Source of the DNA: an uncultured Bacteroidota bacterium | Lineage (GTDB): Bacteria; Bacteroidota; Bacteroidia; Bacteroidales; WCHB1-69 | Reading direction: 5' to 3' | DNA length: 64,000 bases | Assembly: GCA_942493315.1 (NCBI GenBank) | Contig: OW818690.1 | Coordinates: 2,759,275-2,823,274 of the forward strand | Part shown: piece by piece, positions 1 to 64,000 of the stretch | How the letters are laid out: every line of letters begins with the position of its first letter | Position numbering within the stretch: the first letter of the stretch is position 1 | The notes under the pieces: generated by a model | Seen by the model: the letters and a program-made list of their open reading frames with translations, nothing else | What the model was told of the DNA's origin: nothing | Database searches by the model: none | Program-made: the position numbers and the translations under genes

Positions 1-116
1 AATATTAATTAAATCTATAAATAGTGGTCTAAGGCTATCAAAATGGGTGAAATGATGAAATATTTGATTAAATGGCAAAATATGGGGTGAAATTCCCATT
101 CAATCTTTAATTTTCG

Positions 117-124
117 TATATTTG
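117..124 (+). promoter_or_regulatory. Bacteroidota-type -7 promoter box (TATATTTG) upstream of the LytTR gene
   Basis: Matches the TAnnTTTG consensus and is followed by CAAA, 23 nt before ATG 147. The same box-plus-CAAA pattern recurs before many genes in this window. Confidence 0.45.
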
Positions 125-146
125 CAAACTTAAAAATTGGAAAAGA

Positions 147-1013
147 ATGAGCAGCAAATTACCTGATTATTTGTTAAAAAAGAAAAATATATTTTTATTT
201 TTAGCTTTCGTTGCTCTTTTTTCTATTCTATTTATCAATATTTATAAACCTTTCAATTCAACTTCCTGGGCTAAAAATGGATCTAATAAAACGATCTATT
301 TTTTTGTATCCGGCTTGATTGTTCTATCCGGAATTGGGGTAATGCTTATCAGTCGTATCGTGATGTTGTTGTTAAAAAACAAAATAAAAATCACTATTTT
401 GGATTACTTTATCTGGATCATAATTGAAGTATTGATTATGTCCACCATTTATAGTATTGTAGCAATGCAGGTGGAAGAGAATTTGAAAGATTTTTTTGAC
501 ATTTTTCCCAATACCGTTTTATATATTTTTCTTACTCTATTCCTGCCCTACGTAGTATCCTGGCTATACTTTGCCTTGCAGGAAAAAAATTCTGCTATTG
601 CTAAATTGGTTGAAATGAACCGTTATATAGATGAAGAAAATTATGTTTCTTTAGGGAATGAAAAACAAAATTTAATCCATTTTCATGATGATAAAGGGAC
701 ATTAAGATTATCAATCAAATTCAGTAAACTTTATTATATTGAAGCTGCAGATAACTATGTTAATATTTATTATGAAAATAAAGGGAAAATCAGTCGTTTT
801 CTCTTACGTAAAAGCTTAAAAAGTATTGAAGATACCTATAAAGAGTATCCATTAATCCGATGCCATCGTTCTTATATCATCAATGTTGATAAAGTAAAAG
901 TTTTGAAAAAAGAGAAAGATGGAACCTACATTGATTTTGATTATGGGGAGATCAATGTGATCCCCGTTTCCAAAACGTATTCACAAAATATTATTGACAT
1001 TTTTTACAAGTAA
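147..1013 (+). CDS. Membrane-anchored LytTR DNA-binding domain protein
   Basis: Hydrophobic N-terminal half with about 4 TM segments. C-terminal LytTR signature (YYIEAADNYVNIYYENKG...IRCHRSYIINVDKV). Confidence 0.8.
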   Translation: MSSKLPDYLLKKKNIFLFLAFVALFSILFINIYKPFNSTSWAKNGSNKTIYFFVSGLIVLSGIGVMLISRIVMLLLKNKIKITILDYFIWIIIEVLIMSTIYSIVAMQVEENLKDFFDIFPNTVLYIFLTLFLPYVVSWLYFALQEKNSAIAKLVEMNRYIDEENYVSLGNEKQNLIHFHDDKGTLRLSIKFSKLYYIEAADNYVNIYYENKGKISRFLLRKSLKSIEDTYKEYPLIRCHRSYIINVDKVKVLKKEKDGTYIDFDYGEINVIPVSKTYSQNIIDIFYK

Positions 1014-1014
1014 T

Positions 1015-1497
1015 ATGTTTACAATTAGATTAGCAGAACCCAAAGATGTGAAAACTATATTGCACCTGATTAAAGGGATTGCAGAATATGAAAAATTATT
1101 GGATCAGGTTGAAGCCACAGAAGAGATTTTGTATGATTCTCTTTTTATAAAAAAGGGAGCAGAGGTTCTTTTAGGAGAATTAAACAATGAACCGATTGGA
1201 TTTGCTTTATTTTTCCATAATTTTTCCACATTTACCGGAAAAAGAGGCCTCTATTTAGAAGACATTTTTGTTCTTCCTGAACATCGAAACAACGGTTATG
1301 GTAAACTTTTCTTCAGTGAAATGGCCAAAATTGCTAAAGAAAGAGATTGTGGCAGAATGGAATGGATCTGTTTAGATTGGAACGAACCTTCTATTCAATT
1401 TTATAAAAACAGAATCGGTGCTATCGCTTTAGATGAGTGGACCGTTTACAGAATTCAAACTCATCAGTTTGATGATGTTATCAAAATGGGAAATTAA
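1015..1497 (+). CDS. GNAT family N-acetyltransferase (diamine/spermidine acetyltransferase-like)
   Basis: GNAT acetyl-CoA motif region (LEDIFVLPEHRNNGYGKLFF). I prefer ATG 1015 over the TTG at 994 used by the ORF track, because 1015 sits 1 nt after the upstream stop. Confidence 0.75.
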   Translation: MFTIRLAEPKDVKTILHLIKGIAEYEKLLDQVEATEEILYDSLFIKKGAEVLLGELNNEPIGFALFFHNFSTFTGKRGLYLEDIFVLPEHRNNGYGKLFFSEMAKIAKERDCGRMEWICLDWNEPSIQFYKNRIGAIALDEWTVYRIQTHQFDDVIKMGN

Positions 1498-1517
1498 AAA
1501 ACAAAAAAATAATATAC

Positions 1518-2165
1518 ATGAAAAAACAGATCATAACAGCAGAAGAAGCTGCTTCAAAAATTAAAGACGGTATGGTTTTGATGATTGGGGGTTTTATGGC
1601 AGCAGGAACTCCGAAAAAAATCATAGATGCATTAGTTAAAAGCCCTGTAAAAGATTTGATCGTTGTTTGCAACGATACCGCATTTCCCGATAAAGGGATT
1701 GGCAAACTTATTGCTGCTAAAAAAGTAAAAAAAGTGATTGCTTCACATATTGGAACCAATCCTCTGACCATCGAACAGTTTAATAATAAAGAGATTGAAG
1801 TGGATTTTGTTCCACAAGGAACTTTAGCTGAACAAGTAAGATGTGGTGGATCCGGATTAGGTGGTATTCTTACTCCTACCGGTATCGGCACAGTGGTTGC
1901 AGAAGGAAAACAGATCATTGAAATGGATGGCAAACAATATCTAATTGAAAAAGCTATTAGAGGTGATGTTGCTCTTATTGGTGCCAATGTAGCTGATCAT
2001 TCCGGTAATTTGGTTTATAAAGGAACCACTCAAAATTTTAATCCTCTAATGGCTATGGCTTGTGATTTAGTGATAGCAGAAGCTGAAGAGATCGTTGAAA
2101 CCGGCCAAATTCCAATGGAAAATATCCATACCCCTAATATTTTTGTAGATTTTTTAGTTCAATAA
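1518..2165 (+). CDS. 3-oxoacid / acetoacetate CoA-transferase subunit A
   Basis: N-terminus typical of AtoD/ScoA (ITAEEAASKIKDGMVLMIGGF...). Length 215 aa. Sits directly upstream of kal and kce. Confidence 0.8.
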   Translation: MKKQIITAEEAASKIKDGMVLMIGGFMAAGTPKKIIDALVKSPVKDLIVVCNDTAFPDKGIGKLIAAKKVKKVIASHIGTNPLTIEQFNNKEIEVDFVPQGTLAEQVRCGGSGLGGILTPTGIGTVVAEGKQIIEMDGKQYLIEKAIRGDVALIGANVADHSGNLVYKGTTQNFNPLMAMACDLVIAEAEEIVETGQIPMENIHTPNIFVDFLVQ

Positions 2166-2182
2166 TTTAAAAACAAAATAAT

Positions 2183-2572
2183 ATGATTAAATCAACAATA
2201 AGATTGAGAATGAGTTCACATGATGCCCATTATGGTGGTAATTTAGTGGACGGAGCACGTATGCTTCAACTTTTTGGAGACGTAGCAACTGAACTTCTCA
2301 TTATTCACGATGGTGATGAAGGTTTATTTGCAGCTTATGATAAAATTGAATTCTTAGCTCCTGTATTTGCCGGAGATTATATTGAAGCAACAGGAGAGAT
2401 TGTTTCTGTTGGAAATAGTTCCAGAAAAATGATTTTTGAAGCCAAAAAAGTGATTAAACCAAGACCGGATATTTCTGAATCTGCTGCAGACTTTTTAACA
2501 GAGCCTATTGTAGTTTGCAGAGCCAGTGGAACTTGTGTAGTTCCCAAAAAATGCCAAAGAATTGAACATTAA
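2183..2572 (+). CDS. kal: 3-aminobutyryl-CoA ammonia-lyase (hotdog fold)
   Basis: 129 aa with [27 protein letters not shown], typical of Kal in the lysine fermentation pathway. Adjacent to kce. Confidence 0.7.
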
Positions 2573-2591
2573 TATTGTAAACAAAAATAGT

Positions 2592-3416
2592 ATGAATAAA
2601 ATGATTATTACTGCAGCCATTTGTGGCGCTGAGGTTCTTAAAGAACATAATCCTGCCGTTCCTTATACTATCGAAGAATTGGTTAGAGAAGCTAAATCTG
2701 CTTATGATGCAGGCGCTTCCATTATTCACCTTCATGTTCGTTGGGATGATGGAACTCCAACTCAAGATAAAAACCGTTTCAAAGAAGCTATGGAGGCTAT
2801 CAAAAAAGTGATTCCTGATGTGATTATTCAACCTTCTACCGGTGGCGCTGTTGGAATGACCGATGATGAAAGACTACAACCTACCGAATTAATTCCTGAA
2901 ATGGCTACTTTAGATTGTGGTACCCTTAATTTCGGAGGGGATGATATTTTTATGAATACGGAAACTACCATCAAATATTTTGGAAAAAGAATGATCGAAT
3001 TGGGTATTAAACCTGAATTGGAATGTTTTGACAAAAGTATGATTGAGATGGCTCTTCGCTTACATAAAAAAGGATTTATCAATAAACCAATGCACTTTGA
3101 TTTTGTAATGGGTGTAAATGGTGGAATTGGTGGCGATTTGAGAGATTTCGTTTTCATGAGAGGTAGTATCCCTGAAGATGCAACTTATACTATTGCAGGT
3201 ATTGGTCGTTTTGAATTTCCTCTTGCTGTAGCTGCCATTGTTGATGGTGGACATGTTCGCGTTGGTTTTGAAGATAATGTATTCCTTTCTAAAGGGGTGC
3301 TCGCCAAATCAAATGGAGAGTTAGTAGCTAAAGTGGTTCGTATGGCTAAAGAATTAGGAAGAGAGATTGCCACTCCGGCTGAAGCACGTGAAATATTAGG
3401 ATTAAAACCTTTATAA
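2592..3416 (+). CDS. kce: 3-keto-5-aminohexanoate cleavage enzyme (BKACE/DUF849 family)
   Basis: MIITAAICGAEV...IIHLHVR...QPSTGG motifs of Kce. ATG 2592 is preferred to the TTG at 2562, which overlaps the kal stop. Confidence 0.8.
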   Translation: MNKMIITAAICGAEVLKEHNPAVPYTIEELVREAKSAYDAGASIIHLHVRWDDGTPTQDKNRFKEAMEAIKKVIPDVIIQPSTGGAVGMTDDERLQPTELIPEMATLDCGTLNFGGDDIFMNTETTIKYFGKRMIELGIKPELECFDKSMIEMALRLHKKGFINKPMHFDFVMGVNGGIGGDLRDFVFMRGSIPEDATYTIAGIGRFEFPLAVAAIVDGGHVRVGFEDNVFLSKGVLAKSNGELVAKVVRMAKELGREIATPAEAREILGLKPL

Positions 3417-3431
3417 TTTTAATTCAAGTTC

Positions 3432-3467
3432 AAAAAAAAAGAGGTCAAATTGACCTCTTTTTTTTTA
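3432..3467. terminator. Bidirectional rho-independent terminator
   Basis: Perfect hairpin GAGGTCA-AAT-TGACCTC (3441-3457) flanked by an A-run on the 5' side and a T-run on the 3' side. It lies between convergent genes. Confidence 0.8.
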
Positions 3468-4739
3468 TTTTCCTCCACTTAAAAGTTTCAATGCTATTTC
3501 TTTAAATGCCGGATCCATTTCCGCAGATCTGCCTGCACCACTGTAAGATTGGAATAAGTATTTTATAACATCCTCATTAGCAGGATTGATAACGTAAGCT
3601 TTTTTGAACCAAATAATAGCTTCGTCATAATATTGGCTTTTCAACACATTATTAGCTTCACTTTGTTTTCTTTTTTCTGCACCTGTCAATGTAGTTGAAC
3701 TCGCAATAGCTGCATTTTGATTAATGATTGCACTTATTTTAACTAAATTTAAAAATCCTTTATATTTGATCATATCAAAATCCATAGGATATTTTTCCAA
3801 ATATAAATCTAATATTTTTTCTGTCTCCAGTTCGATAAATTGATTAAATAATGTACCAATAACTTCAGTATAAAAATTTTTATTTATAGAATCTATACCA
3901 ATTTCATTAATCATTTCGATAGATCTGGATTTAAGAGAATCAACCATTGACATCATATCATAATAGGTTAACTCAAGTAAATAATAGTTTTTCTTATAAG
4001 AGATACTGTCTGTTTTTGAAGCAATCATTCTTGTTTTTTTAATCACTTTTCCACACTCTAAAGTATCTTTATTTTGGTAGAAAAAGTTATATGCAGTATA
4101 ATAAATGGCCGGAAAATCCTTATTTTTGGACATTGCTTTTTTTAAATTCACTTGAATATTTTCTTTATCATTTAAAGCTAAATATATACGGGTTAAGTCA
4201 AAATAAACTTCAAACATATTGTCTTCAAAAAGTTTTTCATCTTTCTCTTCTCCTTTTAAAACAATACCGTAGGTTTTTTGTGCAATGAGGATATATTCAA
4301 TCGCTTTTTTATAGTTAGTATCAAGAATTGCTTGTTTTCCCATAGCATGAATAAATTCACCACAGATTTTTTGTCCAGCTTTAGGTCCATATAACCCTGA
4401 TTTAACATTTTCTTCAATTTGGTTATCTAATTCAATCGCTTTTCTAAATGCTTCATACGCAACCACAATATACTCAGGATTAGCAATTATGTAATTTGTA
4501 TCCATTTCAGCTCTTTTCATTTCAGTTAGAGCATAGAAAAAATAGGTATTCCCTTTCATCAACCATACTTGGGCATTGGCTTCATTACCGGGCATACATT
4601 TTTTATCCATCATTTTCATTGCTTTCCCATAAGCTTTTTGATTGACTACAGTGTAGTAAATATCATTCAAACAATCTTGAGAAAAGAGTGTTCCACTCAA
4701 AATAATTGTAAATACAATTAAACTTAAGAATTTTTTCAT
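3465..4739 (-). CDS. Secreted TPR-like repeat protein, function unknown
   Basis: N-terminal signal peptide (MKKFLSLIVFTIILSGTLFSQ). Helical-repeat composition. Same strand as and downstream of gyrA. Confidence 0.55.
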   Translation of the reverse strand: MKKFLSLIVFTIILSGTLFSQDCLNDIYYTVVNQKAYGKAMKMMDKKCMPGNEANAQVWLMKGNTYFFYALTEMKRAEMDTNYIIANPEYIVVAYEAFRKAIELDNQIEENVKSGLYGPKAGQKICGEFIHAMGKQAILDTNYKKAIEYILIAQKTYGIVLKGEEKDEKLFEDNMFEVYFDLTRIYLALNDKENIQVNLKKAMSKNKDFPAIYYTAYNFFYQNKDTLECGKVIKKTRMIASKTDSISYKKNYYLLELTYYDMMSMVDSLKSRSIEMINEIGIDSINKNFYTEVIGTLFNQFIELETEKILDLYLEKYPMDFDMIKYKGFLNLVKISAIINQNAAIASSTTLTGAEKRKQSEANNVLKSQYYDEAIIWFKKAYVINPANEDVIKYLFQSYSGAGRSAEMDPAFKEIALKLLSGGK

Positions 4740-4766
4740 ATTTTTTTATTGATTAATTAATTATTG

Positions 4767-5945
4767 TTACTTTTTTAGCGTTTCTATTTTTTTTGAAATT
4801 TCATCAAATTTTGGTGATTGTAATCTTCCATATATGGACATCAAAGTATTTAAAACGTTTAAATCATTGGGAGTTGTTTCTACAACTTTTTCAAAATATA
4901 CACGAGCTTCATTCAAATAATAGTCGTATTCTACTTTCATTTTAGCACTATTTGTCTTATCTCCAATCACTTCTAACTCATTGTATTGTTTAAATTTATC
5001 ACTGGATATGTAATAATTACATACACCCAGATTGAACAGAATATTATAATTATTGGGATTCAAAGAGTTTGCAGTTTTTAATAATTCATTAGCCCTCACA
5101 TAATTACCATCTTTAATAAAACAATTAGATGCATTAAATAGGTGATCAGCGTTTTTATAAATGGAAGCTGGTAAATTATTCAATAAATTTCTGGCAGTTA
5201 CAGTATCCTGAATTTGAAAATAATAATCCACTTCAGAAATATTGATAGAAGGATCTTTGGGAAAAATTACTTTTGCTTTATTGATAGTTGATAAAACAAG
5301 ATCAAATTTTGATTCATTTTTATACTGTTCAATAAGTCTCACGTATACATTAATATTCTGAGAACTATCTAATATAGCTTTTTCATAATAGATTTTTGCA
5401 TTTGGATTTTGATCCATTTCTAAAGCATAACCATAATAGTAGTATAATTCGCCATTTAATTTGTAGGAAGGAGTTCCCATTTCATAACACTCAGTAGCTT
5501 TCTGGAATATTGAAATAGCTTGTTTATAATCATTTGAGATCAAAACATCTACACCATAAACAAAAAGCAGTACATAAAGGGAAGGAAGTGCCTGAGCAGG
5601 TGATAGCATGCTGTAACCTTCCACATTTTTATCGAGTTCTAATGCTTTTTTAAAAGCATCGAATGCTTGCACAGGAGCATCAGGATACTTAATAAGATAT
5701 GTATTATCGGTTCTTTTTAGTTCATATTCCTGATTTGCCAGGTACATATAGATATTCCCTTTATACAAAAAAGTGTTGGCTTTAGTCGCCAATTTAGGAT
5801 CCGCCACACATTCATCGATCAACTGTTTGGCTTCAACATAATCTTGATTAGAGTAGGCATTATAAGCTTTATTTAAAGAGGGTTTTTGCGCCCAAATTAA
5901 ACAGGAACTAACCAATAATAAAAGGAATAAAATATTCTTTTTCAT
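4767..5945 (-). CDS. Secreted tetratricopeptide repeat protein
   Basis: Signal peptide followed by repeated TPR-like AxxxY/F..A....P patterns. Confidence 0.6.
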   Translation of the reverse strand: MKKNILFLLLLVSSCLIWAQKPSLNKAYNAYSNQDYVEAKQLIDECVADPKLATKANTFLYKGNIYMYLANQEYELKRTDNTYLIKYPDAPVQAFDAFKKALELDKNVEGYSMLSPAQALPSLYVLLFVYGVDVLISNDYKQAISIFQKATECYEMGTPSYKLNGELYYYYGYALEMDQNPNAKIYYEKAILDSSQNINVYVRLIEQYKNESKFDLVLSTINKAKVIFPKDPSINISEVDYYFQIQDTVTARNLLNNLPASIYKNADHLFNASNCFIKDGNYVRANELLKTANSLNPNNYNILFNLGVCNYYISSDKFKQYNELEVIGDKTNSAKMKVEYDYYLNEARVYFEKVVETTPNDLNVLNTLMSIYGRLQSPKFDEISKKIETLKK

Positions 5946-5950
5946 GTATA

Positions 5951-8485
5951 TTAATTTTCATTTGAAGTATTCGTTTCGTTATCATTAACGATATTTTCTT
6001 CAGAATATTCTACATTTTCAACATCAATATCATCGATTTCATCTTCATCTCTTGGAACTTGTGTAACTGCAGCGATAATATCATCATTTTTAAGGTTAAT
6101 TAATCTAACCCCCTGAGTAGCACGACCCATCACTCTTAATTGATCTACATGTAAACGGATAGCGATTCCGGAACGGTTGATAATCATTAAATCATCAGCA
6201 TCAGTTACATTTTTAACAGAGATCAAACCACCTGTTTTTTCAGTAATACTGATCGTCTTAACCCCTTTTCCACCACGGTTGGTAGCTCTGTAATCTTCTA
6301 ATGGTGAGCGTTTACCATAACCATTTTCAGAAACAACCAAAATATCGTACTCTGGACTATCCACACAAATCATACCCACTACATAGTCTTGATCATGAGC
6401 TAATGTAACCCCTTTCACTCCTGATGCATTTCTACCCATTGGTCTAACTGTTTTTTCATTAAATCTGACTGCTTTTCCTGAATTCAGTGCCATCATGATT
6501 TCACTTTCACCATTGGTCAACTTAGCTTCTAATAAATGGTCATCTTCTCTGATTGTGATCGCAATAATACCGTTTTGACGTGGACGGGAATACGCTTCCA
6601 ATGAAGTTTTTTTAATAATCCCTTTTTCAGAACATAAGATGATATAATTATTGTTGATATAATCAGGATCTGATAGATTATTTACATTGATAACCGATTT
6701 AATTTTATCAGAAGGTTCAATATTGATCAAATTTTGGATAGCTCTACCTTTTGATAATTTATTACCTTCCGGAACTTCGTAAACTCTTAACCAGAAACAT
6801 TTTCCCTTTTCAGTAAAGAATAACAAGAAGTTATGATTGGTAGCAATATATAAATGTTCAATAAAATCTTCATCTCTTGAGTTACTCCCTTTTGAGCCTT
6901 TTCCGCCCCTATTTTGAACTTTATATTCTGTTAAAGATGTTCTTTTGATATAGCCCAAATGTGAAATAGTGATCACAACTTCCGTATCGGCAATGGTATC
7001 TTCTATTCTAAAGTCAGAAGCTGCAAATTCAATTTTGGAACGTCTTTCGTCACCATATTTTTGTTTTACTTCCATGACTTCATCTTTAAGAATCTGCATT
7101 CTTAAACCTTCATCAGATAAAATTTGTTGTAAGTATGTGATTTTCTTTAAAAGTTCATCGTATTCTGCTTGTAGTCTCTCTTTTTCAAGTCCAACCAACT
7201 GACGAAGTCTCATTTCAACGATAGCAGCAGCTTGTTTTTCAGAGAATTGCCATTTTACAATCAGGGTTTCTACTGCTTCAGCAACTGTTTTAGAGGATCT
7301 GATAACAGCAATTATTTCATCGATAATATCAAGAGCTTTGAGCAAACCTTCCAAAATGTGAGCTCTTTCCAATGCTTTATTCAAATCATATTCAGATCTT
7401 CTAACCACCACCTGATGGCGATGTTTCACAAATTCGACAATAATATCTCTTAAGTTTAAAGACATTGGACGTCCGTTAACCAAAGCCACATTATTAACAC
7501 TGTAAGAAGATTGGAGAGAAGTATATTGGTACAATTTGTTCAAAACCACATTAGCAACGGCATCTCTTTTCAGTTCGTAGATAATTTTTGTACCGGTTTT
7601 TTCGCTGGATAGGTTTTCAATATTAGAGATTCCATCAATTTTATCCTCACGAATCAATTCCACAGTTCTGCGAATCATTTCAGAAGGGTTAACCATGTAA
7701 GGAAGGGAATTCACAACAATGGTTGATCTGTTACCATCCTCTTCAATATTCACTTCACCACGCATCACAATACGACCTCTACCGGTTTCAAATGCTTCGC
7801 GCACCCCTTCATATCCATAAATTGAACAACCTGTTGGAAAATCGGGAGCTTTGATAAACTCCATTAGTTCAGCGACAGTAATATCTTTATTATCAATATA
7901 GGCAATAAGACCATCACAAACTTCAGAAAGGTTATGAGGGGGCATATTAGTAGCCATACCAACAGCGATACCGGAAGAACCATTAATCAAAAGATTAGGG
8001 ATTTTAGCAGGTAAAACGTTAGGTTCTTGTAAGGAATCATCAAAGTTATTTTCGAAATCCACTGTATTTTTTTCGATATCCTCCAACATCTCCTCTGCTA
8101 TTCTCATCATACGGGCTTCTGTATAACGCATCGCCGCAGGACTATCGCCGTCGGGAGAGCCAAAGTTACCTTGTCCATCAACAAATGGGTAACGCAATGA
8201 CCAGTTTTGGGCCATTCTCACCATAGCATCATAAACAGCAGTATCTCCGTGTGGGTGGTATTTACCTAAAACATCTCCAACAATTCTGGCTGATTTTTTA
8301 TAAGGTTTTCCGGAAACAATCCCCATATCCCACATGGCATATAATATTCTCCTATGTACCGGTTTAAATCCATCACGCACATCAGGTAAAGCTCTTGAGA
8401 CAATTACAGACATGGAATAGTCAATGTAAGCCGATTTCATTTGGTTTTCGATATTTACCTGTACAATTTTTTCTCCTTCAAACAT
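5951..8485 (-). CDS. gyrA: DNA gyrase subunit A
   Basis: Canonical GyrA N-terminus ([39 protein letters not shown] active-site Tyr region). C-terminal beta-pinwheel repeats and an acidic tail. Confidence 0.97.
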
Positions 8486-8601
8486 TTTTTTCGAAAAGTT
8501 TAGTTAAATTAAAGTTATGATTTTCAAATGGTTATATTATTTTTAAATAATTTACAAATATACAAAATTTTTCCAAACGAAAAGCTTAAAATCTATTAAA
8601 T

Positions 8602-8702
8602 AATTAGCAAATGTGATAATTAGCAAATGTGATAATTTGCTAATTTGCTAATTTACTAATTTGCTAATTTGCTAATTTGCTAATTCACTAATTTGCTAAT
8701 TC
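8602..8702. repeat. Octamer tandem array (TGCTAATT x ~9) preceded by 2 copies of a 16-mer containing its reverse complement
   Basis: Read directly. AATTAGCAAATGTGAT occurs twice, followed by TGCTAATT units. Lies 117-217 nt upstream of the gyrA start on the minus strand. Confidence 0.9.
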
Positions 8703-8711
8703 AAAATGATC

Positions 8712-9086
8712 TTATTTTGAAGCGATCGTTTCGATTTCAACTAAAACGCCCAATGGAAGTTCTCTAACTGCAAAAGCGGCTCTTGCAGGTGGATTTTCAG
8801 CATAATATTTGCCATAAACTTCGTTCATTGCTTTAAAATTAGCCATATCACTCAATAAACAAGTAGATTTAACAACATCCTGATAGGTATAACCTGCTTC
8901 ATGAAGGATGGCACCAATATTTTTCATCACTTGTTCGGTTTGAGCTTCGATCCCTTCAGGAACGGTAGTTGTTTCAGGGTTGATTGGAATTTGTCCGGAG
9001 ATAAATAACATTCCGTTCACTTCAATTGCTTGACTATAAGGGCCAATCGCTTTAGGGGCATTGTCAGTTTTAATAATTTTTTTCAT
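8712..9086 (-). CDS. ridA: RidA/YjgF family reactive-intermediate deaminase
   Basis: 124 aa with PKAIGPYSQA...PARAAFAVRELPLGVLVEIE, typical of the RidA family. Confidence 0.9.
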   Translation of the reverse strand: MKKIIKTDNAPKAIGPYSQAIEVNGMLFISGQIPINPETTTVPEGIEAQTEQVMKNIGAILHEAGYTYQDVVKSTCLLSDMANFKAMNEVYGKYYAENPPARAAFAVRELPLGVLVEIETIASK

Positions 9087-9174
9087 ATTATTTTTTATTT
9101 AGATTGAGTTCAAAAAAGTTTGCAAAATTATCAAAAAAAAGTGTGATTTTGATTATTTTTTTAATTTTTTATTT

Positions 9175-9354
9175 GGGCATTCCGGCACCATCCGACACAC
9201 GAGCATACCCTGGTGCCGTCGGGCTTGTTCCGGGGTCCGCTTCGCTCCCGTACTTCGCTGCACTTCACTTAGGATCATTAGTTTCATCTCGCTAACTCAT
9301 CACGGCGTTCGTTCCAGCTCGTACCACCTCCGGTGCCCTCCACATCCCTAATGC
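9175..9354 (+). repeat. GC-rich structured element, copy D (most divergent)
   Basis: Starts GGGCATTCC and ends CCCTAATGC like the other copies. Internal stem CGGCACCA...TGGTGCCG. GC-rich in an AT-rich context. Track ORF 9104-9295 lies inside it and is judged spurious. Confidence 0.75.
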
Positions 9355-9410
9355 AATGAAAATCTGCCCCAAATTTATCCGCTGGGGGGTAATATTTCAT
9401 ATTCTAATAT

Positions 9411-9504
9411 ATGCAGGGTACGGTATAAATGTAAAAATAACATTTTTTATAACATCCATTCATTCAATTATTTACACAATTTTTCACCCTGCTTTTATAA
9501 GAAT
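9411..9504 (+). repeat. AT-rich hairpin module, copy M5
   Basis: ATTCTAATATATGCAGGGT ... ACCCTGCTTTTATAAGAAT terminal inverted repeat enclosing an AT-rich loop of about 56 nt. Lies 3' of GC-rich copy D, as in copies A/M3 and C/M7. Confidence 0.7.
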
Positions 9505-9516
9505 ATAATAGCACAA

Positions 9517-9562
9517 TCGAGCATTCGAGCATTCCGAGCATTCGAGCAACCGAGCATTCGAA
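9517..9562. repeat. Short tandem repeat (GAGCATTC-type units)
   Basis: cgagcattcgagcattccgagcattcgagcaaccgagcattcg, read directly. Confidence 0.8.
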
Positions 9563-9641
9563 TTTTTGGCACGATATTTGCATTAATCTAAAATAACTCA
9601 AATTCTACTCAATCAAACTAAATTTTTCAAGCACTTTTTTG

Positions 9642-9649
9642 TACTTTTG
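9642..9649 (+). promoter_or_regulatory. -7 promoter box TACTTTTG upstream of the rhomboid operon
   Basis: TAnnTTTG followed by CAAA, 24 nt before ATG 9673. Confidence 0.45.
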
Positions 9650-9672
9650 CAAACTAAATATTACAACCATTT

Positions 9673-10491
9673 ATGAATGAAAGAATTGAACTCGGTCGAT
9701 ACAATATACTCCCTCCGGTAGTTAAAAATCTATTGATCATTAACGGATTATTTTATGTTGCTAAATTAGTTCTAAATTCACGAAATATTGATATCGATCT
9801 CGATCAATTATTTGGATTACACTATGTTCAGGCAACAGATTTTAAAATTTGGCAGGTAGTCACTTACATGTTTATGCACGGTGATTTCTGGCATCTCTTT
9901 TTCAATATGTTTGCCCTCTGGATGTTTGGATCTTCTATTGAAAATATCTGGGGAAGCAAAAAATTTCTGATCTATTACTTGATAACTGGAATTGGGGCTG
10001 CCTTAATTCATTATATTGTGATTTACTTTCAAATAAATCATGACATGTTGCTTTTTAATCAGTTTTTAGATGTACCGACTGAAGAAAATTTGAAAAATCT
10101 TTTTAGCTCTGTTAAATCTATAGAAGCTAGAAGAGAACTTCAACAGTATCTTATTAATAACGGTTCTTTAAATCCTTCATTAACCCAAATCAGTATGGAT
10201 ATTGTTAATGTAAAGGATCAATTTCTGAACGCTTTTAACATCATTGGAGCATCAGGATCTGTTTTCGGTATCCTTTTAGCTTTCGGGATGCTTTTTCCAA
10301 ATGCTTTGTTATACGTTTATTTCTTATTTCCAATCAAAGCTAAATGGTTTGTTTTAATATACGGAGCGTTAGAATTAATATATGGAGTTACCGGAACCAA
10401 TGATAATATTGCGCATTTTGCCCATTTAGGTGGTATGCTTTTTGGGATCATTTTAATTTTATTCTGGAAAAAGAAAAAAACATTCTATTAA
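9673..10491 (+). CDS. Rhomboid family intramembrane serine protease
   Basis: GASGSVFG catalytic Ser motif, HFAHLGG catalytic His motif, multiple TM segments. Confidence 0.9.
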   Translation: MNERIELGRYNILPPVVKNLLIINGLFYVAKLVLNSRNIDIDLDQLFGLHYVQATDFKIWQVVTYMFMHGDFWHLFFNMFALWMFGSSIENIWGSKKFLIYYLITGIGAALIHYIVIYFQINHDMLLFNQFLDVPTEENLKNLFSSVKSIEARRELQQYLINNGSLNPSLTQISMDIVNVKDQFLNAFNIIGASGSVFGILLAFGMLFPNALLYVYFLFPIKAKWFVLIYGALELIYGVTGTNDNIAHFAHLGGMLFGIILILFWKKKKTFY

Positions 10492-10497
10492 TCGTTT

Positions 10498-11436
10498 ATG
10501 AACTACTACAATCAACAATCCCCGTTTACCTTTACAAAAATTAACTGGAAACAATTCCTGAAAGGATATTTTGCCCTTACTTCAATGGTAAACAAACTGA
10601 TATTGATCAATGTCGGTGTTTATCTTATTTATCTGATTTTTAAACTTATTGTTGGACTATCAGGATTTTTATTTCAACAACCGGAATGGTCTGCTTTTGT
10701 TCCTAAAGTGGTTCAATGGCTCTCTTGTCCTGCTTCTTTAGATACACTCCTTTTACAACCCTGGTCATTGATTACATCTATTTTTCTTCATGTTGGGTTC
10801 TGGCATATTTTATTTAATATGATCATGTTATCTGTTGTGGGTGGATTATTCAGACAATTTTTAAATGAGAAAAAACTCCTCATTACCTATATTTTGGGTG
10901 GTATTTTTGGAAATATTTTATATATAGTAGCTTATAACTATTTTCCTGTATTTGAGAATAGTCTGGAGATAGGTTCTTTTGCTATGGGTGCTTCTGGTGC
11001 CATTATGGCTATTATGGCGGCTATTACTGCCTACAAACCAAACTATAAAATCAATCTGTTATTTATCGGACCGGTCAAACTTCTTTGGGTTACATTAGTT
11101 TTTATTTTTATCGATTTACTTAGTATTGAAGGTTCTAATGCCGGTGGACATCTGGCTCATTTAGGGGGTGTTATTTATGGAGCCATTTCGATTCTTTTTT
11201 ATACTAAAGTGAATTTTAATTTCTTAAAATTTAAAAAGAGAGATAAAAAGAAACCCAAATTTGCCACTTCTACTAATTATTCTTACAATGAAAGACCCAT
11301 TTCTGATGAAGAATATAATGCCAAAAAAGTTGAAAACGACAAAAAAATTGATACTATTTTAGATAAAATTTCCAAAAATGGTTATGAATCTTTAAGTAAA
11401 GAGGAGAAAGAGTTTTTATTCAAACAAAAAAGATAA
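10498..11436 (+). CDS. Rhomboid family intramembrane serine protease (second paralog, with a charged C-terminal tail)
   Basis: GASGAIMA and HLAHLGG motifs. Lys/Glu-rich C-terminal extension. Confidence 0.85.
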   Translation: MNYYNQQSPFTFTKINWKQFLKGYFALTSMVNKLILINVGVYLIYLIFKLIVGLSGFLFQQPEWSAFVPKVVQWLSCPASLDTLLLQPWSLITSIFLHVGFWHILFNMIMLSVVGGLFRQFLNEKKLLITYILGGIFGNILYIVAYNYFPVFENSLEIGSFAMGASGAIMAIMAAITAYKPNYKINLLFIGPVKLLWVTLVFIFIDLLSIEGSNAGGHLAHLGGVIYGAISILFYTKVNFNFLKFKKRDKKKPKFATSTNYSYNERPISDEEYNAKKVENDKKIDTILDKISKNGYESLSKEEKEFLFKQKR

Positions 11437-11437
11437 A

Positions 11438-12601
11438 ATGGCCAAAAGGAAAAAAAGAAAAATAAATTTTCTTAAACTTTTTAAGTATATAATCTTAATT
11501 ATCAATATTATATGCGCTATTGGTTTATTGTTTACTTTTATTGGACAATATGTTAAACCCTCTTATTCTACCGTCATTGCATTTTCAGGATTAGGGTTTC
11601 CCTATTTATTAATTGTAAATCTGTTTTTTGTTATTTTTTGGTTGTTTTTTAAAGCCAAACTTTCTATTGTTTCGTTAGTTTTAATTTTGATAAATATTAA
11701 TAACATTGATAAATTTTTTCAATTAAATGCATCACCAAAACCTGAAAATTGTGTAAATTGCATTAAAGTGATGAGTTACAATGTGAAACTTTTCGGTTTA
11801 TATAATTCAAACAATGTTCGTGAAAGAATTATTAATAAAGAGAAAGTATTAAATTTTATTGATCAGGAACAGCCCGATATTTTATGTTTACAGGAGTTTT
11901 TTTACGATAAAAGTGGACATTTGAATTTTAATACTTTGGATACCATTGTTTCAATTCTCAACCTAAAAGATGAAAATTACTACTATACCTATTTCCCTTA
12001 TAATCGAAAAAATGAGTATTTTTATGGCTATGCTACTTTTTCAAAGTACAGAATAGTGAATAGTGGAGTCGTATTACTCCCTGATAGTCACTCAATTGCA
12101 GCCACTTTTATTGATTTTAAATATAAAGGAGATACGATTAGAAACTATAATATCCATTTAGCTTCCAACTACTTTGATCCAGATGATGATCAAACCAGTA
12201 AGCAAATTTTAGCTTATGAACAATACGATTCATCATTAAATTCCAGAGCAAAAGTTGTTTACCGAAAAATGACAAAAGCGATCCATAAAAGGGAAATTCA
12301 AGCTCAAATGATTCAAAAACATATCGCTGAATCACCCTACAAAGTGATCGTTTGCGGAGATTTCAATGATCCTCCTTTTGCCTACACCTATAACCATATC
12401 AGTGATGATTTAAAAGACTCTTTCAGAGAGAGTGGCAAAGGAACCGGAAAAACATATCATGGTGATATCTACCCTAGTTTTAGAATTGATTACATCTTAC
12501 ACAACAGCACTTTTAATTCTTACGGGCATACCATTTACACTGATTTAAAAATCTCTGACCACTACCCTATTTCCTGTAACATTTCGCTTATTAAGAAATA
12601 A
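11438..12601 (+). CDS. Endonuclease/exonuclease/phosphatase (EEP) family membrane protein
   Basis: N-terminal TM segments. EEP motifs (MSYNV..., LCLQEF, CGDFND, SDHYPI). Confidence 0.8.
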   Translation: MAKRKKRKINFLKLFKYIILIINIICAIGLLFTFIGQYVKPSYSTVIAFSGLGFPYLLIVNLFFVIFWLFFKAKLSIVSLVLILININNIDKFFQLNASPKPENCVNCIKVMSYNVKLFGLYNSNNVRERIINKEKVLNFIDQEQPDILCLQEFFYDKSGHLNFNTLDTIVSILNLKDENYYYTYFPYNRKNEYFYGYATFSKYRIVNSGVVLLPDSHSIAATFIDFKYKGDTIRNYNIHLASNYFDPDDDQTSKQILAYEQYDSSLNSRAKVVYRKMTKAIHKREIQAQMIQKHIAESPYKVIVCGDFNDPPFAYTYNHISDDLKDSFRESGKGTGKTYHGDIYPSFRIDYILHNSTFNSYGHTIYTDLKISDHYPISCNISLIKK

Positions 12602-12602
12602 A

Positions 12603-12730
12603 GACTACGGACTACGGACTACGGACTACAGACTACGGACTACAGACTACGGACTACAGACTACGGACTACAGACTACAGACTACGGACTACAGACTACA
12701 GACTACGGACTACAGACTACGGACTACAGA
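12603..12730. repeat. Heptamer tandem array GACTACG/GACTACA (~18 units)
   Basis: Read directly. Starts 2 nt after the stop codon of the EEP gene. Confidence 0.95.
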
Positions 12731-12744
12731 CATTTATCTTTAAT

Positions 12745-12938
12745 CACCTGTCCCCTGTCCCCTGTCACCTGTTACCTGTTACCTGTTACCTGTTACCTGT
12801 CACCTGTTACCTGTTACCTGTTACCTGTTACCTGTCACCTGTCCCCTGTCACCTGTTACCTGTTACCTGTCCCCTGTCACCTGTCCCCTGTCACCTGTTA
12901 CCTGTTACCTGTCCCCTGTTACCTGTCACCTGTCCCCT
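12745..12938. repeat. Heptamer tandem array CCTGTCA/CCTGTTA/CCTGTCC (~27 units)
   Basis: Read directly. Ends 2 nt before the stop codon (12941-12943) of the minus-strand 1404-aa gene. Confidence 0.95.
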
Positions 12939-12940
12939 AT

Positions 12941-15900
12941 TTAGAGCCATTTAACCAAGTTAAAGTCCATATCATGTGGTAATATAGGATGACTAGGAAT
13001 TACTCGAATAGCAGTTTTCCATGATCCTGAAAATGAAGCATTCAAATCTAACAAAAAGTAAGAGATCCCCTTTTCAGTTTTGAGATACGAAATCGGATAT
13101 TTGGTAAATAATTGATTGGTATTTTCAGAAGAGTTCACAATCACCAATTCCATTTTAAGATCATCCGGTTTTAGATTTCCGAGTTTCACTTTTACTTCTA
13201 AATGAGCGCATTCCCCTACCTGAAAAACCTTTTCCCTTTCATTATCAAATTTAATGTTCACCAGCTCTAAATCATCCCAGTTGGAGAGAATTTTATCTTT
13301 CCAATAAATGAGCTGATGTAATTTTTCAAAGTTATTCTCAGACAAAATTTGAGTTCTTGCTTCCAGTTTGTGATAATATTGGGAATAGTAATCCTCCAAT
13401 TGCCTTTTCATTGTAAAATGGGGCGCAATCTGAGCAAAATTTTCTTTCATCATGGTAACCCAATCAGAAGGAATTCCTGATGATGTTCTGTTATAAAATG
13501 TTGTGGCAATTTGATCTTCAATTACTGAGTACAAAACAGCGGCATCCAACTCATCCTGGAAGAAGTTATCTTTATAGGTAATCTCCTCTTCCATGGCCCA
13601 GCCGGCTCCCGGTTTATAACCTTCTGCCCACCATCCATCTAAAACACTGAAGTTTAGTACACCATTCATAATCGCTTTTTCTCCACTGGTTCCCGATGCT
13701 TCAAGTGGTCGGGTCGGATTATTTAACCAGACATCACAACCGGAAATCAGTTTTTTGGCTAAAATCATATCATAATTTTCTAGAAATATAATTTTTCCGA
13801 TAAATTCGGGTTTTCTGGAAAATTCAATAATTTTTTTGATTAAATCCTGCCCCGCTTTATCGTGTGGATGCGCTTTTCCTGCAAAAAGAAATTGGATAGG
13901 TCTTTGAGGATTATTGACAATCGTTTTTAAACGTTCTTCATTTGTAAATAACAAATGTGCTCTTTTATAAGTGGCAAATCTACGGGCAAACCCAATAGTA
14001 AGTGTTTCATTATTAATAGATTTCAAAGTTTTAACGATCAAAGATGGGGATTCGTTCCGCTTTCTCATCTGAATCTCCAACTGTTCTTTTACATGATTTA
14101 ACATTTCAGTTCTCAATTCCTGTTTTATGGTCCAGATCGTTTCCTCTTTTCCGCTATAAATTCCATTCCATTTTTCCGGATAAGTCTGATAATCTATATA
14201 ATGAGATTGAAATTGTTCGGCATGAAACTTTTGCCATTTGGGGTGAGTCCAGGTTGGATAATGTACCCCATTGGTTACATAACCGATATGTAACTCGTTG
14301 GCAAAAAACCCGTTATATTGATTTACAAACATTTCACGAGATACTCTGCCATGAATTTTACTCACTCCATTCATTTCCTGAGATAACTTTAACGCAAGAA
14401 TACTCATAGAGAATTTTTCAAACTGGTTATCCCGATCTTTTCTACCAAATCCCATGAAAGTTTCCCAGGTGATGTTGAGATATGCAATATAATTTACAAA
14501 GTAGGTTCTCATCAGATCTTCACTGAATGCATCATGACCAGCCGGAACAGGAGTGTGCGTTGTAAAAAGTGTAGATGCCCGTACCATCTCAATAGCTGCT
14601 TGTAATGTATGATGATTCGTTTTTACCTCTTCCGATAACCTTTCAATCGCTAAAAAGGCTGCATGCCCTTCGTTCATGTGATAAATGACAGGTTTTTCAT
14701 CTAAAAGTTGCAACATTTTAACACCACCAATACCCAACAAAATCTCTTGTTTTAATCTATTTTCAATATCCCCGCCATATAAAGTGTGGGTTATTTGTCT
14801 ATCCTGCTGATTATTACATTCAAAATCAGTATCCAACAAATACAAAGGAATTCTGCCAACATCAACTTTCCAAATTCGGGCATAAAGCGTTCTTCCCGGC
14901 ATCGGAATTGAAATAAATTTCCAATCACCATTCTCCTCTTTAACAGGTGAAATGGGTAATTTTGAGAAACTTTGGGGCGGATAGAGACTGATTTGATCAC
15001 CCGAATGGCTAATCTGTTGGGTAAAATAACCATATCTGTATAGCAACCCTATACCAATCATATTCACATTTGAGTCACTCGCTTCTTTCAGATAATCACC
15101 CGCTAACATCCCTAACCCTCCTGAAAAGATTTTCAGTTCATTACTAATTCCGAACTCCATACTAAAATAGGCCACTTTTTGCTCCATTCTGGTTCTTGGA
15201 GCATTCAAATAATTTTGAAAATCCTGATATACACGATTCAATTTTTTCAAATAATCAACATTCGAGGCATAAGACTGAATTCTCTCGAATGATAACATTT
15301 GAAGCACATGGGTTGGATTTTCATGATATTGGTACCACAACTCTTTTCCGGCAATTTCAACAAACAATTCTCTGGCTTCAGGGGACCAGCTCCACCACAA
15401 ATTATGAGCAATCTCTTCTAATTTATTTAAGTCAGCTGTTAAATTTGATTTCACTGAAATATGAACCCAATTGGGCTCATTTTGAGGTAATTTTTCAGTA
15501 ATAAAGCTTATTCTCGATACTTTATGTTTAAAAAGATCAAAGCGTAAATCACTCTTTTCTAAAGCAATATGGTAAGCTTCCAAATAATGATTATACAAAT
15601 GACTCCATAGTGCTTGATTAGAAATCTCGGTAGCTTTTTGGTTGATTGCCAGCTTCTCTTCCGCTGACAAACTACAAAAATAACCGATAGAGGAAGCTAA
15701 TTGTTCAACCACTCGTTGATCATTATAATCATCTCTTTCTATGACAATAGCACTATTTTGCTTACCAAAATGGGATAATACCCAGGTTCCAAAACCGGCC
15801 AATGTTGTTGTGATAGTTGGAATACCAAAAGCAATACTTTCTAATGGAGTGTAACCCCATGGTTCATAATAGGATGGAAAAACAGAAAGATCAAAACCCA

Positions 15901-17155
15901 TGAGAAAGTCATAATAAGTCATATTAAAGACTCCATCATTTCCATCTAAATAAACGGGTACAAAAAGGATTTTTATATTGGACTTTGGATCATTATGTAA
16001 CCCGTTATTCAAAATATGATTGATCACAGGATCATGATTAGGATCAGAAAGCAGATGAGTAGCAAAGTCGTTTAAAACAGGAGTTTGAATCGGTTGCGCC
16101 ATTTTCTCCAAAAGATCGTGCCTTGCTCCCATATTTCCGGCAGGAACAGCTATAACGGCAACAATTTGTTTGGTCAGATTTTGTTTTCTGAGTTGAGCTA
16201 AAGATTCAATAAAGAGATCGATCCCCTTATTTTTAAACTCATATCTTCCGCTATTGATTACCAGAAGAGCCTCATGATCAATAGGTTGTTGTAATAGCGT
16301 TTCAGCAACTTTTATTATTTGTTTTCTTGCTTTGGCTCTTTTTTCCAGAAAAATAGCCTCTTCAGGAACTATTTTATTTTCAAAACCATTGATGGTCACA
16401 ACATCCACTGATTTTTTAAAGAACGATTCACATTCCACATTCGTAATTTCGCTTACAGTAGTAAATGAATCAGCATGTACAGCAGACAACATTTCCAATG
16501 AAAATTTGGATTGAATACCAAAATTAGTTGCTAATTCCTGTGGATTATATTCTTTAATTTTATTATAAAGTGGCAAACCGTTCCCTGCAATAGATCTTCC
16601 CAAAGCTGTTGCATGAGTAGTAAAAACTGTAGCAATTTGAGGCACATTTTCCTTTAAATGTAGAATACCGGTACCGGTCATCCATTCATGAAAATGGGCT
16701 ACAATATGGTCATTAGAATGGCAATAATAGTTATAAAAACTTTCAATCACTCTACCGGCAGTATATCCAAAAAGGGCAGGCTCAACATAATCCCACTGAC
16801 CTGAAATAGAATCTAACTTATACGAAAGCCAGAATTGAGTAAAAATTTCATCTTTTTTGGCAAAGAATGGGGTAAAATCAACTAAAAACACGATTGGAGA
16901 GCCTTTGATCTGCCATCTTCCGATTCTTACTTTTAATCCTTCCGTTTCCGCAATATCTTTCCATTTTTTGTATAAGGTAAAATCTTCCACAAATTCTACA
17001 TTCTGTTCCTTAGGTAAATCAGGTCCTATACAAATATATTTTTCAGGAAAATGTTCGGTTGCAGTAACCGCTTTCGTAGATAAAACGGTATAAATTCCGC
17101 CCACTTTATTACACACTTCCCAACTGGTTTCGAATACATAATCAGCTCTCTTCAT
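12941..17155 (-). CDS. Fusion protein: GT3-type glycogen synthase (N-terminal) plus alpha-glucan phosphorylase GT35 (C-terminal)
   Basis: The N-terminus YVFETSWEVCNKVGGIYTVLSTKA is the GT3 glycogen synthase signature. After about residue 570 come NLWWSWSPEARELF (DUF3417-type start of alpha-glucan phosphorylases) and EASGTSGEKAIMNGVLNFSVLDGWW (PLP-lysine region). Single uninterrupted 1404-codon ORF. Confidence 0.85.
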   Translation of the reverse strand: MKRADYVFETSWEVCNKVGGIYTVLSTKAVTATEHFPEKYICIGPDLPKEQNVEFVEDFTLYKKWKDIAETEGLKVRIGRWQIKGSPIVFLVDFTPFFAKKDEIFTQFWLSYKLDSISGQWDYVEPALFGYTAGRVIESFYNYYCHSNDHIVAHFHEWMTGTGILHLKENVPQIATVFTTHATALGRSIAGNGLPLYNKIKEYNPQELATNFGIQSKFSLEMLSAVHADSFTTVSEITNVECESFFKKSVDVVTINGFENKIVPEEAIFLEKRAKARKQIIKVAETLLQQPIDHEALLVINSGRYEFKNKGIDLFIESLAQLRKQNLTKQIVAVIAVPAGNMGARHDLLEKMAQPIQTPVLNDFATHLLSDPNHDPVINHILNNGLHNDPKSNIKILFVPVYLDGNDGVFNMTYYDFLMGFDLSVFPSYYEPWGYTPLESIAFGIPTITTTLAGFGTWVLSHFGKQNSAIVIERDDYNDQRVVEQLASSIGYFCSLSAEEKLAINQKATEISNQALWSHLYNHYLEAYHIALEKSDLRFDLFKHKVSRISFITEKLPQNEPNWVHISVKSNLTADLNKLEEIAHNLWWSWSPEARELFVEIAGKELWYQYHENPTHVLQMLSFERIQSYASNVDYLKKLNRVYQDFQNYLNAPRTRMEQKVAYFSMEFGISNELKIFSGGLGMLAGDYLKEASDSNVNMIGIGLLYRYGYFTQQISHSGDQISLYPPQSFSKLPISPVKEENGDWKFISIPMPGRTLYARIWKVDVGRIPLYLLDTDFECNNQQDRQITHTLYGGDIENRLKQEILLGIGGVKMLQLLDEKPVIYHMNEGHAAFLAIERLSEEVKTNHHTLQAAIEMVRASTLFTTHTPVPAGHDAFSEDLMRTYFVNYIAYLNITWETFMGFGRKDRDNQFEKFSMSILALKLSQEMNGVSKIHGRVSREMFVNQYNGFFANELHIGYVTNGVHYPTWTHPKWQKFHAEQFQSHYIDYQTYPEKWNGIYSGKEETIWTIKQELRTEMLNHVKEQLEIQMRKRNESPSLIVKTLKSINNETLTIGFARRFATYKRAHLLFTNEERLKTIVNNPQRPIQFLFAGKAHPHDKAGQDLIKKIIEFSRKPEFIGKIIFLENYDMILAKKLISGCDVWLNNPTRPLEASGTSGEKAIMNGVLNFSVLDGWWAEGYKPGAGWAMEEEITYKDNFFQDELDAAVLYSVIEDQIATTFYNRTSSGIPSDWVTMMKENFAQIAPHFTMKRQLEDYYSQYYHKLEARTQILSENNFEKLHQLIYWKDKILSNWDDLELVNIKFDNEREKVFQVGECAHLEVKVKLGNLKPDDLKMELVIVNSSENTNQLFTKYPISYLKTEKGISYFLLDLNASFSGSWKTAIRVIPSHPILPHDMDFNLVKWL

Positions 17156-17198
17156 TGAACAACAATTTTTTAGTAAAAAGATTGCAAAGATACGAAAT

Positions 17199-17288
17199 AA
17201 TGTGCTAATGTGCTAATGTGCTAATGTGCTAATGTGTTAATGTGCTAATGTGCTAATGTGCTAATGTGACAATGTGATAATGTAATAA
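17199..17288. repeat. Octamer tandem array AATGTGCT (~11 units)
   Basis: Read directly. Lies 44-133 nt upstream of the start of the glycogen fusion gene (minus strand). Shares the ATTAGCA core with the array upstream of gyrA. Confidence 0.9.
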
Positions 17289-17375
17289 TTTGCTAATTTT
17301 CTCAATGTGCTCTTTAGCTTGCTAATGTAAAAATTAATAAGAGGATACATTATATTGTATTTCTTTATGTAAATT

Positions 17376-18005
17376 TTAAAAATTAACACCAACTTTAAAA
17401 ATTCCTTGTGCTCCATATCCAATCTCCATATTCAAAATCTTTGATTTCGCAAAATTTAATCCAAGGAGGCATATTTGTATGTCTGGAAAAATGTAATTTG
17501 TACCTTCAGTAAATGAAAAACGATCACTTATACTCAATTCATTAGTATAGTTTATCCCAATTCCAATTGAGGAATAAACGGAAAAATTACTTTTATTTAT
17601 ATATGTAAACTTGTTTGAAATGAAAAGAGAATATACATGAATGTTGACCCCGTATTCAGTTGATAAAAGATCTTCTATTTTTTTCAAAGAGTAAACACCA
17701 CATACACCTAAACTATATTTAGAGTTAAAATTATAGAAATACCTAATATTAAAGGAGAATGGAATTGAATAGGAATCATTTTCTGGTTTATTAACAAAAC
17801 CAAAAAAGAAACCTGAAAAATAAAAATCTTCAAAAACTAAATTATATGGATTTAGTGGAATTGGAAAGACTCCCACTGAAACATTAAACTCATGTTTCTT
17901 CATTTTTAGTAGTTGTGATGATTGGTTTTCCTGTGCGAAAGCAGAAATTATCGTACAAAATAGCAAGACAATCAAAATTATTTTTTTTAAATGATACGAT
18001 TTCAT
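17376..18005 (-). CDS. Outer-membrane beta-barrel protein (small porin-like), function unknown
   Basis: Signal peptide MKSYHLKKIILIVLLFCTIISAFAQ at internal ATG 18005. Alternating aromatic/hydrophobic beta-strand pattern and C-terminal ...GVNF. The longer track ORF (to 18131) lacks a signal peptide at its start. Confidence 0.55.
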   Translation of the reverse strand: MKSYHLKKIILIVLLFCTIISAFAQENQSSQLLKMKKHEFNVSVGVFPIPLNPYNLVFEDFYFSGFFFGFVNKPENDSYSIPFSFNIRYFYNFNSKYSLGVCGVYSLKKIEDLLSTEYGVNIHVYSLFISNKFTYINKSNFSVYSSIGIGINYTNELSISDRFSFTEGTNYIFPDIQICLLGLNFAKSKILNMEIGYGAQGIFKVGVNF

Positions 18006-18301
18006 AATGCTTCGGTTTAAATTAAAATAATTTGATTCAATTTTATGAATCAAAAATAAGAAAAAAAATAATAGCTTATTAAAATAGTCATAATTTTTAA
18101 CATTTTCAACACTTTTTCCAAACGAACGCATGATTTTATGTCAAAAATGTTGAGATTTTTTTAATTTTTTTCACGCTGAGAACGCTTTATTCGCAGAGGT
18201 TTTTCTTGGTGATCTCTGTGATTTAAGACCTTAGTGTTCTTTGCGGTAAAATATAAAAGTTTAAAAAAAAATATTTATAAAAAAATAGAATTAATCGCTA
18301 A

Positions 18302-19441
18302 CTATTTCAAAAATAGCATTTTATAAATTAAGGAGAATGATTTTCCAATCTTCTCCTTGGAGAAATTATCAACAGCATAAGATCTGATATCCGAACTTGA
18401 ATATTGTGAATGGGAATCTAACATCTCTAAAATGGCGTATTTTAAACTATTTTCATTCTGTTTGGTTACCAAAATACCCCTTTCCTTATTCACAATTTCC
18501 GGGATTCCACCAACAGTGGTTCCAACAATCGGTTTGCCACACGAAAATGCTTCCAGAATAACACATGGTTGGTTTTCAAAATTGGAAAAAAGGACTAAAA
18601 AATCACTTTTTTTCAGGTGATGCGCCACTTGTGATTCACTCATACTTCCTAGAAAATGGATAAATTGATCCAATTGATGTTGCTTCACATACTCGATGAT
18701 CTCCGGCTTTTCAAATTCACTAATCACATCCAGTACAAAGTCTTGTCGCTCCTCTTTGATCTCTTCAATAACCCTGACAATGCCCATAAAATTTTTAGCT
18801 TCTTCATCCAAAGTTGAAATATGAATCAAGTGTTTTTTTGTTTTATGATGGTTCTCCGGTACAAAAAGATCGGTGTTGCATACATTGGAGATCACAAAAC
18901 CATGTTTGACCGGATAGATCTCTTTAATGGCATTCATGAGATGGTTGGAAACAGTTGTTAACCCATCAATCTGGCCATAAATGTTACTTATTTTATTTTT
19001 TAATCGTTTTGAAAGTTTTGACCAATTTTCGGGATGATAAACACTCCAATGTTCTGATAAAAGTAGTGGAATATTCCATTTTTTCTTGAATGAACAAGCA
19101 AATCCTCCCATGGGCAAAGCTACATGCAAATGGATCAATGCCGGTATTCCATAATTTTTTTCAATATAATGTGCCCCTTTTTGGTAATAAAAGTGGGTTA
19201 AAAATTTTGATTTATATTTATTTACTATCCCCTTTTTGTAATGAATGTAATAGGTGATCAATCGGTTATTAGGTGAAAGAAGTTCATCTTTCATGGGTTT
19301 GTTTTTTACTTCTGTTTTCTCAATTCTAAGGGTAATAGACGGGAAAAAAGAAGCTATCGAATCAATATGTTTTTCAATAAAATTGCCGGTATAGGGTTTA
19401 TTCATTTCCGGAAACCAGGAAGGAATATGGAGGATATACAT
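18302..19441 (-). CDS. Glycosyltransferase family 4 (GT-B, GT1 domain)
   Basis: C-terminal EAFSCGKPIVGTTVGGIPEIV motif typical of GT4 enzymes. Confidence 0.8.
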   Translation of the reverse strand: MYILHIPSWFPEMNKPYTGNFIEKHIDSIASFFPSITLRIEKTEVKNKPMKDELLSPNNRLITYYIHYKKGIVNKYKSKFLTHFYYQKGAHYIEKNYGIPALIHLHVALPMGGFACSFKKKWNIPLLLSEHWSVYHPENWSKLSKRLKNKISNIYGQIDGLTTVSNHLMNAIKEIYPVKHGFVISNVCNTDLFVPENHHKTKKHLIHISTLDEEAKNFMGIVRVIEEIKEERQDFVLDVISEFEKPEIIEYVKQHQLDQFIHFLGSMSESQVAHHLKKSDFLVLFSNFENQPCVILEAFSCGKPIVGTTVGGIPEIVNKERGILVTKQNENSLKYAILEMLDSHSQYSSSDIRSYAVDNFSKEKIGKSFSLIYKMLFLK

Positions 19442-19444
19442 AGA

Positions 19445-20794
19445 TCAATATTTAATTTTTTTTGAAAAAAGTTTCACCATTTCCGTTTTAAAAAGGGATA
19501 TTTCAACATCCGTAATGACAAAATCTGAAAAATGGAGTTTCTGTTCTTTATGAAAAAAGAGTAAACTAATTATCAAACTGATGAAATAGGAACCACTGGT
19601 TATAAAACCAGCAATCAGAATCCCATTCAGATAACCGCTTTTGGCTGCTAATGGAATTAAAAAATACCCCCCAACAGCAGTTAAAAGGAGTCCGATTAAT
19701 GAGGACAACCCATTTTTCCAATAGTGTCCTTTTGCTGCAAAATGGTGAGAAATGATGGTTAAGCATGATAAAAAGAAGATTCCGGGAGACAAAGCGTAGA
19801 TGATCGCTTTGGTATCTATGAAGTCAGAGCCAAAAATTAAGGTATAAAAAGAGGATGGGAGTAACAATAACAAGATGAGAACGATGAGTGTAAAAAGGGC
19901 CGAAATTTTAGCAAACATTAAGGTTAGTTTTCGGGCATATTCAGGATCTTTATTGTTGGACAACCGGGCATATTGTACTAAACACAAGCTTTTCGGAAAA
20001 ACCCATACAGCTTCAGAAATTTTAGTACCTAAATCATAAATCCCAAGTGGTTTTCTCCCAATAAACCATTCAATCAGAAAATAACTTAATCTGTAATTTA
20101 ACAATTGTGCTAAATTGGCAATCTGAACCCAAAAACCAAGCGTAACCATCTCTTTTAACTGGCTCCAAATCCCTTTTTGTTCAATGGTTATCGAACTATT
20201 CTGAAAATGGAAATCTCCTTTTTGGTAAAATTTCCAGATCACCATACCTGAGACTATAAAAGTTAGTAAATAGGACAAAAGATACGCATAAAAGTAAGAG
20301 TCAATGTTGGGTTTCTGATGATCTATTTTTTCAAAAAGTATCAAGGAAATTAAAATCAAAATTATGGCAACAGATTGAAAAATCTGAAAAAAGTTAAAGG
20401 TTTTAATTTTTTCAATCGCTTGAAAAAGAGTTAATTGTATTGAATTTAAAGAGAAAACAATGGAAATTATCAATAATAGAAAAACATAATTTTTAGGAAC
20501 CATCGCTAATGATTTCAATACAAATAGACCTCCAATATTTCCAATAAATGCCCAAAGTACAGTTAAAATGATCAGATGGGAAAAAGTTCTGCGTGGAATT
20601 AAATAAACTAGTGTAGTTCCTCCAATAAAGGAAGTGATCAGTTGTAAAATGGTAACATTCAGGATCATTAATCCAATCGTTCCAACCCCTTCTGCTCCAA
20701 AACTATTGGCATTAATCACTACAATGATCAACATAATCAACATAGTAAACACTCTGGAGAAAAAAGTAGATAAAATATTTCCAAACATAATCAA
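19445..20794 (-). CDS. Polysaccharide flippase (Wzx / MOP superfamily)
   Basis: 449 aa with about 12 predicted TM segments. Immediately upstream of the GT4 gene in the same operon orientation. Confidence 0.65.
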   Translation of the reverse strand: MIMFGNILSTFFSRVFTMLIMLIIVVINANSFGAEGVGTIGLMILNVTILQLITSFIGGTTLVYLIPRRTFSHLIILTVLWAFIGNIGGLFVLKSLAMVPKNYVFLLLIISIVFSLNSIQLTLFQAIEKIKTFNFFQIFQSVAIILILISLILFEKIDHQKPNIDSYFYAYLLSYLLTFIVSGMVIWKFYQKGDFHFQNSSITIEQKGIWSQLKEMVTLGFWVQIANLAQLLNYRLSYFLIEWFIGRKPLGIYDLGTKISEAVWVFPKSLCLVQYARLSNNKDPEYARKLTLMFAKISALFTLIVLILLLLLPSSFYTLIFGSDFIDTKAIIYALSPGIFFLSCLTIISHHFAAKGHYWKNGLSSLIGLLLTAVGGYFLIPLAAKSGYLNGILIAGFITSGSYFISLIISLLFFHKEQKLHFSDFVITDVEISLFKTEMVKLFSKKIKY

Positions 20795-20928
20795 ACCATT
20801 TAGAGTGGCAAAAATAACGAAAATAAATTTGTGTTATTATGTTAAAATGGAGACTAAATTCTAAGATGTTAGAAAAAACATATCGAAAAAATGAGTACTT
20901 TTGCCCCTTTTTATTTTTAGAAAACAAA

Positions 20929-22269
20929 ATGACAAAATTAGGGGAACTTCCTATCAAAAAACTATTCTGGAATTACGCCATTCCGGCTATTATTGCTACA
21001 ACTTCCACCTCTTTGTACAATGTCATTGATCGAATTTTTATCGGACATGGTGTGGGTCCTTATGCGATTTCCGGATTAGCCATCACCTTACCTTTGATGA
21101 ATATTGCAGTTGCATTGAGTACTTTAATTGGTACCGGAGCCTCTTCCATTATTTCGATCAGATTGGGTGAAAAAAGAAACGATTTAGCCAATAAAACCTT
21201 AGGAAATGCTACGATATTGTTTATTATTGTAGGATTTATATTCACATCACTATCATTAATTTTTATTGATCCCATTTTGAGGGCATTTGGTGCCAGTGAT
21301 TTAACATTACCTTTTGCCAAAGACTTCATGCAAATCATTTTGTTGGGAAATATCTTCACGAATCTGTTTTACGGGTTTTACAACATGTTAAGATCAGCCG
21401 GATATCCTACGAGAGCTATGAAAGGGATGATTTTTTCTGTTCTATTGAATTTAGCATTAGCTCCACTTTTCATTTTTGTATTCAAGTGGGGAATCAAAGG
21501 GGCAGCGTATGCCACTCTGATTGCTCAAATTGCAGGTTTTTTGATTTTCTTCTCCCACCTAATCACCAAAAATCATGTGATCCATTTTACGAAAGCAGGG
21601 TTTATTCTATCTAAAGAGATCATATCCAAAATATTCTCGATTGGCCTCTCCCCTTTTATCGTGCATACTTGTGCATTTTTAGTGGTTACTGTAGTCAATT
21701 TGCAACTTAAAAAATATGGCGGAGATTTTGCTATTGGTGCAGCGGGCATTATCAATAGCATTGCCGGCTTGATCATCATGATCATTTTTGGATTTGCTCA
21801 GGGGATGCAGCCTATTGTTGGTTATAACTACGGAGCCAAGTTATACGAGCGAATGTGGGAAGCGTATAGAATCACGGTTCTTTTTGCCACCATCACTTCT
21901 ATTGTGTCCTGGATTGCTGCATTGACTTTTCCACATGCCATTGCCGCTGTTTTCACTAATGATCCTGAAATGATCGAAAAAACCGCACATGGTATCAAAC
22001 TATATTTTATTGCTTATCCTGTGATCGGATTTCAACTGATCACTTCCCATTTCTTTTTATCCATCGGAAAATCAAAAATTTCCATTTTATTATCCTTATT
22101 CAGACAAGTGATTATCCTTTTACCCATATTATTTATTTTTCCACCGATTTGGAAATTGGATGGTATTTGGTTAAGTGAACCGGTTTCTTCTGTCATAGCA
22201 ATGGGATTATCTGTGTATATCATGTATCAATGGTATAAGAAACAAACATGGAAAACAGTCAGATTCTGA
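20929..22269 (+). CDS. MATE family efflux transporter
   Basis: N-terminus LPIKKLFWNYAIPAIIATTSTSLYNVIDRIFIGHG is typical of MATE/NorM-like proteins, with 12 TM segments. ATG 20929 is preferred to the track start at 20839. Confidence 0.85.
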   Translation: MTKLGELPIKKLFWNYAIPAIIATTSTSLYNVIDRIFIGHGVGPYAISGLAITLPLMNIAVALSTLIGTGASSIISIRLGEKRNDLANKTLGNATILFIIVGFIFTSLSLIFIDPILRAFGASDLTLPFAKDFMQIILLGNIFTNLFYGFYNMLRSAGYPTRAMKGMIFSVLLNLALAPLFIFVFKWGIKGAAYATLIAQIAGFLIFFSHLITKNHVIHFTKAGFILSKEIISKIFSIGLSPFIVHTCAFLVVTVVNLQLKKYGGDFAIGAAGIINSIAGLIIMIIFGFAQGMQPIVGYNYGAKLYERMWEAYRITVLFATITSIVSWIAALTFPHAIAAVFTNDPEMIEKTAHGIKLYFIAYPVIGFQLITSHFFLSIGKSKISILLSLFRQVIILLPILFIFPPIWKLDGIWLSEPVSSVIAMGLSVYIMYQWYKKQTWKTVRF

Positions 22270-22306
22270 TTTTTTTTACTAATTTTGTACTTTAATTTAT
22301 AATGCT

Positions 22307-23014
22307 ATGTATTTACATTCAAAAATATTTATAACCCCTGATACCATTATTGCAGCCATTATTAAAGAGAATCCATTAATCATGTTAGTTGTGGAAAACT
22401 TTGGAATTTGGGATTTTCCTAAGGGAGTCACTGTTTCAAAACTTTGTTCTCAAAATGGTATTAATGAATCCCTTTTTATTCAGATTTGCAATCTTCACAA
22501 TGGCTACTTTCTTGATTACTCCATTGAATACTCCAAAGAGGATCTTCCTGAAATTATCAAATATCTCCAAAAAAGTCATCAATACTATACCGGTGAAAAA
22601 TATCCGATTATCCTATCAGAGATAAAAAAACTTTATAAGGAAACCCGGTTGGATATCTTAAAAATTATTGAAAAGTACTTTGAAGAGTACTTCAAAGAGG
22701 TTCATGATCACATGGATTATGAAGATAAGATCGCTTTTCCCTATTTTAATACGTTGATCAATGCACAACAAACAGAAAGCACTTATTCATCGGAAACCTA
22801 CAGGGAACACCATTCTGATATTGAATCTAAACTGGATGCTTTGAAAGAATTGTTTATTGAACATATTCATTTTCAACAACCTAACCCATTAAGAAGAAAG
22901 ATTTTAAATAATTTAAACGAATTAGAATTTGAATTGAATATACACTCCCATATTGAAGATATGATTTTAATACCGCTGGTAAATAAAATTGAAAAAGGGG
23001 GAATTCATGGATAA
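22307..23014 (+). CDS. Hemerythrin-like (HHE cation-binding) domain protein, RIC/ScdA-like
   Basis: Three H..xE motifs (HDHMDYEDKIAFPYF, EHHSDIESKL, HSHIEDMILIPL). The N-terminal region resembles the ScdA_N/DUF1858 type. Confidence 0.55.
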   Translation: MYLHSKIFITPDTIIAAIIKENPLIMLVVENFGIWDFPKGVTVSKLCSQNGINESLFIQICNLHNGYFLDYSIEYSKEDLPEIIKYLQKSHQYYTGEKYPIILSEIKKLYKETRLDILKIIEKYFEEYFKEVHDHMDYEDKIAFPYFNTLINAQQTESTYSSETYREHHSDIESKLDALKELFIEHIHFQQPNPLRRKILNNLNELEFELNIHSHIEDMILIPLVNKIEKGGIHG

Positions 23015-23591
23015 AAAGAGAATCAACATTGCCATTTTGGAAAATGCTTCCATTGTAAGTGAAGGGATTCAAAGTTTGCTTCAAAAATCACATTTGTATA
23101 TCAAACCGATATGGATCAAAGATATTGACAATTTGAATTTTCATATAGAACGTTTAAAAATTGACATGATTATCATCAATCCAAACTTGGTAATCAATAG
23201 GTTCAAGTTTTTTACACAATTAAAAAACAACAATCCTCAGGTTAAATGGTTAGGGTTAACTTACAATCTGATTGAAAGGGAGATACAGCCTTTGTTTGAT
23301 GATGTTATTCAAATCGATGATGCTTATGAAAATATCACACGTAAGATCGATTATTTCATTGAAAATACGCAAAATGAGGAGACCACTGTATTAACAGATC
23401 GGGAGCAAAATGTATTAAAAGAGATTATCAAGGGATTATCAAATAAAGAGATAGCAGTTCGGTTGAATATCAGTATCCATACTGTAATGAGTCATCGTAA
23501 AAATATATACCAGAAAACCGATATCAAAAGTCAGGCCGGATTAACGGTTTATGCACTGACACACAATATTGTTTCGATAGAATCTCTATAG
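23007..23591 (+). CDS. LuxR-family transcription regulator with an atypical receiver-like N-terminal domain
   Basis: C-terminal LuxR HTH (LTDREQNVLKEIIKGLSNKEIAVRLNISIHTVMSHRKNIYQK). The ATG overlaps the upstream stop (ATGGATAA). The N-terminal domain lacks the usual DD pocket and phospho-Asp (ILEN, IIINPN). Confidence 0.75.
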   Translation: MDKKRINIAILENASIVSEGIQSLLQKSHLYIKPIWIKDIDNLNFHIERLKIDMIIINPNLVINRFKFFTQLKNNNPQVKWLGLTYNLIEREIQPLFDDVIQIDDAYENITRKIDYFIENTQNEETTVLTDREQNVLKEIIKGLSNKEIAVRLNISIHTVMSHRKNIYQKTDIKSQAGLTVYALTHNIVSIESL

Positions 23592-23622
23592 GGCTAAGGG
23601 CGAAGGGCGAAGGGCGAAGGGG
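23591..23622. repeat. Heptamer tandem repeat AGGGCGA/AGGGCTA
   Basis: gggctaagggcgaagggcgaagggcgaaggggg, starting right after the LuxR-family gene stop. Confidence 0.85.
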
Positions 23623-23697
23623 GATTATGTTTTACATTTTAATACAATTTTTAACAATTTAATAGTTTATCAAATTAAAGATTTCAAAAAAAATTTC

Positions 23698-23705
23698 TAT
23701 CTTTG
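23698..23705 (+). promoter_or_regulatory. -7 promoter box TATCTTTG serving the ATPase cassette
   Basis: TAnnTTTG followed by CAAA, 45 nt upstream of ATG 23750. Confidence 0.5.
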
Positions 23706-23749
23706 CAAAATAATCATGTTATTATGAATTAAAAAAAAATTAATTTTGA

Positions 23750-25081
23750 ATGAATAAGAATCAAATTAGTATTGAACTTAAAAACATAAGATCTGTTAGA
23801 GATGCAAATATTGTTTTTGATGGAATTACTGTAATTACTGGAGAAAACGGCAGTGGAAAGAGTACAATATCAAAATTGACTTATCATCTTTTTCGTACAT
23901 CTATTGAATTTGAAAAGATAGTTGAGGATAAGCTACAGGATGAATTAAAAAGAATTTATAGAAGTTTAGATCAATTATCTAGGGAATTAGAGTATTTTTT
24001 GGATAAAGATGAATATATTAAAATTAGAAATTCATTTAGAAATTTTTATAGATATGAAAATCAACTTAGTCTTTTTGAAGAAGACAATTCGATTTTTTCA
24101 GCAATTGACGCATTAATAAACATTTTTACAAATGAAAATATTAATTTAAAAAATAACAAACAATTATCTCAGCGATTGAAAAGAATTAAAATTATTATAA
24201 GTAATTCGATTCCCACAGATGATTATGAAAAAATAGAGATTCCAGAACTTTTAATTGTACTAAAAAACTTTATTAAGGATCACATCCAACAGACCACAAA
24301 TTATAAAGAAAATAGACCTTTATCAATTTTAAATGAAAAATTGGCTGAAGCTTTCTATGACTCTTCAATAACCAATTCATTTAATATATATGAATATGGA
24401 GTTCCAATAATTGATAGAGATAAAAATAAATTACTGCCAATACATTCAATCCAAAAAGTAGCATATATAGATACTCCAATGATAATTGGAATTGATTTCT
24501 TAGCAGAAAGGGCTCATTGGGATGATATTAATGAATTAATTTCTAATAAAAAAACATATAAATCTGACTCTGAATTAGACTCAATTTTTAAGAATGAAAT
24601 TTTGAAAGGAGATGTTAGCTATAATGAAAATGAAATTTCAAGTCAAACTTTTATTTATAAAAGAGATGATGGAAAGGATTTTGATTTGTTAGAATGTGCC
24701 ACTGGCTTAAAATCATTTAGTTTACTCCAATTGCTATTTAAAAATGGATTTCTCAACAATCAAACTTTACTCATCATTGATGAACCAGAAGTTCATTTAC
24801 ATCCACAATGGATTGTTGAGTATGCAAGACTTATCGTTCTATTTAATAAATATTTGGGAGTAAAGTTTCTCATAGCTAGTCATAATCCAGATATGATTAG
24901 TGCAATAAAATATATTTCAAAAAAAGAAAATTCTTGTAAAGATTTAAACTTTTATTTAGCTACCAAATATAAAAAAACATATACATATAATTACAAAAAT
25001 CTCGGAATAGAGATTGATGAAATTTTCGCTTCATTTAATATTGCTTTAGAAAGAATTGATTTTTATGGACAATCTGAATAA
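23750..25081 (+). CDS. SMC/ABC-type (AAA_15/AAA_21-like) ATPase with a coiled-coil insertion
   Basis: Walker A GENGSGKST. Signature-like ATGLKSFSLLQ. Walker B LLIIDEPEVHLHP. H-loop region IASHNPD. A helical insert of about 250 aa separates the two halves of the ATPase head. Confidence 0.8.
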   Translation: MNKNQISIELKNIRSVRDANIVFDGITVITGENGSGKSTISKLTYHLFRTSIEFEKIVEDKLQDELKRIYRSLDQLSRELEYFLDKDEYIKIRNSFRNFYRYENQLSLFEEDNSIFSAIDALINIFTNENINLKNNKQLSQRLKRIKIIISNSIPTDDYEKIEIPELLIVLKNFIKDHIQQTTNYKENRPLSILNEKLAEAFYDSSITNSFNIYEYGVPIIDRDKNKLLPIHSIQKVAYIDTPMIIGIDFLAERAHWDDINELISNKKTYKSDSELDSIFKNEILKGDVSYNENEISSQTFIYKRDDGKDFDLLECATGLKSFSLLQLLFKNGFLNNQTLLIIDEPEVHLHPQWIVEYARLIVLFNKYLGVKFLIASHNPDMISAIKYISKKENSCKDLNFYLATKYKKTYTYNYKNLGIEIDEIFASFNIALERIDFYGQSE

Positions 25082-25571
25082 CTTAACTTACTGTTCTACA
25101 ACAACTAATAATCACAAAATTGCATCTATTTGTCCTCAATGTGTTCAGAAAATTAATGCTGTATGTATCAAGGATGGTGCTAAACATACTTGTTTTACTA
25201 ATGAAGTTTGTCTTAATATAGATGATTTTGAAACCTTTTTAGCTCAACATGAAAAAAGAGATAAACAAAAAACCATGGATTTCTCTTTTGGAGTTAATAT
25301 CGAAAATAGAAATGAGCAAAAGATGATTTTAGTTGAACTTAGACTAAATTATACTAATTGGCGAAATATTAGCAAAAAAGAACTTGATGATAAAATTAAT
25401 CATTCAAAAGTTATTCTCGGGCATTCTCCTATTATTTCGAATCAATATTATTTCGTTTTCAAATCAGATTTAAAACAGCAAGCTCATAATCACTTAAGAA
25501 GACTATATTTAAATCGAAATTTTGTTTTTGGAGTTGATCTTAATGAATTGAAAAATAATTTTTTTCAATAA
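25065..25571 (+). CDS. Small Cys-cluster protein of unknown function, translationally coupled to the ATPase
   Basis: ATG 25065 overlaps the ATPase stop by 17 nt. N-terminal CPQC-x7-C-x8-C cluster. I recognise no domain. Possible weak D...ExR (MDFSF...ILVELR) nuclease-like pattern. Confidence 0.6.
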   Translation: MDNLNNLTYCSTTTNNHKIASICPQCVQKINAVCIKDGAKHTCFTNEVCLNIDDFETFLAQHEKRDKQKTMDFSFGVNIENRNEQKMILVELRLNYTNWRNISKKELDDKINHSKVILGHSPIISNQYYFVFKSDLKQQAHNHLRRLYLNRNFVFGVDLNELKNNFFQ

Positions 25572-25744
25572 TTTCTATATTCTATTAGATCTATTGATTA
25601 TTTATGATTCAATTATCAAATTAATAACTCAATTTTTTCAACTAAAAAAAGCACAATTTCATTTGAGTTTGTTTGATAATCTTAAGCAAATGTTTATTTT
25701 CAAAAAGACGGCAGCCTTTAAACTGTTGTCTGCTGACTGCTTTC

Positions 25745-27301
25745 TTATTTGCTCCCTTTCATCATTTTAATGAACGGATTGAAATAGTTTTCACCTTTGG
25801 CGACAACGCCGGTGAGACCTTTTCCACCTGTTTTGGAACGTTTGATAGCGCCAAACATCCCTTTTTCGAGTGCTTCGAAAAGACCCTCTTTCACCATATT
25901 ATCTAGTAATTCATGAGCATCGTTCAATACTTTGGCTGCTCTGTTTTTAATAATTCCACCCTCTTTATATTCCACTTCATCACCAATATTTTTCATATTG
26001 TTGAAAATATATTTGGCATTTTCAATCGCTAAATAACGATCCGACATAAATGGGGTATGAATCGCCTCAGTAATCATTCCTAACAGTTGTAATCCCTGCC
26101 CTGTCCAGATGGCAATTTGGTTAAAAAGAGCATCTTGAATTTGACCACGGAAGATGTTTCCTGTCATAAATTTTGTTGGGGGCATATATTTTAGAGGTGC
26201 ATTAGGGAAAATTTCGCGGGTCATTTGAGCCTGAGCCAATTCATAGAGAAAGCCATTTTCGAGTTCAGGATCCATTTCAAAAGCGTGACCTAAACCCATT
26301 TGTTCTTCAGGAATACCAGCTAATTTTGCCAATTGTTCATTGATAAGATCTGAGGCTAAAACGGTATGTGCTTCATCAAATGCATCTGCAGTAGTAAGAT
26401 AGTTATCCTCACCTGTATTGATGATCACACCGGCAAAACCATTGATCACTCTAGAGAAATATTGATCTATTAAAGTTCTTTGAGGATTAATATCTCTAAA
26501 AAGGATACCATAAAGTGCATCGTTCAACATCACATCAAGACGTTCCAAAGCACCCATAGCAGCGATTTCAGGCATACAAAGTCCTGAACAATAGTTACAT
26601 AAACGGATATAACGGCCCACTTCTTCTCCCACTTCATCCAATGCTTTTCTCATGATTTTAAAGTTCTCCTGAGTCGCATAAGTTCCGCCAAAGCCTTCAG
26701 TAGTAGCGCCATAAGGAACATAATCGAGCAAGCTCTGACCGGTAGTACGAATCACTGCAATAATATCAGCACCCTGACGAGCTGCAGCCTGAGCCTGAAC
26801 AACATCTTCAAAGATATTACCGGTTGCCACGATCACGTAAATATAGGGTTTTGAGCCCTCACCAATAGTATTCAGATACTCATTTCTACGGGCAACGTTA
26901 GCTTTGATACGGTCAACAGCAGCATCGATATAAGGTTGAACAGCTTGTTTCACTGCATTCAAGTCGTGAGCAGGAAGTTGGGTAATAGATAGTTGATTAT
27001 CAGCAATTTTTTCAGCAATCTGTTGAGGATTCAAACCGGTTTCCAAAATAGCATTTCCGATATAGTATAAAACGCCTTGACCCAAAACACCATTTTCATG
27101 AATATCATTCACCACCACATTGGGAAGGGGTACTTCATTTATATCGATACCATCTATACCGATTAAGCGACACAAAGTTCGTTCAACGGCAACGGTAGAG
27201 TAATTTTCAACAAATTGTTGCACATCAACTGCAATTTTGTGCGCCAACTCTTTAGCAGCATCCACTTTAGTAAAATCTAGTCCTAACTTACTGTTTCTCA
27301 T
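25745..27301 (-). CDS. kamD: Beta-lysine / D-lysine 5,6-aminomutase alpha subunit
   Basis: Near end-to-end similarity, from memory, to Clostridium sticklandii KamD (VERTLCRLIGIDG, IAVIRTTGQSLLDYVPYGATTEGFGGTYATQENF, CNYCSGLCMPEIAAMGA, GVIINTGEDNYLTTADA). Confidence 0.9.
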   Translation of the reverse strand: MRNSKLGLDFTKVDAAKELAHKIAVDVQQFVENYSTVAVERTLCRLIGIDGIDINEVPLPNVVVNDIHENGVLGQGVLYYIGNAILETGLNPQQIAEKIADNQLSITQLPAHDLNAVKQAVQPYIDAAVDRIKANVARRNEYLNTIGEGSKPYIYVIVATGNIFEDVVQAQAAARQGADIIAVIRTTGQSLLDYVPYGATTEGFGGTYATQENFKIMRKALDEVGEEVGRYIRLCNYCSGLCMPEIAAMGALERLDVMLNDALYGILFRDINPQRTLIDQYFSRVINGFAGVIINTGEDNYLTTADAFDEAHTVLASDLINEQLAKLAGIPEEQMGLGHAFEMDPELENGFLYELAQAQMTREIFPNAPLKYMPPTKFMTGNIFRGQIQDALFNQIAIWTGQGLQLLGMITEAIHTPFMSDRYLAIENAKYIFNNMKNIGDEVEYKEGGIIKNRAAKVLNDAHELLDNMVKEGLFEALEKGMFGAIKRSKTGGKGLTGVVAKGENYFNPFIKMMKGSK

Positions 27302-27477
27302 TCTATTATTGTTTATATATAATCAAATTTTAGTATTCTAATATTTTAAATAAAAGTAAATAAATACCCTATTTAAAGACGGCTGCAAAATTACAGAAAA
27401 TAATGAACTTTTTGATTATAGACACCATCAATCATTCAAATTGAAAAAATTAGAGACAATGTTACCATAAATTACTC

Positions 27478-27485
27478 TATATTTG
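27478..27485 (+). promoter_or_regulatory. -7 promoter box TATATTTG upstream of the SDR gene
   Basis: TAnnTTTG followed by CACA, 39 nt before ATG 27524. Confidence 0.4.
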
Positions 27486-27523
27486 CACATTAAATAACAA
27501 ATTCAACTATTAAAAAACAAGAT

Positions 27524-28327
27524 ATGAAAACCGAAAACAAAATATTTGTAGTTACCGGAGCCGGAAGTGGCATTGGTAGAGAATTAACCTTACAATTAGT
27601 AGCAAAAGGGGCACAAGTGGCCATGATTGACTTGAATCAGGAAAGCATGAATGAAACAGCATCCTTGACCAATAAAGAGAAGGTAACCTCATATATCGTT
27701 GATATTTCCAAACTGGAAAGTATTGAAAAATTCAAAGATGATGTATTGACCAAGTATGGTTTTGTAGATGGGATCATCAACAATGCCGGGATAATTCAAC
27801 CATTTATTCCGGTAAATCAATTAGATATGTCACAAATTGAAAAAATTGTGAATATTAATTTCTATGGTACTGTTTATATGATTAAAACGTTCCTTCCCCA
27901 TCTTTTAAACAGACCTGAAGGGCATATTGTGAACATTTCCAGCATGGGTGGTTTTATTCCATTTCCGGGCCAAACGATATATAGTGCAACGAAAGCAGCC
28001 GTAAAAACCTTAACTGAAGGACTTTATGCAGAACTCAAAAACTCGAATGTAAAGGTCACTGTGGTGCATCCGGGAGCGATTGCAACGAACATCAGTAAGA
28101 ATTCCGGAATAAAGATGCCGACTCAGACTGAAAATAAGGGGCAAAAATCAGCCATGAAAGCGTTACCTGCCGATCAAGCAGCCAGGATCATCATAAACGG
28201 TATTGAGAAGAACAAATTTAGGGTACTTGTAGGCAAAGATGCCAGTTTTTTAGACCTATTTTATCGAATTAGCCCTGAAAAAGCAGTAAATTTCATAGTC
28301 AAAAAGATGAGTTCCCTGATGAAATAA
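27524..28327 (+). CDS. Short-chain dehydrogenase/reductase (SDR) family oxidoreductase
   Basis: TGAGSGIG cofactor motif, NNAG, and catalytic YSATKAA. Confidence 0.9.
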   Translation: MKTENKIFVVTGAGSGIGRELTLQLVAKGAQVAMIDLNQESMNETASLTNKEKVTSYIVDISKLESIEKFKDDVLTKYGFVDGIINNAGIIQPFIPVNQLDMSQIEKIVNINFYGTVYMIKTFLPHLLNRPEGHIVNISSMGGFIPFPGQTIYSATKAAVKTLTEGLYAELKNSNVKVTVVHPGAIATNISKNSGIKMPTQTENKGQKSAMKALPADQAARIIINGIEKNKFRVLVGKDASFLDLFYRISPEKAVNFIVKKMSSLMK

Positions 28328-28338
28328 TCGAAATGCAA

Positions 28339-28460
28339 TCAGCTTTCAGCTATCAGTTTTCAGCTATCAGTTTTCAGCTTTCAGTTTTCTAATGGTCAAC
28401 CAAATTCAGGCATTGACACATTATTCATTATTCATTATTCATTATTCATTATTCATTAAT
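28339..28460. repeat. Two heptamer arrays: CAGCTTT/CAGCTAT/CAGTTTT (28339-28389) and TTATTCA (28420-28460)
   Basis: Read directly. The CAGCTAT/CAGTTTT units recur at 54609-54635, and the reverse complement of TTATTCA recurs at 29070-29100. Confidence 0.9.
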
Positions 28461-28492
28461 TTATTATCTTTGCAATCTAAAAATTAGAAATT

Positions 28493-28909
28493 ATGGAAAA
28501 TTATTGTACATTTTGTGAGTTATTTGACGGTATTAATTGGTGGATCTATTTGGCATCAGTTGTGACTGTGTTTATTATTGGGGCTATCTGGTTTTCATTT
28601 TTGTTTTCTAAAATGTGGATGGAAGTGAATAAATTGGATAAAGATGCCAAAATCAGCACCGGAAATATGGTTTTTACCATGTTATTTCAATTGACAACCA
28701 CCGCATTGTTGGGATTGGCCATATTTGTGTTAGTTTCAGAAACATCATGGGAATTGACTTTATTTGTAATTATTGGAGTTGTTGGCTGGATGAAGTCCAA
28801 CCTTAAATTCAAATTCAATGATTTTAAAACCTTTTTCAAAGCAGCGATTTCAGAAGTGGGCTATTTTGCCATTTCCGCGATTGTGTTTATGTTGTTTGCA
28901 TTGATATAG
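28493..28909 (+). CDS. DUF1761-like small membrane protein
   Basis: 138 aa, 4 TM segments. The N-terminal INWWIYLASVVTVFIIGAIWFSFLF resembles DUF1761 family starts. Own TATCTTTG box at 28465-28472. Confidence 0.5.
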   Translation: MENYCTFCELFDGINWWIYLASVVTVFIIGAIWFSFLFSKMWMEVNKLDKDAKISTGNMVFTMLFQLTTTALLGLAIFVLVSETSWELTLFVIIGVVGWMKSNLKFKFNDFKTFFKAAISEVGYFAISAIVFMLFALI

Positions 28910-28931
28910 TGACCTAATAGGGCAAAATCCA

Positions 28932-29012
28932 CCAACCTTTTATTAGATTAGCTATTCAGAGCTCAGTCGGCCCAATAGTCACGCATTTCCATTGTATTAG
29001 GGCGAAGGTCAG
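28932..29012 (-). repeat. Truncated junction fragment of the composite repeat (end of the AT module plus end of the GC-rich element)
   Basis: caaccttttattagattagc...gagctcagtcgg...gtattagggcgaagg aligns with 38716-38786 (junction of M7 and GC copy C). Confidence 0.6.
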
Positions 29013-29018
29013 ATAAAA

Positions 29019-29102
29019 AGACTACGGACTACGGACTACGGACTACGGACTACGGACAACGGACGAAAAATGAATAATGAAAAATGAATAATGGGAAATG
29101 AG
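29019..29102. repeat. Heptamer arrays GACTACG (x6, ending GGACAAC) followed by TGAATAA/TGAAAAA units
   Basis: Read directly. Same GACTACG unit as at 12603-12730. Confidence 0.9.
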
Positions 29103-29224
29103 TACTTTGAGAGTAGAGCGAATTATTGAATTTTTAAAAAAAGATTTATTGAATAAATTTGTGGTAAAATAAATAGAATAATTTTTATCTTTGCAAAAAA
29201 AATATTAGATAAACATTTTTTAAC

Positions 29225-30232
29225 ATGAGCCATTTATTTATAAAAAACGTTAATGATAGATCTATATACTATCTAAACTTTTACAAATCTGTATCATTTC
29301 TTTTTTTAGGCTTATTTTTAATATCTCTTGTTTGCTGTACTGAAGAGGAAAATTACAATGCTCTTATAAAAATTTCAAAAATAACTGATATAAAACAGTT
29401 TACAGCAAAATGCGAGGTTGCTTTTCAATCAGAAGATGATTTAATTGTTTTTAAAAGGGGTGTTTGTTGGAATAGTTTTGCAAATCCCACAGTTAATGAT
29501 AATAATATTCAAAATGGTGATGGTAATGGATCATTTACTATTCAACTTTCCGGTTTATCGATTGGAACAACTTATTATATTCGAGCTTATGCACTTACAA
29601 ACGAAGGAATTATTTATAGTCAAACCGTTCGTTTTTCAACAATTGGATCTCATTTTACAGATCCAAGGGACAAATATTCATACAAGATTTTAACCATAGG
29701 TAATCAAATTTGGTTAGGAGAAAATCTCAGATATTTACCAAAAGTTCATTCAATGAGTAGACTCTCCATAGATAGTGCCTGTTATTATGTAAATGGTTAT
29801 AATGGTCAAAATTTAGATTCAGCCAGACAAAATTATAACTACCACACATATGGGGTTTTATACAATTTTAAAGCAGCTTTAAGTGCTTGTCCTATAGGAT
29901 GGCATTTACCTTCTAATGAAGAATGGGAAGAATTAGCTGATTCTTTGGGTGGAAGAACCATTGCTGGTGGTAAACTAAAAGAGATGGGATATGAACACTG
30001 GAGCTATCCGAATGTGGGAGCCACTAATTCAAGTGGATTTACAGCATTACCCGGTGGGTTTAACATTAATGCTGAATATACATTAATCAACAATTTAGGA
30101 CAGTGGTGGAGTTCAACCGAATATAGTACATCTTTAGCAGAACATCAGTATCTTTTCTATGAATATGAACGATTTCATAATTCAATTTCGAACAAATCAA
30201 CCGGGAATTCTGTTCGATGTATAAAAGATTAA
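29225..30232 (+). CDS. Lipoprotein with a Fibrobacter succinogenes major paralogous (FISUMP) domain
   Basis: Lipobox-like LISLVCC. C-terminal FISUMP signature (GVLYNF..A..ACPIGWHLPSNEEWEEL...GGKLKE...SSGFTALPGG...WWSST...SVRCIKD). Confidence 0.8.
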   Translation: MSHLFIKNVNDRSIYYLNFYKSVSFLFLGLFLISLVCCTEEENYNALIKISKITDIKQFTAKCEVAFQSEDDLIVFKRGVCWNSFANPTVNDNNIQNGDGNGSFTIQLSGLSIGTTYYIRAYALTNEGIIYSQTVRFSTIGSHFTDPRDKYSYKILTIGNQIWLGENLRYLPKVHSMSRLSIDSACYYVNGYNGQNLDSARQNYNYHTYGVLYNFKAALSACPIGWHLPSNEEWEELADSLGGRTIAGGKLKEMGYEHWSYPNVGATNSSGFTALPGGFNINAEYTLINNLGQWWSSTEYSTSLAEHQYLFYEYERFHNSISNKSTGNSVRCIKD

Positions 30233-30316
30233 TTTATGTAAACATCTAAAGTGTCATATCAGTTTTTTTCTTATTTTTGTAGCTATGTTTTTTAGAAATA
30301 ATTAATTTTTGCTAAT

Positions 30317-32326
30317 ATGAAAGAAAAAGAGTTACAAGAGGAACTTTCCGAAATTAAACTGCCTGAAAATGCTTATACTGAGCTACATGAAGGTGAAGAG
30401 TACAAACCCATTCTTTTAGGAACTAAAAAATATCCTGAAATAAATGTTTGGTCTGTGACCTGGGGAATTATTATGGCTGTCATTTTTTCTGCAGCTACAG
30501 CCTATTCCGGATTAAAATTTGGTCAGGTTTTTGAAGCAGCTATCCCAATCGCGATTATTGCTGTGGGTGCTTCTACCCTTGCTAAAAGAAAAGGGGCTTT
30601 ATCTGAAAATGTGATCATTCAATCTATTGGAGCTAGTTCAGGAGTGATTGTTGCCGGTGCTATTTTTACGTTACCTGCAATTTATATTATCAAAGAAACA
30701 AACCCTGTTTTAGGTGCTGAAATTCAAGTTAGCTTTTTCCAGATCTTCTTTGCTTCCCTTTTTGGTGGATTCCTCGGAATTATGTTCCTGATCCCTTTCA
30801 GAAAATATTTTGTTGGCGATATGCATGGTAAATATCCATTTCCTGAAGCTACTGCTACAACTGAAATATTAGTTTCAGGAGCTAAAGGCGGCAATCAGGC
30901 TAAATTATTAATTGTTAGTGGATTAGTTGGTGGATTATTTGACTTTTTTGTTAGTACATTCAAATTTTGGGCCGAAGATATTAGTACCAGAATGACCGGT
31001 TGGGGTGAAAAATTAGCTTTAGATTACAAGTTTGTATTCAAAATGAATGCCGGATCGATTTTACTGGGGACAGGTTATTTGATTGGATTAAAATACGCTA
31101 TGATTATTTGTGCCGGATCATTACTTTCCTGGTGGTTTATTGTTCCACTTTTAGGAAGTTACGGGGTTACAGGTGATGGGATTTTAATGAGTACGCTCGA
31201 TCCTGAATTGATTTTCAAAGGATATGTTCGTTATATCGGTATTGGTGGAATTGCAATGGCTGGTATTCTTGGAGTAATAAAATCTGCAGGTGTCATTAAA
31301 AAATCTTTAGGTGTTGCTTTCAAAGCAGGTAAAGCAGGTGCTGAAAATCAAAATAGTGTTTTAAGAACACAAAAAGATATTTCTATGAAGATCATATTAA
31401 TTGGATTCGTAGTTGTTTTAGCTTTATTAGGTGTATTTTTCTTTTTTGGAGGTATGGAAATGAATATGACCCAAGTTTTAGTTGGCATTTTAGTCATTTT
31501 CATTTTTGCATTTTTATTTACAACAGTTGCTGCTACGGCAATCGCTACTGTAGGAACAAACCCTGTATCAGGTATGACCATGATGACCTTGATTTTATCA
31601 TCCTTCATTCTTTCAATGGTTGGATTAAAAGGGGGTACAGGAATTGTAACCGCATTAGTAGTGGGTGGTATTGTTTGTTCTGCTCTTTCCATGGCAGGTG
31701 GTTTTATCACCGATTTAAAAATTGGGTACTGGATTGGAACTTCCCCATACAAACAACAAGCACTAAAATTTTTAGGCACTTTGGTTTCAGCTTTGACTGT
31801 AGGTGCTGTAATTATGATATTATCAAAAACTTACGGATATGATCCATCAAAAGGTGGTTTGGTTGCTCCACAAGCAAATGCTATGGCTTCCATTATTCAA
31901 CCCTTAATGTCAGGTGGTCAAACACCTTGGATTTTATACATTATTGGAGCCGTATTAGCCTTATTATTAGACCGATTAAAAATTCCTGCATTAGCGTTTG
32001 CTCTAGGAATGTTCATTCCTTTACAACTAAATATTCCATTACTTGTAGGTGGAGCTATTGCCTGGTTTGTTGGAAGTAGAAGTAAAGATGAAGAGATCAA
32101 TAAATTGAGAAAAGAGAAAGGAACCTTACTTGCATCCGGATTATTAGCCGGTGGCGCCATTATGGGTGTAGTAAGTGCGATTTTAAAATATGCAAATATT
32201 AATCTTTCTACCGGTATAATTTACCAAAGCTCCGATTTCTTCTCTGTTTTAGCAGTGATTGCATATATTGGGTTGGTAACTTACTTAATTATTCACTCTT
32301 TTAAAGTAAAAAAAGAGAACATTTAA
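30317..32326 (+). CDS. OPT family oligopeptide transporter
   Basis: 669 aa polytopic membrane protein whose N-terminal region is typical of bacterial OPT transporters (EYKPIL...TWGIIMAVIFSAATAYSGLKFGQVFEAAIP). Confidence 0.8.
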   Translation: MKEKELQEELSEIKLPENAYTELHEGEEYKPILLGTKKYPEINVWSVTWGIIMAVIFSAATAYSGLKFGQVFEAAIPIAIIAVGASTLAKRKGALSENVIIQSIGASSGVIVAGAIFTLPAIYIIKETNPVLGAEIQVSFFQIFFASLFGGFLGIMFLIPFRKYFVGDMHGKYPFPEATATTEILVSGAKGGNQAKLLIVSGLVGGLFDFFVSTFKFWAEDISTRMTGWGEKLALDYKFVFKMNAGSILLGTGYLIGLKYAMIICAGSLLSWWFIVPLLGSYGVTGDGILMSTLDPELIFKGYVRYIGIGGIAMAGILGVIKSAGVIKKSLGVAFKAGKAGAENQNSVLRTQKDISMKIILIGFVVVLALLGVFFFFGGMEMNMTQVLVGILVIFIFAFLFTTVAATAIATVGTNPVSGMTMMTLILSSFILSMVGLKGGTGIVTALVVGGIVCSALSMAGGFITDLKIGYWIGTSPYKQQALKFLGTLVSALTVGAVIMILSKTYGYDPSKGGLVAPQANAMASIIQPLMSGGQTPWILYIIGAVLALLLDRLKIPALAFALGMFIPLQLNIPLLVGGAIAWFVGSRSKDEEINKLRKEKGTLLASGLLAGGAIMGVVSAILKYANINLSTGIIYQSSDFFSVLAVIAYIGLVTYLIIHSFKVKKENI

Positions 32327-32351
32327 ATTTAAAATTAAAGAATTCTAAATT

Positions 32352-32969
32352 ATGCATATAGCAATTGCCGGAAATATCGGATCAGGAAAAACAACATTAA
32401 CCGGAATGTTAGCCAAACATTATGGATGGGAACCACAATACGAAAGTGTGGACAACAATCCATACCTTGCCAGTTTTTACGAAGATATGCAAAGATGGTC
32501 TTTCAACTTGCAAATCTATTTTTTAAATTGTCGTTTCAGACAGGTTACAGAAATCAGAAAAAAGAAAAAAGATATTGTACAAGATCGTACTATTTACGAA
32601 GATGCTTACATTTTTGCACCCAACTTACACACCATGGGATTAATGCCCACACGTGATTTTGAAAATTACTCTTCGTTGTTTGAGTTGATGTCACAATTTC
32701 TTCAAGCTCCTGATTTGCTTATTTATCTAAAAGCTGATGTATCCACTCTGGTATCCCAGATACAAAAAAGGGGACGTGAGTACGAAAGTTCTATTCGTCT
32801 GGACTATTTGCAACATTTGAATGAACGTTATGAAGAGTGGATATCCAAATATACTGCAGGAAAATTATTGATTATTGATGTTAATACCATTAAATTTGGC
32901 GAAATACCTGAAGATTTTGGAATCGTAATTGATAAAATTAACGCTGAATTGTTTGGGTTATTCAAATAA
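32352..32969 (+). CDS. Deoxynucleoside kinase
   Basis: P-loop IAIAGNIGSGKTTL, DRTIYED and the lid region. 205 aa. Confidence 0.85.
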   Translation: MHIAIAGNIGSGKTTLTGMLAKHYGWEPQYESVDNNPYLASFYEDMQRWSFNLQIYFLNCRFRQVTEIRKKKKDIVQDRTIYEDAYIFAPNLHTMGLMPTRDFENYSSLFELMSQFLQAPDLLIYLKADVSTLVSQIQKRGREYESSIRLDYLQHLNERYEEWISKYTAGKLLIIDVNTIKFGEIPEDFGIVIDKINAELFGLFK

Positions 32970-32978
32970 AAAAACGGC

Positions 32979-33707
32979 ATGAGAAAAATCGGAATCATTC
33001 CTGCCAGATACGGGTCAACACGTTTTCCGGGAAAACCATTGGTTAAGATCTTTGAAAAACCGATGATTCAACATGTTTATGAACGTGCATCTGAATCCAG
33101 ATTGGACTTGGTATTTGTGGCCACTGATAATGAAGACATTTACAATTGTGTTCAGCAATTTGGTGGAAATGTTGTCATGACTTCCGCTGAACACCCTTCA
33201 GGAACAGATCGTTGTGGGGAAGCTGCTCAACTCATAGGAGCTGAAAATTCTGATATCATCATCAATATTCAGGGGGATGAACCATTTATTCAGAGTGAAC
33301 AGATTGATAATCTGATTGATCTTTTTGACCATTCTGAAGTTGAAATTGCCACTTTGGTAAAACCAATAGATTCATTAGATGATGCAAATAATCCTAATAA
33401 AGTTAAAGTTGTTTTTTCTTCTGATTATAAAGCCCTTTACTTTAGCAGATCCCCAATTCCCTATCCGAGAGAAAATGTAGCTGCATCTTTTTATAAACAC
33501 TTAGGAATCTATGCATATCGTTATTCTGTCTTACAACAATTAATAAAATTACCCGTTTCTTCATTAGAAAAAATTGAAAAACTGGAACAACTCAGATGGT
33601 TGGAATCCCATTTTTCCATTTATGTTTCTATAACTCATCACGAAAGCGTTGCCATCGATACTCCTGAAGATCTTTTAAACATTGAACATTTGAATCATAA
33701 AATATAA
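32979..33707 (+). CDS. kdsB: 3-deoxy-manno-octulosonate cytidylyltransferase (CMP-Kdo synthetase)
   Basis: IIPARYGSTRFPGKPL, HPSGTDR, IQGDEPF and LEQLRWLE motifs. Confidence 0.92.
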   Translation: MRKIGIIPARYGSTRFPGKPLVKIFEKPMIQHVYERASESRLDLVFVATDNEDIYNCVQQFGGNVVMTSAEHPSGTDRCGEAAQLIGAENSDIIINIQGDEPFIQSEQIDNLIDLFDHSEVEIATLVKPIDSLDDANNPNKVKVVFSSDYKALYFSRSPIPYPRENVAASFYKHLGIYAYRYSVLQQLIKLPVSSLEKIEKLEQLRWLESHFSIYVSITHHESVAIDTPEDLLNIEHLNHKI

Positions 33708-33711
33708 CACC

Positions 33712-35085
33712 ATGATTATAAATAGTATCATCAGGTTTTTTCATACAGATAATGAACTAACCATCAATAAATTAGGCAAATTTACTAAAAAACATATTGC
33801 ATCGCAATTGGAAGGTGGTCAAATTTTTCCACCTAAGGTTATTTTAGAGTTTGAATATAATGAAGATATCAATGGGTTTTCGTTTGTTGATAAAATATCT
33901 CAATGGGAGTCACTTCGGTTATTAGATGCTGATGATCAAGTTACTAAATGGGTAAAAGAATTAAAAAACGCCATTCAAAATAACAAAAGTGTTAGTTTTG
34001 AGAATTTTGGAACATTCTATATGAATCCAACCGGGGTTATTTGTTTTGATTCTGATATCATCAAGGAATTGAACAGTGAATATTACGGTATGGCACCGGT
34101 TCCGTTGAATAAGACGGGAGACGGGAGACAGGAGACGGGAGACGGGGGAATTCAGATTACGGACAACGGACTACAGACTATGGACGAGGGTATTCAGACT
34201 GCGGACAACGGACTACAGACTACGGACGAGGGTATTCAGACTGCGGACAACGGACTACAGACTACGGACGGGGGACTGGAGACTGGAGACGAGGGAGTAC
34301 AGACTGCGGACAACGGACTACAGACTACGGACGAGAGACTGGAGACGGGAGACGGGAGACAGGAGATTGGAGACGGGAGACAGGAGACGGGAGACGGGAG
34401 ACAGGAGACGGGAGACGGGAGACGTGAGATTGAGGACGACGGACTACAGACTACGGAAGAGGTTGAGGAAGAAGAAAAAGAAGAGGTTTTTATGCCGGTT
34501 AAAAAGAGAAAAAATAGATGGTTGGAGAGGCTCATTTTTATTTTGATTATTTTGGGATCAATCGGATTGGTTGCTTATCTTTTTAGATCTGATATAAAAA
34601 AATTCTATGATCAAAAATTTAATAAAAATAATCAGGTGGAAACCCCTACCCCTCAAGCTGTTGCGGTTGATACAAATATGGATGAATATATTGACTATGA
34701 AGCAGATTCTTTAGAAAATTCAAACTCTGCTACTAATACTTCAGAAGAGATTACTAATCCAACAGTTTCTAAAGTTGAGACAACAAAAAATTCAAATAAT
34801 TCCAATACAACAACAAAACCTGTTCAAATTGAAACAAATCAAAATGGAAGTAAAGATATTTCCTCCATTTCATTTGAAAAAGGGAAATTTTATGTTATTG
34901 CAGGTAGCTTTGGTAAAAAAAGTGATGCGATACAACATATCAAAGACAAAAAGTTAACACAATACAATCCTGTTCTTCTGGTTGGAGATTCAAGAGTCAG
35001 AGTTTGTATTGGAACCTATAAAACAGAAGCTGAAGCAACTGCTTTTGCTAAAAAAATTGATCAATCCTTTTGGGTATTAAAATAG
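33712..35085 (+). CDS. HU-like N-terminal domain / TM / SPOR-domain protein with an internal repeat-encoded low-complexity region
   Basis: C-terminal SPOR-like domain (GKFYVIAGSFGKKSDAIQHI...VRVCIGTYKTEAEATAFAKKI). Central TM segment (LIFILIILGSIGLVAYL). The Gly/Asp/Thr/Gln-rich region is encoded by heptamer repeats. Confidence 0.7.
   Translation: MIINSIIRFFHTDNELTINKLGKFTKKHIASQLEGGQIFPPKVILEFEYNEDINGFSFVDKISQWESLRLLDADDQVTKWVKELKNAIQNNKSVSFENFGTFYMNPTGVICFDSDIIKELNSEYYGMAPVPLNKTGDGRQETGDGGIQITDNGLQTMDEGIQTADNGLQTTDEGIQTADNGLQTTDGGLETGDEGVQTADNGLQTTDERLETGDGRQEIGDGRQETGDGRQETGDGRREIEDDGLQTTEEVEEEEKEEVFMPVKKRKNRWLERLIFILIILGSIGLVAYLFRSDIKKFYDQKFNKNNQVETPTPQAVAVDTNMDEYIDYEADSLENSNSATNTSEEITNPTVSKVETTKNSNNSNTTTKPVQIETNQNGSKDISSISFEKGKFYVIAGSFGKKSDAIQHIKDKKLTQYNPVLLVGDSRVRVCIGTYKTEAEATAFAKKIDQSFWVLK
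34113..34456 (+). repeat. Heptamer tandem repeats (GGAGACG, GGACTAC, AGACTAC and others) embedded in frame within a CDS
   Basis: Read directly. The units match the intergenic arrays at 12603 and 29019. The translation shows 7-aa periodic strings (GDGRQET, DNGLQTT). Confidence 0.9.
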
Positions 35086-35091
35086 TAAATC

Positions 35092-36042
35092 ATGGACATT
35101 TCAATTGTTATTCCTTTATTAAATGAAGAAGAGTCGCTTCCTGAATTAATGGGATGGATTAAAAAAGTAATGGATGAAAATCATTTTAGTTATGAAGTGA
35201 TGTTTATCGATGATGGTAGTAAGGACAAATCATGGAGTGTTATCCAAGAGCTTCAAAAAGAGAACAATTCAATCAAAAGCGTAAAATTCAGAAGAAATTA
35301 CGGAAAATCTGCTGCCTTAAATGTTGGTTTTCAAAGAGTTTCAGGAGATGTCGTGATCACAATGGATGCAGACCTTCAAGATAGTCCTGATGAGATTCCT
35401 GAATTGTACAGAATGATCAAAGAAGAGAACTATGACATTGTATCCGGTTGGAAAAAAGTGAGATACGATTCAAAAATAGCAAAAAACATTCCATCAAAAG
35501 TATATAATTGGACAGCACGTCAAATGTCAGGAATCTATTTACATGACTTTAACTGTGGACTAAAAGCCTACCGTTTAGAGGTAGTAAAAACGATTGAAGT
35601 ATATGGGGAAATGCACCGTTATATTCCTGTAATTGCAAAATGGGCTGGTTTTGAGCATATTGGTGAAAAAGTTGTAATTCATCAAAAAAGAAAATATGGA
35701 GTTACTAAATTTGGATGGAATCGGTTTATCAATGGATTTTTAGATCTGATGTCTATCACTTTTACTTCAAAATTTGGTAAAAAGCCGATGCATCTTTTTG
35801 GATTATTAGGAACATTATCATTTATAATTGGTTTTATGTTAACGCTTTATGTTATTATAGTTAAAATGATACATGTTATCAATGAAACAACCTATCGGCA
35901 AATCACTGACCAACCATTATTCTATTTAGCACTATTAGCGATGGTTCTAGGAACACAACTATTCTTAGCCGGATTCTTAGGAGATTTAATCGCCAGAAAT
36001 GCCGGTGATCGGAATCAATACATTATTGAAAAAGACATTTAA
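35092..36042 (+). CDS. Glycosyltransferase family 2 (polyprenyl-phosphate sugar transferase, GtrB/DPM1-like)
   Basis: ISIVIPLLNEEESL, IDDGSKD and DADLQD motifs. Two C-terminal TM segments. Confidence 0.85.
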   Translation: MDISIVIPLLNEEESLPELMGWIKKVMDENHFSYEVMFIDDGSKDKSWSVIQELQKENNSIKSVKFRRNYGKSAALNVGFQRVSGDVVITMDADLQDSPDEIPELYRMIKEENYDIVSGWKKVRYDSKIAKNIPSKVYNWTARQMSGIYLHDFNCGLKAYRLEVVKTIEVYGEMHRYIPVIAKWAGFEHIGEKVVIHQKRKYGVTKFGWNRFINGFLDLMSITFTSKFGKKPMHLFGLLGTLSFIIGFMLTLYVIIVKMIHVINETTYRQITDQPLFYLALLAMVLGTQLFLAGFLGDLIARNAGDRNQYIIEKDI

Positions 36043-36043
36043 T

Positions 36044-37162
36044 ATGAAAATCTGTATTGTTGGACCTGCACATCCATTGAGAGGTGGGTTGGCTTCTTTT
36101 AATGAAAGATTAGCTACTCAGTTTCAAAATGAGGGACATGAGGTTCAGATTATAACATTCAAACTACAATACCCCAAATTACTATTTCCAGGAAAGACAC
36201 AATATTCGAATTCTCCAAAACCGGAACATTTGAATATTGATATGCTGATAAACTCAATCAATCCTTTAAATTGGATTCAAATAGGTAAAAAAATCAGATC
36301 TTCAAAACCAGATTTAGTGATTATTCGATATTGGACCCCTTTTATGGCACCCTGTTTAGGAACCCTTGGAAGACTGGTAAAAAGAAAGGATAAAACAAAA
36401 GTGATCTGTTTAGTGGATAATCTCATTCCTCACGAAAAGCATTTTTTTGATACGTTTCTAACCCGATATTTTGTTAAAGGTGTAGATGGATTCGTCACTA
36501 TGAGTCAATCTGTTTACGATGATGTCGCAAATTTAAAAACCAGGAAACCGATCAAATTAACTCCTCATCCTATGTTTGATAATTTTGGATCACCTGTTGA
36601 AAAAGAGGAAGCATTAGAAAGGTTGAATCTGAATCCAAATTTTAGGTATTTGCTCTATTTTGGATTTATTAGAAGTTATAAAGGATTAGATTTATTAATT
36701 GAAGCATTTGGAAATGAAAAACTAAGATCCTTTCCATATAAATTGATCATTGCAGGAGAATTTTATGAAGACTCCACTCCCTATTATGAGTTAATTAAAA
36801 AAAACAAAATCGGAGATTATATTGAGTTAAGGACTGAATTTATCCCCAATCATTTAGTTGCAGATTATTTCAGTGTAGCAGATTTAGTTGTATTACCATA
36901 CAAGGATGCCACTCAGAGTGGTGTAACACAAATAGCATATCACTTTAAAAAGCCCATGTTAGTAACCAATGTAGGCGGACTACCGGAAATCGTTATAAAT
37001 GGAATTAGTGGCTATGTAGTGGAACCTAAAGTGGAAGCTATATCAGAAAAATTAATTGAATTTTGTTCTAAGGAGAACCCCAATCTATTTAATAATGGAA
37101 TTGAGCAGGAACGGAAAAGATTTGAATGGAATAAAATGACGGAGATTTTTTATTTGTTTTGA
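36044..37162 (+). CDS. Glycosyltransferase family 4
   Basis: MKICIVGPAHPLRGG start 1 nt after the upstream stop. C-terminal GVTQIAYHFKKPMLVTNVGGLPE motif. Confidence 0.75.
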   Translation: MKICIVGPAHPLRGGLASFNERLATQFQNEGHEVQIITFKLQYPKLLFPGKTQYSNSPKPEHLNIDMLINSINPLNWIQIGKKIRSSKPDLVIIRYWTPFMAPCLGTLGRLVKRKDKTKVICLVDNLIPHEKHFFDTFLTRYFVKGVDGFVTMSQSVYDDVANLKTRKPIKLTPHPMFDNFGSPVEKEEALERLNLNPNFRYLLYFGFIRSYKGLDLLIEAFGNEKLRSFPYKLIIAGEFYEDSTPYYELIKKNKIGDYIELRTEFIPNHLVADYFSVADLVVLPYKDATQSGVTQIAYHFKKPMLVTNVGGLPEIVINGISGYVVEPKVEAISEKLIEFCSKENPNLFNNGIEQERKRFEWNKMTEIFYLF

Positions 37163-37200
37163 TTAGAGGGGGTTTGGATTTTGATTTGGGGGATCTTTAT

Positions 37201-38758
37201 CCGACGGAGCACTCATTGGGTAATCTAATAAATGATGGGTAAAAAATTTAGTAAATTGTTTATTCATTGAAAGATATGAAATCTACTGATTTTGCATCCT
37301 TGTTTCACCAACCTTTTAATAGATTACCTAAATGAAAACCCAAATTTGAAATCTATCACCCATTTGACAACTCCAAAATCAAACCAAATTCTAAATTTAG
37401 CTCCTCTAAAATTAATCCAAATCTTCCTAAAATCAATCAGACTTTAGCTACAAACAAACCAATATTACCATTTTTAAATTAAATGGTTTTTTAATAACTT
37501 ATAAGATTATTTATTGTTTATACAAACATTTTGCAATGTTTGTAGTTTTCTTTCCCATTGTTGATTGAGATCGATTTTTCAATCATAGCAGATGAGGGAT
37601 CTAATCTGAATTTGATCTGTTCAAAGATCATATACCAATACAGATAGTTTTGCAGATAACTGGAGGATACTCCATGAAACCGATCCATAAATGCAATTAA
37701 CTTCAGGTATCTGCTTTCAATCGTTTTTGTATCATAATATTGGTTACATCCTTTCACTTTCTGATCCTTTTTTCTAATAAAGTAGCTGATCTTTCTCTTT
37801 CCTGCAAATTGTTTAAGAATCGGATGATCACTCAAACATAGTTTTTTTACTTTGTTTAGTTTTTTTCCAAGATGGTTCTTTAATTCTTCTTCTTGTAATG
37901 CACCTTGTTGAATAATTGTGATTTCAAAATGGGATATTCTGTCACCAATAGCCACTAAAGAAAGAGGTTTGTATTCCCCATTTCGGATACTTTCTGCTTT
38001 TCTATTACAGGCAGGATTCGTTATCTTTCCTTTTTGTCCTATTTGTTTAGCTTTGGCTCCTTGACCCTTTCGGGAGAAAGGTTCTGAAATATCAATCATT
38101 TCCGTTATTCCTCGATATTTATCCGGGACATATTCACCCAGAGAGGATATAATTTTATGTCTCCAATCAAATGAAGTTTGGTTAGAGATATCCAATGCAT
38201 CAGAACAATCTTTGATTCCTGTTCCTGATAACATCAACAAGAAGTAGGATTGTAGTTTCTCCTTCTTTTTGATGTAGGAAATTGTAGTACCTGAGAACTC
38301 ATTAAAGCTTCTGCCACAACTCTTACAAAGGAAATATTGAACTCCTTTTTTCTTACCGTTTAGAATAAAATGTGATTTTCCACATTTAGGACAAACTCTG
38401 ACTTGCTTCTCACTGATATACTTACATATAGAAGCCAAAGGATTAACAAAACTCTTTTTTTGGGGGGTAACTTCAGCAGATGGTGAGGGTTGAACTGAAG
38501 TAGGGTCAATGGTTTGCTTAGAGGATTGGGGTAGATCATTCATAGTATTTTGAGTTTAGTGAGTACTTGATATTGATGCAAATATAAACAAAAAAATGAA
38601 CGAATTGCAACAAAAATAAAAAAAAATCTGCTAATCTAATAAAAGATTGGTGCTATTGTGATGCAAAATCACAAGACTATAAAAAAGTGTTTAAAATCAA
38701 AAATATACCGAAAAACTCACCCATCTTTTAATAGATTAGCCAATTAAAGCTCCGTCGG
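37201..38758 (-). mobile_element. IS-like unit: IS1595-like transposase gene bracketed by inverted AT-hairpin modules of about 130 bp (M6 37201-37328, M7 38630-38758)
   Basis: The outermost 10 bp are perfectly inverted (CCGACGGAGC ... GCTCCGTCGG), followed by an extended imperfect inverted repeat through ATTGG-TAATCTA-TAAA-GATGGGT. No target-site duplication was recognised. Confidence 0.55.
37518..38543 (-). CDS. IS1595-family-like DDE transposase with an N-terminal zinc ribbon
   Basis: CPKCG...x18...CKSCG zinc ribbon. C-terminal HGVSSSYLQNYLYWYMIFE resembles the IS1595 (ISXO2-like) conserved end. A TATATTTG -7 box lies on the minus strand at 38579-38586. Confidence 0.6.
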   Translation of the reverse strand: MNDLPQSSKQTIDPTSVQPSPSAEVTPQKKSFVNPLASICKYISEKQVRVCPKCGKSHFILNGKKKGVQYFLCKSCGRSFNEFSGTTISYIKKKEKLQSYFLLMLSGTGIKDCSDALDISNQTSFDWRHKIISSLGEYVPDKYRGITEMIDISEPFSRKGQGAKAKQIGQKGKITNPACNRKAESIRNGEYKPLSLVAIGDRISHFEITIIQQGALQEEELKNHLGKKLNKVKKLCLSDHPILKQFAGKRKISYFIRKKDQKVKGCNQYYDTKTIESRYLKLIAFMDRFHGVSSSYLQNYLYWYMIFEQIKFRLDPSSAMIEKSISINNGKENYKHCKMFV

Positions 38759-38771
38759 ACAGTAAACCCCC

Positions 38772-38981
38772 GCATTAGGGCGAAGGCCAGGTACCCCGCA
38801 AGTTGAGCTGCTTAGGGCCTGACGGATCGGGCAGAGCGACGAAGGAGCTACTGCCCGGCCGATCAGACCCTTGCAGCGAAACGAGGAGTACAGGCCGGAG
38901 ACCGACCCTTTGGCCAGCGACGCGACTATTATTCATATTGGTCTGGATTTTTATTGAGCGCAGCCAAAGGGGAATGCCCTA
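38772..38981 (-). repeat. GC-rich structured element, copy C (reverse orientation)
   Basis: The reverse complement aligns along its length with copy A (47564-47770). It has the same CCTTTGGC...GCCAAAGG stem and a compensated CGGGCAG...CTGCCCG hairpin. Confidence 0.85.
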
Positions 38982-38999
38982 AATAACTAAATTTGAAAT

Positions 39000-40067
39000 C
39001 TATCTTGGAATATAATCCCTATAGTGTTTAAATCCTAAATGTGATGTTTTGGATCCCTTAACTAATGAATCTTCACTGACTGCAGAAATATTATAATATT
39101 TTACCGCATTATATCTTGCTCCTAATATGCCATAAGCTGTTTTAAATTCATCGTCAGTAGGACAAACCATGTTGGTATATTCCAAATGTTCCTGAACTAT
39201 ACTTGATGAAGGTTGGTTAACAATCAGATAGTTGAACAAACTTTTAGATGCCCCCCAAACCTGAATCGAAATACATGACGTTCCTAATTTATATCGATCT
39301 ACTGATGGATTTGGCTGTATTTGTAAGGCTATAATATCAAAAATGGCAGATGGTTTATATTCTTTGTTAATCTCTCCATTTGCAACATTTTTTTGTGTTA
39401 AAAAAGTCTGATTTGTAATATCTCTTTTTACAGTTCCATATTTAGTTATCTCTCCTGTCAATTTTGAAACCTCAAAATAATAAAAATATTGGTAGATTTC
39501 ATATCCAAATGCTTTTGGATTGTGCGTGAAAATGATATTTGATTTATTACCAATTAAATTCAATCCATTATTAATTGGAATAAATGGCGCAGTAATATTT
39601 ATTGAATCTATTAAATCTGTGGTACCTGTCACTTCTCTTCCTGTTTCTTTATTAACTATCTTGATGGAATAAGATGCTTTTCTATTCAATCTTTCACTTG
39701 TATAATATAGTAATTGTTTAGGATTTGCAAAAATTCCGGGATTTTTTGGAACTGCTGTTGTTGTATCTAAAGTTATGATTCTATTGGTTGATTCTCCATT
39801 AATAAACTCCTCTAAAGTAACATTTACTTTATCAAAATAGTATAAATTGGTCCAGTCAGCAGCTGCAATGATGCTATTTCCTTCTGTCTGAAATCCCTTA
39901 TAAACTTTTATGTATTGGATGGAATCATTTGGATTTAATAATCCATATACCACAGTCACATCTTTATAAGGTGCATTCAATGAAAATTCATCATTACAAG
40001 ATATTAGTAATAAGGATAATAGAGCTATTAAAGCTAATAATTTTGTTTTTTTCATATTATTTTTCAA
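39000..40067 (-). CDS. Lipoprotein of unknown function (possibly DUF4249-like)
   Basis: Lipoprotein signal LLLISC. Overlaps the upstream beta-barrel gene by 11 nt, consistent with one operon. Confidence 0.45.
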   Translation of the reverse strand: MKNNMKKTKLLALIALLSLLLISCNDEFSLNAPYKDVTVVYGLLNPNDSIQYIKVYKGFQTEGNSIIAAADWTNLYYFDKVNVTLEEFINGESTNRIITLDTTTAVPKNPGIFANPKQLLYYTSERLNRKASYSIKIVNKETGREVTGTTDLIDSINITAPFIPINNGLNLIGNKSNIIFTHNPKAFGYEIYQYFYYFEVSKLTGEITKYGTVKRDITNQTFLTQKNVANGEINKEYKPSAIFDIIALQIQPNPSVDRYKLGTSCISIQVWGASKSLFNYLIVNQPSSSIVQEHLEYTNMVCPTDDEFKTAYGILGARYNAVKYYNISAVSEDSLVKGSKTSHLGFKHYRDYIPR

Positions 40068-40818
40068 TTCTTACCCAACGAGGACCAATTCTTTTTCCAC
40101 TCTTATCATTTTTTTCGTTGTATGTATATTTGTCATTAAATGTATATAAAATTCTAAATGTCAAGACATTATTATATGGTGATCTGACTGATGTTCCTCC
40201 ATTATTATTGGCATAAAATATTTTATCTTTTCCTATTGGGACTATGGAATATTGATATCTAAAGTTAAATTTTAATCCTTTATAAACCGGAACTTTTACA
40301 TCTAAAAGGAAGCTCCATTCATTTCTATTATATCTACCGGATTGTAAATCTGCAAATAATCTTTGACCAAATACTGTTTCTTGGTAATTCACTAACCTTG
40401 CCCATGATGCTCCAATTCCAAATGCCCATCCAGTATATGGATCTTCATAATGAAAAACAATAGGAACTTCAACATAATCCAACCTTAATTTATAGTAAAT
40501 ATCATTTCTAAAAGGATATTCCATATCAAATAAAAGTGTATCATCTAATGGTTTGGCATCTACATTATTGGAATAATTTTTTTGAAATGCCCCTTTTTGA
40601 GTAAATAGCAGCTCCATGGTTACAAAAAATCGCTGTTTTTTATCTAAAGAAATCATAACTGAGGGACCCACGTTAAAACCCAATTTATTATAACCATTAA
40701 CTTCATCTCCCTCAACTTGTGTAATATTTGCACCGGCAGTGAAGCCTCCGATGAAAATCTGAGACTTCCCAACTACTAGAATTGAGGCAAATAAAAATAC
40801 AAATAATAGCTTTTTCAT
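40057..40818 (-). CDS. Outer-membrane beta-barrel (porin-family/PorT-like) protein
   Basis: Signal peptide MKKLLFVFLFASILVVGKSQ. Alternating beta-strand pattern with aromatic girdle residues. Confidence 0.55.
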   Translation of the reverse strand: MKKLLFVFLFASILVVGKSQIFIGGFTAGANITQVEGDEVNGYNKLGFNVGPSVMISLDKKQRFFVTMELLFTQKGAFQKNYSNNVDAKPLDDTLLFDMEYPFRNDIYYKLRLDYVEVPIVFHYEDPYTGWAFGIGASWARLVNYQETVFGQRLFADLQSGRYNRNEWSFLLDVKVPVYKGLKFNFRYQYSIVPIGKDKIFYANNNGGTSVRSPYNNVLTFRILYTFNDKYTYNEKNDKSGKRIGPRWVRIEK

Positions 40819-40857
40819 ATTCTTTTTTTAGAGTATGCAAAAATACATTTTTTTTTG

Positions 40858-40865
40858 TAATTTTG
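40858..40865 (+). promoter_or_regulatory. -7 promoter box TAATTTTG driving the riboswitch leader
   Basis: TAnnTTTG located 3 nt before the proposed P1 stem of the riboswitch. Confidence 0.45.
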
Positions 40866-40868
40866 CCA

Positions 40869-41050
40869 TGATTTTCAACAAGGGAATCGGGTGAAATTCC
40901 TGAACAGTTCCCGCTGCTGTAAGTCTCATTAAGTTCTTAGGATTTAGCCACTGTTTTTATTCCAAAAATGGGAAGGCCCTCAAGAGAGACAAGTCAGAAA
41001 ACCTATTGTAAATCAAGCATTAAGGCTTCGGGAAAAAGCTGAAACGAACC
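40869..41050 (+). promoter_or_regulatory. Cobalamin (B12) riboswitch
   Basis: AAGGGAATCGGGTGAAATTCCTGAACAGTTCCCGCTGCTGTAAG matches the conserved GGGAA..GGTGAAA.TCC...CCCGC.GCTGTAA core. Also GCCACTG...GGGAAGGC, a B12-box-like AAGTCAGAAAACCT, and a P1 candidate TGATTT (40869-40874) / AAATCA (41010-41015). Confidence 0.75.
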
Positions 41051-41119
41051 GTTTGTTCCAACTCTTTCCGATTCCAAATTTATTCATCTAACCAATCCAT
41101 TTTGGTTACTAAAAACGAA

Positions 41120-42196
41120 ATGATGAAACGGGAAAATTTTATCAAAAGATTACAAAAATTGATCTTTTTATGTTTTGGAATTGTACTTTTAGCAGTTTCT
41201 TGTGAACCACCTATTGATCCTCCCATTAATCAGGGAGAAAGTGGTATTTATATCCTTAATGAAGGGGGTTTTAATATGAATAACAGCTCTTTAAGTTTCT
41301 TTAATTTTAAAGATCACTCAGTAATTGAAAATATTTTTCTGCAATCTAATAACCGCGGATTAGGGGATGTGGCAAACGATATGAAACAATATGGTAATAA
41401 AATCTACATTGTTGTGAATAATTCCGAAATTATTGAAATTATAAATCTCAAAACTGCTAAATCAATAAAGCAAATCTCACTTACAGGAAAACAACCTAGA
41501 AATATAACTTTTTTTGAAAATAAAGCTTATGTTAGTTGTTTTGATGGTACAGTTGTAAGAATTGACACAACAACTCTTCTAATAGATGGAACCATAACCG
41601 TTGGTTCAAACCCTGAAGGGATCTGTGTCGCCAATAATAAACTATATGTGGCTAATTCAGGAGGATTAAGTTCACCCATCACTTCCAATACAGTTTCTGT
41701 TGTTGATTTGAATAGCTATACAGAATTGAAAAGAATACCGGTTGCAATTGGCCCCAGGATACTTAAAACTGATCAATATGGAGATATTTATGTGTCATGT
41801 ACTGGAAACTATGGGAATATTCCTGCGTCATTTCATCGAATCAATACAATTACAGATGAAACTGTTGAAAATTTTAATTTAGAAGTTCATAATTTTACTA
41901 TCCAGGGAAATTTTGCTTATTTATATTCCTATGATTTTACTGATCAATCTAAATGGTTTAAAGTAATGGATATTTCTACTGAAAACATTGTAAAAGATAA
42001 TTTCATTTCTGATGGTACGCAAATTACTATTCCTTATGGGATAGCAATTGATCCGGTAACCAATTATATTTATATCACTGATGCAGGTGATTATGTGTCA
42101 ACCGGTGATGTATTTTGTTTTAATCAGAACGGAGTTCTTCAGTATCAATTCGAAGCTGGTATTATACCTAATGGAAGTATGGTTTTTAAAAGATAA
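41120..42196 (+). CDS. Surface lipoprotein with a YncE-like beta-propeller (DUF5074-like)
   Basis: Lipobox LLAVSC. Repeated blades of about 40 aa (G..P..I......YV.N.....V..ID). ATG 41120 is preferred to TTG 41102. Confidence 0.6.
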   Translation: MMKRENFIKRLQKLIFLCFGIVLLAVSCEPPIDPPINQGESGIYILNEGGFNMNNSSLSFFNFKDHSVIENIFLQSNNRGLGDVANDMKQYGNKIYIVVNNSEIIEIINLKTAKSIKQISLTGKQPRNITFFENKAYVSCFDGTVVRIDTTTLLIDGTITVGSNPEGICVANNKLYVANSGGLSSPITSNTVSVVDLNSYTELKRIPVAIGPRILKTDQYGDIYVSCTGNYGNIPASFHRINTITDETVENFNLEVHNFTIQGNFAYLYSYDFTDQSKWFKVMDISTENIVKDNFISDGTQITIPYGIAIDPVTNYIYITDAGDYVSTGDVFCFNQNGVLQYQFEAGIIPNGSMVFKR

Positions 42197-42238
42197 TGAT
42201 TTGGATTTATATTTAAAACTTAAAATGGATGCATAAAA

Positions 42239-43435
42239 CTAATTTTTAATAAACTTAGCTTGCCCAATTTTTTGATTATGTTCTAAAGTAATGAAATAAA
42301 TACCTTTTGGAATTGTTGAAATATTCACTTGAATTTCAGAATTATTATCAAACTGTTCCATAATCTTAGTTCCTACTGCACTATAAATGGTTAATTTATA
42401 TTGATTAAATGAATCATTTAATCTTATATTAATCTGATCAGATGCTGGATTTGGATACACAAGAAATGGAATTGATGTTAAATTTTCCAATACATTCATA
42501 ATGATATCATTTCTAATAATATCTTTAAATGCATAAAAAACTGTTTGATTGATTCTGGCGTATACAACATGGTCTATTCCTCCACCTGATAAAACTCCAT
42601 AAGAAGTATAAAAATTTCCATTATCAATTTTCACTATTGAACTTCCACTTTCTCCAGGAATTGCGTTCAAATGATCTACAAAAATAAAATTATCTGTTGG
42701 CAAAGAGTTGTTAATAGTTCCATACCCATAATATAGAGTATCTCCATTATAATTATTTGAATCCACTTCTATCATTGTTCTAGCGGGGTATGAAAATTTA
42801 TAAAAAATACCATCTATCAAATCATCATCATCACTATTATAACCTATACTCACCCATCCTGTATTTTCACCAATAGGATTATTCAATTCTAATAAAGCTA
42901 AATCTCTATTCAAACTCCAGTGTTCAAAAAAATAAATTTTGGAAACCCAATCACCATTAAAAGGACTAAAACTATTATTATCATATGCCGGAGCTATGAA
43001 CAACTTACTATTTTGAATGGAATCCATTTCAAATGTAGCCACACAATGACATGCAGTAATAACATGTTTTTTACTAATCAATATACCAGAACATAAATTT
43101 TTCAACGTATCATTATGTAATCTGAATATTTTTACAGTTGTTCTAATTGGGTATTCATAAACATTATAATCTAACGAAGCTCTTTTCTTTTTTGTAAAAC
43201 TTGAGTTCGGATAAAGATTTTCTGTGGGAATATTTTGATCCAGAAAATTGATATCTGGATTTACATTTCCAACAAAATATGGTGTTTCTTCTTTTACCAC
43301 AGCAGAATCAAATGTGGGTGTATCCAATGTATCAATTAAACTTGTTTCTACATCAAAAACTAAGATTTTATTTTGTTGAGAAAAAAGAAATAAAGGTAAA
43401 AATGCAAATAAAAAAACAGCTAAATTTTTCATCAT
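42239..43435 (-). CDS. Secreted trypsin-like (S1) serine protease with a T9SS C-terminal sorting domain
   Basis: Catalytic triad contexts ITACHC (His), DLALLEL (Asp) and PGESGSSIV (Ser). C-terminal VYPNPASDQINI...GIYFITLEHNQKIGQAKFIKN. Confidence 0.8.
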   Translation of the reverse strand: MMKNLAVFLFAFLPLFLFSQQNKILVFDVETSLIDTLDTPTFDSAVVKEETPYFVGNVNPDINFLDQNIPTENLYPNSSFTKKKRASLDYNVYEYPIRTTVKIFRLHNDTLKNLCSGILISKKHVITACHCVATFEMDSIQNSKLFIAPAYDNNSFSPFNGDWVSKIYFFEHWSLNRDLALLELNNPIGENTGWVSIGYNSDDDDLIDGIFYKFSYPARTMIEVDSNNYNGDTLYYGYGTINNSLPTDNFIFVDHLNAIPGESGSSIVKIDNGNFYTSYGVLSGGGIDHVVYARINQTVFYAFKDIIRNDIIMNVLENLTSIPFLVYPNPASDQINIRLNDSFNQYKLTIYSAVGTKIMEQFDNNSEIQVNISTIPKGIYFITLEHNQKIGQAKFIKN

Positions 43436-43563
43436 TAAAACTCTAAGAACTGAATAATAACGTATGAAAATTTAAGAAATTGTATGCAATATTATTTTTT
43501 TAAATTCAATAAAATTATTGAATTTTGGGATTTATAAATATCAAAATTATTATTTAAATTAAT

Positions 43564-43700
43564 CGACAGAGCTATTTACCCCTATTCTAATAAATGATGG
43601 ATGAAAATTTTGTATCTATTTTATATTCAAACACATACAAAATTTCATTTTTTCTATCGAAACAGTATCAACCTTTTATTAGAATATAAAATATTGACGC
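43564..43700 (+). repeat. AT-rich hairpin module, copy M1
   Basis: CGACAGAGC...ATTCTAATAAATGATGG...CAACCTTTTATTAGAATATAAAATATTGACGCA. Near-identical to M2. Confidence 0.85.
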
Positions 43701-43791
43701 ACTTCGGTACATTTTTTTGTATTTTTCGTCATGAGTTCCGGATTTAAAAGTCGAGTAATTTTTCAATTTTGAACATTTGCAAATTATTCCC

Positions 43792-43799
43792 TATTTTTG
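43792..43799 (+). promoter_or_regulatory. -7 promoter box TATTTTTG upstream of the helicase gene
   Basis: TAnnTTTG followed by CA. It overlaps the TTG used as the start in the ORF track, which argues for a later start codon. Confidence 0.4.
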
Positions 43800-43847
43800 C
43801 ATTCCAAATTGCCACTAATTCATCATATTTCATCAAATTTAACTTTT

Positions 43848-46001
43848 GTGACTTCTTCTTTAAAATCAAATCTTAGTAATTTAAACACCCAACAACTAGA
43901 GGCTGTTATCAGTGACCATAAAAGACTTCTCGTATTAGCTGGTGCCGGTTCAGGTAAAACTAAAACACTTTTACAAAAAATTATCTATTTGATGGAAGAA
44001 AAAGGTGTTAGCCCTTCTCAAATACTTGCTATCACTTATACCAAAAATGCTACTAATGAAATGATTGATCGTCTCATTATCTCAGCTGATTCAACCGGAA
44101 ATTACGAAAAATTACTTTTGGATAGAAATCGTACTAAAGAGGAAAAAGAAAAAGAACGATATCTGCAACAAAAAAAATATAAATGGATTGATAACTTGAC
44201 TGTTAAAACATTCCATTCTTTTTGTTATTCGGTTCTAAGAAATTATGGTGTCAACGAATTCGATAATCAATTTAGAATTGTTGGGGATGAAAAGAAAGAA
44301 GAATCTGATGAATTAAATAAACATGTTGCTCCTGAAACGGCATTTGAGATTTTTCATAAACTATTGATTCATCAATGTGAAGATCATGAATACCTTTTAA
44401 AATTAAAAAGGCATATCCTTGATTATATGATTGATAAAATTCATATAAATCCAAAAAAGTCTGGATTTTTTGAATATGATGGTAAATTCTTTACTACACT
44501 CGACGGGATAAAAGTTAGATCAAAATCTGAACAATTTATTGCCGATTGGTTTTACCGACACTCTATCAAATACGAATATGAGCCTCTTTTGAACATTAAA
44601 GATTTCTCATTTCACCCAGACTTTTTTATTCCAGCTGCCAATCTTTATATTGAACATGTTAGTGATAAAAGTTATTCAACCAAAAATAAAGAGGAACAAT
44701 TTCGAAAAGGGAATCTATTGTTGGTGAAGACTTTTGAAAACATGACTACTGATTCAGCTCTTTTCAATCATACGCTAGATAATATTGTCAAGAATAGGTT
44801 ACCGGAACATTATCATGAGACTGTTGGATTAAATTTTAAAGAAGAATTTAATGGGTATCATGAAGATGTTAAAGATTTTGTTCGTCAAATCATGCGAATC
44901 ACCGATATGATCAAGGTTGAAAATATTGATATTGAAACAGTTTCTAAAAATGGACGAAATGACCAGCATGAAAGAGTTCGGCAATTTTATGAATTAGCGA
45001 TTCCAATCGTCAAAAAATATATTGAATATTGTACAGATAAATCCTTTTTAGATTTTAATGATCTGATTTCCAGAACTACATCTTTGTTTCAAAATCAAAA
45101 AGACATAGCGAATAAGTTCAGATCAAAATACAATTATATACTTGTGGATGAATTTCAGGATGTCAATAATTTACAAGTAGAGTTAATTCAATTGTTATTG
45201 ACAGAACAATCTCAGTTATTTTGTGTTGGTGATGACTGGCAAAGTATTTATGGTTTTAGAGGCTCCAATGTAAGTTATATTGTTGAATTTGAAAAACACT
45301 TTAAAGAAGCTAAAACGATAAAACTAAACCTAAATTACCGAAGCACTCAAAACATTGTGGGGGCAAGTAATGAGGTAATAAAACACAATAAATTCAAAGT
45401 GGAGAAAGAGATTTATGCATCAAAAAAATCGGAACACAAAATTGTGGTTTATGCTGGAAATAATGAAGATGAAAACCTTCAATTTTGCTTAGATAAAGTC
45501 AAAAAACTTCTCAAAGATGGCATCTCTAGTGACGATATTTTCTTTCTATACCGAAGAAGTAAAATGTACGCACCTTACTATTATAAATTCAGAAATGAAG
45601 GGATCAAAGTTCAAGGAAAAACAATTCATGCAGCTAAAGGGTTGGAAGCAAAAGTAGTCTTTATCATCGGCTTAACCGATGGGAATGGCGGGTTTCCGGA
45701 TATTTGGTTAGAAGATCGGATATTCCAGATGATCAAAAAATCAAACCATGATTTATTAATGGAAGAAGAGCGAAGACTTTTTTATGTTGCTATTACCCGA
45801 GCAAAAGAAAAGTTGTTTCTTATCACTGAAAAAGGATTTGAATCCAGCTTTTTAAAAGAGATTCCTGAAGTTTATACAGTAAGAACATCACAATACTTTA
45901 AAGCTGAAACTGAAAATGTTAAAACATGCCAAAATTGTTTAAGTCAGTTAGAAAATTTGTGGGTAGTTTGTCCTTATTGTGGAGAAAAAATTTGCGATTA
46001 A
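43848..46001 (+). CDS. UvrD/Rep-like SF1 helicase with an inserted PD-(D/E)xK-like module and a C-terminal zinc ribbon
   Basis: Walker A AGAGSGKT, TFHSFC, Walker B/motif II VDEFQDVN, GDDWQSIYGFRG, NYRS, and VAITRAKEKL (motif VI). The insert is RSKSEQFIADWFYRHSIKYEYEP...FHPDFFIP...LYIEH. C-terminal CQNC...CPYCG. The start is uncertain: GTG 43848, TTG 43809 or TTG 43797. Confidence 0.8.
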   Translation: MTSSLKSNLSNLNTQQLEAVISDHKRLLVLAGAGSGKTKTLLQKIIYLMEEKGVSPSQILAITYTKNATNEMIDRLIISADSTGNYEKLLLDRNRTKEEKEKERYLQQKKYKWIDNLTVKTFHSFCYSVLRNYGVNEFDNQFRIVGDEKKEESDELNKHVAPETAFEIFHKLLIHQCEDHEYLLKLKRHILDYMIDKIHINPKKSGFFEYDGKFFTTLDGIKVRSKSEQFIADWFYRHSIKYEYEPLLNIKDFSFHPDFFIPAANLYIEHVSDKSYSTKNKEEQFRKGNLLLVKTFENMTTDSALFNHTLDNIVKNRLPEHYHETVGLNFKEEFNGYHEDVKDFVRQIMRITDMIKVENIDIETVSKNGRNDQHERVRQFYELAIPIVKKYIEYCTDKSFLDFNDLISRTTSLFQNQKDIANKFRSKYNYILVDEFQDVNNLQVELIQLLLTEQSQLFCVGDDWQSIYGFRGSNVSYIVEFEKHFKEAKTIKLNLNYRSTQNIVGASNEVIKHNKFKVEKEIYASKKSEHKIVVYAGNNEDENLQFCLDKVKKLLKDGISSDDIFFLYRRSKMYAPYYYKFRNEGIKVQGKTIHAAKGLEAKVVFIIGLTDGNGGFPDIWLEDRIFQMIKKSNHDLLMEEERRLFYVAITRAKEKLFLITEKGFESSFLKEIPEVYTVRTSQYFKAETENVKTCQNCLSQLENLWVVCPYCGEKICD

Positions 46002-46006
46002 ATACG

Positions 46007-46144
46007 CGACGAAGCACTACACCCCTATTCCAATAAATGATGGGTAAAAATATTGTATCTATTTTATATTCAAACACATACAAAATTTAATTTTTTCAAT
46101 CGAAACAGTATCAACCTTTTATTAGAATATAAAATATTAACGCA
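46007..46144 (+). repeat. AT-rich hairpin module, copy M2
   Basis: Direct repeat of M1 beginning 6 nt after the helicase stop. Confidence 0.85.
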
Positions 46145-46360
46145 AATTGGATAATTTTGAGTTCAGATCCAGAAAGTTACAATTTCAACAAATCATAATT
46201 ATTCTTAATTTTTATATTTAATATTTATTATTTAGAATAATGTACTAAATTTGCATCATTAATAATCTTCAAAACCTACTTTTGAAGATTAATAGATTAA
46301 TTAAAATCTATTTCTTAATTTATTCTGAATTAACAGCTGAAATTTTAAAAAAAATATAAA

Positions 46361-47512
46361 ATGAAAAAACTATTATTTATTTCAATCCTTTTCTTTTCAA
46401 TGAATTTGAATGCACAATGGGCTCCAACCAATTGTCCCGGAACTGAGGTTCCCAAAATTGCAACTTATGGTAATTTACTATATGCTGCGACTGGTACTGG
46501 GGGTGGTTTTCATACTTCTAGTGATTCAGGACAAACTTGGACTGCTCCTTTTACTTTTCCATTAGGGGATTTTATTCAATCCGTTTTTTATTGTGATGGT
46601 TATTTATTTTTAGGAGGTTCTATTGGAAATTATAGATCTTCTGATGGGGGTTATACTTGGTCTCAAATGCCCACTTTAGTAGAGGAAACTTACTCTTTTT
46701 TAAAATTTGGATCGACAATATATGCCGGAACCTTTGGTGGTGGTGTATATAAAAGTATTGATACTGGAAATACATGGATTTCGTGTAATAATGGTTTATT
46801 TAATGGTTATATTCTTGCTTTAACAAATGATCAAAATTCATTATATGCTGCAAGTCCAAATGGACTATTCAAATCAATAAATAATGGGCAAAGTTGGCTT
46901 GACGTTACAATTTCTATTGGATCTCCCAACTTTGATGCAGTTACTTATGATGGAAGTTATATTATTGCCGGTGGTAACTATTGTGGAATTTACCGTTCTG
47001 CAGACGGTGGATCTACTTGGAATAGTGCTAACTCCGGTTTATCATCGACAGATATTAGGTCTTTATATACTGTCGGAGAAACGGTTTTTCTTGGTGGAGC
47101 TAATGGTGTAAAGTATTCTATTGACCATGGTGCAACCTGGGTAGATTACAATTTAGGATTTCCCGGAACATATTATGTAGAGAGTTTTTGTGTAATGGGT
47201 TCTACGCTTTTCTGTGGAACGATAACAAATGGTTTATGGAAACGTCAGTTAACAAATTCTTTATCAATTCCAACAATTGAAGAGCCGGTATTTTTCATTA
47301 TTCCTAATCCCAATAACGGAACATTTCAAATTTCACTTCCAAATGGAAATGAAACAGTTTTTATCACCAATAGTCTGGGACAAGAAATTTACAGAGCTAC
47401 AGCTAATAATAAATATACTTCAATAGATCTTGATGTACAGAATGGACTTTATTTTGTTAATATTCTGACAGATAAAGGAATTCTAAACCGTAAAGTTATA
47501 ATAAAAAAATAG
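46361..47512 (+). CDS. BNR/sortilin-type repeat beta-propeller protein with a T9SS C-terminal sorting domain
   Basis: Six S-x-D-x-G-x-T-W motifs (SSDSGQTW, SSDGGYTW, SIDTGNTW, SINNGQSW, SADGGSTW, SIDHGATW). C-terminal IIPNPNNGTFQI...GLYFVNILTDKG...IIKK. Confidence 0.8.
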   Translation: MKKLLFISILFFSMNLNAQWAPTNCPGTEVPKIATYGNLLYAATGTGGGFHTSSDSGQTWTAPFTFPLGDFIQSVFYCDGYLFLGGSIGNYRSSDGGYTWSQMPTLVEETYSFLKFGSTIYAGTFGGGVYKSIDTGNTWISCNNGLFNGYILALTNDQNSLYAASPNGLFKSINNGQSWLDVTISIGSPNFDAVTYDGSYIIAGGNYCGIYRSADGGSTWNSANSGLSSTDIRSLYTVGETVFLGGANGVKYSIDHGATWVDYNLGFPGTYYVESFCVMGSTLFCGTITNGLWKRQLTNSLSIPTIEEPVFFIIPNPNNGTFQISLPNGNETVFITNSLGQEIYRATANNKYTSIDLDVQNGLYFVNILTDKGILNRKVIIKK

Positions 47513-47563
47513 CACATTAACACTTTAGCATATTACTATTCACTATTAGTTATTCACTCTATA

Positions 47564-47770
47564 GGGCATTCCCCTTTGGCTGCGCTCAACCAAACCCCCA
47601 CCCCAACGAACAGAAACACCGTCGCTTGCCAAAGGGTCGGTCTCCGGCCTGTACTCCTCGCAGTTCCGCCAAGTGTTGCATCGGCCCGGCAGGAGCTCCT
47701 CCGTCGCTCTGCCGGTCTCGGCACCACTAAGCGTCCCTGCTTGCGGGGTACCTGGCCTCCGCCCTAATGC
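47564..47770 (+). repeat. GC-rich structured element, copy A
   Basis: GGGCATTCC...CCGCCCTAATGC. Stems CCTTTGGC/GCCAAAGG and CCGGCAG/CTGCCGG. Track ORF 47576-47767 lies entirely within it and is judged spurious. Confidence 0.85.
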
Positions 47771-47815
47771 AATTTCAGTAAGTGGTTAATATTTCAATTC
47801 GCCCCAAAACTTTAT

Positions 47816-47927
47816 ATTCTATTTAATGATGGGTAAAAATATTGTATCTATTTTATATTCAAATACATACAAAATATCATTTTTTCAATCGAAACACTAA
47901 CAACCTTTTATTGGAATATGAAATATT
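47816..47927 (+). repeat. AT-rich hairpin module, copy M3
   Basis: ATTCTATTTAATGATGGGTAAAAATATTGTATC...CAACCTTTTATTGGAAT. Lies 45 nt 3' of GC-rich copy A. Confidence 0.8.
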
Positions 47928-48052
47928 GGGATTTAATGGCAAAATTGGAGCATTTTTTTATTACTATTTTGTCAATAACTGTTATTTGTCTTGTCTCAAA
48001 TAAATATTTCAATATTTTATTTATTTTTGTAAACAAATATAAAAATTGATTT

Positions 48053-48916
48053 ATGTATAAAAGATTCATTCTTTTTTCGATTTTCTTACTATTATTTCAA
48101 AGCTCCTTTTTTGGTCAAGAGAATAAAAAAATGAATTTTTTTCCTATATGGACTTATCATCAAAAAAATATTAATATTCATGGTATATCAATTGGAATTG
48201 GAACTGTAAGATCCGTTCCACGTTTTACAAACACTAATGGAATTAAAATTGAACTAATAGGAGCGGGAATTGGTTTACTATTAATACCAAAGAGTCCATT
48301 AGCTTATGATGATAGTTCATTTATAGCTCTTGCAAACCAACCTATTTCAGAAATCATTAATGGGATAAGTCTGTCCGCTACTGGGACTGTTTGTGATTGT
48401 AAAACAAATGGAGTAAATATTGGTTTAATAGGAAATTTAAATTATCAGGTTAATGGACTTACAAGTTCAATTTTTATGAATTTTTCTCAGATCCATAACG
48501 GTTTACAATTTGCATTATTTAATGAAAGTTTTCTTTTAAATGGATTTCAATTGGGTTTATCAAATTTTGGATATCGGGTTAAAGGAGTACAATTTGGATT
48601 ATGGTATAATGAAAATAAAGAAATGAAAGGGGTCCAAAACGGAATTCATTTATATTTATTAACCATTAATTCACAGAATGAACAACTGATCGATTTTTAT
48701 GAAATTGGAACTCAAACAACACAATTTTTGGTATCCAAAGAGAATATGGATATTTATGAAGTATATGATGTTTCAGCAAAAAGGTTGGAATTTAATCAAT
48801 ACGAAGTGATCCGAAAAATGGAGATTCACTTTGATTTTAAAGATGAAAACAAGAACGATTCAATTATTCTTCAAACTCAAAAATGGAATATTAGCACATT
48901 ACGAAAACTACATTAA
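48053..48916 (+). CDS. Secreted repeat protein of unknown function (about 9 degenerate NG-x-Q/N-x-G-L repeats)
   Basis: Signal peptide. Repeats of about 20-24 aa (TNGIKIELIGAGIGL, TNGVNIGLIGNL, LNGFQLGLSNFG, VKGVQFGLWYNE, MKGVQNGIHLY). A TATTTTTG box lies at 48022-48029. Confidence 0.5.
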   Translation: MYKRFILFSIFLLLFQSSFFGQENKKMNFFPIWTYHQKNINIHGISIGIGTVRSVPRFTNTNGIKIELIGAGIGLLLIPKSPLAYDDSSFIALANQPISEIINGISLSATGTVCDCKTNGVNIGLIGNLNYQVNGLTSSIFMNFSQIHNGLQFALFNESFLLNGFQLGLSNFGYRVKGVQFGLWYNENKEMKGVQNGIHLYLLTINSQNEQLIDFYEIGTQTTQFLVSKENMDIYEVYDVSAKRLEFNQYEVIRKMEIHFDFKDENKNDSIILQTQKWNISTLRKLH

Positions 48917-48973
48917 TATTCATATAAATCCTTTCAAAACTTTTCACCTGGAAATAATTTCAAAAACATCAAA

Positions 48974-50242
48974 ATGAAACGATTCTCTTTATTTATTTTA
49001 TGGATTACTTTGGCACAATTGACTTTATACAGTCAACCAAAAACAGTTAAAACAAGTGTGTATTTTGATAGTGACAAATTTGTTTTGCGCGAAGATGGTA
49101 AAAATTCTATTGACGATATTTTGGATACTCTACTTCAATACAATATTGTAAAAATAACGATCACCGGGAATACCGATAATTCTGCTGATAGTTTGTATAA
49201 TCTTCAGCTTTCTGAAAACAGAACCAATGCTGTTAAAAGATATATTTTAGGGTATGGTATTGATGAAAAATTGATTAAAAGCAATTATTTTGGCGAAGAT
49301 AAACCTATTGCTCCAAATGACAACGACCAAGGGATGCAGATGAACCGAAGAGTTGATATCGTTTTCATTTATAAGAAAAAAAGTCCAAAAAAACAAATAG
49401 TTACCGATACTCTCCCAAAAATCGAGGAAAAAGCCGTTTTAAATGATGGTGATACTATTATCAATTTGCCCTATGGTACACAATTGGTTTTTAATCGCAA
49501 TGAATATTTAGAGATCAAGGATTGCTTGGAGTTTACAGAAGCCAATGATCCTAATTCAGTTTTATTGAATGGAATGTCATTGATGAACGATTCCGGAATT
49601 CCAATCGCCAGTTGTGGAATGTTAAAAGTAATGATGAAACCCGGTTGTACAGAAAGGATTTGTTTTAAATTTCCGGTAAAAGTCAGATTTCCTGTTCCTA
49701 AAGAAAATGAGTGTGATTATTGTAGAAGAAATGCACGAGTTTGGGATATTAATAGTCGAGGAACATGGGTTACAGAACAAGGTAGAAAAAGTCGGGTGAA
49801 AACGATTCGAGTGAATGGAGTTGCCTATTATGAATTTTTTATTTATTGTCCAAATTCATGGAAAAATTGTGACTGTTTAATAAAAGGGAAAAAAGTAAAG
49901 TTTAAAACCCAAAAAAACTATAAAATTGTAAATCTGACAATTACAAATGATTGTCCTACGTTGGTAATCAACACACATTCAAAAAAAAGGGAGCATGTTG
50001 CAACTGCAATAATTCCATGTTGGCAGGGTTATAAGACTATCAGCGGAAAAATCATTGACGATAAAGGTGACACTTTAATCTTACAACAACAACCCCTCAA
50101 TGATTTAACCAAAAGAACCCTATTTTCAAGATGTCACAGATATAAGGGACAATATATCGGTTATCGTTTATGGATTTTCCCTATTCACAAACGGGATGTT
50201 TACAGAAAATACATCATAAAGCCCAAGGATCTCCAATTATAA
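48974..50242 (+). CDS. OmpA-domain protein with a Cys-rich C-terminal extension
   Basis: Signal peptide. OmpA-like peptidoglycan-binding motif (ITGNTDNSADSLYNLQLSENRTNAVKRYIL...NRRVDIVF). The C-terminal 270 aa carry many Cys and match no domain I recognise. Confidence 0.7.
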   Translation: MKRFSLFILWITLAQLTLYSQPKTVKTSVYFDSDKFVLREDGKNSIDDILDTLLQYNIVKITITGNTDNSADSLYNLQLSENRTNAVKRYILGYGIDEKLIKSNYFGEDKPIAPNDNDQGMQMNRRVDIVFIYKKKSPKKQIVTDTLPKIEEKAVLNDGDTIINLPYGTQLVFNRNEYLEIKDCLEFTEANDPNSVLLNGMSLMNDSGIPIASCGMLKVMMKPGCTERICFKFPVKVRFPVPKENECDYCRRNARVWDINSRGTWVTEQGRKSRVKTIRVNGVAYYEFFIYCPNSWKNCDCLIKGKKVKFKTQKNYKIVNLTITNDCPTLVINTHSKKREHVATAIIPCWQGYKTISGKIIDDKGDTLILQQQPLNDLTKRTLFSRCHRYKGQYIGYRLWIFPIHKRDVYRKYIIKPKDLQL

Positions 50243-50355
50243 ATGTTATTTAACTGTATATAACTGTAAATGTGTTCAAATTTTCACTATTATTTGTCAT
50301 ATTTTATTAGAACATTATCACATTAATTAAGGTATTCCGTTTTGCCGCCCCACAT

Positions 50356-50458
50356 ATTCTAATAAATGACGGGAGAAAATAATTTTATTTATATCATTTA
50401 CAAATACTTACAAAATTTCATTTTTTCAATCAAAACAACAACCTGCTTTTATAAGAAT
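50356..50458 (+). repeat. AT-rich hairpin module, copy M4 (preceded by a remnant of about 20 bp resembling the fused ends of the GC-rich element)
   Basis: ATTCTAATAAATGACGGGAG...CAACCTGCTTTTATAAGAAT. Upstream GGTATTCCGTTTTGCCGCCCCA (50332-50352) resembles the GGGCATTCC and CCGCCC ends. Confidence 0.7.
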
Positions 50459-50596
50459 ATCTAAAACCTGTGGATTTGTATCGAAGGGGTAAGAGTTTTG
50501 CTAATATTCAAATTTTCAATTGTTATTTCAATACGTTTATATATATTTGTGCCAAAAATCAATGTACCAGAATAAGTAAAATAAACTCCTAATTTC

Positions 50597-52303
50597 ATGA
50601 AAAGAATTCTACTTTTTGCAATACTCCTAAATCTTACTACTTTAACTTTCAGTCAAACTTTTCCGGCTGATCAAGATCATGAGTTTGATCATGATTCTAA
50701 AGTCGTTTTTCCGGAAATGAATAATCAAATTGTTGAAAACTTAGAGCTATTAGGAAAAATTTGGGGATTTTTGAAATATAATCATCCTAAAATCGGAGAT
50801 GGAACATACAACTGGGATTATGAATTGTTTAGAATTTTACCCTCATATTTGAAGTCTACAAGTATTGAAGAAAGGGATCAAATTTTACTCCATTGGATTT
50901 CCAATTTAGGGATCATTGACTCTTGTTTATCTTGTAAACAAACATCTAAAGAAACCTATCTGGAACCCGATTTTTCCTGGTTGAATGATATGAACAGGAG
51001 TATCCTGTTGAGAAAAACTATTGAAAATATTTACAATAATCGTCATCAAGGGAAACATTATTATATCAGTTATGATAAGTATGGTAATCCTTCATTTATA
51101 AATGATCATCTTTATTCAGACATGCCCTACCCTGACGCTGGGTATAGATTATTGGCTTTATATCGTTATTGGAATTATATTCAATACTTTTCTCCTTACA
51201 GAAACCTAACAGATAAAAATTGGAATACTATTCTTAAAGAGTATATTCCTATTTTTATAAATGCAAAAACAGAATTGGAATATGAAACTGTAGCTCTTCA
51301 ATTAATAACTGAAACAAACGATTCACACTCCGGAACCATCCTCATAGGAAATAAAATTGCGGAAACAAAAGGTAAACAATTTCCACCTTTTAAAGTTAGA
51401 TTTATTGACAATCAATTGGTTGTGTATGAATTTTATAATCCGGAAAAGCCATGGCTTACTGATCTAAAAATTGGTGATGTTATTACTCATTTATCCGGAA
51501 AATCTGTACAATTTATTTTAGATAGTCTTAAATCATTATATCCTGCTTCAAATAATGCTTCAAAATTAAGAGATATTGCCTTTAATATTTTGCGTTCAAA
51601 TTCACAATACATTGAATTACAAATTATTAGCAATAATCAATCTAAATTAACAACCCTAAAGCTTTATCCTTCTGATAGTCTAAATCTATTTCCTAAAAAT
51701 AATGAAAAATGTTTCCAATTAATGAGTGGAAATGTTGGATATATCAACTTAGAATCAATTAAAAAGGAAGATATCTCTGTCATTAAATCAACATTCAAAA
51801 ACACAAAAGGTCTCATAATAGATTTAAGAAACGGGGTTTCTGAATATGTTCCTTATTCACTTGGGTCTTTTTTTGTAAATGAAGTAACTCCTTTTGCAAA
51901 AATAACTAGAGGGAATATAAATAATCCTGGTGAATTTTATTTTTCTGAAGTACCTCCCCTATTACCTGACAAAGATCCATACAAAGGAAAAGTTGTTGTT
52001 CTGGTAAACGAATTTACGCAAAGTATGGGAGAGTTTACAGCGATGGCTTTCAGAGCAGGGATAAACACAACCATCATTGGAAGCACCACTGCTGGAACCG
52101 ATGGAACTGCTCGTCAGGTTAACTTGCCGGGGAATTTAAAAACGATGATAACCGGTTATGGTGTATTCTATCCGGATGGAAAACTAACCCAAAGAGTCGG
52201 AATTGTTCCTAATGTAGTGATTTATCCTACTATTGAAGGTATAAAAGATGGCATGGATGAAGTTTTAGAAAAGGCAATCGAAATGATCCAAAATGAAGAG
52301 TGA
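50597..52303 (+). CDS. S41 family (tail-specific/C-terminal processing) peptidase with a PDZ-like domain
   Basis: Signal peptide. PDZ-like GDVITHLSGKSV. S41 core region (VVVLVNEFTQSMGEFTAMAF...GSTTAGTDG). A TATATTTG box lies at 50542-50549. Confidence 0.7.
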   Translation: MKRILLFAILLNLTTLTFSQTFPADQDHEFDHDSKVVFPEMNNQIVENLELLGKIWGFLKYNHPKIGDGTYNWDYELFRILPSYLKSTSIEERDQILLHWISNLGIIDSCLSCKQTSKETYLEPDFSWLNDMNRSILLRKTIENIYNNRHQGKHYYISYDKYGNPSFINDHLYSDMPYPDAGYRLLALYRYWNYIQYFSPYRNLTDKNWNTILKEYIPIFINAKTELEYETVALQLITETNDSHSGTILIGNKIAETKGKQFPPFKVRFIDNQLVVYEFYNPEKPWLTDLKIGDVITHLSGKSVQFILDSLKSLYPASNNASKLRDIAFNILRSNSQYIELQIISNNQSKLTTLKLYPSDSLNLFPKNNEKCFQLMSGNVGYINLESIKKEDISVIKSTFKNTKGLIIDLRNGVSEYVPYSLGSFFVNEVTPFAKITRGNINNPGEFYFSEVPPLLPDKDPYKGKVVVLVNEFTQSMGEFTAMAFRAGINTTIIGSTTAGTDGTARQVNLPGNLKTMITGYGVFYPDGKLTQRVGIVPNVVIYPTIEGIKDGMDEVLEKAIEMIQNEE

Positions 52304-52313
52304 AAGTAAGATC

Positions 52314-54209
52314 TCAGACACAACTAGGCAACGTGAAGTAAAATGTTGACCCTACCCCTTCTTCACTTTCTATCCAAATTCTGCCCCCATATTGTTCAAT
52401 AAATTCTTTACAGAGTATTAATCCTAAACCTGTTCCTTTTTCGTTTTGTGTTCCTTTAACGGTGAAATTTTCTTCAATTTTGAACATCCTTAACTGATCA
52501 GCTTTACTGATGCCTATACCAGTATCCCTAACCAAAAGAACAAGTTCATTGTCCAGTTTTTCTGTCAAAATGGTTATTTTACCTCCCGGATTAGTAAATT
52601 TTAGGGCATTCGAAATCAAATTTCGTAATATGGTGCCCATCATTGATTGATCTGCATGAATAGTAATTTCTTGATCTATTGTATTTATAATCTGAATTGA
52701 TTTTTGAGATGCTGCATCATTCAATAATAGAATGGTTTCAGTTAAAAGTTCATTTAGTGAAAAATCAATAGCAATAAACTCCATTTTTCCGGTTTGTAAT
52801 CGGGCCCAATCCAAAAGATTTGTCAATAAATCAAAAGTCCTTTGTGATGAGTTTTGGATGATAACGGCATATTCTTCCATATTTTCATAATTTTTATCCC
52901 GGATCTGTTCAGTTAATAGTTCACTAAACCCCATAATGGCATTAAATGGACTTCTAAGATCGTGGGCAATAATGGAAAAAAATTTATCTTTCGTATTGTT
53001 CAGATGATTTAATTTTAGGTTTAATTCTGATATCTCTTCCGTTTTATGCATCAATTGAGTATTTGTCCTAGATTTTAATCTATAGAATGAATACAACACT
53101 ATGGAAACTATAATCATTAAAATAGCAATGAAAATAGCTATTTTAGTATTTATCTTAGATATCCGTATCTCACTTTCTTTTTTTAAATTCAATTCCTTTA
53201 GTTGATGATCATATTCATGTTTTGCTTCAATATAAGCAATTGATTTTATGTTACTTTCGTTTCGCATTGTATCTGATAATTCAAAGAATTTGGTTCTGTA
53301 TTTCAATGCATTTTCATAATCTTTAATACTCAGATATGCTTTTGCAATCAGATCAGTTGCTTCCAAAACAATGTATCTACTTCCAATCGATTCTCCGATT
53401 TTATTCGCTTTTTGGGCAAAATTCAATGCATCAGAATAGTTTTTGATATTCATCAAAAAATCAGCATATTGGTTGTATGCCATAGCCGTTAAATTCGGAT
53501 TTTCAAGTTTTTGGAATATTTTTATACTTTCTTGAATTTGGATTTGAGCACTATCTAATTTATTGAGTTTAATAAAACATTTTCCTATAGATAAATAATT
53601 ATATCCCATTAACATTAAGTTATTTTCACTTTTCGCAAAATAATAACTTTTGTAATGATTCTCAATGGATTTATTGAAATCACCATTTTCAAATTCAATT
53701 AATGCCAGATTGTGTAATAATCGGGACATCTCTGTGTTATTTTTTATCTTGTTTGCAATTTCTAAACCTTGCAGTATATAACTTTTTGCCTTTGAAAATT
53801 GATTTCTGGCATAATAAACCAAACCAATATTATTATACGTTTTAGAAAGTAAAATGGGTTCGTTTAATTCTTTAAATATCGATATGGCTTTCAGATTATT
53901 ATCCAATGAAGCATCATAAATACCCATTCGGTAATAATTGATTCCTAATGCTTTATGTGCTTCTCCAATTCCCAACTTGTAATTTAATTTCTTTGCTAAG
54001 GCTAATGCATTATTGGCATAATACAATCCTTTTCCGGTATCAAAATCTTTTAATTCATCAGCTAATCTATTCATTAAATTAACTTTAGCTGTATCATCAG
54101 CCATAGTTTTAATTTTGATAGTATCGATCAATACATCAGCATTTGCATCAAAACAGATCAAGATTGCTATTACAGTAAAAAAAACAAATAATTTTCTTTT
54201 AAATTTCAT
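52314..54209 (-). CDS. TPR-repeat sensor histidine kinase
   Basis: N-terminal signal/TM, multiple TPR units and a TM segment. HisKA H-box FFSIIAHDLRSPFNAI. HATPase N/G boxes (NLISNALKFT, DTGIGI, GTGLGL). ATG 54209 is preferred to the TTG at 54221. Confidence 0.85.
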   Translation of the reverse strand: MKFKRKLFVFFTVIAILICFDANADVLIDTIKIKTMADDTAKVNLMNRLADELKDFDTGKGLYYANNALALAKKLNYKLGIGEAHKALGINYYRMGIYDASLDNNLKAISIFKELNEPILLSKTYNNIGLVYYARNQFSKAKSYILQGLEIANKIKNNTEMSRLLHNLALIEFENGDFNKSIENHYKSYYFAKSENNLMLMGYNYLSIGKCFIKLNKLDSAQIQIQESIKIFQKLENPNLTAMAYNQYADFLMNIKNYSDALNFAQKANKIGESIGSRYIVLEATDLIAKAYLSIKDYENALKYRTKFFELSDTMRNESNIKSIAYIEAKHEYDHQLKELNLKKESEIRISKINTKIAIFIAILMIIVSIVLYSFYRLKSRTNTQLMHKTEEISELNLKLNHLNNTKDKFFSIIAHDLRSPFNAIMGFSELLTEQIRDKNYENMEEYAVIIQNSSQRTFDLLTNLLDWARLQTGKMEFIAIDFSLNELLTETILLLNDAASQKSIQIINTIDQEITIHADQSMMGTILRNLISNALKFTNPGGKITILTEKLDNELVLLVRDTGIGISKADQLRMFKIEENFTVKGTQNEKGTGLGLILCKEFIEQYGGRIWIESEEGVGSTFYFTLPSCV

Positions 54210-54280
54210 TTGTTGTATCAATTTATGGATGCAAATATACCAAATAATTTATGAATATATTAAAAGTAAATATTTTTTTA

Positions 54281-54341
54281 GGTTTTGGGTTTTGGGTTAT
54301 GAGTTTTGGGTCTTGGGTTTTGGGTCTTGGGTTTTGGGTTA
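54281..54341. repeat. Heptamer array GGTTTTG/GGTCTTG (~9 units)
   Basis: Read directly. Its reverse complement (CCCAAGACCCAAAACCC) occurs at 57952-57969 on the other side of the island. Confidence 0.9.
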
Positions 54342-54387
54342 TTGCATAAAAAATTAATATCTAAAACCTTAAAACTAATATCTTTTT

Positions 54388-54567
54388 GGGCATTCCGGCA
54401 CCATCCCACCCACTTTCCTACCCTGCTGCCGTCGGTCTCCGGCCTGTACTCCTCGCAGTACCGCCAAGTGTTGCATCGGCCCGGCAGTAGCTCCCAAGGT
54501 CGCTCTGCCGGTCTCGTGCACCACTAGGCGTCCCTGCTTGCGGGGTACCTGACCTCCGCCCTAATGC
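54388..54567 (+). repeat. GC-rich structured element, copy B
   Basis: GGGCATTCCGGCA...TGCCGTCGGTCTCCGGCCTGTACTCCTCGCAG...CCGGCAG-TAGCTCCCAAGGTCGCT-CTGCCGG...CCGCCCTAATGC. Confidence 0.85.
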
Positions 54568-54571
54568 TTCT

Positions 54572-54692
54572 CGGGCTCAGGGCTCAGGGCGAAAGGCCAA
54601 GGGCTATCAGCTATCAGTTTTCAGCTATCAGTTTTGCATTTTGCTTATTTAGTGGCTGTTGTCTGTGGTCTGTAGTCCGTAGACCGTTGTCC
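54572..54692. repeat. Mixed short tandem repeats (GGGCTCA, CAGCTAT/CAGTTTT, and the complement of GACTACR)
   Basis: Read directly. Track ORF 54564-54824 is a translation of repeats and is judged spurious. Confidence 0.8.
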
Positions 54693-54700
54693 AAAATTGA

Positions 54701-54930
54701 GGAACGTTATATTTGTAGCAAATCAACCTCCGACAACTCCAACCCGCTCCGTAGGAGCGTTATATTTGTAGCCAATCAACCTCCGACAAAACCACTTCGC
54801 TCCAGCGGAGCGTTATATTTGTAGCCAAACAAATACCCGACAAAACCACTTCGCTCCAGCGGAGCGTTATATTTGTAGGCAAACGATTACCCGACAAAAC
54901 GATCCCGCTCCAGCGGAGCGTTATATTTGT
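54701..54930 (-). repeat. REP-like 53-54 bp hairpin units, ~4 copies, inverted relative to the downstream array
   Basis: Four CGCTCC-N3/4-GGAGCG hairpins, each followed by TTATATTTGTAG. The reverse complement matches the CAAATATAACGCTCCGCTGGAGCG units at 57170-57600. Confidence 0.9.
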
Positions 54931-54972
54931 TTTTTTTATTTCAAAAATTATGAATAATTAAAATAATTTCAC

Positions 54973-54980
54973 TATTTTTG
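54973..54980 (+). promoter_or_regulatory. -7 promoter box TATTTTTG upstream of the Y1 transposase gene
   Basis: TAnnTTTG, 26 nt before ATG 55006. Confidence 0.45.
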
Positions 54981-55005
54981 CTTCACTCTCTTAAAACTAA
55001 TTATT

Positions 55006-55476
55006 ATGGCTAACACTTACTCTCAATGCTATTTTCACCTTGTTTTTTCTCCTAACATTTCAAAATCATTAATTGATACATCTTGGAGCAATAATCTAGA
55101 AATTTTCATTACATCAATTGTTCAGGAAAATGTACATAAAATGATTGCCATTAAATGTATGCCTGATCATGTTCATATCTTTTTTGGATATAATTTGAAT
55201 CAAAAAATACCTGATTTGGTTAATGTCATTAAAATGACTTCTTCAAAATGGTTGAAAGAACAAAATTTTTGTAAAAACTCATTTAATTGGCAAAATGGGT
55301 ATGGTGCTTTTACTCATGTAAAATCTTCTGTTAATGATGTTTATAATTACATTATGAATCAAGAAAATCACCATAAAAAAATAAGTTTTAAAGAAGAATT
55401 TTTATCATTTTTAAAAAGAAATGAAATTGATTATCACGATGATTATTTATTCCATTTTTTAGACCCTAAGTTTTAA
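55006..55476 (+). CDS. IS200/IS605-type Y1 (HUH) transposase, REP-associated (RAYT-like)
   Basis: HUH motif in MPDHVHIFF. WQNGYGAFT. C-terminal catalytic Tyr helix SSVNDVYNYIMNQENHH (Y-I-x-N-Q). 156 aa. No tnpB partner. Flanked by inverted hairpin repeats. Confidence 0.85.
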   Translation: MANTYSQCYFHLVFSPNISKSLIDTSWSNNLEIFITSIVQENVHKMIAIKCMPDHVHIFFGYNLNQKIPDLVNVIKMTSSKWLKEQNFCKNSFNWQNGYGAFTHVKSSVNDVYNYIMNQENHHKKISFKEEFLSFLKRNEIDYHDDYLFHFLDPKF

Positions 55477-55485
55477 TTCCAAAAA

Positions 55486-57635
55486 CCAATTTAACGCTCC
55501 GATGGAGCGGGTTCGTTTTGTCCGTTATTTGTTTGCTACCAATTTAACGCTCCGATGGAGCGGGTTCGTTTTGTCCGTTATTTGTTTGCTACCAATTTAA
55601 CGCTCCGCTGGAGCGGGTTCGTGTCGCCGGTTATTCGTTTGCTACCAATATAACGCTCCGCTGGAGCGGGTTCGTGTCGTCCGTTATTTGTTTGCTACCA
55701 ATATAACGCTCCGATGGAGCGGGTTCGTTTTGTCCGTTATTCGTTCGCTACAAATATAACGCTCCGCTGGAGCGGGTTCGTGTCGACCGTTATTCGTTCG
55801 CTACCAATTTAACGCTCCGCTGGAGCGGGTTCGTTTTGTCCGTTATTTGTTTGCTACCAATTTAACGCTCCGATGGAGCGGGTTCGTTTCGCCTGTTATT
55901 TGTTTGCTACCAATTTAACGCTCCGCTGGAGCGGGTTCGTTTTGTCCGTTATTTGTTTGCTACCAATTTAACGCTCCGTTGGAGCGGGTTCGTGTCGCCG
56001 GTTATTCGTTTGCTACCAATATAACGCTCCGCTGGAGCGGGTTCGTGTCGCCGGTTATTCGTTCGCTACCAATTTAACGCTCCGCTGGAGCGGGTTCGTT
56101 TCGCCGGTTATTCGTTCGCTACCAATTTAACGCTCCGCTGGAGCGGGTTCGTTTTGTCCGTTATTTGTTTGCTACCAATTTAACGCTCCGTTGGAGCGGG
56201 TTCGTGTCGCCGGTTATTCGTTCGCTACCAATATAACGCTCCGCTGGAGCGGGTTCGTTTTGTCCGTTATTCGTTCGCTACAAATTTAACGCTCCGATGG
56301 AGCGGGTTCGTTTTGTCCGTTATTTGTTTGCTACCAATTTAACGCTCCGCTGGAGCGGGTTCGTGTCGCCGGTTATTCGTTTGCTACCAATTTAACGCTC
56401 CGATGGAGCGGGTTCGTTTTGTCCGTTATTTGTTTGCTACCAATTTAACGCTCCGATGGAGCGGGTTCGTTTCGCCTGTTATTTGTTTGCTACCAATTTA
56501 ACGCTCCGCTGGAGCGGGTTCGTTTCGCCGGTTATTCGTTCGCTACCAATTTAACGCTCCGCTGGAGCGGGTTCGTTTCGCCGGTTATTCGTTCGCTACC
56601 AATTTAACGCTCCGCTGGAGCGGGTTCGTTTTGTCCGTTATTTGTTTGCTACCAATTTAACGCTCCGATGGAGCGGGTTCGTTTTGTCCGTTATTTGTTT
56701 GCTACCAATTTAACGCTCCGATGGAGCGGGTTCGTGTCGCCGGTTATTCGTTTGCTACCAATTTAACGCTCAGATGGAGCGGGTTCGTGTCGCCGGTTAT
56801 TCGTTCGCTACCAATTTAACGCTCAGATGGAGCGGGTTCGTTTCGCCGGTTATTCGTTTGCTACCAATATAACGCTCCGCTGGAGCGGGTTCGTGTCGTC
56901 CGTTATTTGTTTGCTACCAATTTAACGCTCCGCTGGAGCGGGTTCGTGTCGTCCGTTATTTGTTTGCTACCAATTTAACGCTCAGATGGAGCGGGTTCGT
57001 TTTGTCCGTTATTCGTTCGTTACCAATATAACGCTCAGATGGAGCGGGTTCGTTTTGTTCGTTATTCGTTCGCTACCAATTTAACGCTCCGCTGGAGCGG
57101 GTTCGTTTTGTCCGTTATTCGTTCGCTACCAATTTAACGCTCCGCTGGAGCGGGTTCGTTTTGTCCGTTATTCGTTCGCTACAAATATAACGCTCCGCTG
57201 GAGCGGGTTCGTTTCGCAGGTTATTCGTTTGCTACCAATATAACGCTCCGCTGGAGCGGGTTCGTGTCGTCCGTTATTCGTTTGCTACAAATATAACGCT
57301 CCGCTGGAGCGAGTATGTTTTGTCCGTTATTCGTTTGCTACAAATATAACGCTCCGCTGGAGCGAGTATGTTTTGTCCGTTATTCGTTTGCTACAAATAT
57401 AACGCTCCGCTTGAGCGGGTTCGTGTCGTCCGTTATTCGTTTGCTACAAATATAACGCTCCGCTGGAGCGAGTATGTTTTGTCCGTTATTCGTTTGCTAC
57501 AAATATAACGCTCCGCTGGAGCGAGTATGTTTTGTCCGTTATTCGTTTGCTACAAATATAACGCTCCGCTGGAGCGAGTATGTTTTGTCCGTTATTCGTT
57601 TGCTACAAATATAACGCTCCGATATAGAGGGTTAC
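55486..57635 (+). repeat. Tandem array of ~40 REP-like 53-bp hairpin units
   Basis: The period is exactly 53 bp by counting (ACCAATTTAACGCTCCGCTGGAGCGGGTTCGTTTTGTCCGTTATTTGTTTGCT). Each unit has a CGCTCC-N4-GGAGCG hairpin. There are several unit subtypes. The last 7 or so units include five copies of a distinct GAGCGAGTATG variant, interrupted by one GGGTTCGTG-type unit. Confidence 0.97.
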
Positions 57636-57711
57636 ATCGAACTTCTAATATCTAACTTCTCCAGTCACCAGTCTCTCGTCCCTTGTCCTAAACAAAACCG
57701 CAGGTTTTGTT

Positions 57712-57874
57712 GCGTTAGGACGGAGCCGAGAAAGCCCGCAAAGGAGGAAGCCGATGTGATGCAGGGAGGAAAAGAGCGAACTTGTGAGCTCCTTTTACGA
57801 CCATGCAGTCACACGGCTTACGACTGCGGACTTGAAGGCGGAGACCGACGGCGAGCCTGCGAGCCGGAACGCCC
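57712..57874 (-). repeat. GC-rich structured element, copy F (reverse orientation, divergent)
   Basis: The reverse complement begins GGGCGTTCCGGC and ends CCGTCCTAACGC, and shares GTCGGTCTCCG and the AGCTC...TTCGCT loop. Track ORF 57756-57938 lies on it and is judged spurious. Confidence 0.75.
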
Positions 57875-57880
57875 AAAAAA

Positions 57881-57969
57881 GACTAAAGACAAAGGACGAA
57901 GGACAAAAGTCAAATTAAAAATGAAAAATGAAAAATGAAAAATGAGAAAAACCCAAGACCCAAAACCCA
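57881..57969. repeat. Short tandem repeats (AAGGACR units, AAAAATG x4, CCCAAGA/CCCAAAA)
   Basis: Read directly. Confidence 0.85.
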
Positions 57970-58042
57970 GAAATTAATTCCGTGAATAGTGCGTATTGAT
58001 ATTTTTATATACTTAGATGGGGAATAATTCACCATTTTTTCG

Positions 58043-58050
58043 TAATTTTG
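58043..58050 (+). promoter_or_regulatory. -7 promoter box TAATTTTG upstream of thrS
   Basis: TAnnTTTG followed by CAAA, 26 nt before ATG 58076. Confidence 0.5.
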
Positions 58051-58075
58051 CAAACTTATTAAAATTATATACAAG

Positions 58076-60013
58076 ATGATAAATATTACACTACCTGACG
58101 GGTCAAAAAAGCAGTTTGAAAGCGGCGTTACTCCCTACCAAATTGCACTAAGTATTAGCGAAGGACTTGCTCGTAACGTTCTAGCAGCTAAAGTGGATGA
58201 TAAAGTTGTTTCTCTGAATTATGAGATCACAACCGATTGTAATTTTAAGCTGTTCACGTGGGAAAATCCTGAAGGTAAAGCAACCTACTGGCACTCATCA
58301 TCTCATATCATGGCCGCCGCTATCGAACAACTCTATCCCGGAGTTAAATTTGGTATCGGTCCTGACATCGAAAACGGATTCTATTACGATATAGATTTTA
58401 TGGACTATTCCATCTCTTCTGATGACTTCCCTAAAATTGAAGCAAAAATGATGGAGATCATCCAAACTAAAGCTCAATTCGAAAGAAAAGAGGTTACTAA
58501 AGCCGAAGCTATCGAATATTTTACTAAAAAAGGGGACGAATATAAACTGGAACTCATCAGCGCATTGGAAGATGGAACCATCACCTTCTATCAAACCGGT
58601 GATTTTACTGACTTATGTAGAGGACCACACTTATTCAACACAGCAAGCATTAAAGCGGTTAAGTTGTTGAATACTGCCGGTGCTTACTGGAGAGGCGACG
58701 AGAAAAGAAAACAGCTTACCCGTATCTACGGAATCTCTTTCCCTAAGAAAAAAGACTTAGATGATTATCTACTTATGCTTGAAGAAGCTAAGAAAAGAGA
58801 TCATAGAAAACTAGGTAAAGAAATGGAACTTTTCGCATTCTCACCTAAAGTGGGTATGGGTTTACCATTGTGGTTACCTCGTGGAACTCAATTGAGAGAT
58901 CGCTTAGAGCAATTCTTGAAGAAAATCCAGAAAAAATATGGATACCAACAAGTTATGTGTCCACATATCGGTGATGTAAACTTGTATAAAACATCCGGAC
59001 ACTACCAAAAATATGGTGCAGATTCATTCCATCCAATCACTACTCCTCAAGAAGGGGAAAGTTTTATGTTGAAACCTATGAACTGCCCTCACCACTGTGA
59101 AATCTACTCTGTTAAACCTAGATCTTACCGTGATCTTCCGATCAGAATCGCTGAATTCGGAACCGTTTACCGTTACGAACAAAGTGGTGAATTACATGGG
59201 TTGACAAGGGTTAGAGGTTTTACTCAGGATGATGCCCATATTTTCTGTACTCCTGATCAATTAAAAGATGAATTTTGTAAGGTTATCGATATCATCCTTT
59301 ACATCTTTAAAGTGTTGAATTTCGAAAACTTCACAGCTCAGATTTCATTAAGAGACCCTAATAACAAAGAAAAATACATCGGTTCTGACGAAAACTGGGA
59401 AAAAGCAGAAAGAGCGATCATCGAATCGGCTGCTGAAAGAGGCTTGAATACCACTACAGAAACAGGTGAAGCTGCTTTCTATGGTCCAAAATTGGACTTT
59501 ATGGTAAAAGATGCCTTAGGAAGAAAATGGCAGCTAGGAACTGTTCAGGTAGACTACAACCTTCCCGAACGTTTTGAATTGGAATATATTGATGCTGATC
59601 AACTAAAACGTCGTCCAATCATGATTCACAGAGCACCATTTGGTTCTATGGAACGTTTTGTGGCTGTTTTATTAGAGCATACTGCTGGTCGTTTCCCATT
59701 GTGGCTAACTCCTGAACAAGTGATTGTGCTTCCTATCAGTGAGAAATATCATGATTATGCTATGAAAGTGAAAGAGATCTTAGAAGAACAAGAGATTCGT
59801 ACTATTGTTGATGAGAGAGCTGAAAAAGCAGGTAAAAAGGTTCGTGATGCAGAAATGAAAAAGATACCATTTATGGTGATTGTAGGAGAAAAAGAGGAAA
59901 ATGATAGAACGGTATCAGTAAGAGAACACGGACAAGGAGACATGGGAACACTATCAATTAGCGATTTTGTAACGATGATCAATAAAAAAATTGCAACAGA
60001 ATTAGAATCATAA
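58076..60013 (+). CDS. thrS: Threonine--tRNA ligase
   Basis: TGS domain start ([10 protein letters not shown]...). Class II motifs ([32 protein letters not shown]). C-terminal anticodon-binding domain. Confidence 0.97.
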
Positions 60014-60028
60014 AGAGAGAGAACAATT

Positions 60029-61363
60029 ATGTTTGAAAGTTTAAGCAACAAACTCGACAGAGCTTTTAAAGTCCTAAAAGGACAAGGATACATTACGGAA
60101 ATCAACGTCGCAGAGACCATGAAAGAGGTGCGTAAAGCCCTTTTGGATGCCGACGTAAACTATAAAATTGCTAAAGATTTTACAGACAATGTAAAAAAGA
60201 AAGCACTCGGACAAAACGTTTTGAAAGCGGTTTCTCCCAGTCAATTATTGGTAAAGATCACGTATGATGAGTTGATTGAATTGATGGGAAAATCATCTGA
60301 AGATATCAACATCAAATCAAATCCATCCATCATTTTGATGGCCGGTTTGCAAGGTTCCGGTAAAACAACACATTCAGCAAAGTTAGCCAAACTGTTGAAA
60401 ACCAAAAGAAATAAGAAAGTACTTTTGGTTGCTTGTGACGTTTATCGTCCAGCAGCAATTGACCAGTTAAAAGTGTTAGGAGAACAAATTGAAGTAGAAG
60501 TATTTACAGATCCAAACTCTAAAAGCCCGGTTGATATTGCCAAAAAAGCGGTTGCACATGCTAAAGATTGGGGACACCAGGTGGTGATCATCGATACTGC
60601 GGGTCGTTTGGCCATTGATGAGATGATGATGGAAGAGATCGGCAACATCAAAAAAGCCGTGAATCCTCACGAAATCTTGTTTGTTGTGGATGCAATGACA
60701 GGTCAGGATGCTATCAATACTGCTAAAGCTTTCAATGATAGACTCAATTTTGACGGAGTTATCCTAACCAAAATGGATGGAGACACCCGAGGTGGGGCAG
60801 CGATCTCTATTAGAGCTGTTGTTAACAAACCAATCAAATATATTGGAGTTGGTGAAAAAATGGAAGCCTTAGATGTTTTCCACCCTGATCGTTTAGCTGA
60901 AAGGATCTTAGGGATGGGAGACATCAGATCTTTTGTTGAGAAAGCGCAAGAACAATTTGATGAAGAGGAAGCGATTAAACTTCAAAAGAAACTAGCTAAA
61001 AACCAATTTGACTTCAATGACTTTCTAGCACAGATTGCCCAAATCAAAAAGATGGGTAATATCAAAGATATGATGGGCATGATCCCAGGAATGGGAAAAG
61101 CAATCAAGGATATGGATATTGACGACAACGCCTTTAAAGGAGTTGAAGCGATCATTTTATCCATGACCCCTCAGGAAAGAACCAACCCTGATATCTTAAA
61201 CGGAAGCAGAAAGAAAAGAATAGCTATTGGTAGCGGATCTGATATTCAAGAAGTTAACAGATTGATAAAACAATTTGAAGATACCCGAAAAATGATGAAA
61301 ATGGTGAACAGTGGCAAAGCGAAAAACTTAATGCAAGCGCTATCTGCTCCCGGAAGAAGATAA
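60029..61363 (+). CDS. ffh: Signal recognition particle protein Ffh
   Basis: MFESLSNKLDRAFKVLKG start. GTPase G1 GLQGSGKTT, DTAGR and TKMDGD. Met-rich M domain. Confidence 0.97.
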   Translation: MFESLSNKLDRAFKVLKGQGYITEINVAETMKEVRKALLDADVNYKIAKDFTDNVKKKALGQNVLKAVSPSQLLVKITYDELIELMGKSSEDINIKSNPSIILMAGLQGSGKTTHSAKLAKLLKTKRNKKVLLVACDVYRPAAIDQLKVLGEQIEVEVFTDPNSKSPVDIAKKAVAHAKDWGHQVVIIDTAGRLAIDEMMMEEIGNIKKAVNPHEILFVVDAMTGQDAINTAKAFNDRLNFDGVILTKMDGDTRGGAAISIRAVVNKPIKYIGVGEKMEALDVFHPDRLAERILGMGDIRSFVEKAQEQFDEEEAIKLQKKLAKNQFDFNDFLAQIAQIKKMGNIKDMMGMIPGMGKAIKDMDIDDNAFKGVEAIILSMTPQERTNPDILNGSRKKRIAIGSGSDIQEVNRLIKQFEDTRKMMKMVNSGKAKNLMQALSAPGRR

Positions 61364-61381
61364 TAATCAAGTTTTTAATTC

Positions 61382-62395
61382 ATGGAAACAACTAAAAAAA
61401 CACCCCTAATTTTAGACGGGAGACAAATAGCTGCCGATATTAAAAAAGAGATCGCGATACAGGTTGAAAAAATCTTAGATTCAGGAAAAGAAGCACCCCA
61501 TTTAGCTGCAATCATTGTTGGAGAAGATGGTGCTTCTAAAACTTATGTGGAGAGTATCGAAAGAAATGCCAAAGAGGTAGGATTTATCAGCTCCATTTAT
61601 CAATTTCCTTCAAAATTCACTGAAAATGAATTGATTGAAGTGATAGAATTTATCAATCGTGACGAAGAGATTGACGGTTACATCATCCAACTTCCCCTAC
61701 CCGATCATATTTCAGTAGATCACATCATCAATCATGTGAATCCTATGAAAGATGTGGATTGTTTTCATCCTGCCAACATGGGAAATTTAGTGTTAGGTAA
61801 AGAAACCTTCTTACCAGCTACTCCTCATGCTTGTATGGAGATCTTAAAACGTTACCATATCGAAGTTGCCGGAAAAAACTGTGTGGTTGTAGGTAGAAGT
61901 AACATCGTAGGTAAACCATTGGCTCTTTTATTATCTCAAAATAGTGCTGATGCTAATGGAACTGTAACGATAACTCACAGCAAGACCCAAAACTTGAAAG
62001 AGGTTTGCAAACAAGCCGATATCCTGTTGGTTGCCATCGGAAAACCTGAAATGATCACAAAAGAGTATGTGAAAGAGGGTGCAACTGTGATCGATGTAGG
62101 CATTCATCGTATTGAAGACAAAAAATCGGAAAAAGGATACAAAATTGTAGGCGATGTGAAACATGATGAAGTGGATCCTATCTGTTCTGCTGTTACTCCT
62201 GTTCCGGGTGGTGTTGGCGCTGTAACGATGAGTTGTTTGTTACTCAATACCTTAAAAGCTTACACGTTAACGCGTGGTTCTATCGAAAATTTAATTGCAG
62301 ATCACCCTATTGATGAAGAGATCATCGAAGAGGATCACGATCACCACCATCATGACCATGACCACGATCATTGTGGCTGTGGCTCAGATCATTAA
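61382..62395 (+). CDS. folD: Bifunctional methylenetetrahydrofolate dehydrogenase/cyclohydrolase with a C-terminal His/Asp/Cys-rich tail
   Basis: FolD motifs (ILDGR, VGEDGASKTYV, GRSNIVGKP, PVPGGVGAVT). Extra tail of about 40 aa ending EEDHDHHHHDHDHDHCGCGSDH. Confidence 0.92.
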   Translation: METTKKTPLILDGRQIAADIKKEIAIQVEKILDSGKEAPHLAAIIVGEDGASKTYVESIERNAKEVGFISSIYQFPSKFTENELIEVIEFINRDEEIDGYIIQLPLPDHISVDHIINHVNPMKDVDCFHPANMGNLVLGKETFLPATPHACMEILKRYHIEVAGKNCVVVGRSNIVGKPLALLLSQNSADANGTVTITHSKTQNLKEVCKQADILLVAIGKPEMITKEYVKEGATVIDVGIHRIEDKKSEKGYKIVGDVKHDEVDPICSAVTPVPGGVGAVTMSCLLLNTLKAYTLTRGSIENLIADHPIDEEIIEEDHDHHHHDHDHDHCGCGSDH

Positions 62396-62437
62396 TTCAT
62401 ATTGAGTCAATATTGATTGACCTAATACCCATTTTTT

Positions 62438-63430
62438 ATGAAAAAAAAGATATTATATGGTACTTTAATCACACTGGGTATCATTGTTATTATCTTTTTG
62501 TTAGGCCCAAAACCAACAAAACCCGAATACAATACTCAATTACCTGAGATTTCTGTTGATTTAGACCATTTAGATAGCTTAATTGCCCATAAAGAGGCAC
62601 AATACCGGATAAAACCGGATAATCAGAGTCGGATTATTTGGGCAAATGACAGTATTAAACAAAAAACAGAATGGGTATTGCTCTATTTACACGGCTTTTC
62701 AGCGTCCTGGTTTGAAGGATCTGACCTCAATCTTGATTTTGCCACCAGATACGGCTGTAATGCCTATTTTCCCAGATTAGCAGATCATGGATTGGTAACT
62801 GATGATCCATTACTTCACATGGCTCCCGATTCCTTATGGAACTCAGCCAAGGAAGCATTGGTTATTGCCCGCCAATTAGGTCATAAAGTGATGATTATGA
62901 GCACTTCAACAGGTGGAACCCTCTCATTAAAATTAGCTGCAGAATATCCTGAATTAGTAGATGGTTTGATTCTTTATTCTCCCAATATTAAAATCAACGC
63001 CCCCACTACCCTATTGACCAAACCTTGGGGATTACAGATTGCACGTTTATTATTCAAAGGAAAATATAGAACAATAACAGAAGATTTTGAGTGTCCTGAG
63101 TGTAAGTATTGGTTCTGTAAATATCGTTTGGAAGCAGTTGTTTATTTACAACAATTGGTGTCAACCACAATGACCAAAGAAACCTTTCAAAAAGTAAAAT
63201 GTCCGGTTTTTTTGGGGTATTATTATAAAGATAAAAAAAATCAGGATCCTGTTGTAAAAGTAAGTGCAGAACTGAAAATGTTTGAACAATTAGGGACTCA
63301 TGAAAAACAAAAAATCAAGAAAGGGTTTCCGGATGCGGGAGTTCATGTTATTGCTAACTCATTATTTTCCAAAGATTATAAATCTGTAGCTGCTGAAACT
63401 TTCCGATTTGCCGATTCTCTAATGAAATAA
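62438..63430 (+). CDS. Alpha/beta hydrolase fold protein (membrane-anchored)
   Basis: N-terminal TM segment. LYLHGFSAS oxyanion region, nucleophile elbow-like MSTSTGG, and a C-terminal His context (AGVHV). Confidence 0.65.
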   Translation: MKKKILYGTLITLGIIVIIFLLGPKPTKPEYNTQLPEISVDLDHLDSLIAHKEAQYRIKPDNQSRIIWANDSIKQKTEWVLLYLHGFSASWFEGSDLNLDFATRYGCNAYFPRLADHGLVTDDPLLHMAPDSLWNSAKEALVIARQLGHKVMIMSTSTGGTLSLKLAAEYPELVDGLILYSPNIKINAPTTLLTKPWGLQIARLLFKGKYRTITEDFECPECKYWFCKYRLEAVVYLQQLVSTTMTKETFQKVKCPVFLGYYYKDKKNQDPVVKVSAELKMFEQLGTHEKQKIKKGFPDAGVHVIANSLFSKDYKSVAAETFRFADSLMK

Positions 63431-63449
63431 GAAAAACAAAATAGAATTC

Positions 63450-64000
63450 ATGATAACAAAATTAACCAAAGAAGAGATTATCCAATTGCTGCAGAGCACC
63501 GGCGATGAACGGACTGCCCTATTTGAAAGATCTGCTAAGATTAAAGAGGAGACAGTTGGAAATCTGGTTTATTTGCGAGGATTGGTTGAATTCTCCAATT
63601 ATTGCAGTAAAGATTGCTTCTATTGCGGTATTAGAAAATCAAATAGAAATACGGAACGATACAACATCAGTGATGAAGAGATTGTTGATGCAGCGAAGTT
63701 TGCGTATGAGAACAAATATGGATCGATTGTGCTTCAATCGGGTGAATTAAAGAGTCCAGCCTTCACCAAAAGGATCACCAATTTAATTAAACTAATACAT
63801 CAAGAAACCGATCCAAGACTCAGAATCACATTATCTTGCGGCGAACAAACAAAAGAAACTTATCAGGAGTGGTTTGATGCGGGAGCTAAAAGATTCTTAT
63901 TAAGAATCGAATCCTCAAATCCGGAATTATATGTTAAATTACACCCACAAAACAAACTTCATTCATTTGAAGAACGAGTAAAATGTATCGACTATTTGCA
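63450..64000 (+). CDS. Radical SAM protein, HydE/biotin-synthase-like (5' partial, runs off the window)
   Basis: Not in the ORF track because it has no stop inside the window. My translation from ATG 63450 gives MITKLTKEEIIQLL...VEFSNYCSKDCFYCGIRKSN (CxxxCxxC radical SAM cluster) ...LQSGE...RFLLRIESSNPELY, open to position 64000. Confidence 0.75.
   Translation, partial: MITKLTKEEIIQLLQSTGDERTALFERSAKIKEETVGNLVYLRGLVEFSNYCSKDCFYCGIRKSNRNTERYNISDEEIVDAAKFAYENKYGSIVLQSGELKSPAFTKRITNLIKLIHQETDPRLRITLSCGEQTKETYQEWFDAGAKRFLLRIESSNPELYVKLHPQNKLHSFEERVKCIDYL

Follow-up and report, generated by a model that had tools for sequence, protein, structure and literature searches.

In the window (the whole 64-kb stretch of DNA that was analysed), a gene for a Y1 HUH transposase lies between two inverted arrays of a short hairpin repeat, and the downstream array comprises 40 full units. 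The reading that we prefer, with a probability of roughly two in three, is a REPtron-like module in which an intact, selectively maintained ssDNA transposase of TnpA-Y1 subclass 1.2 is flanked by inverted arrays of its cognate REP-like element, and in which the expansion to 40 units is specific to this lineage, with enzyme-mediated growth as the favoured route.

The transposase gene (55006..55476, plus strand) encodes a protein of 156 amino acids, and both its profile match (Pfam Y1_Tnp, E = 7e-24, 84.7 bits) and its motifs identify an intact Y1 HUH transposase. The catalytic motifs are the HUH motif D54-H55-V-H57 (DHVH), W95-Q96 (WQ), and Y115-x3-Q119-x2-H122-H123, the last of which reads YIMNQENHH. 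In the alignment of homologues, D54, H55, H57, W95, Q96, Y115, Q119, H122, and H123 are invariant, and a C-terminal tail (F128..F151) is conserved. No tnpB-like ORF lies near the gene, which confirms the first-pass annotation of a TnpA-type gene without tnpB, and no second copy of the transposase is present within the 64-kb window. The gene is preceded by an AT-rich leader (54931..55005, plus strand) with a -7 box of the Bacteroidetes type (consensus TAnnTTTG), TATTTTTG, at 54973-54980. The same box motif is kept upstream of the gene in the loci L060, L001, and L150. A sigma-70 promoter scan, the model of which is unsuited to Bacteroidota, gave 3 sites against 6.4 expected. The dN/dS ratio of the gene is 0.12-0.16 across lineages with well-diverged synonymous sites, and the gene is under purifying selection. 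A homologue was found in 2 of 72,556 plasmid records; most homologue clusters occupy few contigs, and the named homologues among the best 120 are almost all from Bacteroidales or their relatives.

The protein had initially been described as RAYT-like, and this description does not stand. The score against the NCBIfam model of RAYTs (REP_Tyr_transpos, NF047646) is approximately 26.4 bits, far below the cut-off of 80, whereas the IS200 model (NF033573) is passed with 61.5 bits against a cut-off of 55. The closest relatives in the PDB are ISDra2 TnpA and IS608 TnpA. The 10 PDB matches listed for the family profile at E<=10 are, apart from two unrelated proteins, all TnpA chains of the IS200/IS605 type; none is called a REP-associated transposase. 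A canonical RAYT/TnpAREP identity (class 2) is ruled out by the failure of NF047646, by these PDB relatives, and by the Y motif YIMNQENHH, in place of which class 2 has, e.g., YIxxNP. The protein fits the IS200-like subclass 1.2 of TnpA-Y1, an assignment made from sequence features because the motifs Y---Q--HH, DH[IV]H, and WQ, the length of about 150 amino acids, and the conserved C-terminal tail all match. Members of subclass 1.2 are low-copy, are distributed in Bacteroidetes and Cyanobacteria, and were recorded without REPs (Quentin et al. 2018, BMC Genomics 19:475; PMC6006769).

The repeat unit combines a CTACAAATATAA head with a GC hairpin (6-bp stem, 3-nt loop) and a linker of approximately 26 nt. 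In the downstream units the head is ACMAATWTAA, the hairpin is CGCTCC-N3-GGAGCG, and the linker is 26 nt long. The loop sequence is GCT, GAT, GTT, or TAC, i.e., three nucleotides and not the four given at first. The upstream array (54701..54930, minus strand) contains 4.3 copies in TRF with a period of 54 bp and 87% matches, and the downstream array (55485..57604, plus strand) contains 40 full head-to-tail units of 53 bp, of which 24 types are distinct (TRF: 55485-57621, period 53, 40.3 copies, 92% matches, 0% indels, score 3203). The two arrays are mutually inverted, and each opens with ACAAATATAACGCTCC when read outward from the gene. About 4 and about 40 units in opposite orientation, as stated in the first-pass annotation, are thus borne out, while the single period of 53 bp assumed there holds for the downstream array and not for the upstream one. 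The last full unit is followed by a truncated 41st unit (57605..57629, plus strand) with a head and a degenerate hairpin, CGCTCC GAT ATAGAG; the array therefore ends at about 57623-57629 rather than at 57635. At the outer junction of the upstream array (54690..54716, minus strand), a truncated terminal unit (the head and the left stem arm CGTTCC) is followed by TCAATTTTGGA. L060 shares this junction, and that of L012 is near-identical (ACAATTTTGG). The hairpin pattern TAACGCTCCNNNGGAGCG, with one mismatch at most, occurs 44 times in the window, always within the locus, against none expected from 100 shuffles; further copies of the unit are absent from the other ~60 kb of the window. The 6-bp stem had been reported as perfect in every unit, which is true of the upstream hairpins (4/4) but of only 35 of the 40 downstream units; the imperfect stems are four with CGCTCA and one with TGAGCG.

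Sixteen sites, mostly biallelic, vary in a mosaic fashion among the downstream units. Neighbouring units are the most alike (4.0 mismatches at lag 1 versus about 5.5 at long lags), and six adjacent pairs are identical. The array has a terminal WWXWWW block, and the CGCTCA variant appears in a two-by-two pattern. The variant GAGCGAGTATG, said to be confined near the array end, is indeed found in 5 of the last 6 units. Higher-order periodicity was not found in the 40-unit array, only local similarity. Tandem repeats of such size are error-prone in assemblies; however, the 24 unit types follow one another without periodicity, the flanks are unique at either end, and a 22.5-unit array (1.1 kb) of like architecture was recovered in five independent metagenome assemblies. 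An artefact of assembly is hence scarcely credible as the origin of the 2.1-kb array.

A search for the unit elsewhere, which had been suggested as a check, was made with a strict 22-nt head-plus-hairpin pattern. It returned 53 loci, nearly all of them in Bacteroidota MAGs, and four such MAGs carry the pattern on about 6-12 contigs each. The perfectly complementary stems are of the types CGCTCC (50 copies), CGCCAC (14), CGCTGC (7), and CGCTAC (2). The folding energies give z-scores of +0.2 to -2.8 for single units and -1.15 for a three-unit fold; taken alone, this thermodynamic support is weak, and it is the compensatory variants of the stem that point to a hairpin. In related Bacteroidota the unit thus represents a genuine, dispersed family of REP-like elements, which occur as singletons and as short arrays, mostly of 2-5 units and up to about 10. 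In related MAGs the units far outnumber the transposase genes, and gene-less units predominate; the array of ~10 units in L024 has no transposase gene within 8 kb.

The association with the gene was surveyed at 80 homologous loci (proteins 39-58% identical), and units were counted up to 400 bp from the gene. At least one head-plus-hairpin unit lies within this distance at 42 of the 80 loci, and the density of units is 1.68/kb near the gene versus 0.027/kb far from it, a 62-fold enrichment. The flanking units are for the most part inverted. Downstream of the gene, 42 of 53 have the plus and 11 the minus orientation; upstream of it, 35 of 44 have the minus and 9 the plus orientation. The head is kept while the stems differ between homologue lineages, and a period of ~49-54 bp recurs across lineages with unrelated linkers. 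Arrays in the window and in the relatives start with a head and end at or just after a hairpin. Head-plus-hairpin flanks are also present in the isolates Paludibacter, Mangrovibacterium, and Bernardetia, and those of Paludibacter are inverted 2+2 modules. A reading of the contigs with the 83%-identical protein as ending at an unresolved array was rejected, since they have a single downstream unit, beyond which the DNA is unique, and their ends differ.

One could also regard the gene as an ordinary IS200-type insertion sequence; the flanking hairpins would then be its LE and RE, and an unrelated satellite, the long array, would abut it by chance. The passed NCBIfam equivalog model, the IS transposases as nearest structures, and a pair of 680-bp REP-gene-REP modules in one MAG, which share 95% identity and have an IS-like look, are in line with this. 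On the other hand, the flanking hairpins and the array units are one and the same element, and the flanking units are inverted, whereas IS200/IS605 ends are direct. The excess of units over genes and their gene-less occurrence, the low copy number of subclass 1.2 (PMC6006769), the purifying selection across well-diverged lineages, and the near absence of homologues from plasmids make an ordinary insertion sequence quite improbable. The failed RAYT model, the IS-like pair of modules, and the lack of further copies of the unit in the other ~60 kb of the window count against the REPtron-like reading.

Close relatives hold 1-4 units per side (up to 4.3); the 40-copy array thus arose locally, by an expansion of about 4 units that is specific to its lineage, and the first-pass suggestion of local tandem amplification is upheld. 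In another lineage, arrays of 8.5 and 22.5 units adjoin an identical protein. The expansion may have proceeded by transposase-catalysed addition of units or by slippage or unequal recombination, and the former is favoured. If it acts like IS608 TnpA and E. coli TnpAREP, the transposase would bind the folded hairpin on ssDNA and cut at or near the conserved head. Growth would start with cleavage at equivalent sites of neighbouring units; strand transfer could then excise and re-insert unit-length ssDNA circles or add units by a rolling circle, as modelled for BIMEs, and recombination among the units may afterwards homogenise the array. TnpAREP strand transfer assembles tandem BIMEs, and models for their amplification have been proposed (Ton-Hoang et al., PMC3333891).

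With the same identity of the locus, the 40-copy array may instead be an ordinary minisatellite that arose from a short REP array by slippage or unequal homologous recombination without a role of the transposase, a possibility to which we give well below even odds. The mosaic units and identical neighbours fit slippage or unequal recombination equally well, and the gradient of similarity, the terminal block, and the two-by-two CGCTCA pattern point the same way. The lack of indels in TRF is what in-register recombination predicts, and the L024 array implies that arrays can grow away from the gene. However, slippage alone leaves the recurrent period of ~49-54 bp despite unrelated linkers unexplained, and the start at a head and the end at a hairpin suggest site-specific boundaries. 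The largest arrays also adjoin the gene, a weak point since the survey was gene-centred.

The arrays adjoin a further element. A GC-rich structured element of ~185 nt lies at 54385..54583 (plus strand; covariance model R1, 96.6 bits, E = 9e-19), and a convergent copy, which was among those used to build R1, lies at 57696..57877 (minus strand; 190.5 bits). The upstream array is 118 bp 3' of the former and the 40-unit array 75 bp 3' of the latter; both arrays are thus 3' flanks of two convergent elements, an arrangement that the initial annotation overlooked. The structure of the family has compensatory changes in 19 of 56 pairs, and the element is abundant and undescribed. Neither the arrays nor the GC-rich flanks match Rfam, at the gathering threshold in the whole window or at E<=1 in 54200-58050. 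The sole Rfam match at the gathering threshold in the window is a cobalamin riboswitch at 40841-41024. Between the upstream element and its array are the heptamer repeats TCAGCTA/TCAGTTT, followed by CTGTNGT-type repeats (54607..54689, TRF), to which L060 has homologous stretches. On the other side come degenerate heptamers and then a terminator-like hairpin, which on the minus strand reads AACAAAACC-TGC-GGTTTTGTT (57630..57695, from the sequence and the alignment of the GC element) and is part of the GC element. The enzyme was rejected as the source of the heptamer repeats, as heptamer arrays have a density of 0.04/kb near 80 homologous genes versus 0.07/kb far from them. The GC element was also rejected as a general partner of the enzyme family, since none of 83 other homologous loci carries it.

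The array may also have been kept for a host or regulatory function, e.g., as a bidirectional stack of terminators, as an insulator for the neighbouring structured RNA of GC-rich sequence, or as a sink of binding sites by which the transposase is titrated. Terminator-like sites number 93 against 6.7 expected, and in the prediction each unit resembles a weak terminator, which argues mildly against long read-through from the transposase gene. On the opposite strand of the heads, TAnnTTTG occurs 10 times in the downstream and 5 times in the upstream array, always directed toward the gene. Of the 22 REP clusters that lie no more than 450 bp from a GC element, every one flanks the element on the 3' side and 18 run antiparallel to it. 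However, 1-4 units suffice in close relatives, so that 40 copies are no conserved requirement, and the GC element is missing beside homologues of other lineages; a host function is accordingly unlikely. A bolder extension of the REPtron-like reading is doubtful: subclass 1.2 might be a second, independently domesticated REP-mobilising lineage, in which enzyme-driven gain and loss of unit-length ssDNA circles within head-to-tail arrays would make rapidly length-variable "REP satellites", and in this lineage the arrays might also be coupled to the ~185-nt structured RNA or ssDNA element, always on its 3' flank, in a three-part system of enzyme, array, and element.

On the REPtron-like reading, partnerships of the REP/RAYT type, in which a domesticated ssDNA transposase is paired with a hairpin repeat scattered through the genome, extend to Bacteroidota and to an IS200-like subclass for which the reference classification gives no associated repeat. 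For the still unsettled amplification of REP clusters, the locus offers a clean natural substrate: 40 units in one orientation stand directly beside the candidate enzyme, relatives have 1-4, and growth driven by the enzyme can be tested here against growth by recombination. Loci with arrays of this kind are also hypervariable, and short-read assemblies are likely to break at them.

The first-pass annotation regarded the organisation as undescribed. Tandem REP/BIME clusters next to RAYT genes, copy-number variation between strains, and transposase-driven models of amplification are described for Proteobacteria (PMC3333891, PMC2817692, PMC3733652), and the locus is better seen as a variant of these. 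REPtrons, which combine a RAYT/TnpAREP with REPs or BIMEs (e.g., E. coli yafM; Nunvar 2010, Ton-Hoang 2012, Bertels & Rainey 2011), likewise have a Y1 HUH gene, here apparently also of low copy number, between inverted GC-rich palindromes, a palindrome that is dispersed in the genome (here as read from related MAGs) and co-varies with the protein lineage, and tandem clusters beside the gene that differ in copy number between strains. The present enzyme, however, is of class 1 (IS200-like), whereas that of REPtrons is of class 2. The units here are arranged head to tail in one orientation, while BIMEs alternate. REPtron REPs have GTAG at the foot of the stem, whereas here a short, perfect hairpin of 5-7 bp with a 3-nt loop is preceded by the conserved head CTACAAA, at a distance of 5 nt from the stem (in other lineages 2-9 nt). 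The number of units per genome appears to be in the tens and not in the hundreds, and the array, unlike those of REPtrons, reaches 40 units.

Recorded members of subclass 1.2 share with the present protein the motifs Y---Q--HH, DH[IV]H, and WQ, a length of ~150 amino acids with a conserved C-terminal domain of ~30 amino acids, the low copy number, and the occurrence in Bacteroidetes, but they were recorded without REPs, whereas head-plus-hairpin units flank this gene and those at 42 of the 80 homologous loci. The IS200/IS605 TnpAs of IS608 and ISDra2 are the closest relatives in sequence and structure, with the same HUH and single-tyrosine chemistry; they recognise subterminal ssDNA hairpins, and by analogy the present enzyme may do likewise. 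The locus differs from IS200/IS605 elements in the lack of tnpB, in inverted flanking hairpins in place of direct LE and RE, in an apparently low gene copy number, and in the dispersal of gene-less units in related genomes. In contrast to discrete elements of this type, it has the same unit on both sides, and a pair of similar modules was seen in one MAG only. Finally, the REPINs (Bertels & Rainey 2011) and the head-tail REP dimers and tandem clusters of Pseudomonas and Thauera (Di Nocera 2013) are, like the units described here, short non-autonomous palindromes that are thought to be mobilised in trans and for which tandem reiteration has been noted; the REPIN is an inverted doublet, whereas the basic form at this locus is a direct array with a fixed period of 53 bp.

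The 156-amino-acid product of the CDS at positions 55006 to 55476 (+ strand) matches the Pfam Y1_Tnp family (E = 7e-24). The protein passes the NCBI IS200 model (61.5 bits; cut-off, 55) and does not pass the NCBI model for REP-associated tyrosine transposases (26 bits; cut-off, 80). The structures matched by the family profile at E ≤ 10 are TnpA of ISDra2, IS608, and archaea and otherwise two unrelated proteins, with no chain called a REP-associated transposase. An alignment of 24 homologues shows D54-H55-x-H57, W95-Q96, and Y115-x3-Q119-x2-H122-H123 to be invariant and a C-terminal tail to be conserved; these features are diagnostic of TnpA-Y1 subclass 1.2 (Quentin et al. 2018, PMC6006769). 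Judged by its sequence, the enzyme belongs to class 1, subclass 1.2. The Y1 assignment and motifs named in the first-pass annotation stand, whereas its label "RAYT-like" does not fit the model scores and subclass features. The window contains one copy of the gene, which is under purifying selection (dN/dS of 0.12 to 0.16 against three relatives), and homologues occur in 2 of 72,556 plasmid records, both of them Bacteroidota megaplasmids. Upstream of the gene, a Bacteroidetes-type -7 box, TATTTTTG (54973 to 54980), is kept in relatives.

TRF detects an upstream array at 54701 to 54930 (54-bp period, 4.3 copies) and, in the opposite orientation, a downstream array at 55485 to 57621 (53-bp period, 40.3 copies, 92% matches, no indels). 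Cut in register, the latter resolves into 40 complete units followed by a truncated 41st that begins at 57605. Outward from the gene, each array starts with ACAAATATAACGCTCC and ends with a truncated unit. With at most one mismatch, TAACGCTCCNNNGGAGCG has 44 matches in the window, where chance alone would give none, and all 44 fall within the transposase-array locus. Inverted arrays of hairpin units on both sides of the gene were thus described correctly at first pass, as was the restriction of the GAGCGAGTATG variant to the final units (5 of the last 6 downstream). The 53-bp period assigned to both sides applies only downstream, however; the hairpin loop has 3 nt instead of 4, and the 6-bp stem is perfect in 35 of the 40 downstream units, not in all. 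On the complementary strand, the unit head reads TTATATTTGTAG, which includes TAnnTTTG, the Bacteroidetes -7 promoter consensus; five copies on the upstream array (54701 to 54930, + strand) and ten on the downstream array (55485 to 57621, - strand) are all directed at the gene. On the strand bearing TTATATTTGTAG, the hairpin and a T-rich tail resemble a terminator. Terminator-like sites number 93 (6.7 expected), weak terminators being scored in each unit on both strands, and this makes a long read-through transcript from the transposase gene less likely.

A scan of one genome per species for AATWTAACGCTCCNNNGGAGCG turned up 53 loci, almost exclusively in Bacteroidota MAGs, including about 6 to 12 contigs in each of four MAGs. 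The units occur singly or in short head-to-tail arrays, again with a 53-bp period; runs comprise one (31 cases), two (14), three (4), four (1), or five units (1), and Chitinophaga vietnamensis has one array of 9.9 units. This distribution identifies the repeat unit as a dispersed REP-like family in related Bacteroidota. Its stems are of four types, CGCTCC/GGAGCG (50), CGCCAC/GTGGCG (14), CGCTGC/GCAGCG (7), and CGCTAC/GTAGCG (2), and because all remain perfectly complementary, compensatory change has evidently preserved the hairpin. Taken by themselves, its folding energies exceed those of shuffled sequences by a modest margin only. In Chitinophagaceae MAGs (loci L013, L017, L029, L042, and L050), the same head-plus-hairpin unit recurs every 0.2 to 1.4 kb (mostly ~0.8 to 1.3 kb). 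Along a given contig its copies all share one orientation and have conserved flanks on both sides, which suggests that these units are embedded in a larger repeated cassette.

A gene-centred survey covered 80 metagenomic loci with homologues of 39 to 58% identity, and a unit was counted as a YTAYAAA head plus a perfect GC hairpin. At least one unit lies within 400 bp of the gene at 42 loci, and units lie on both sides at 23; their density is 1.68/kb near the gene versus 0.027/kb farther than 1.5 kb away. The prevailing layout is that of the window, with 42 of 53 downstream units in + and 35 of 44 upstream units in - orientation. TRF-detectable arrays, with units mostly of 49 to 54 bp, occur at about 30 of the 80 loci. 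Stems vary by lineage (GCTGC, GCGGC, CCGTTCC, TGCCCC, GGTGC, and others), and the head is constant. The same is seen in the cultured isolates Paludibacter propionicigenes WB4, Mangrovibacterium marinum, and Bernardetia sp., and across these sequences the unit-gene association is a trait of the enzyme family.

In close relatives (74 to 85% identity), each side of the gene carries 1 to 4.3 units (4.3 + 4.3 in L060, 4 in L149, 2 + 3 in L150, 1 + 2 in L005, and 3 + 1 in L001). A comparison of array length across assemblies, as proposed at first pass, is afforded by the 57%-identical P0007 lineage, in which the downstream array has 8.5 units in one assembly (L006) and 22.5 in five independent assemblies (L007 to L011) beside an identical protein; arrays of this kind are therefore real and variable in length. 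The downstream array in the window has 16 variable sites, most of them biallelic, which define 24 unit types; adjacent units are the most similar, six neighbour pairs are identical, a WWXWWW block stands at the end, and a search for higher-order periodicity in this array found none. These comparisons show that the array of 40 units expanded locally, in agreement with the tandem amplification suggested initially. The unit pattern is compatible with repeated local duplication plus exchange between units, and it would fit enzyme-driven addition and slippage or unequal recombination alike. We nevertheless lean towards participation of the transposase in array growth, because a period of ~50 to 54 bp recurs with unrelated linkers, because arrays start with a head and end with a hairpin, and because E. 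coli TnpAREP was shown to be able to build tandem BIMEs by strand transfer, for which circle excision/integration and rolling-circle addition have been modelled (Ton-Hoang et al., PMC3333891).

In the stretch from 54690 to 55476, the gene and its leader are inverted relative to L060 (1600 to 2340), L012 (4830 to 5380), and L036, the reference being a conserved outer junction of a truncated unit, TCAATTTTGGA, and CTACRGA heptamers. This inversion would follow from recombination between the oppositely oriented arrays. In the window (54690 to 54700) and in L060 (~1615 to 1625), TCAATTTT comes directly after the truncated unit that ends one array, with ACAATTTT as its counterpart in L012; the same holds in the 57%-identical lineage with its different repeat sequence (L008, 4453 to 4462 and 4908 to 4917). 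In one MAG, two REP-gene-REP modules are 95% identical over no more than 680 bp, so the module can be copied as a unit. In three relatives, other insertion sequences have inserted inside or immediately beside modules (L031, 590 to 2400; L005, 6928 to 9239; L150, 970 to 3260); Pfam identifies IS21 and IS66, another inserted transposase ORF is taken from its sequence alone to be IS4-like, and one insertion breaks the gene. An assembly of the P0007 lineage (L007, 5287 to 6480) carries the gene as a tandem pair; upstream, a 455-bp module of 24-bp repeats and 4.4 units is present twice.

Both arrays are flanked by an abundant GC-rich element of ~185 nt (~58 to 65% GC versus 34% for the window), with ends conserved as GGGCRTTCC...CCCTAATGC and no match in Rfam. 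Two of its five copies in the 64-kb window are convergent, each with an array on its 3' side (54385 to 54583, +; 57696 to 57877, -); the others lie at 47561 to 47786 (+), 38756 to 38982 (-), and 9172 to 9370 (+). The consensus folds into a long rod that bears a side hairpin, and compensatory changes in 19 of 56 pairs, together with conserved G-U pairs on one strand only, mark it as a predicted structured RNA or ssDNA element. Of 72 REP clusters in other genomes (loci L012 to L064), 22 have the element within 450 bp; these 22 are without exception on its 3' side, with heptamer repeats in between, and 18 run antiparallel to it. Beside homologues of other lineages the element is absent, and its partnership is therefore lineage-specific and with the arrays rather than with the enzyme family. 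Heptamer repeats separate both arrays from the flanking elements. Tandem heptamer arrays (some with 8-bp units) of differing unit sequence, several of which flank GC-rich elements, lie at 8601 to 8701, 12602 to 12938, 17198 to 17311, 28339 to 28467, 29020 to 29101, 34112 to 34429, 54276 to 54340, 54607 to 54635, and 57912 to 57949. Such repeats have been reported from some Bacteroidetes and Cyanobacteria (PMC4679880), and no enrichment was found beside subclass 1.2 genes generally. A cobalamin riboswitch at 40841 to 41024 (+; 84.4 bits) is unconnected with the locus.

In Proteobacteria, RAYT genes between inverted REPs are established, a third of RAYT genes are directly associated with BIMEs, and REP head-tail dimers and tandem reiteration are known; tandem BIMEs also occur in variable number around E. 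coli tnpAREP (PMC3333891, PMC2817692, PMC3733652). The first-pass view that the organisation is undescribed is accordingly too broad as regards tandem REPs near a RAYT gene, although we found no description of such a subclass 1.2 enzyme with a single-orientation unit array in the searchable literature. Unlike the proteobacterial systems, the locus combines an enzyme of class 1, subclass 1.2, a unit whose CTACAAA head is distal and whose hairpin is short and perfect, and a large array in a single orientation.
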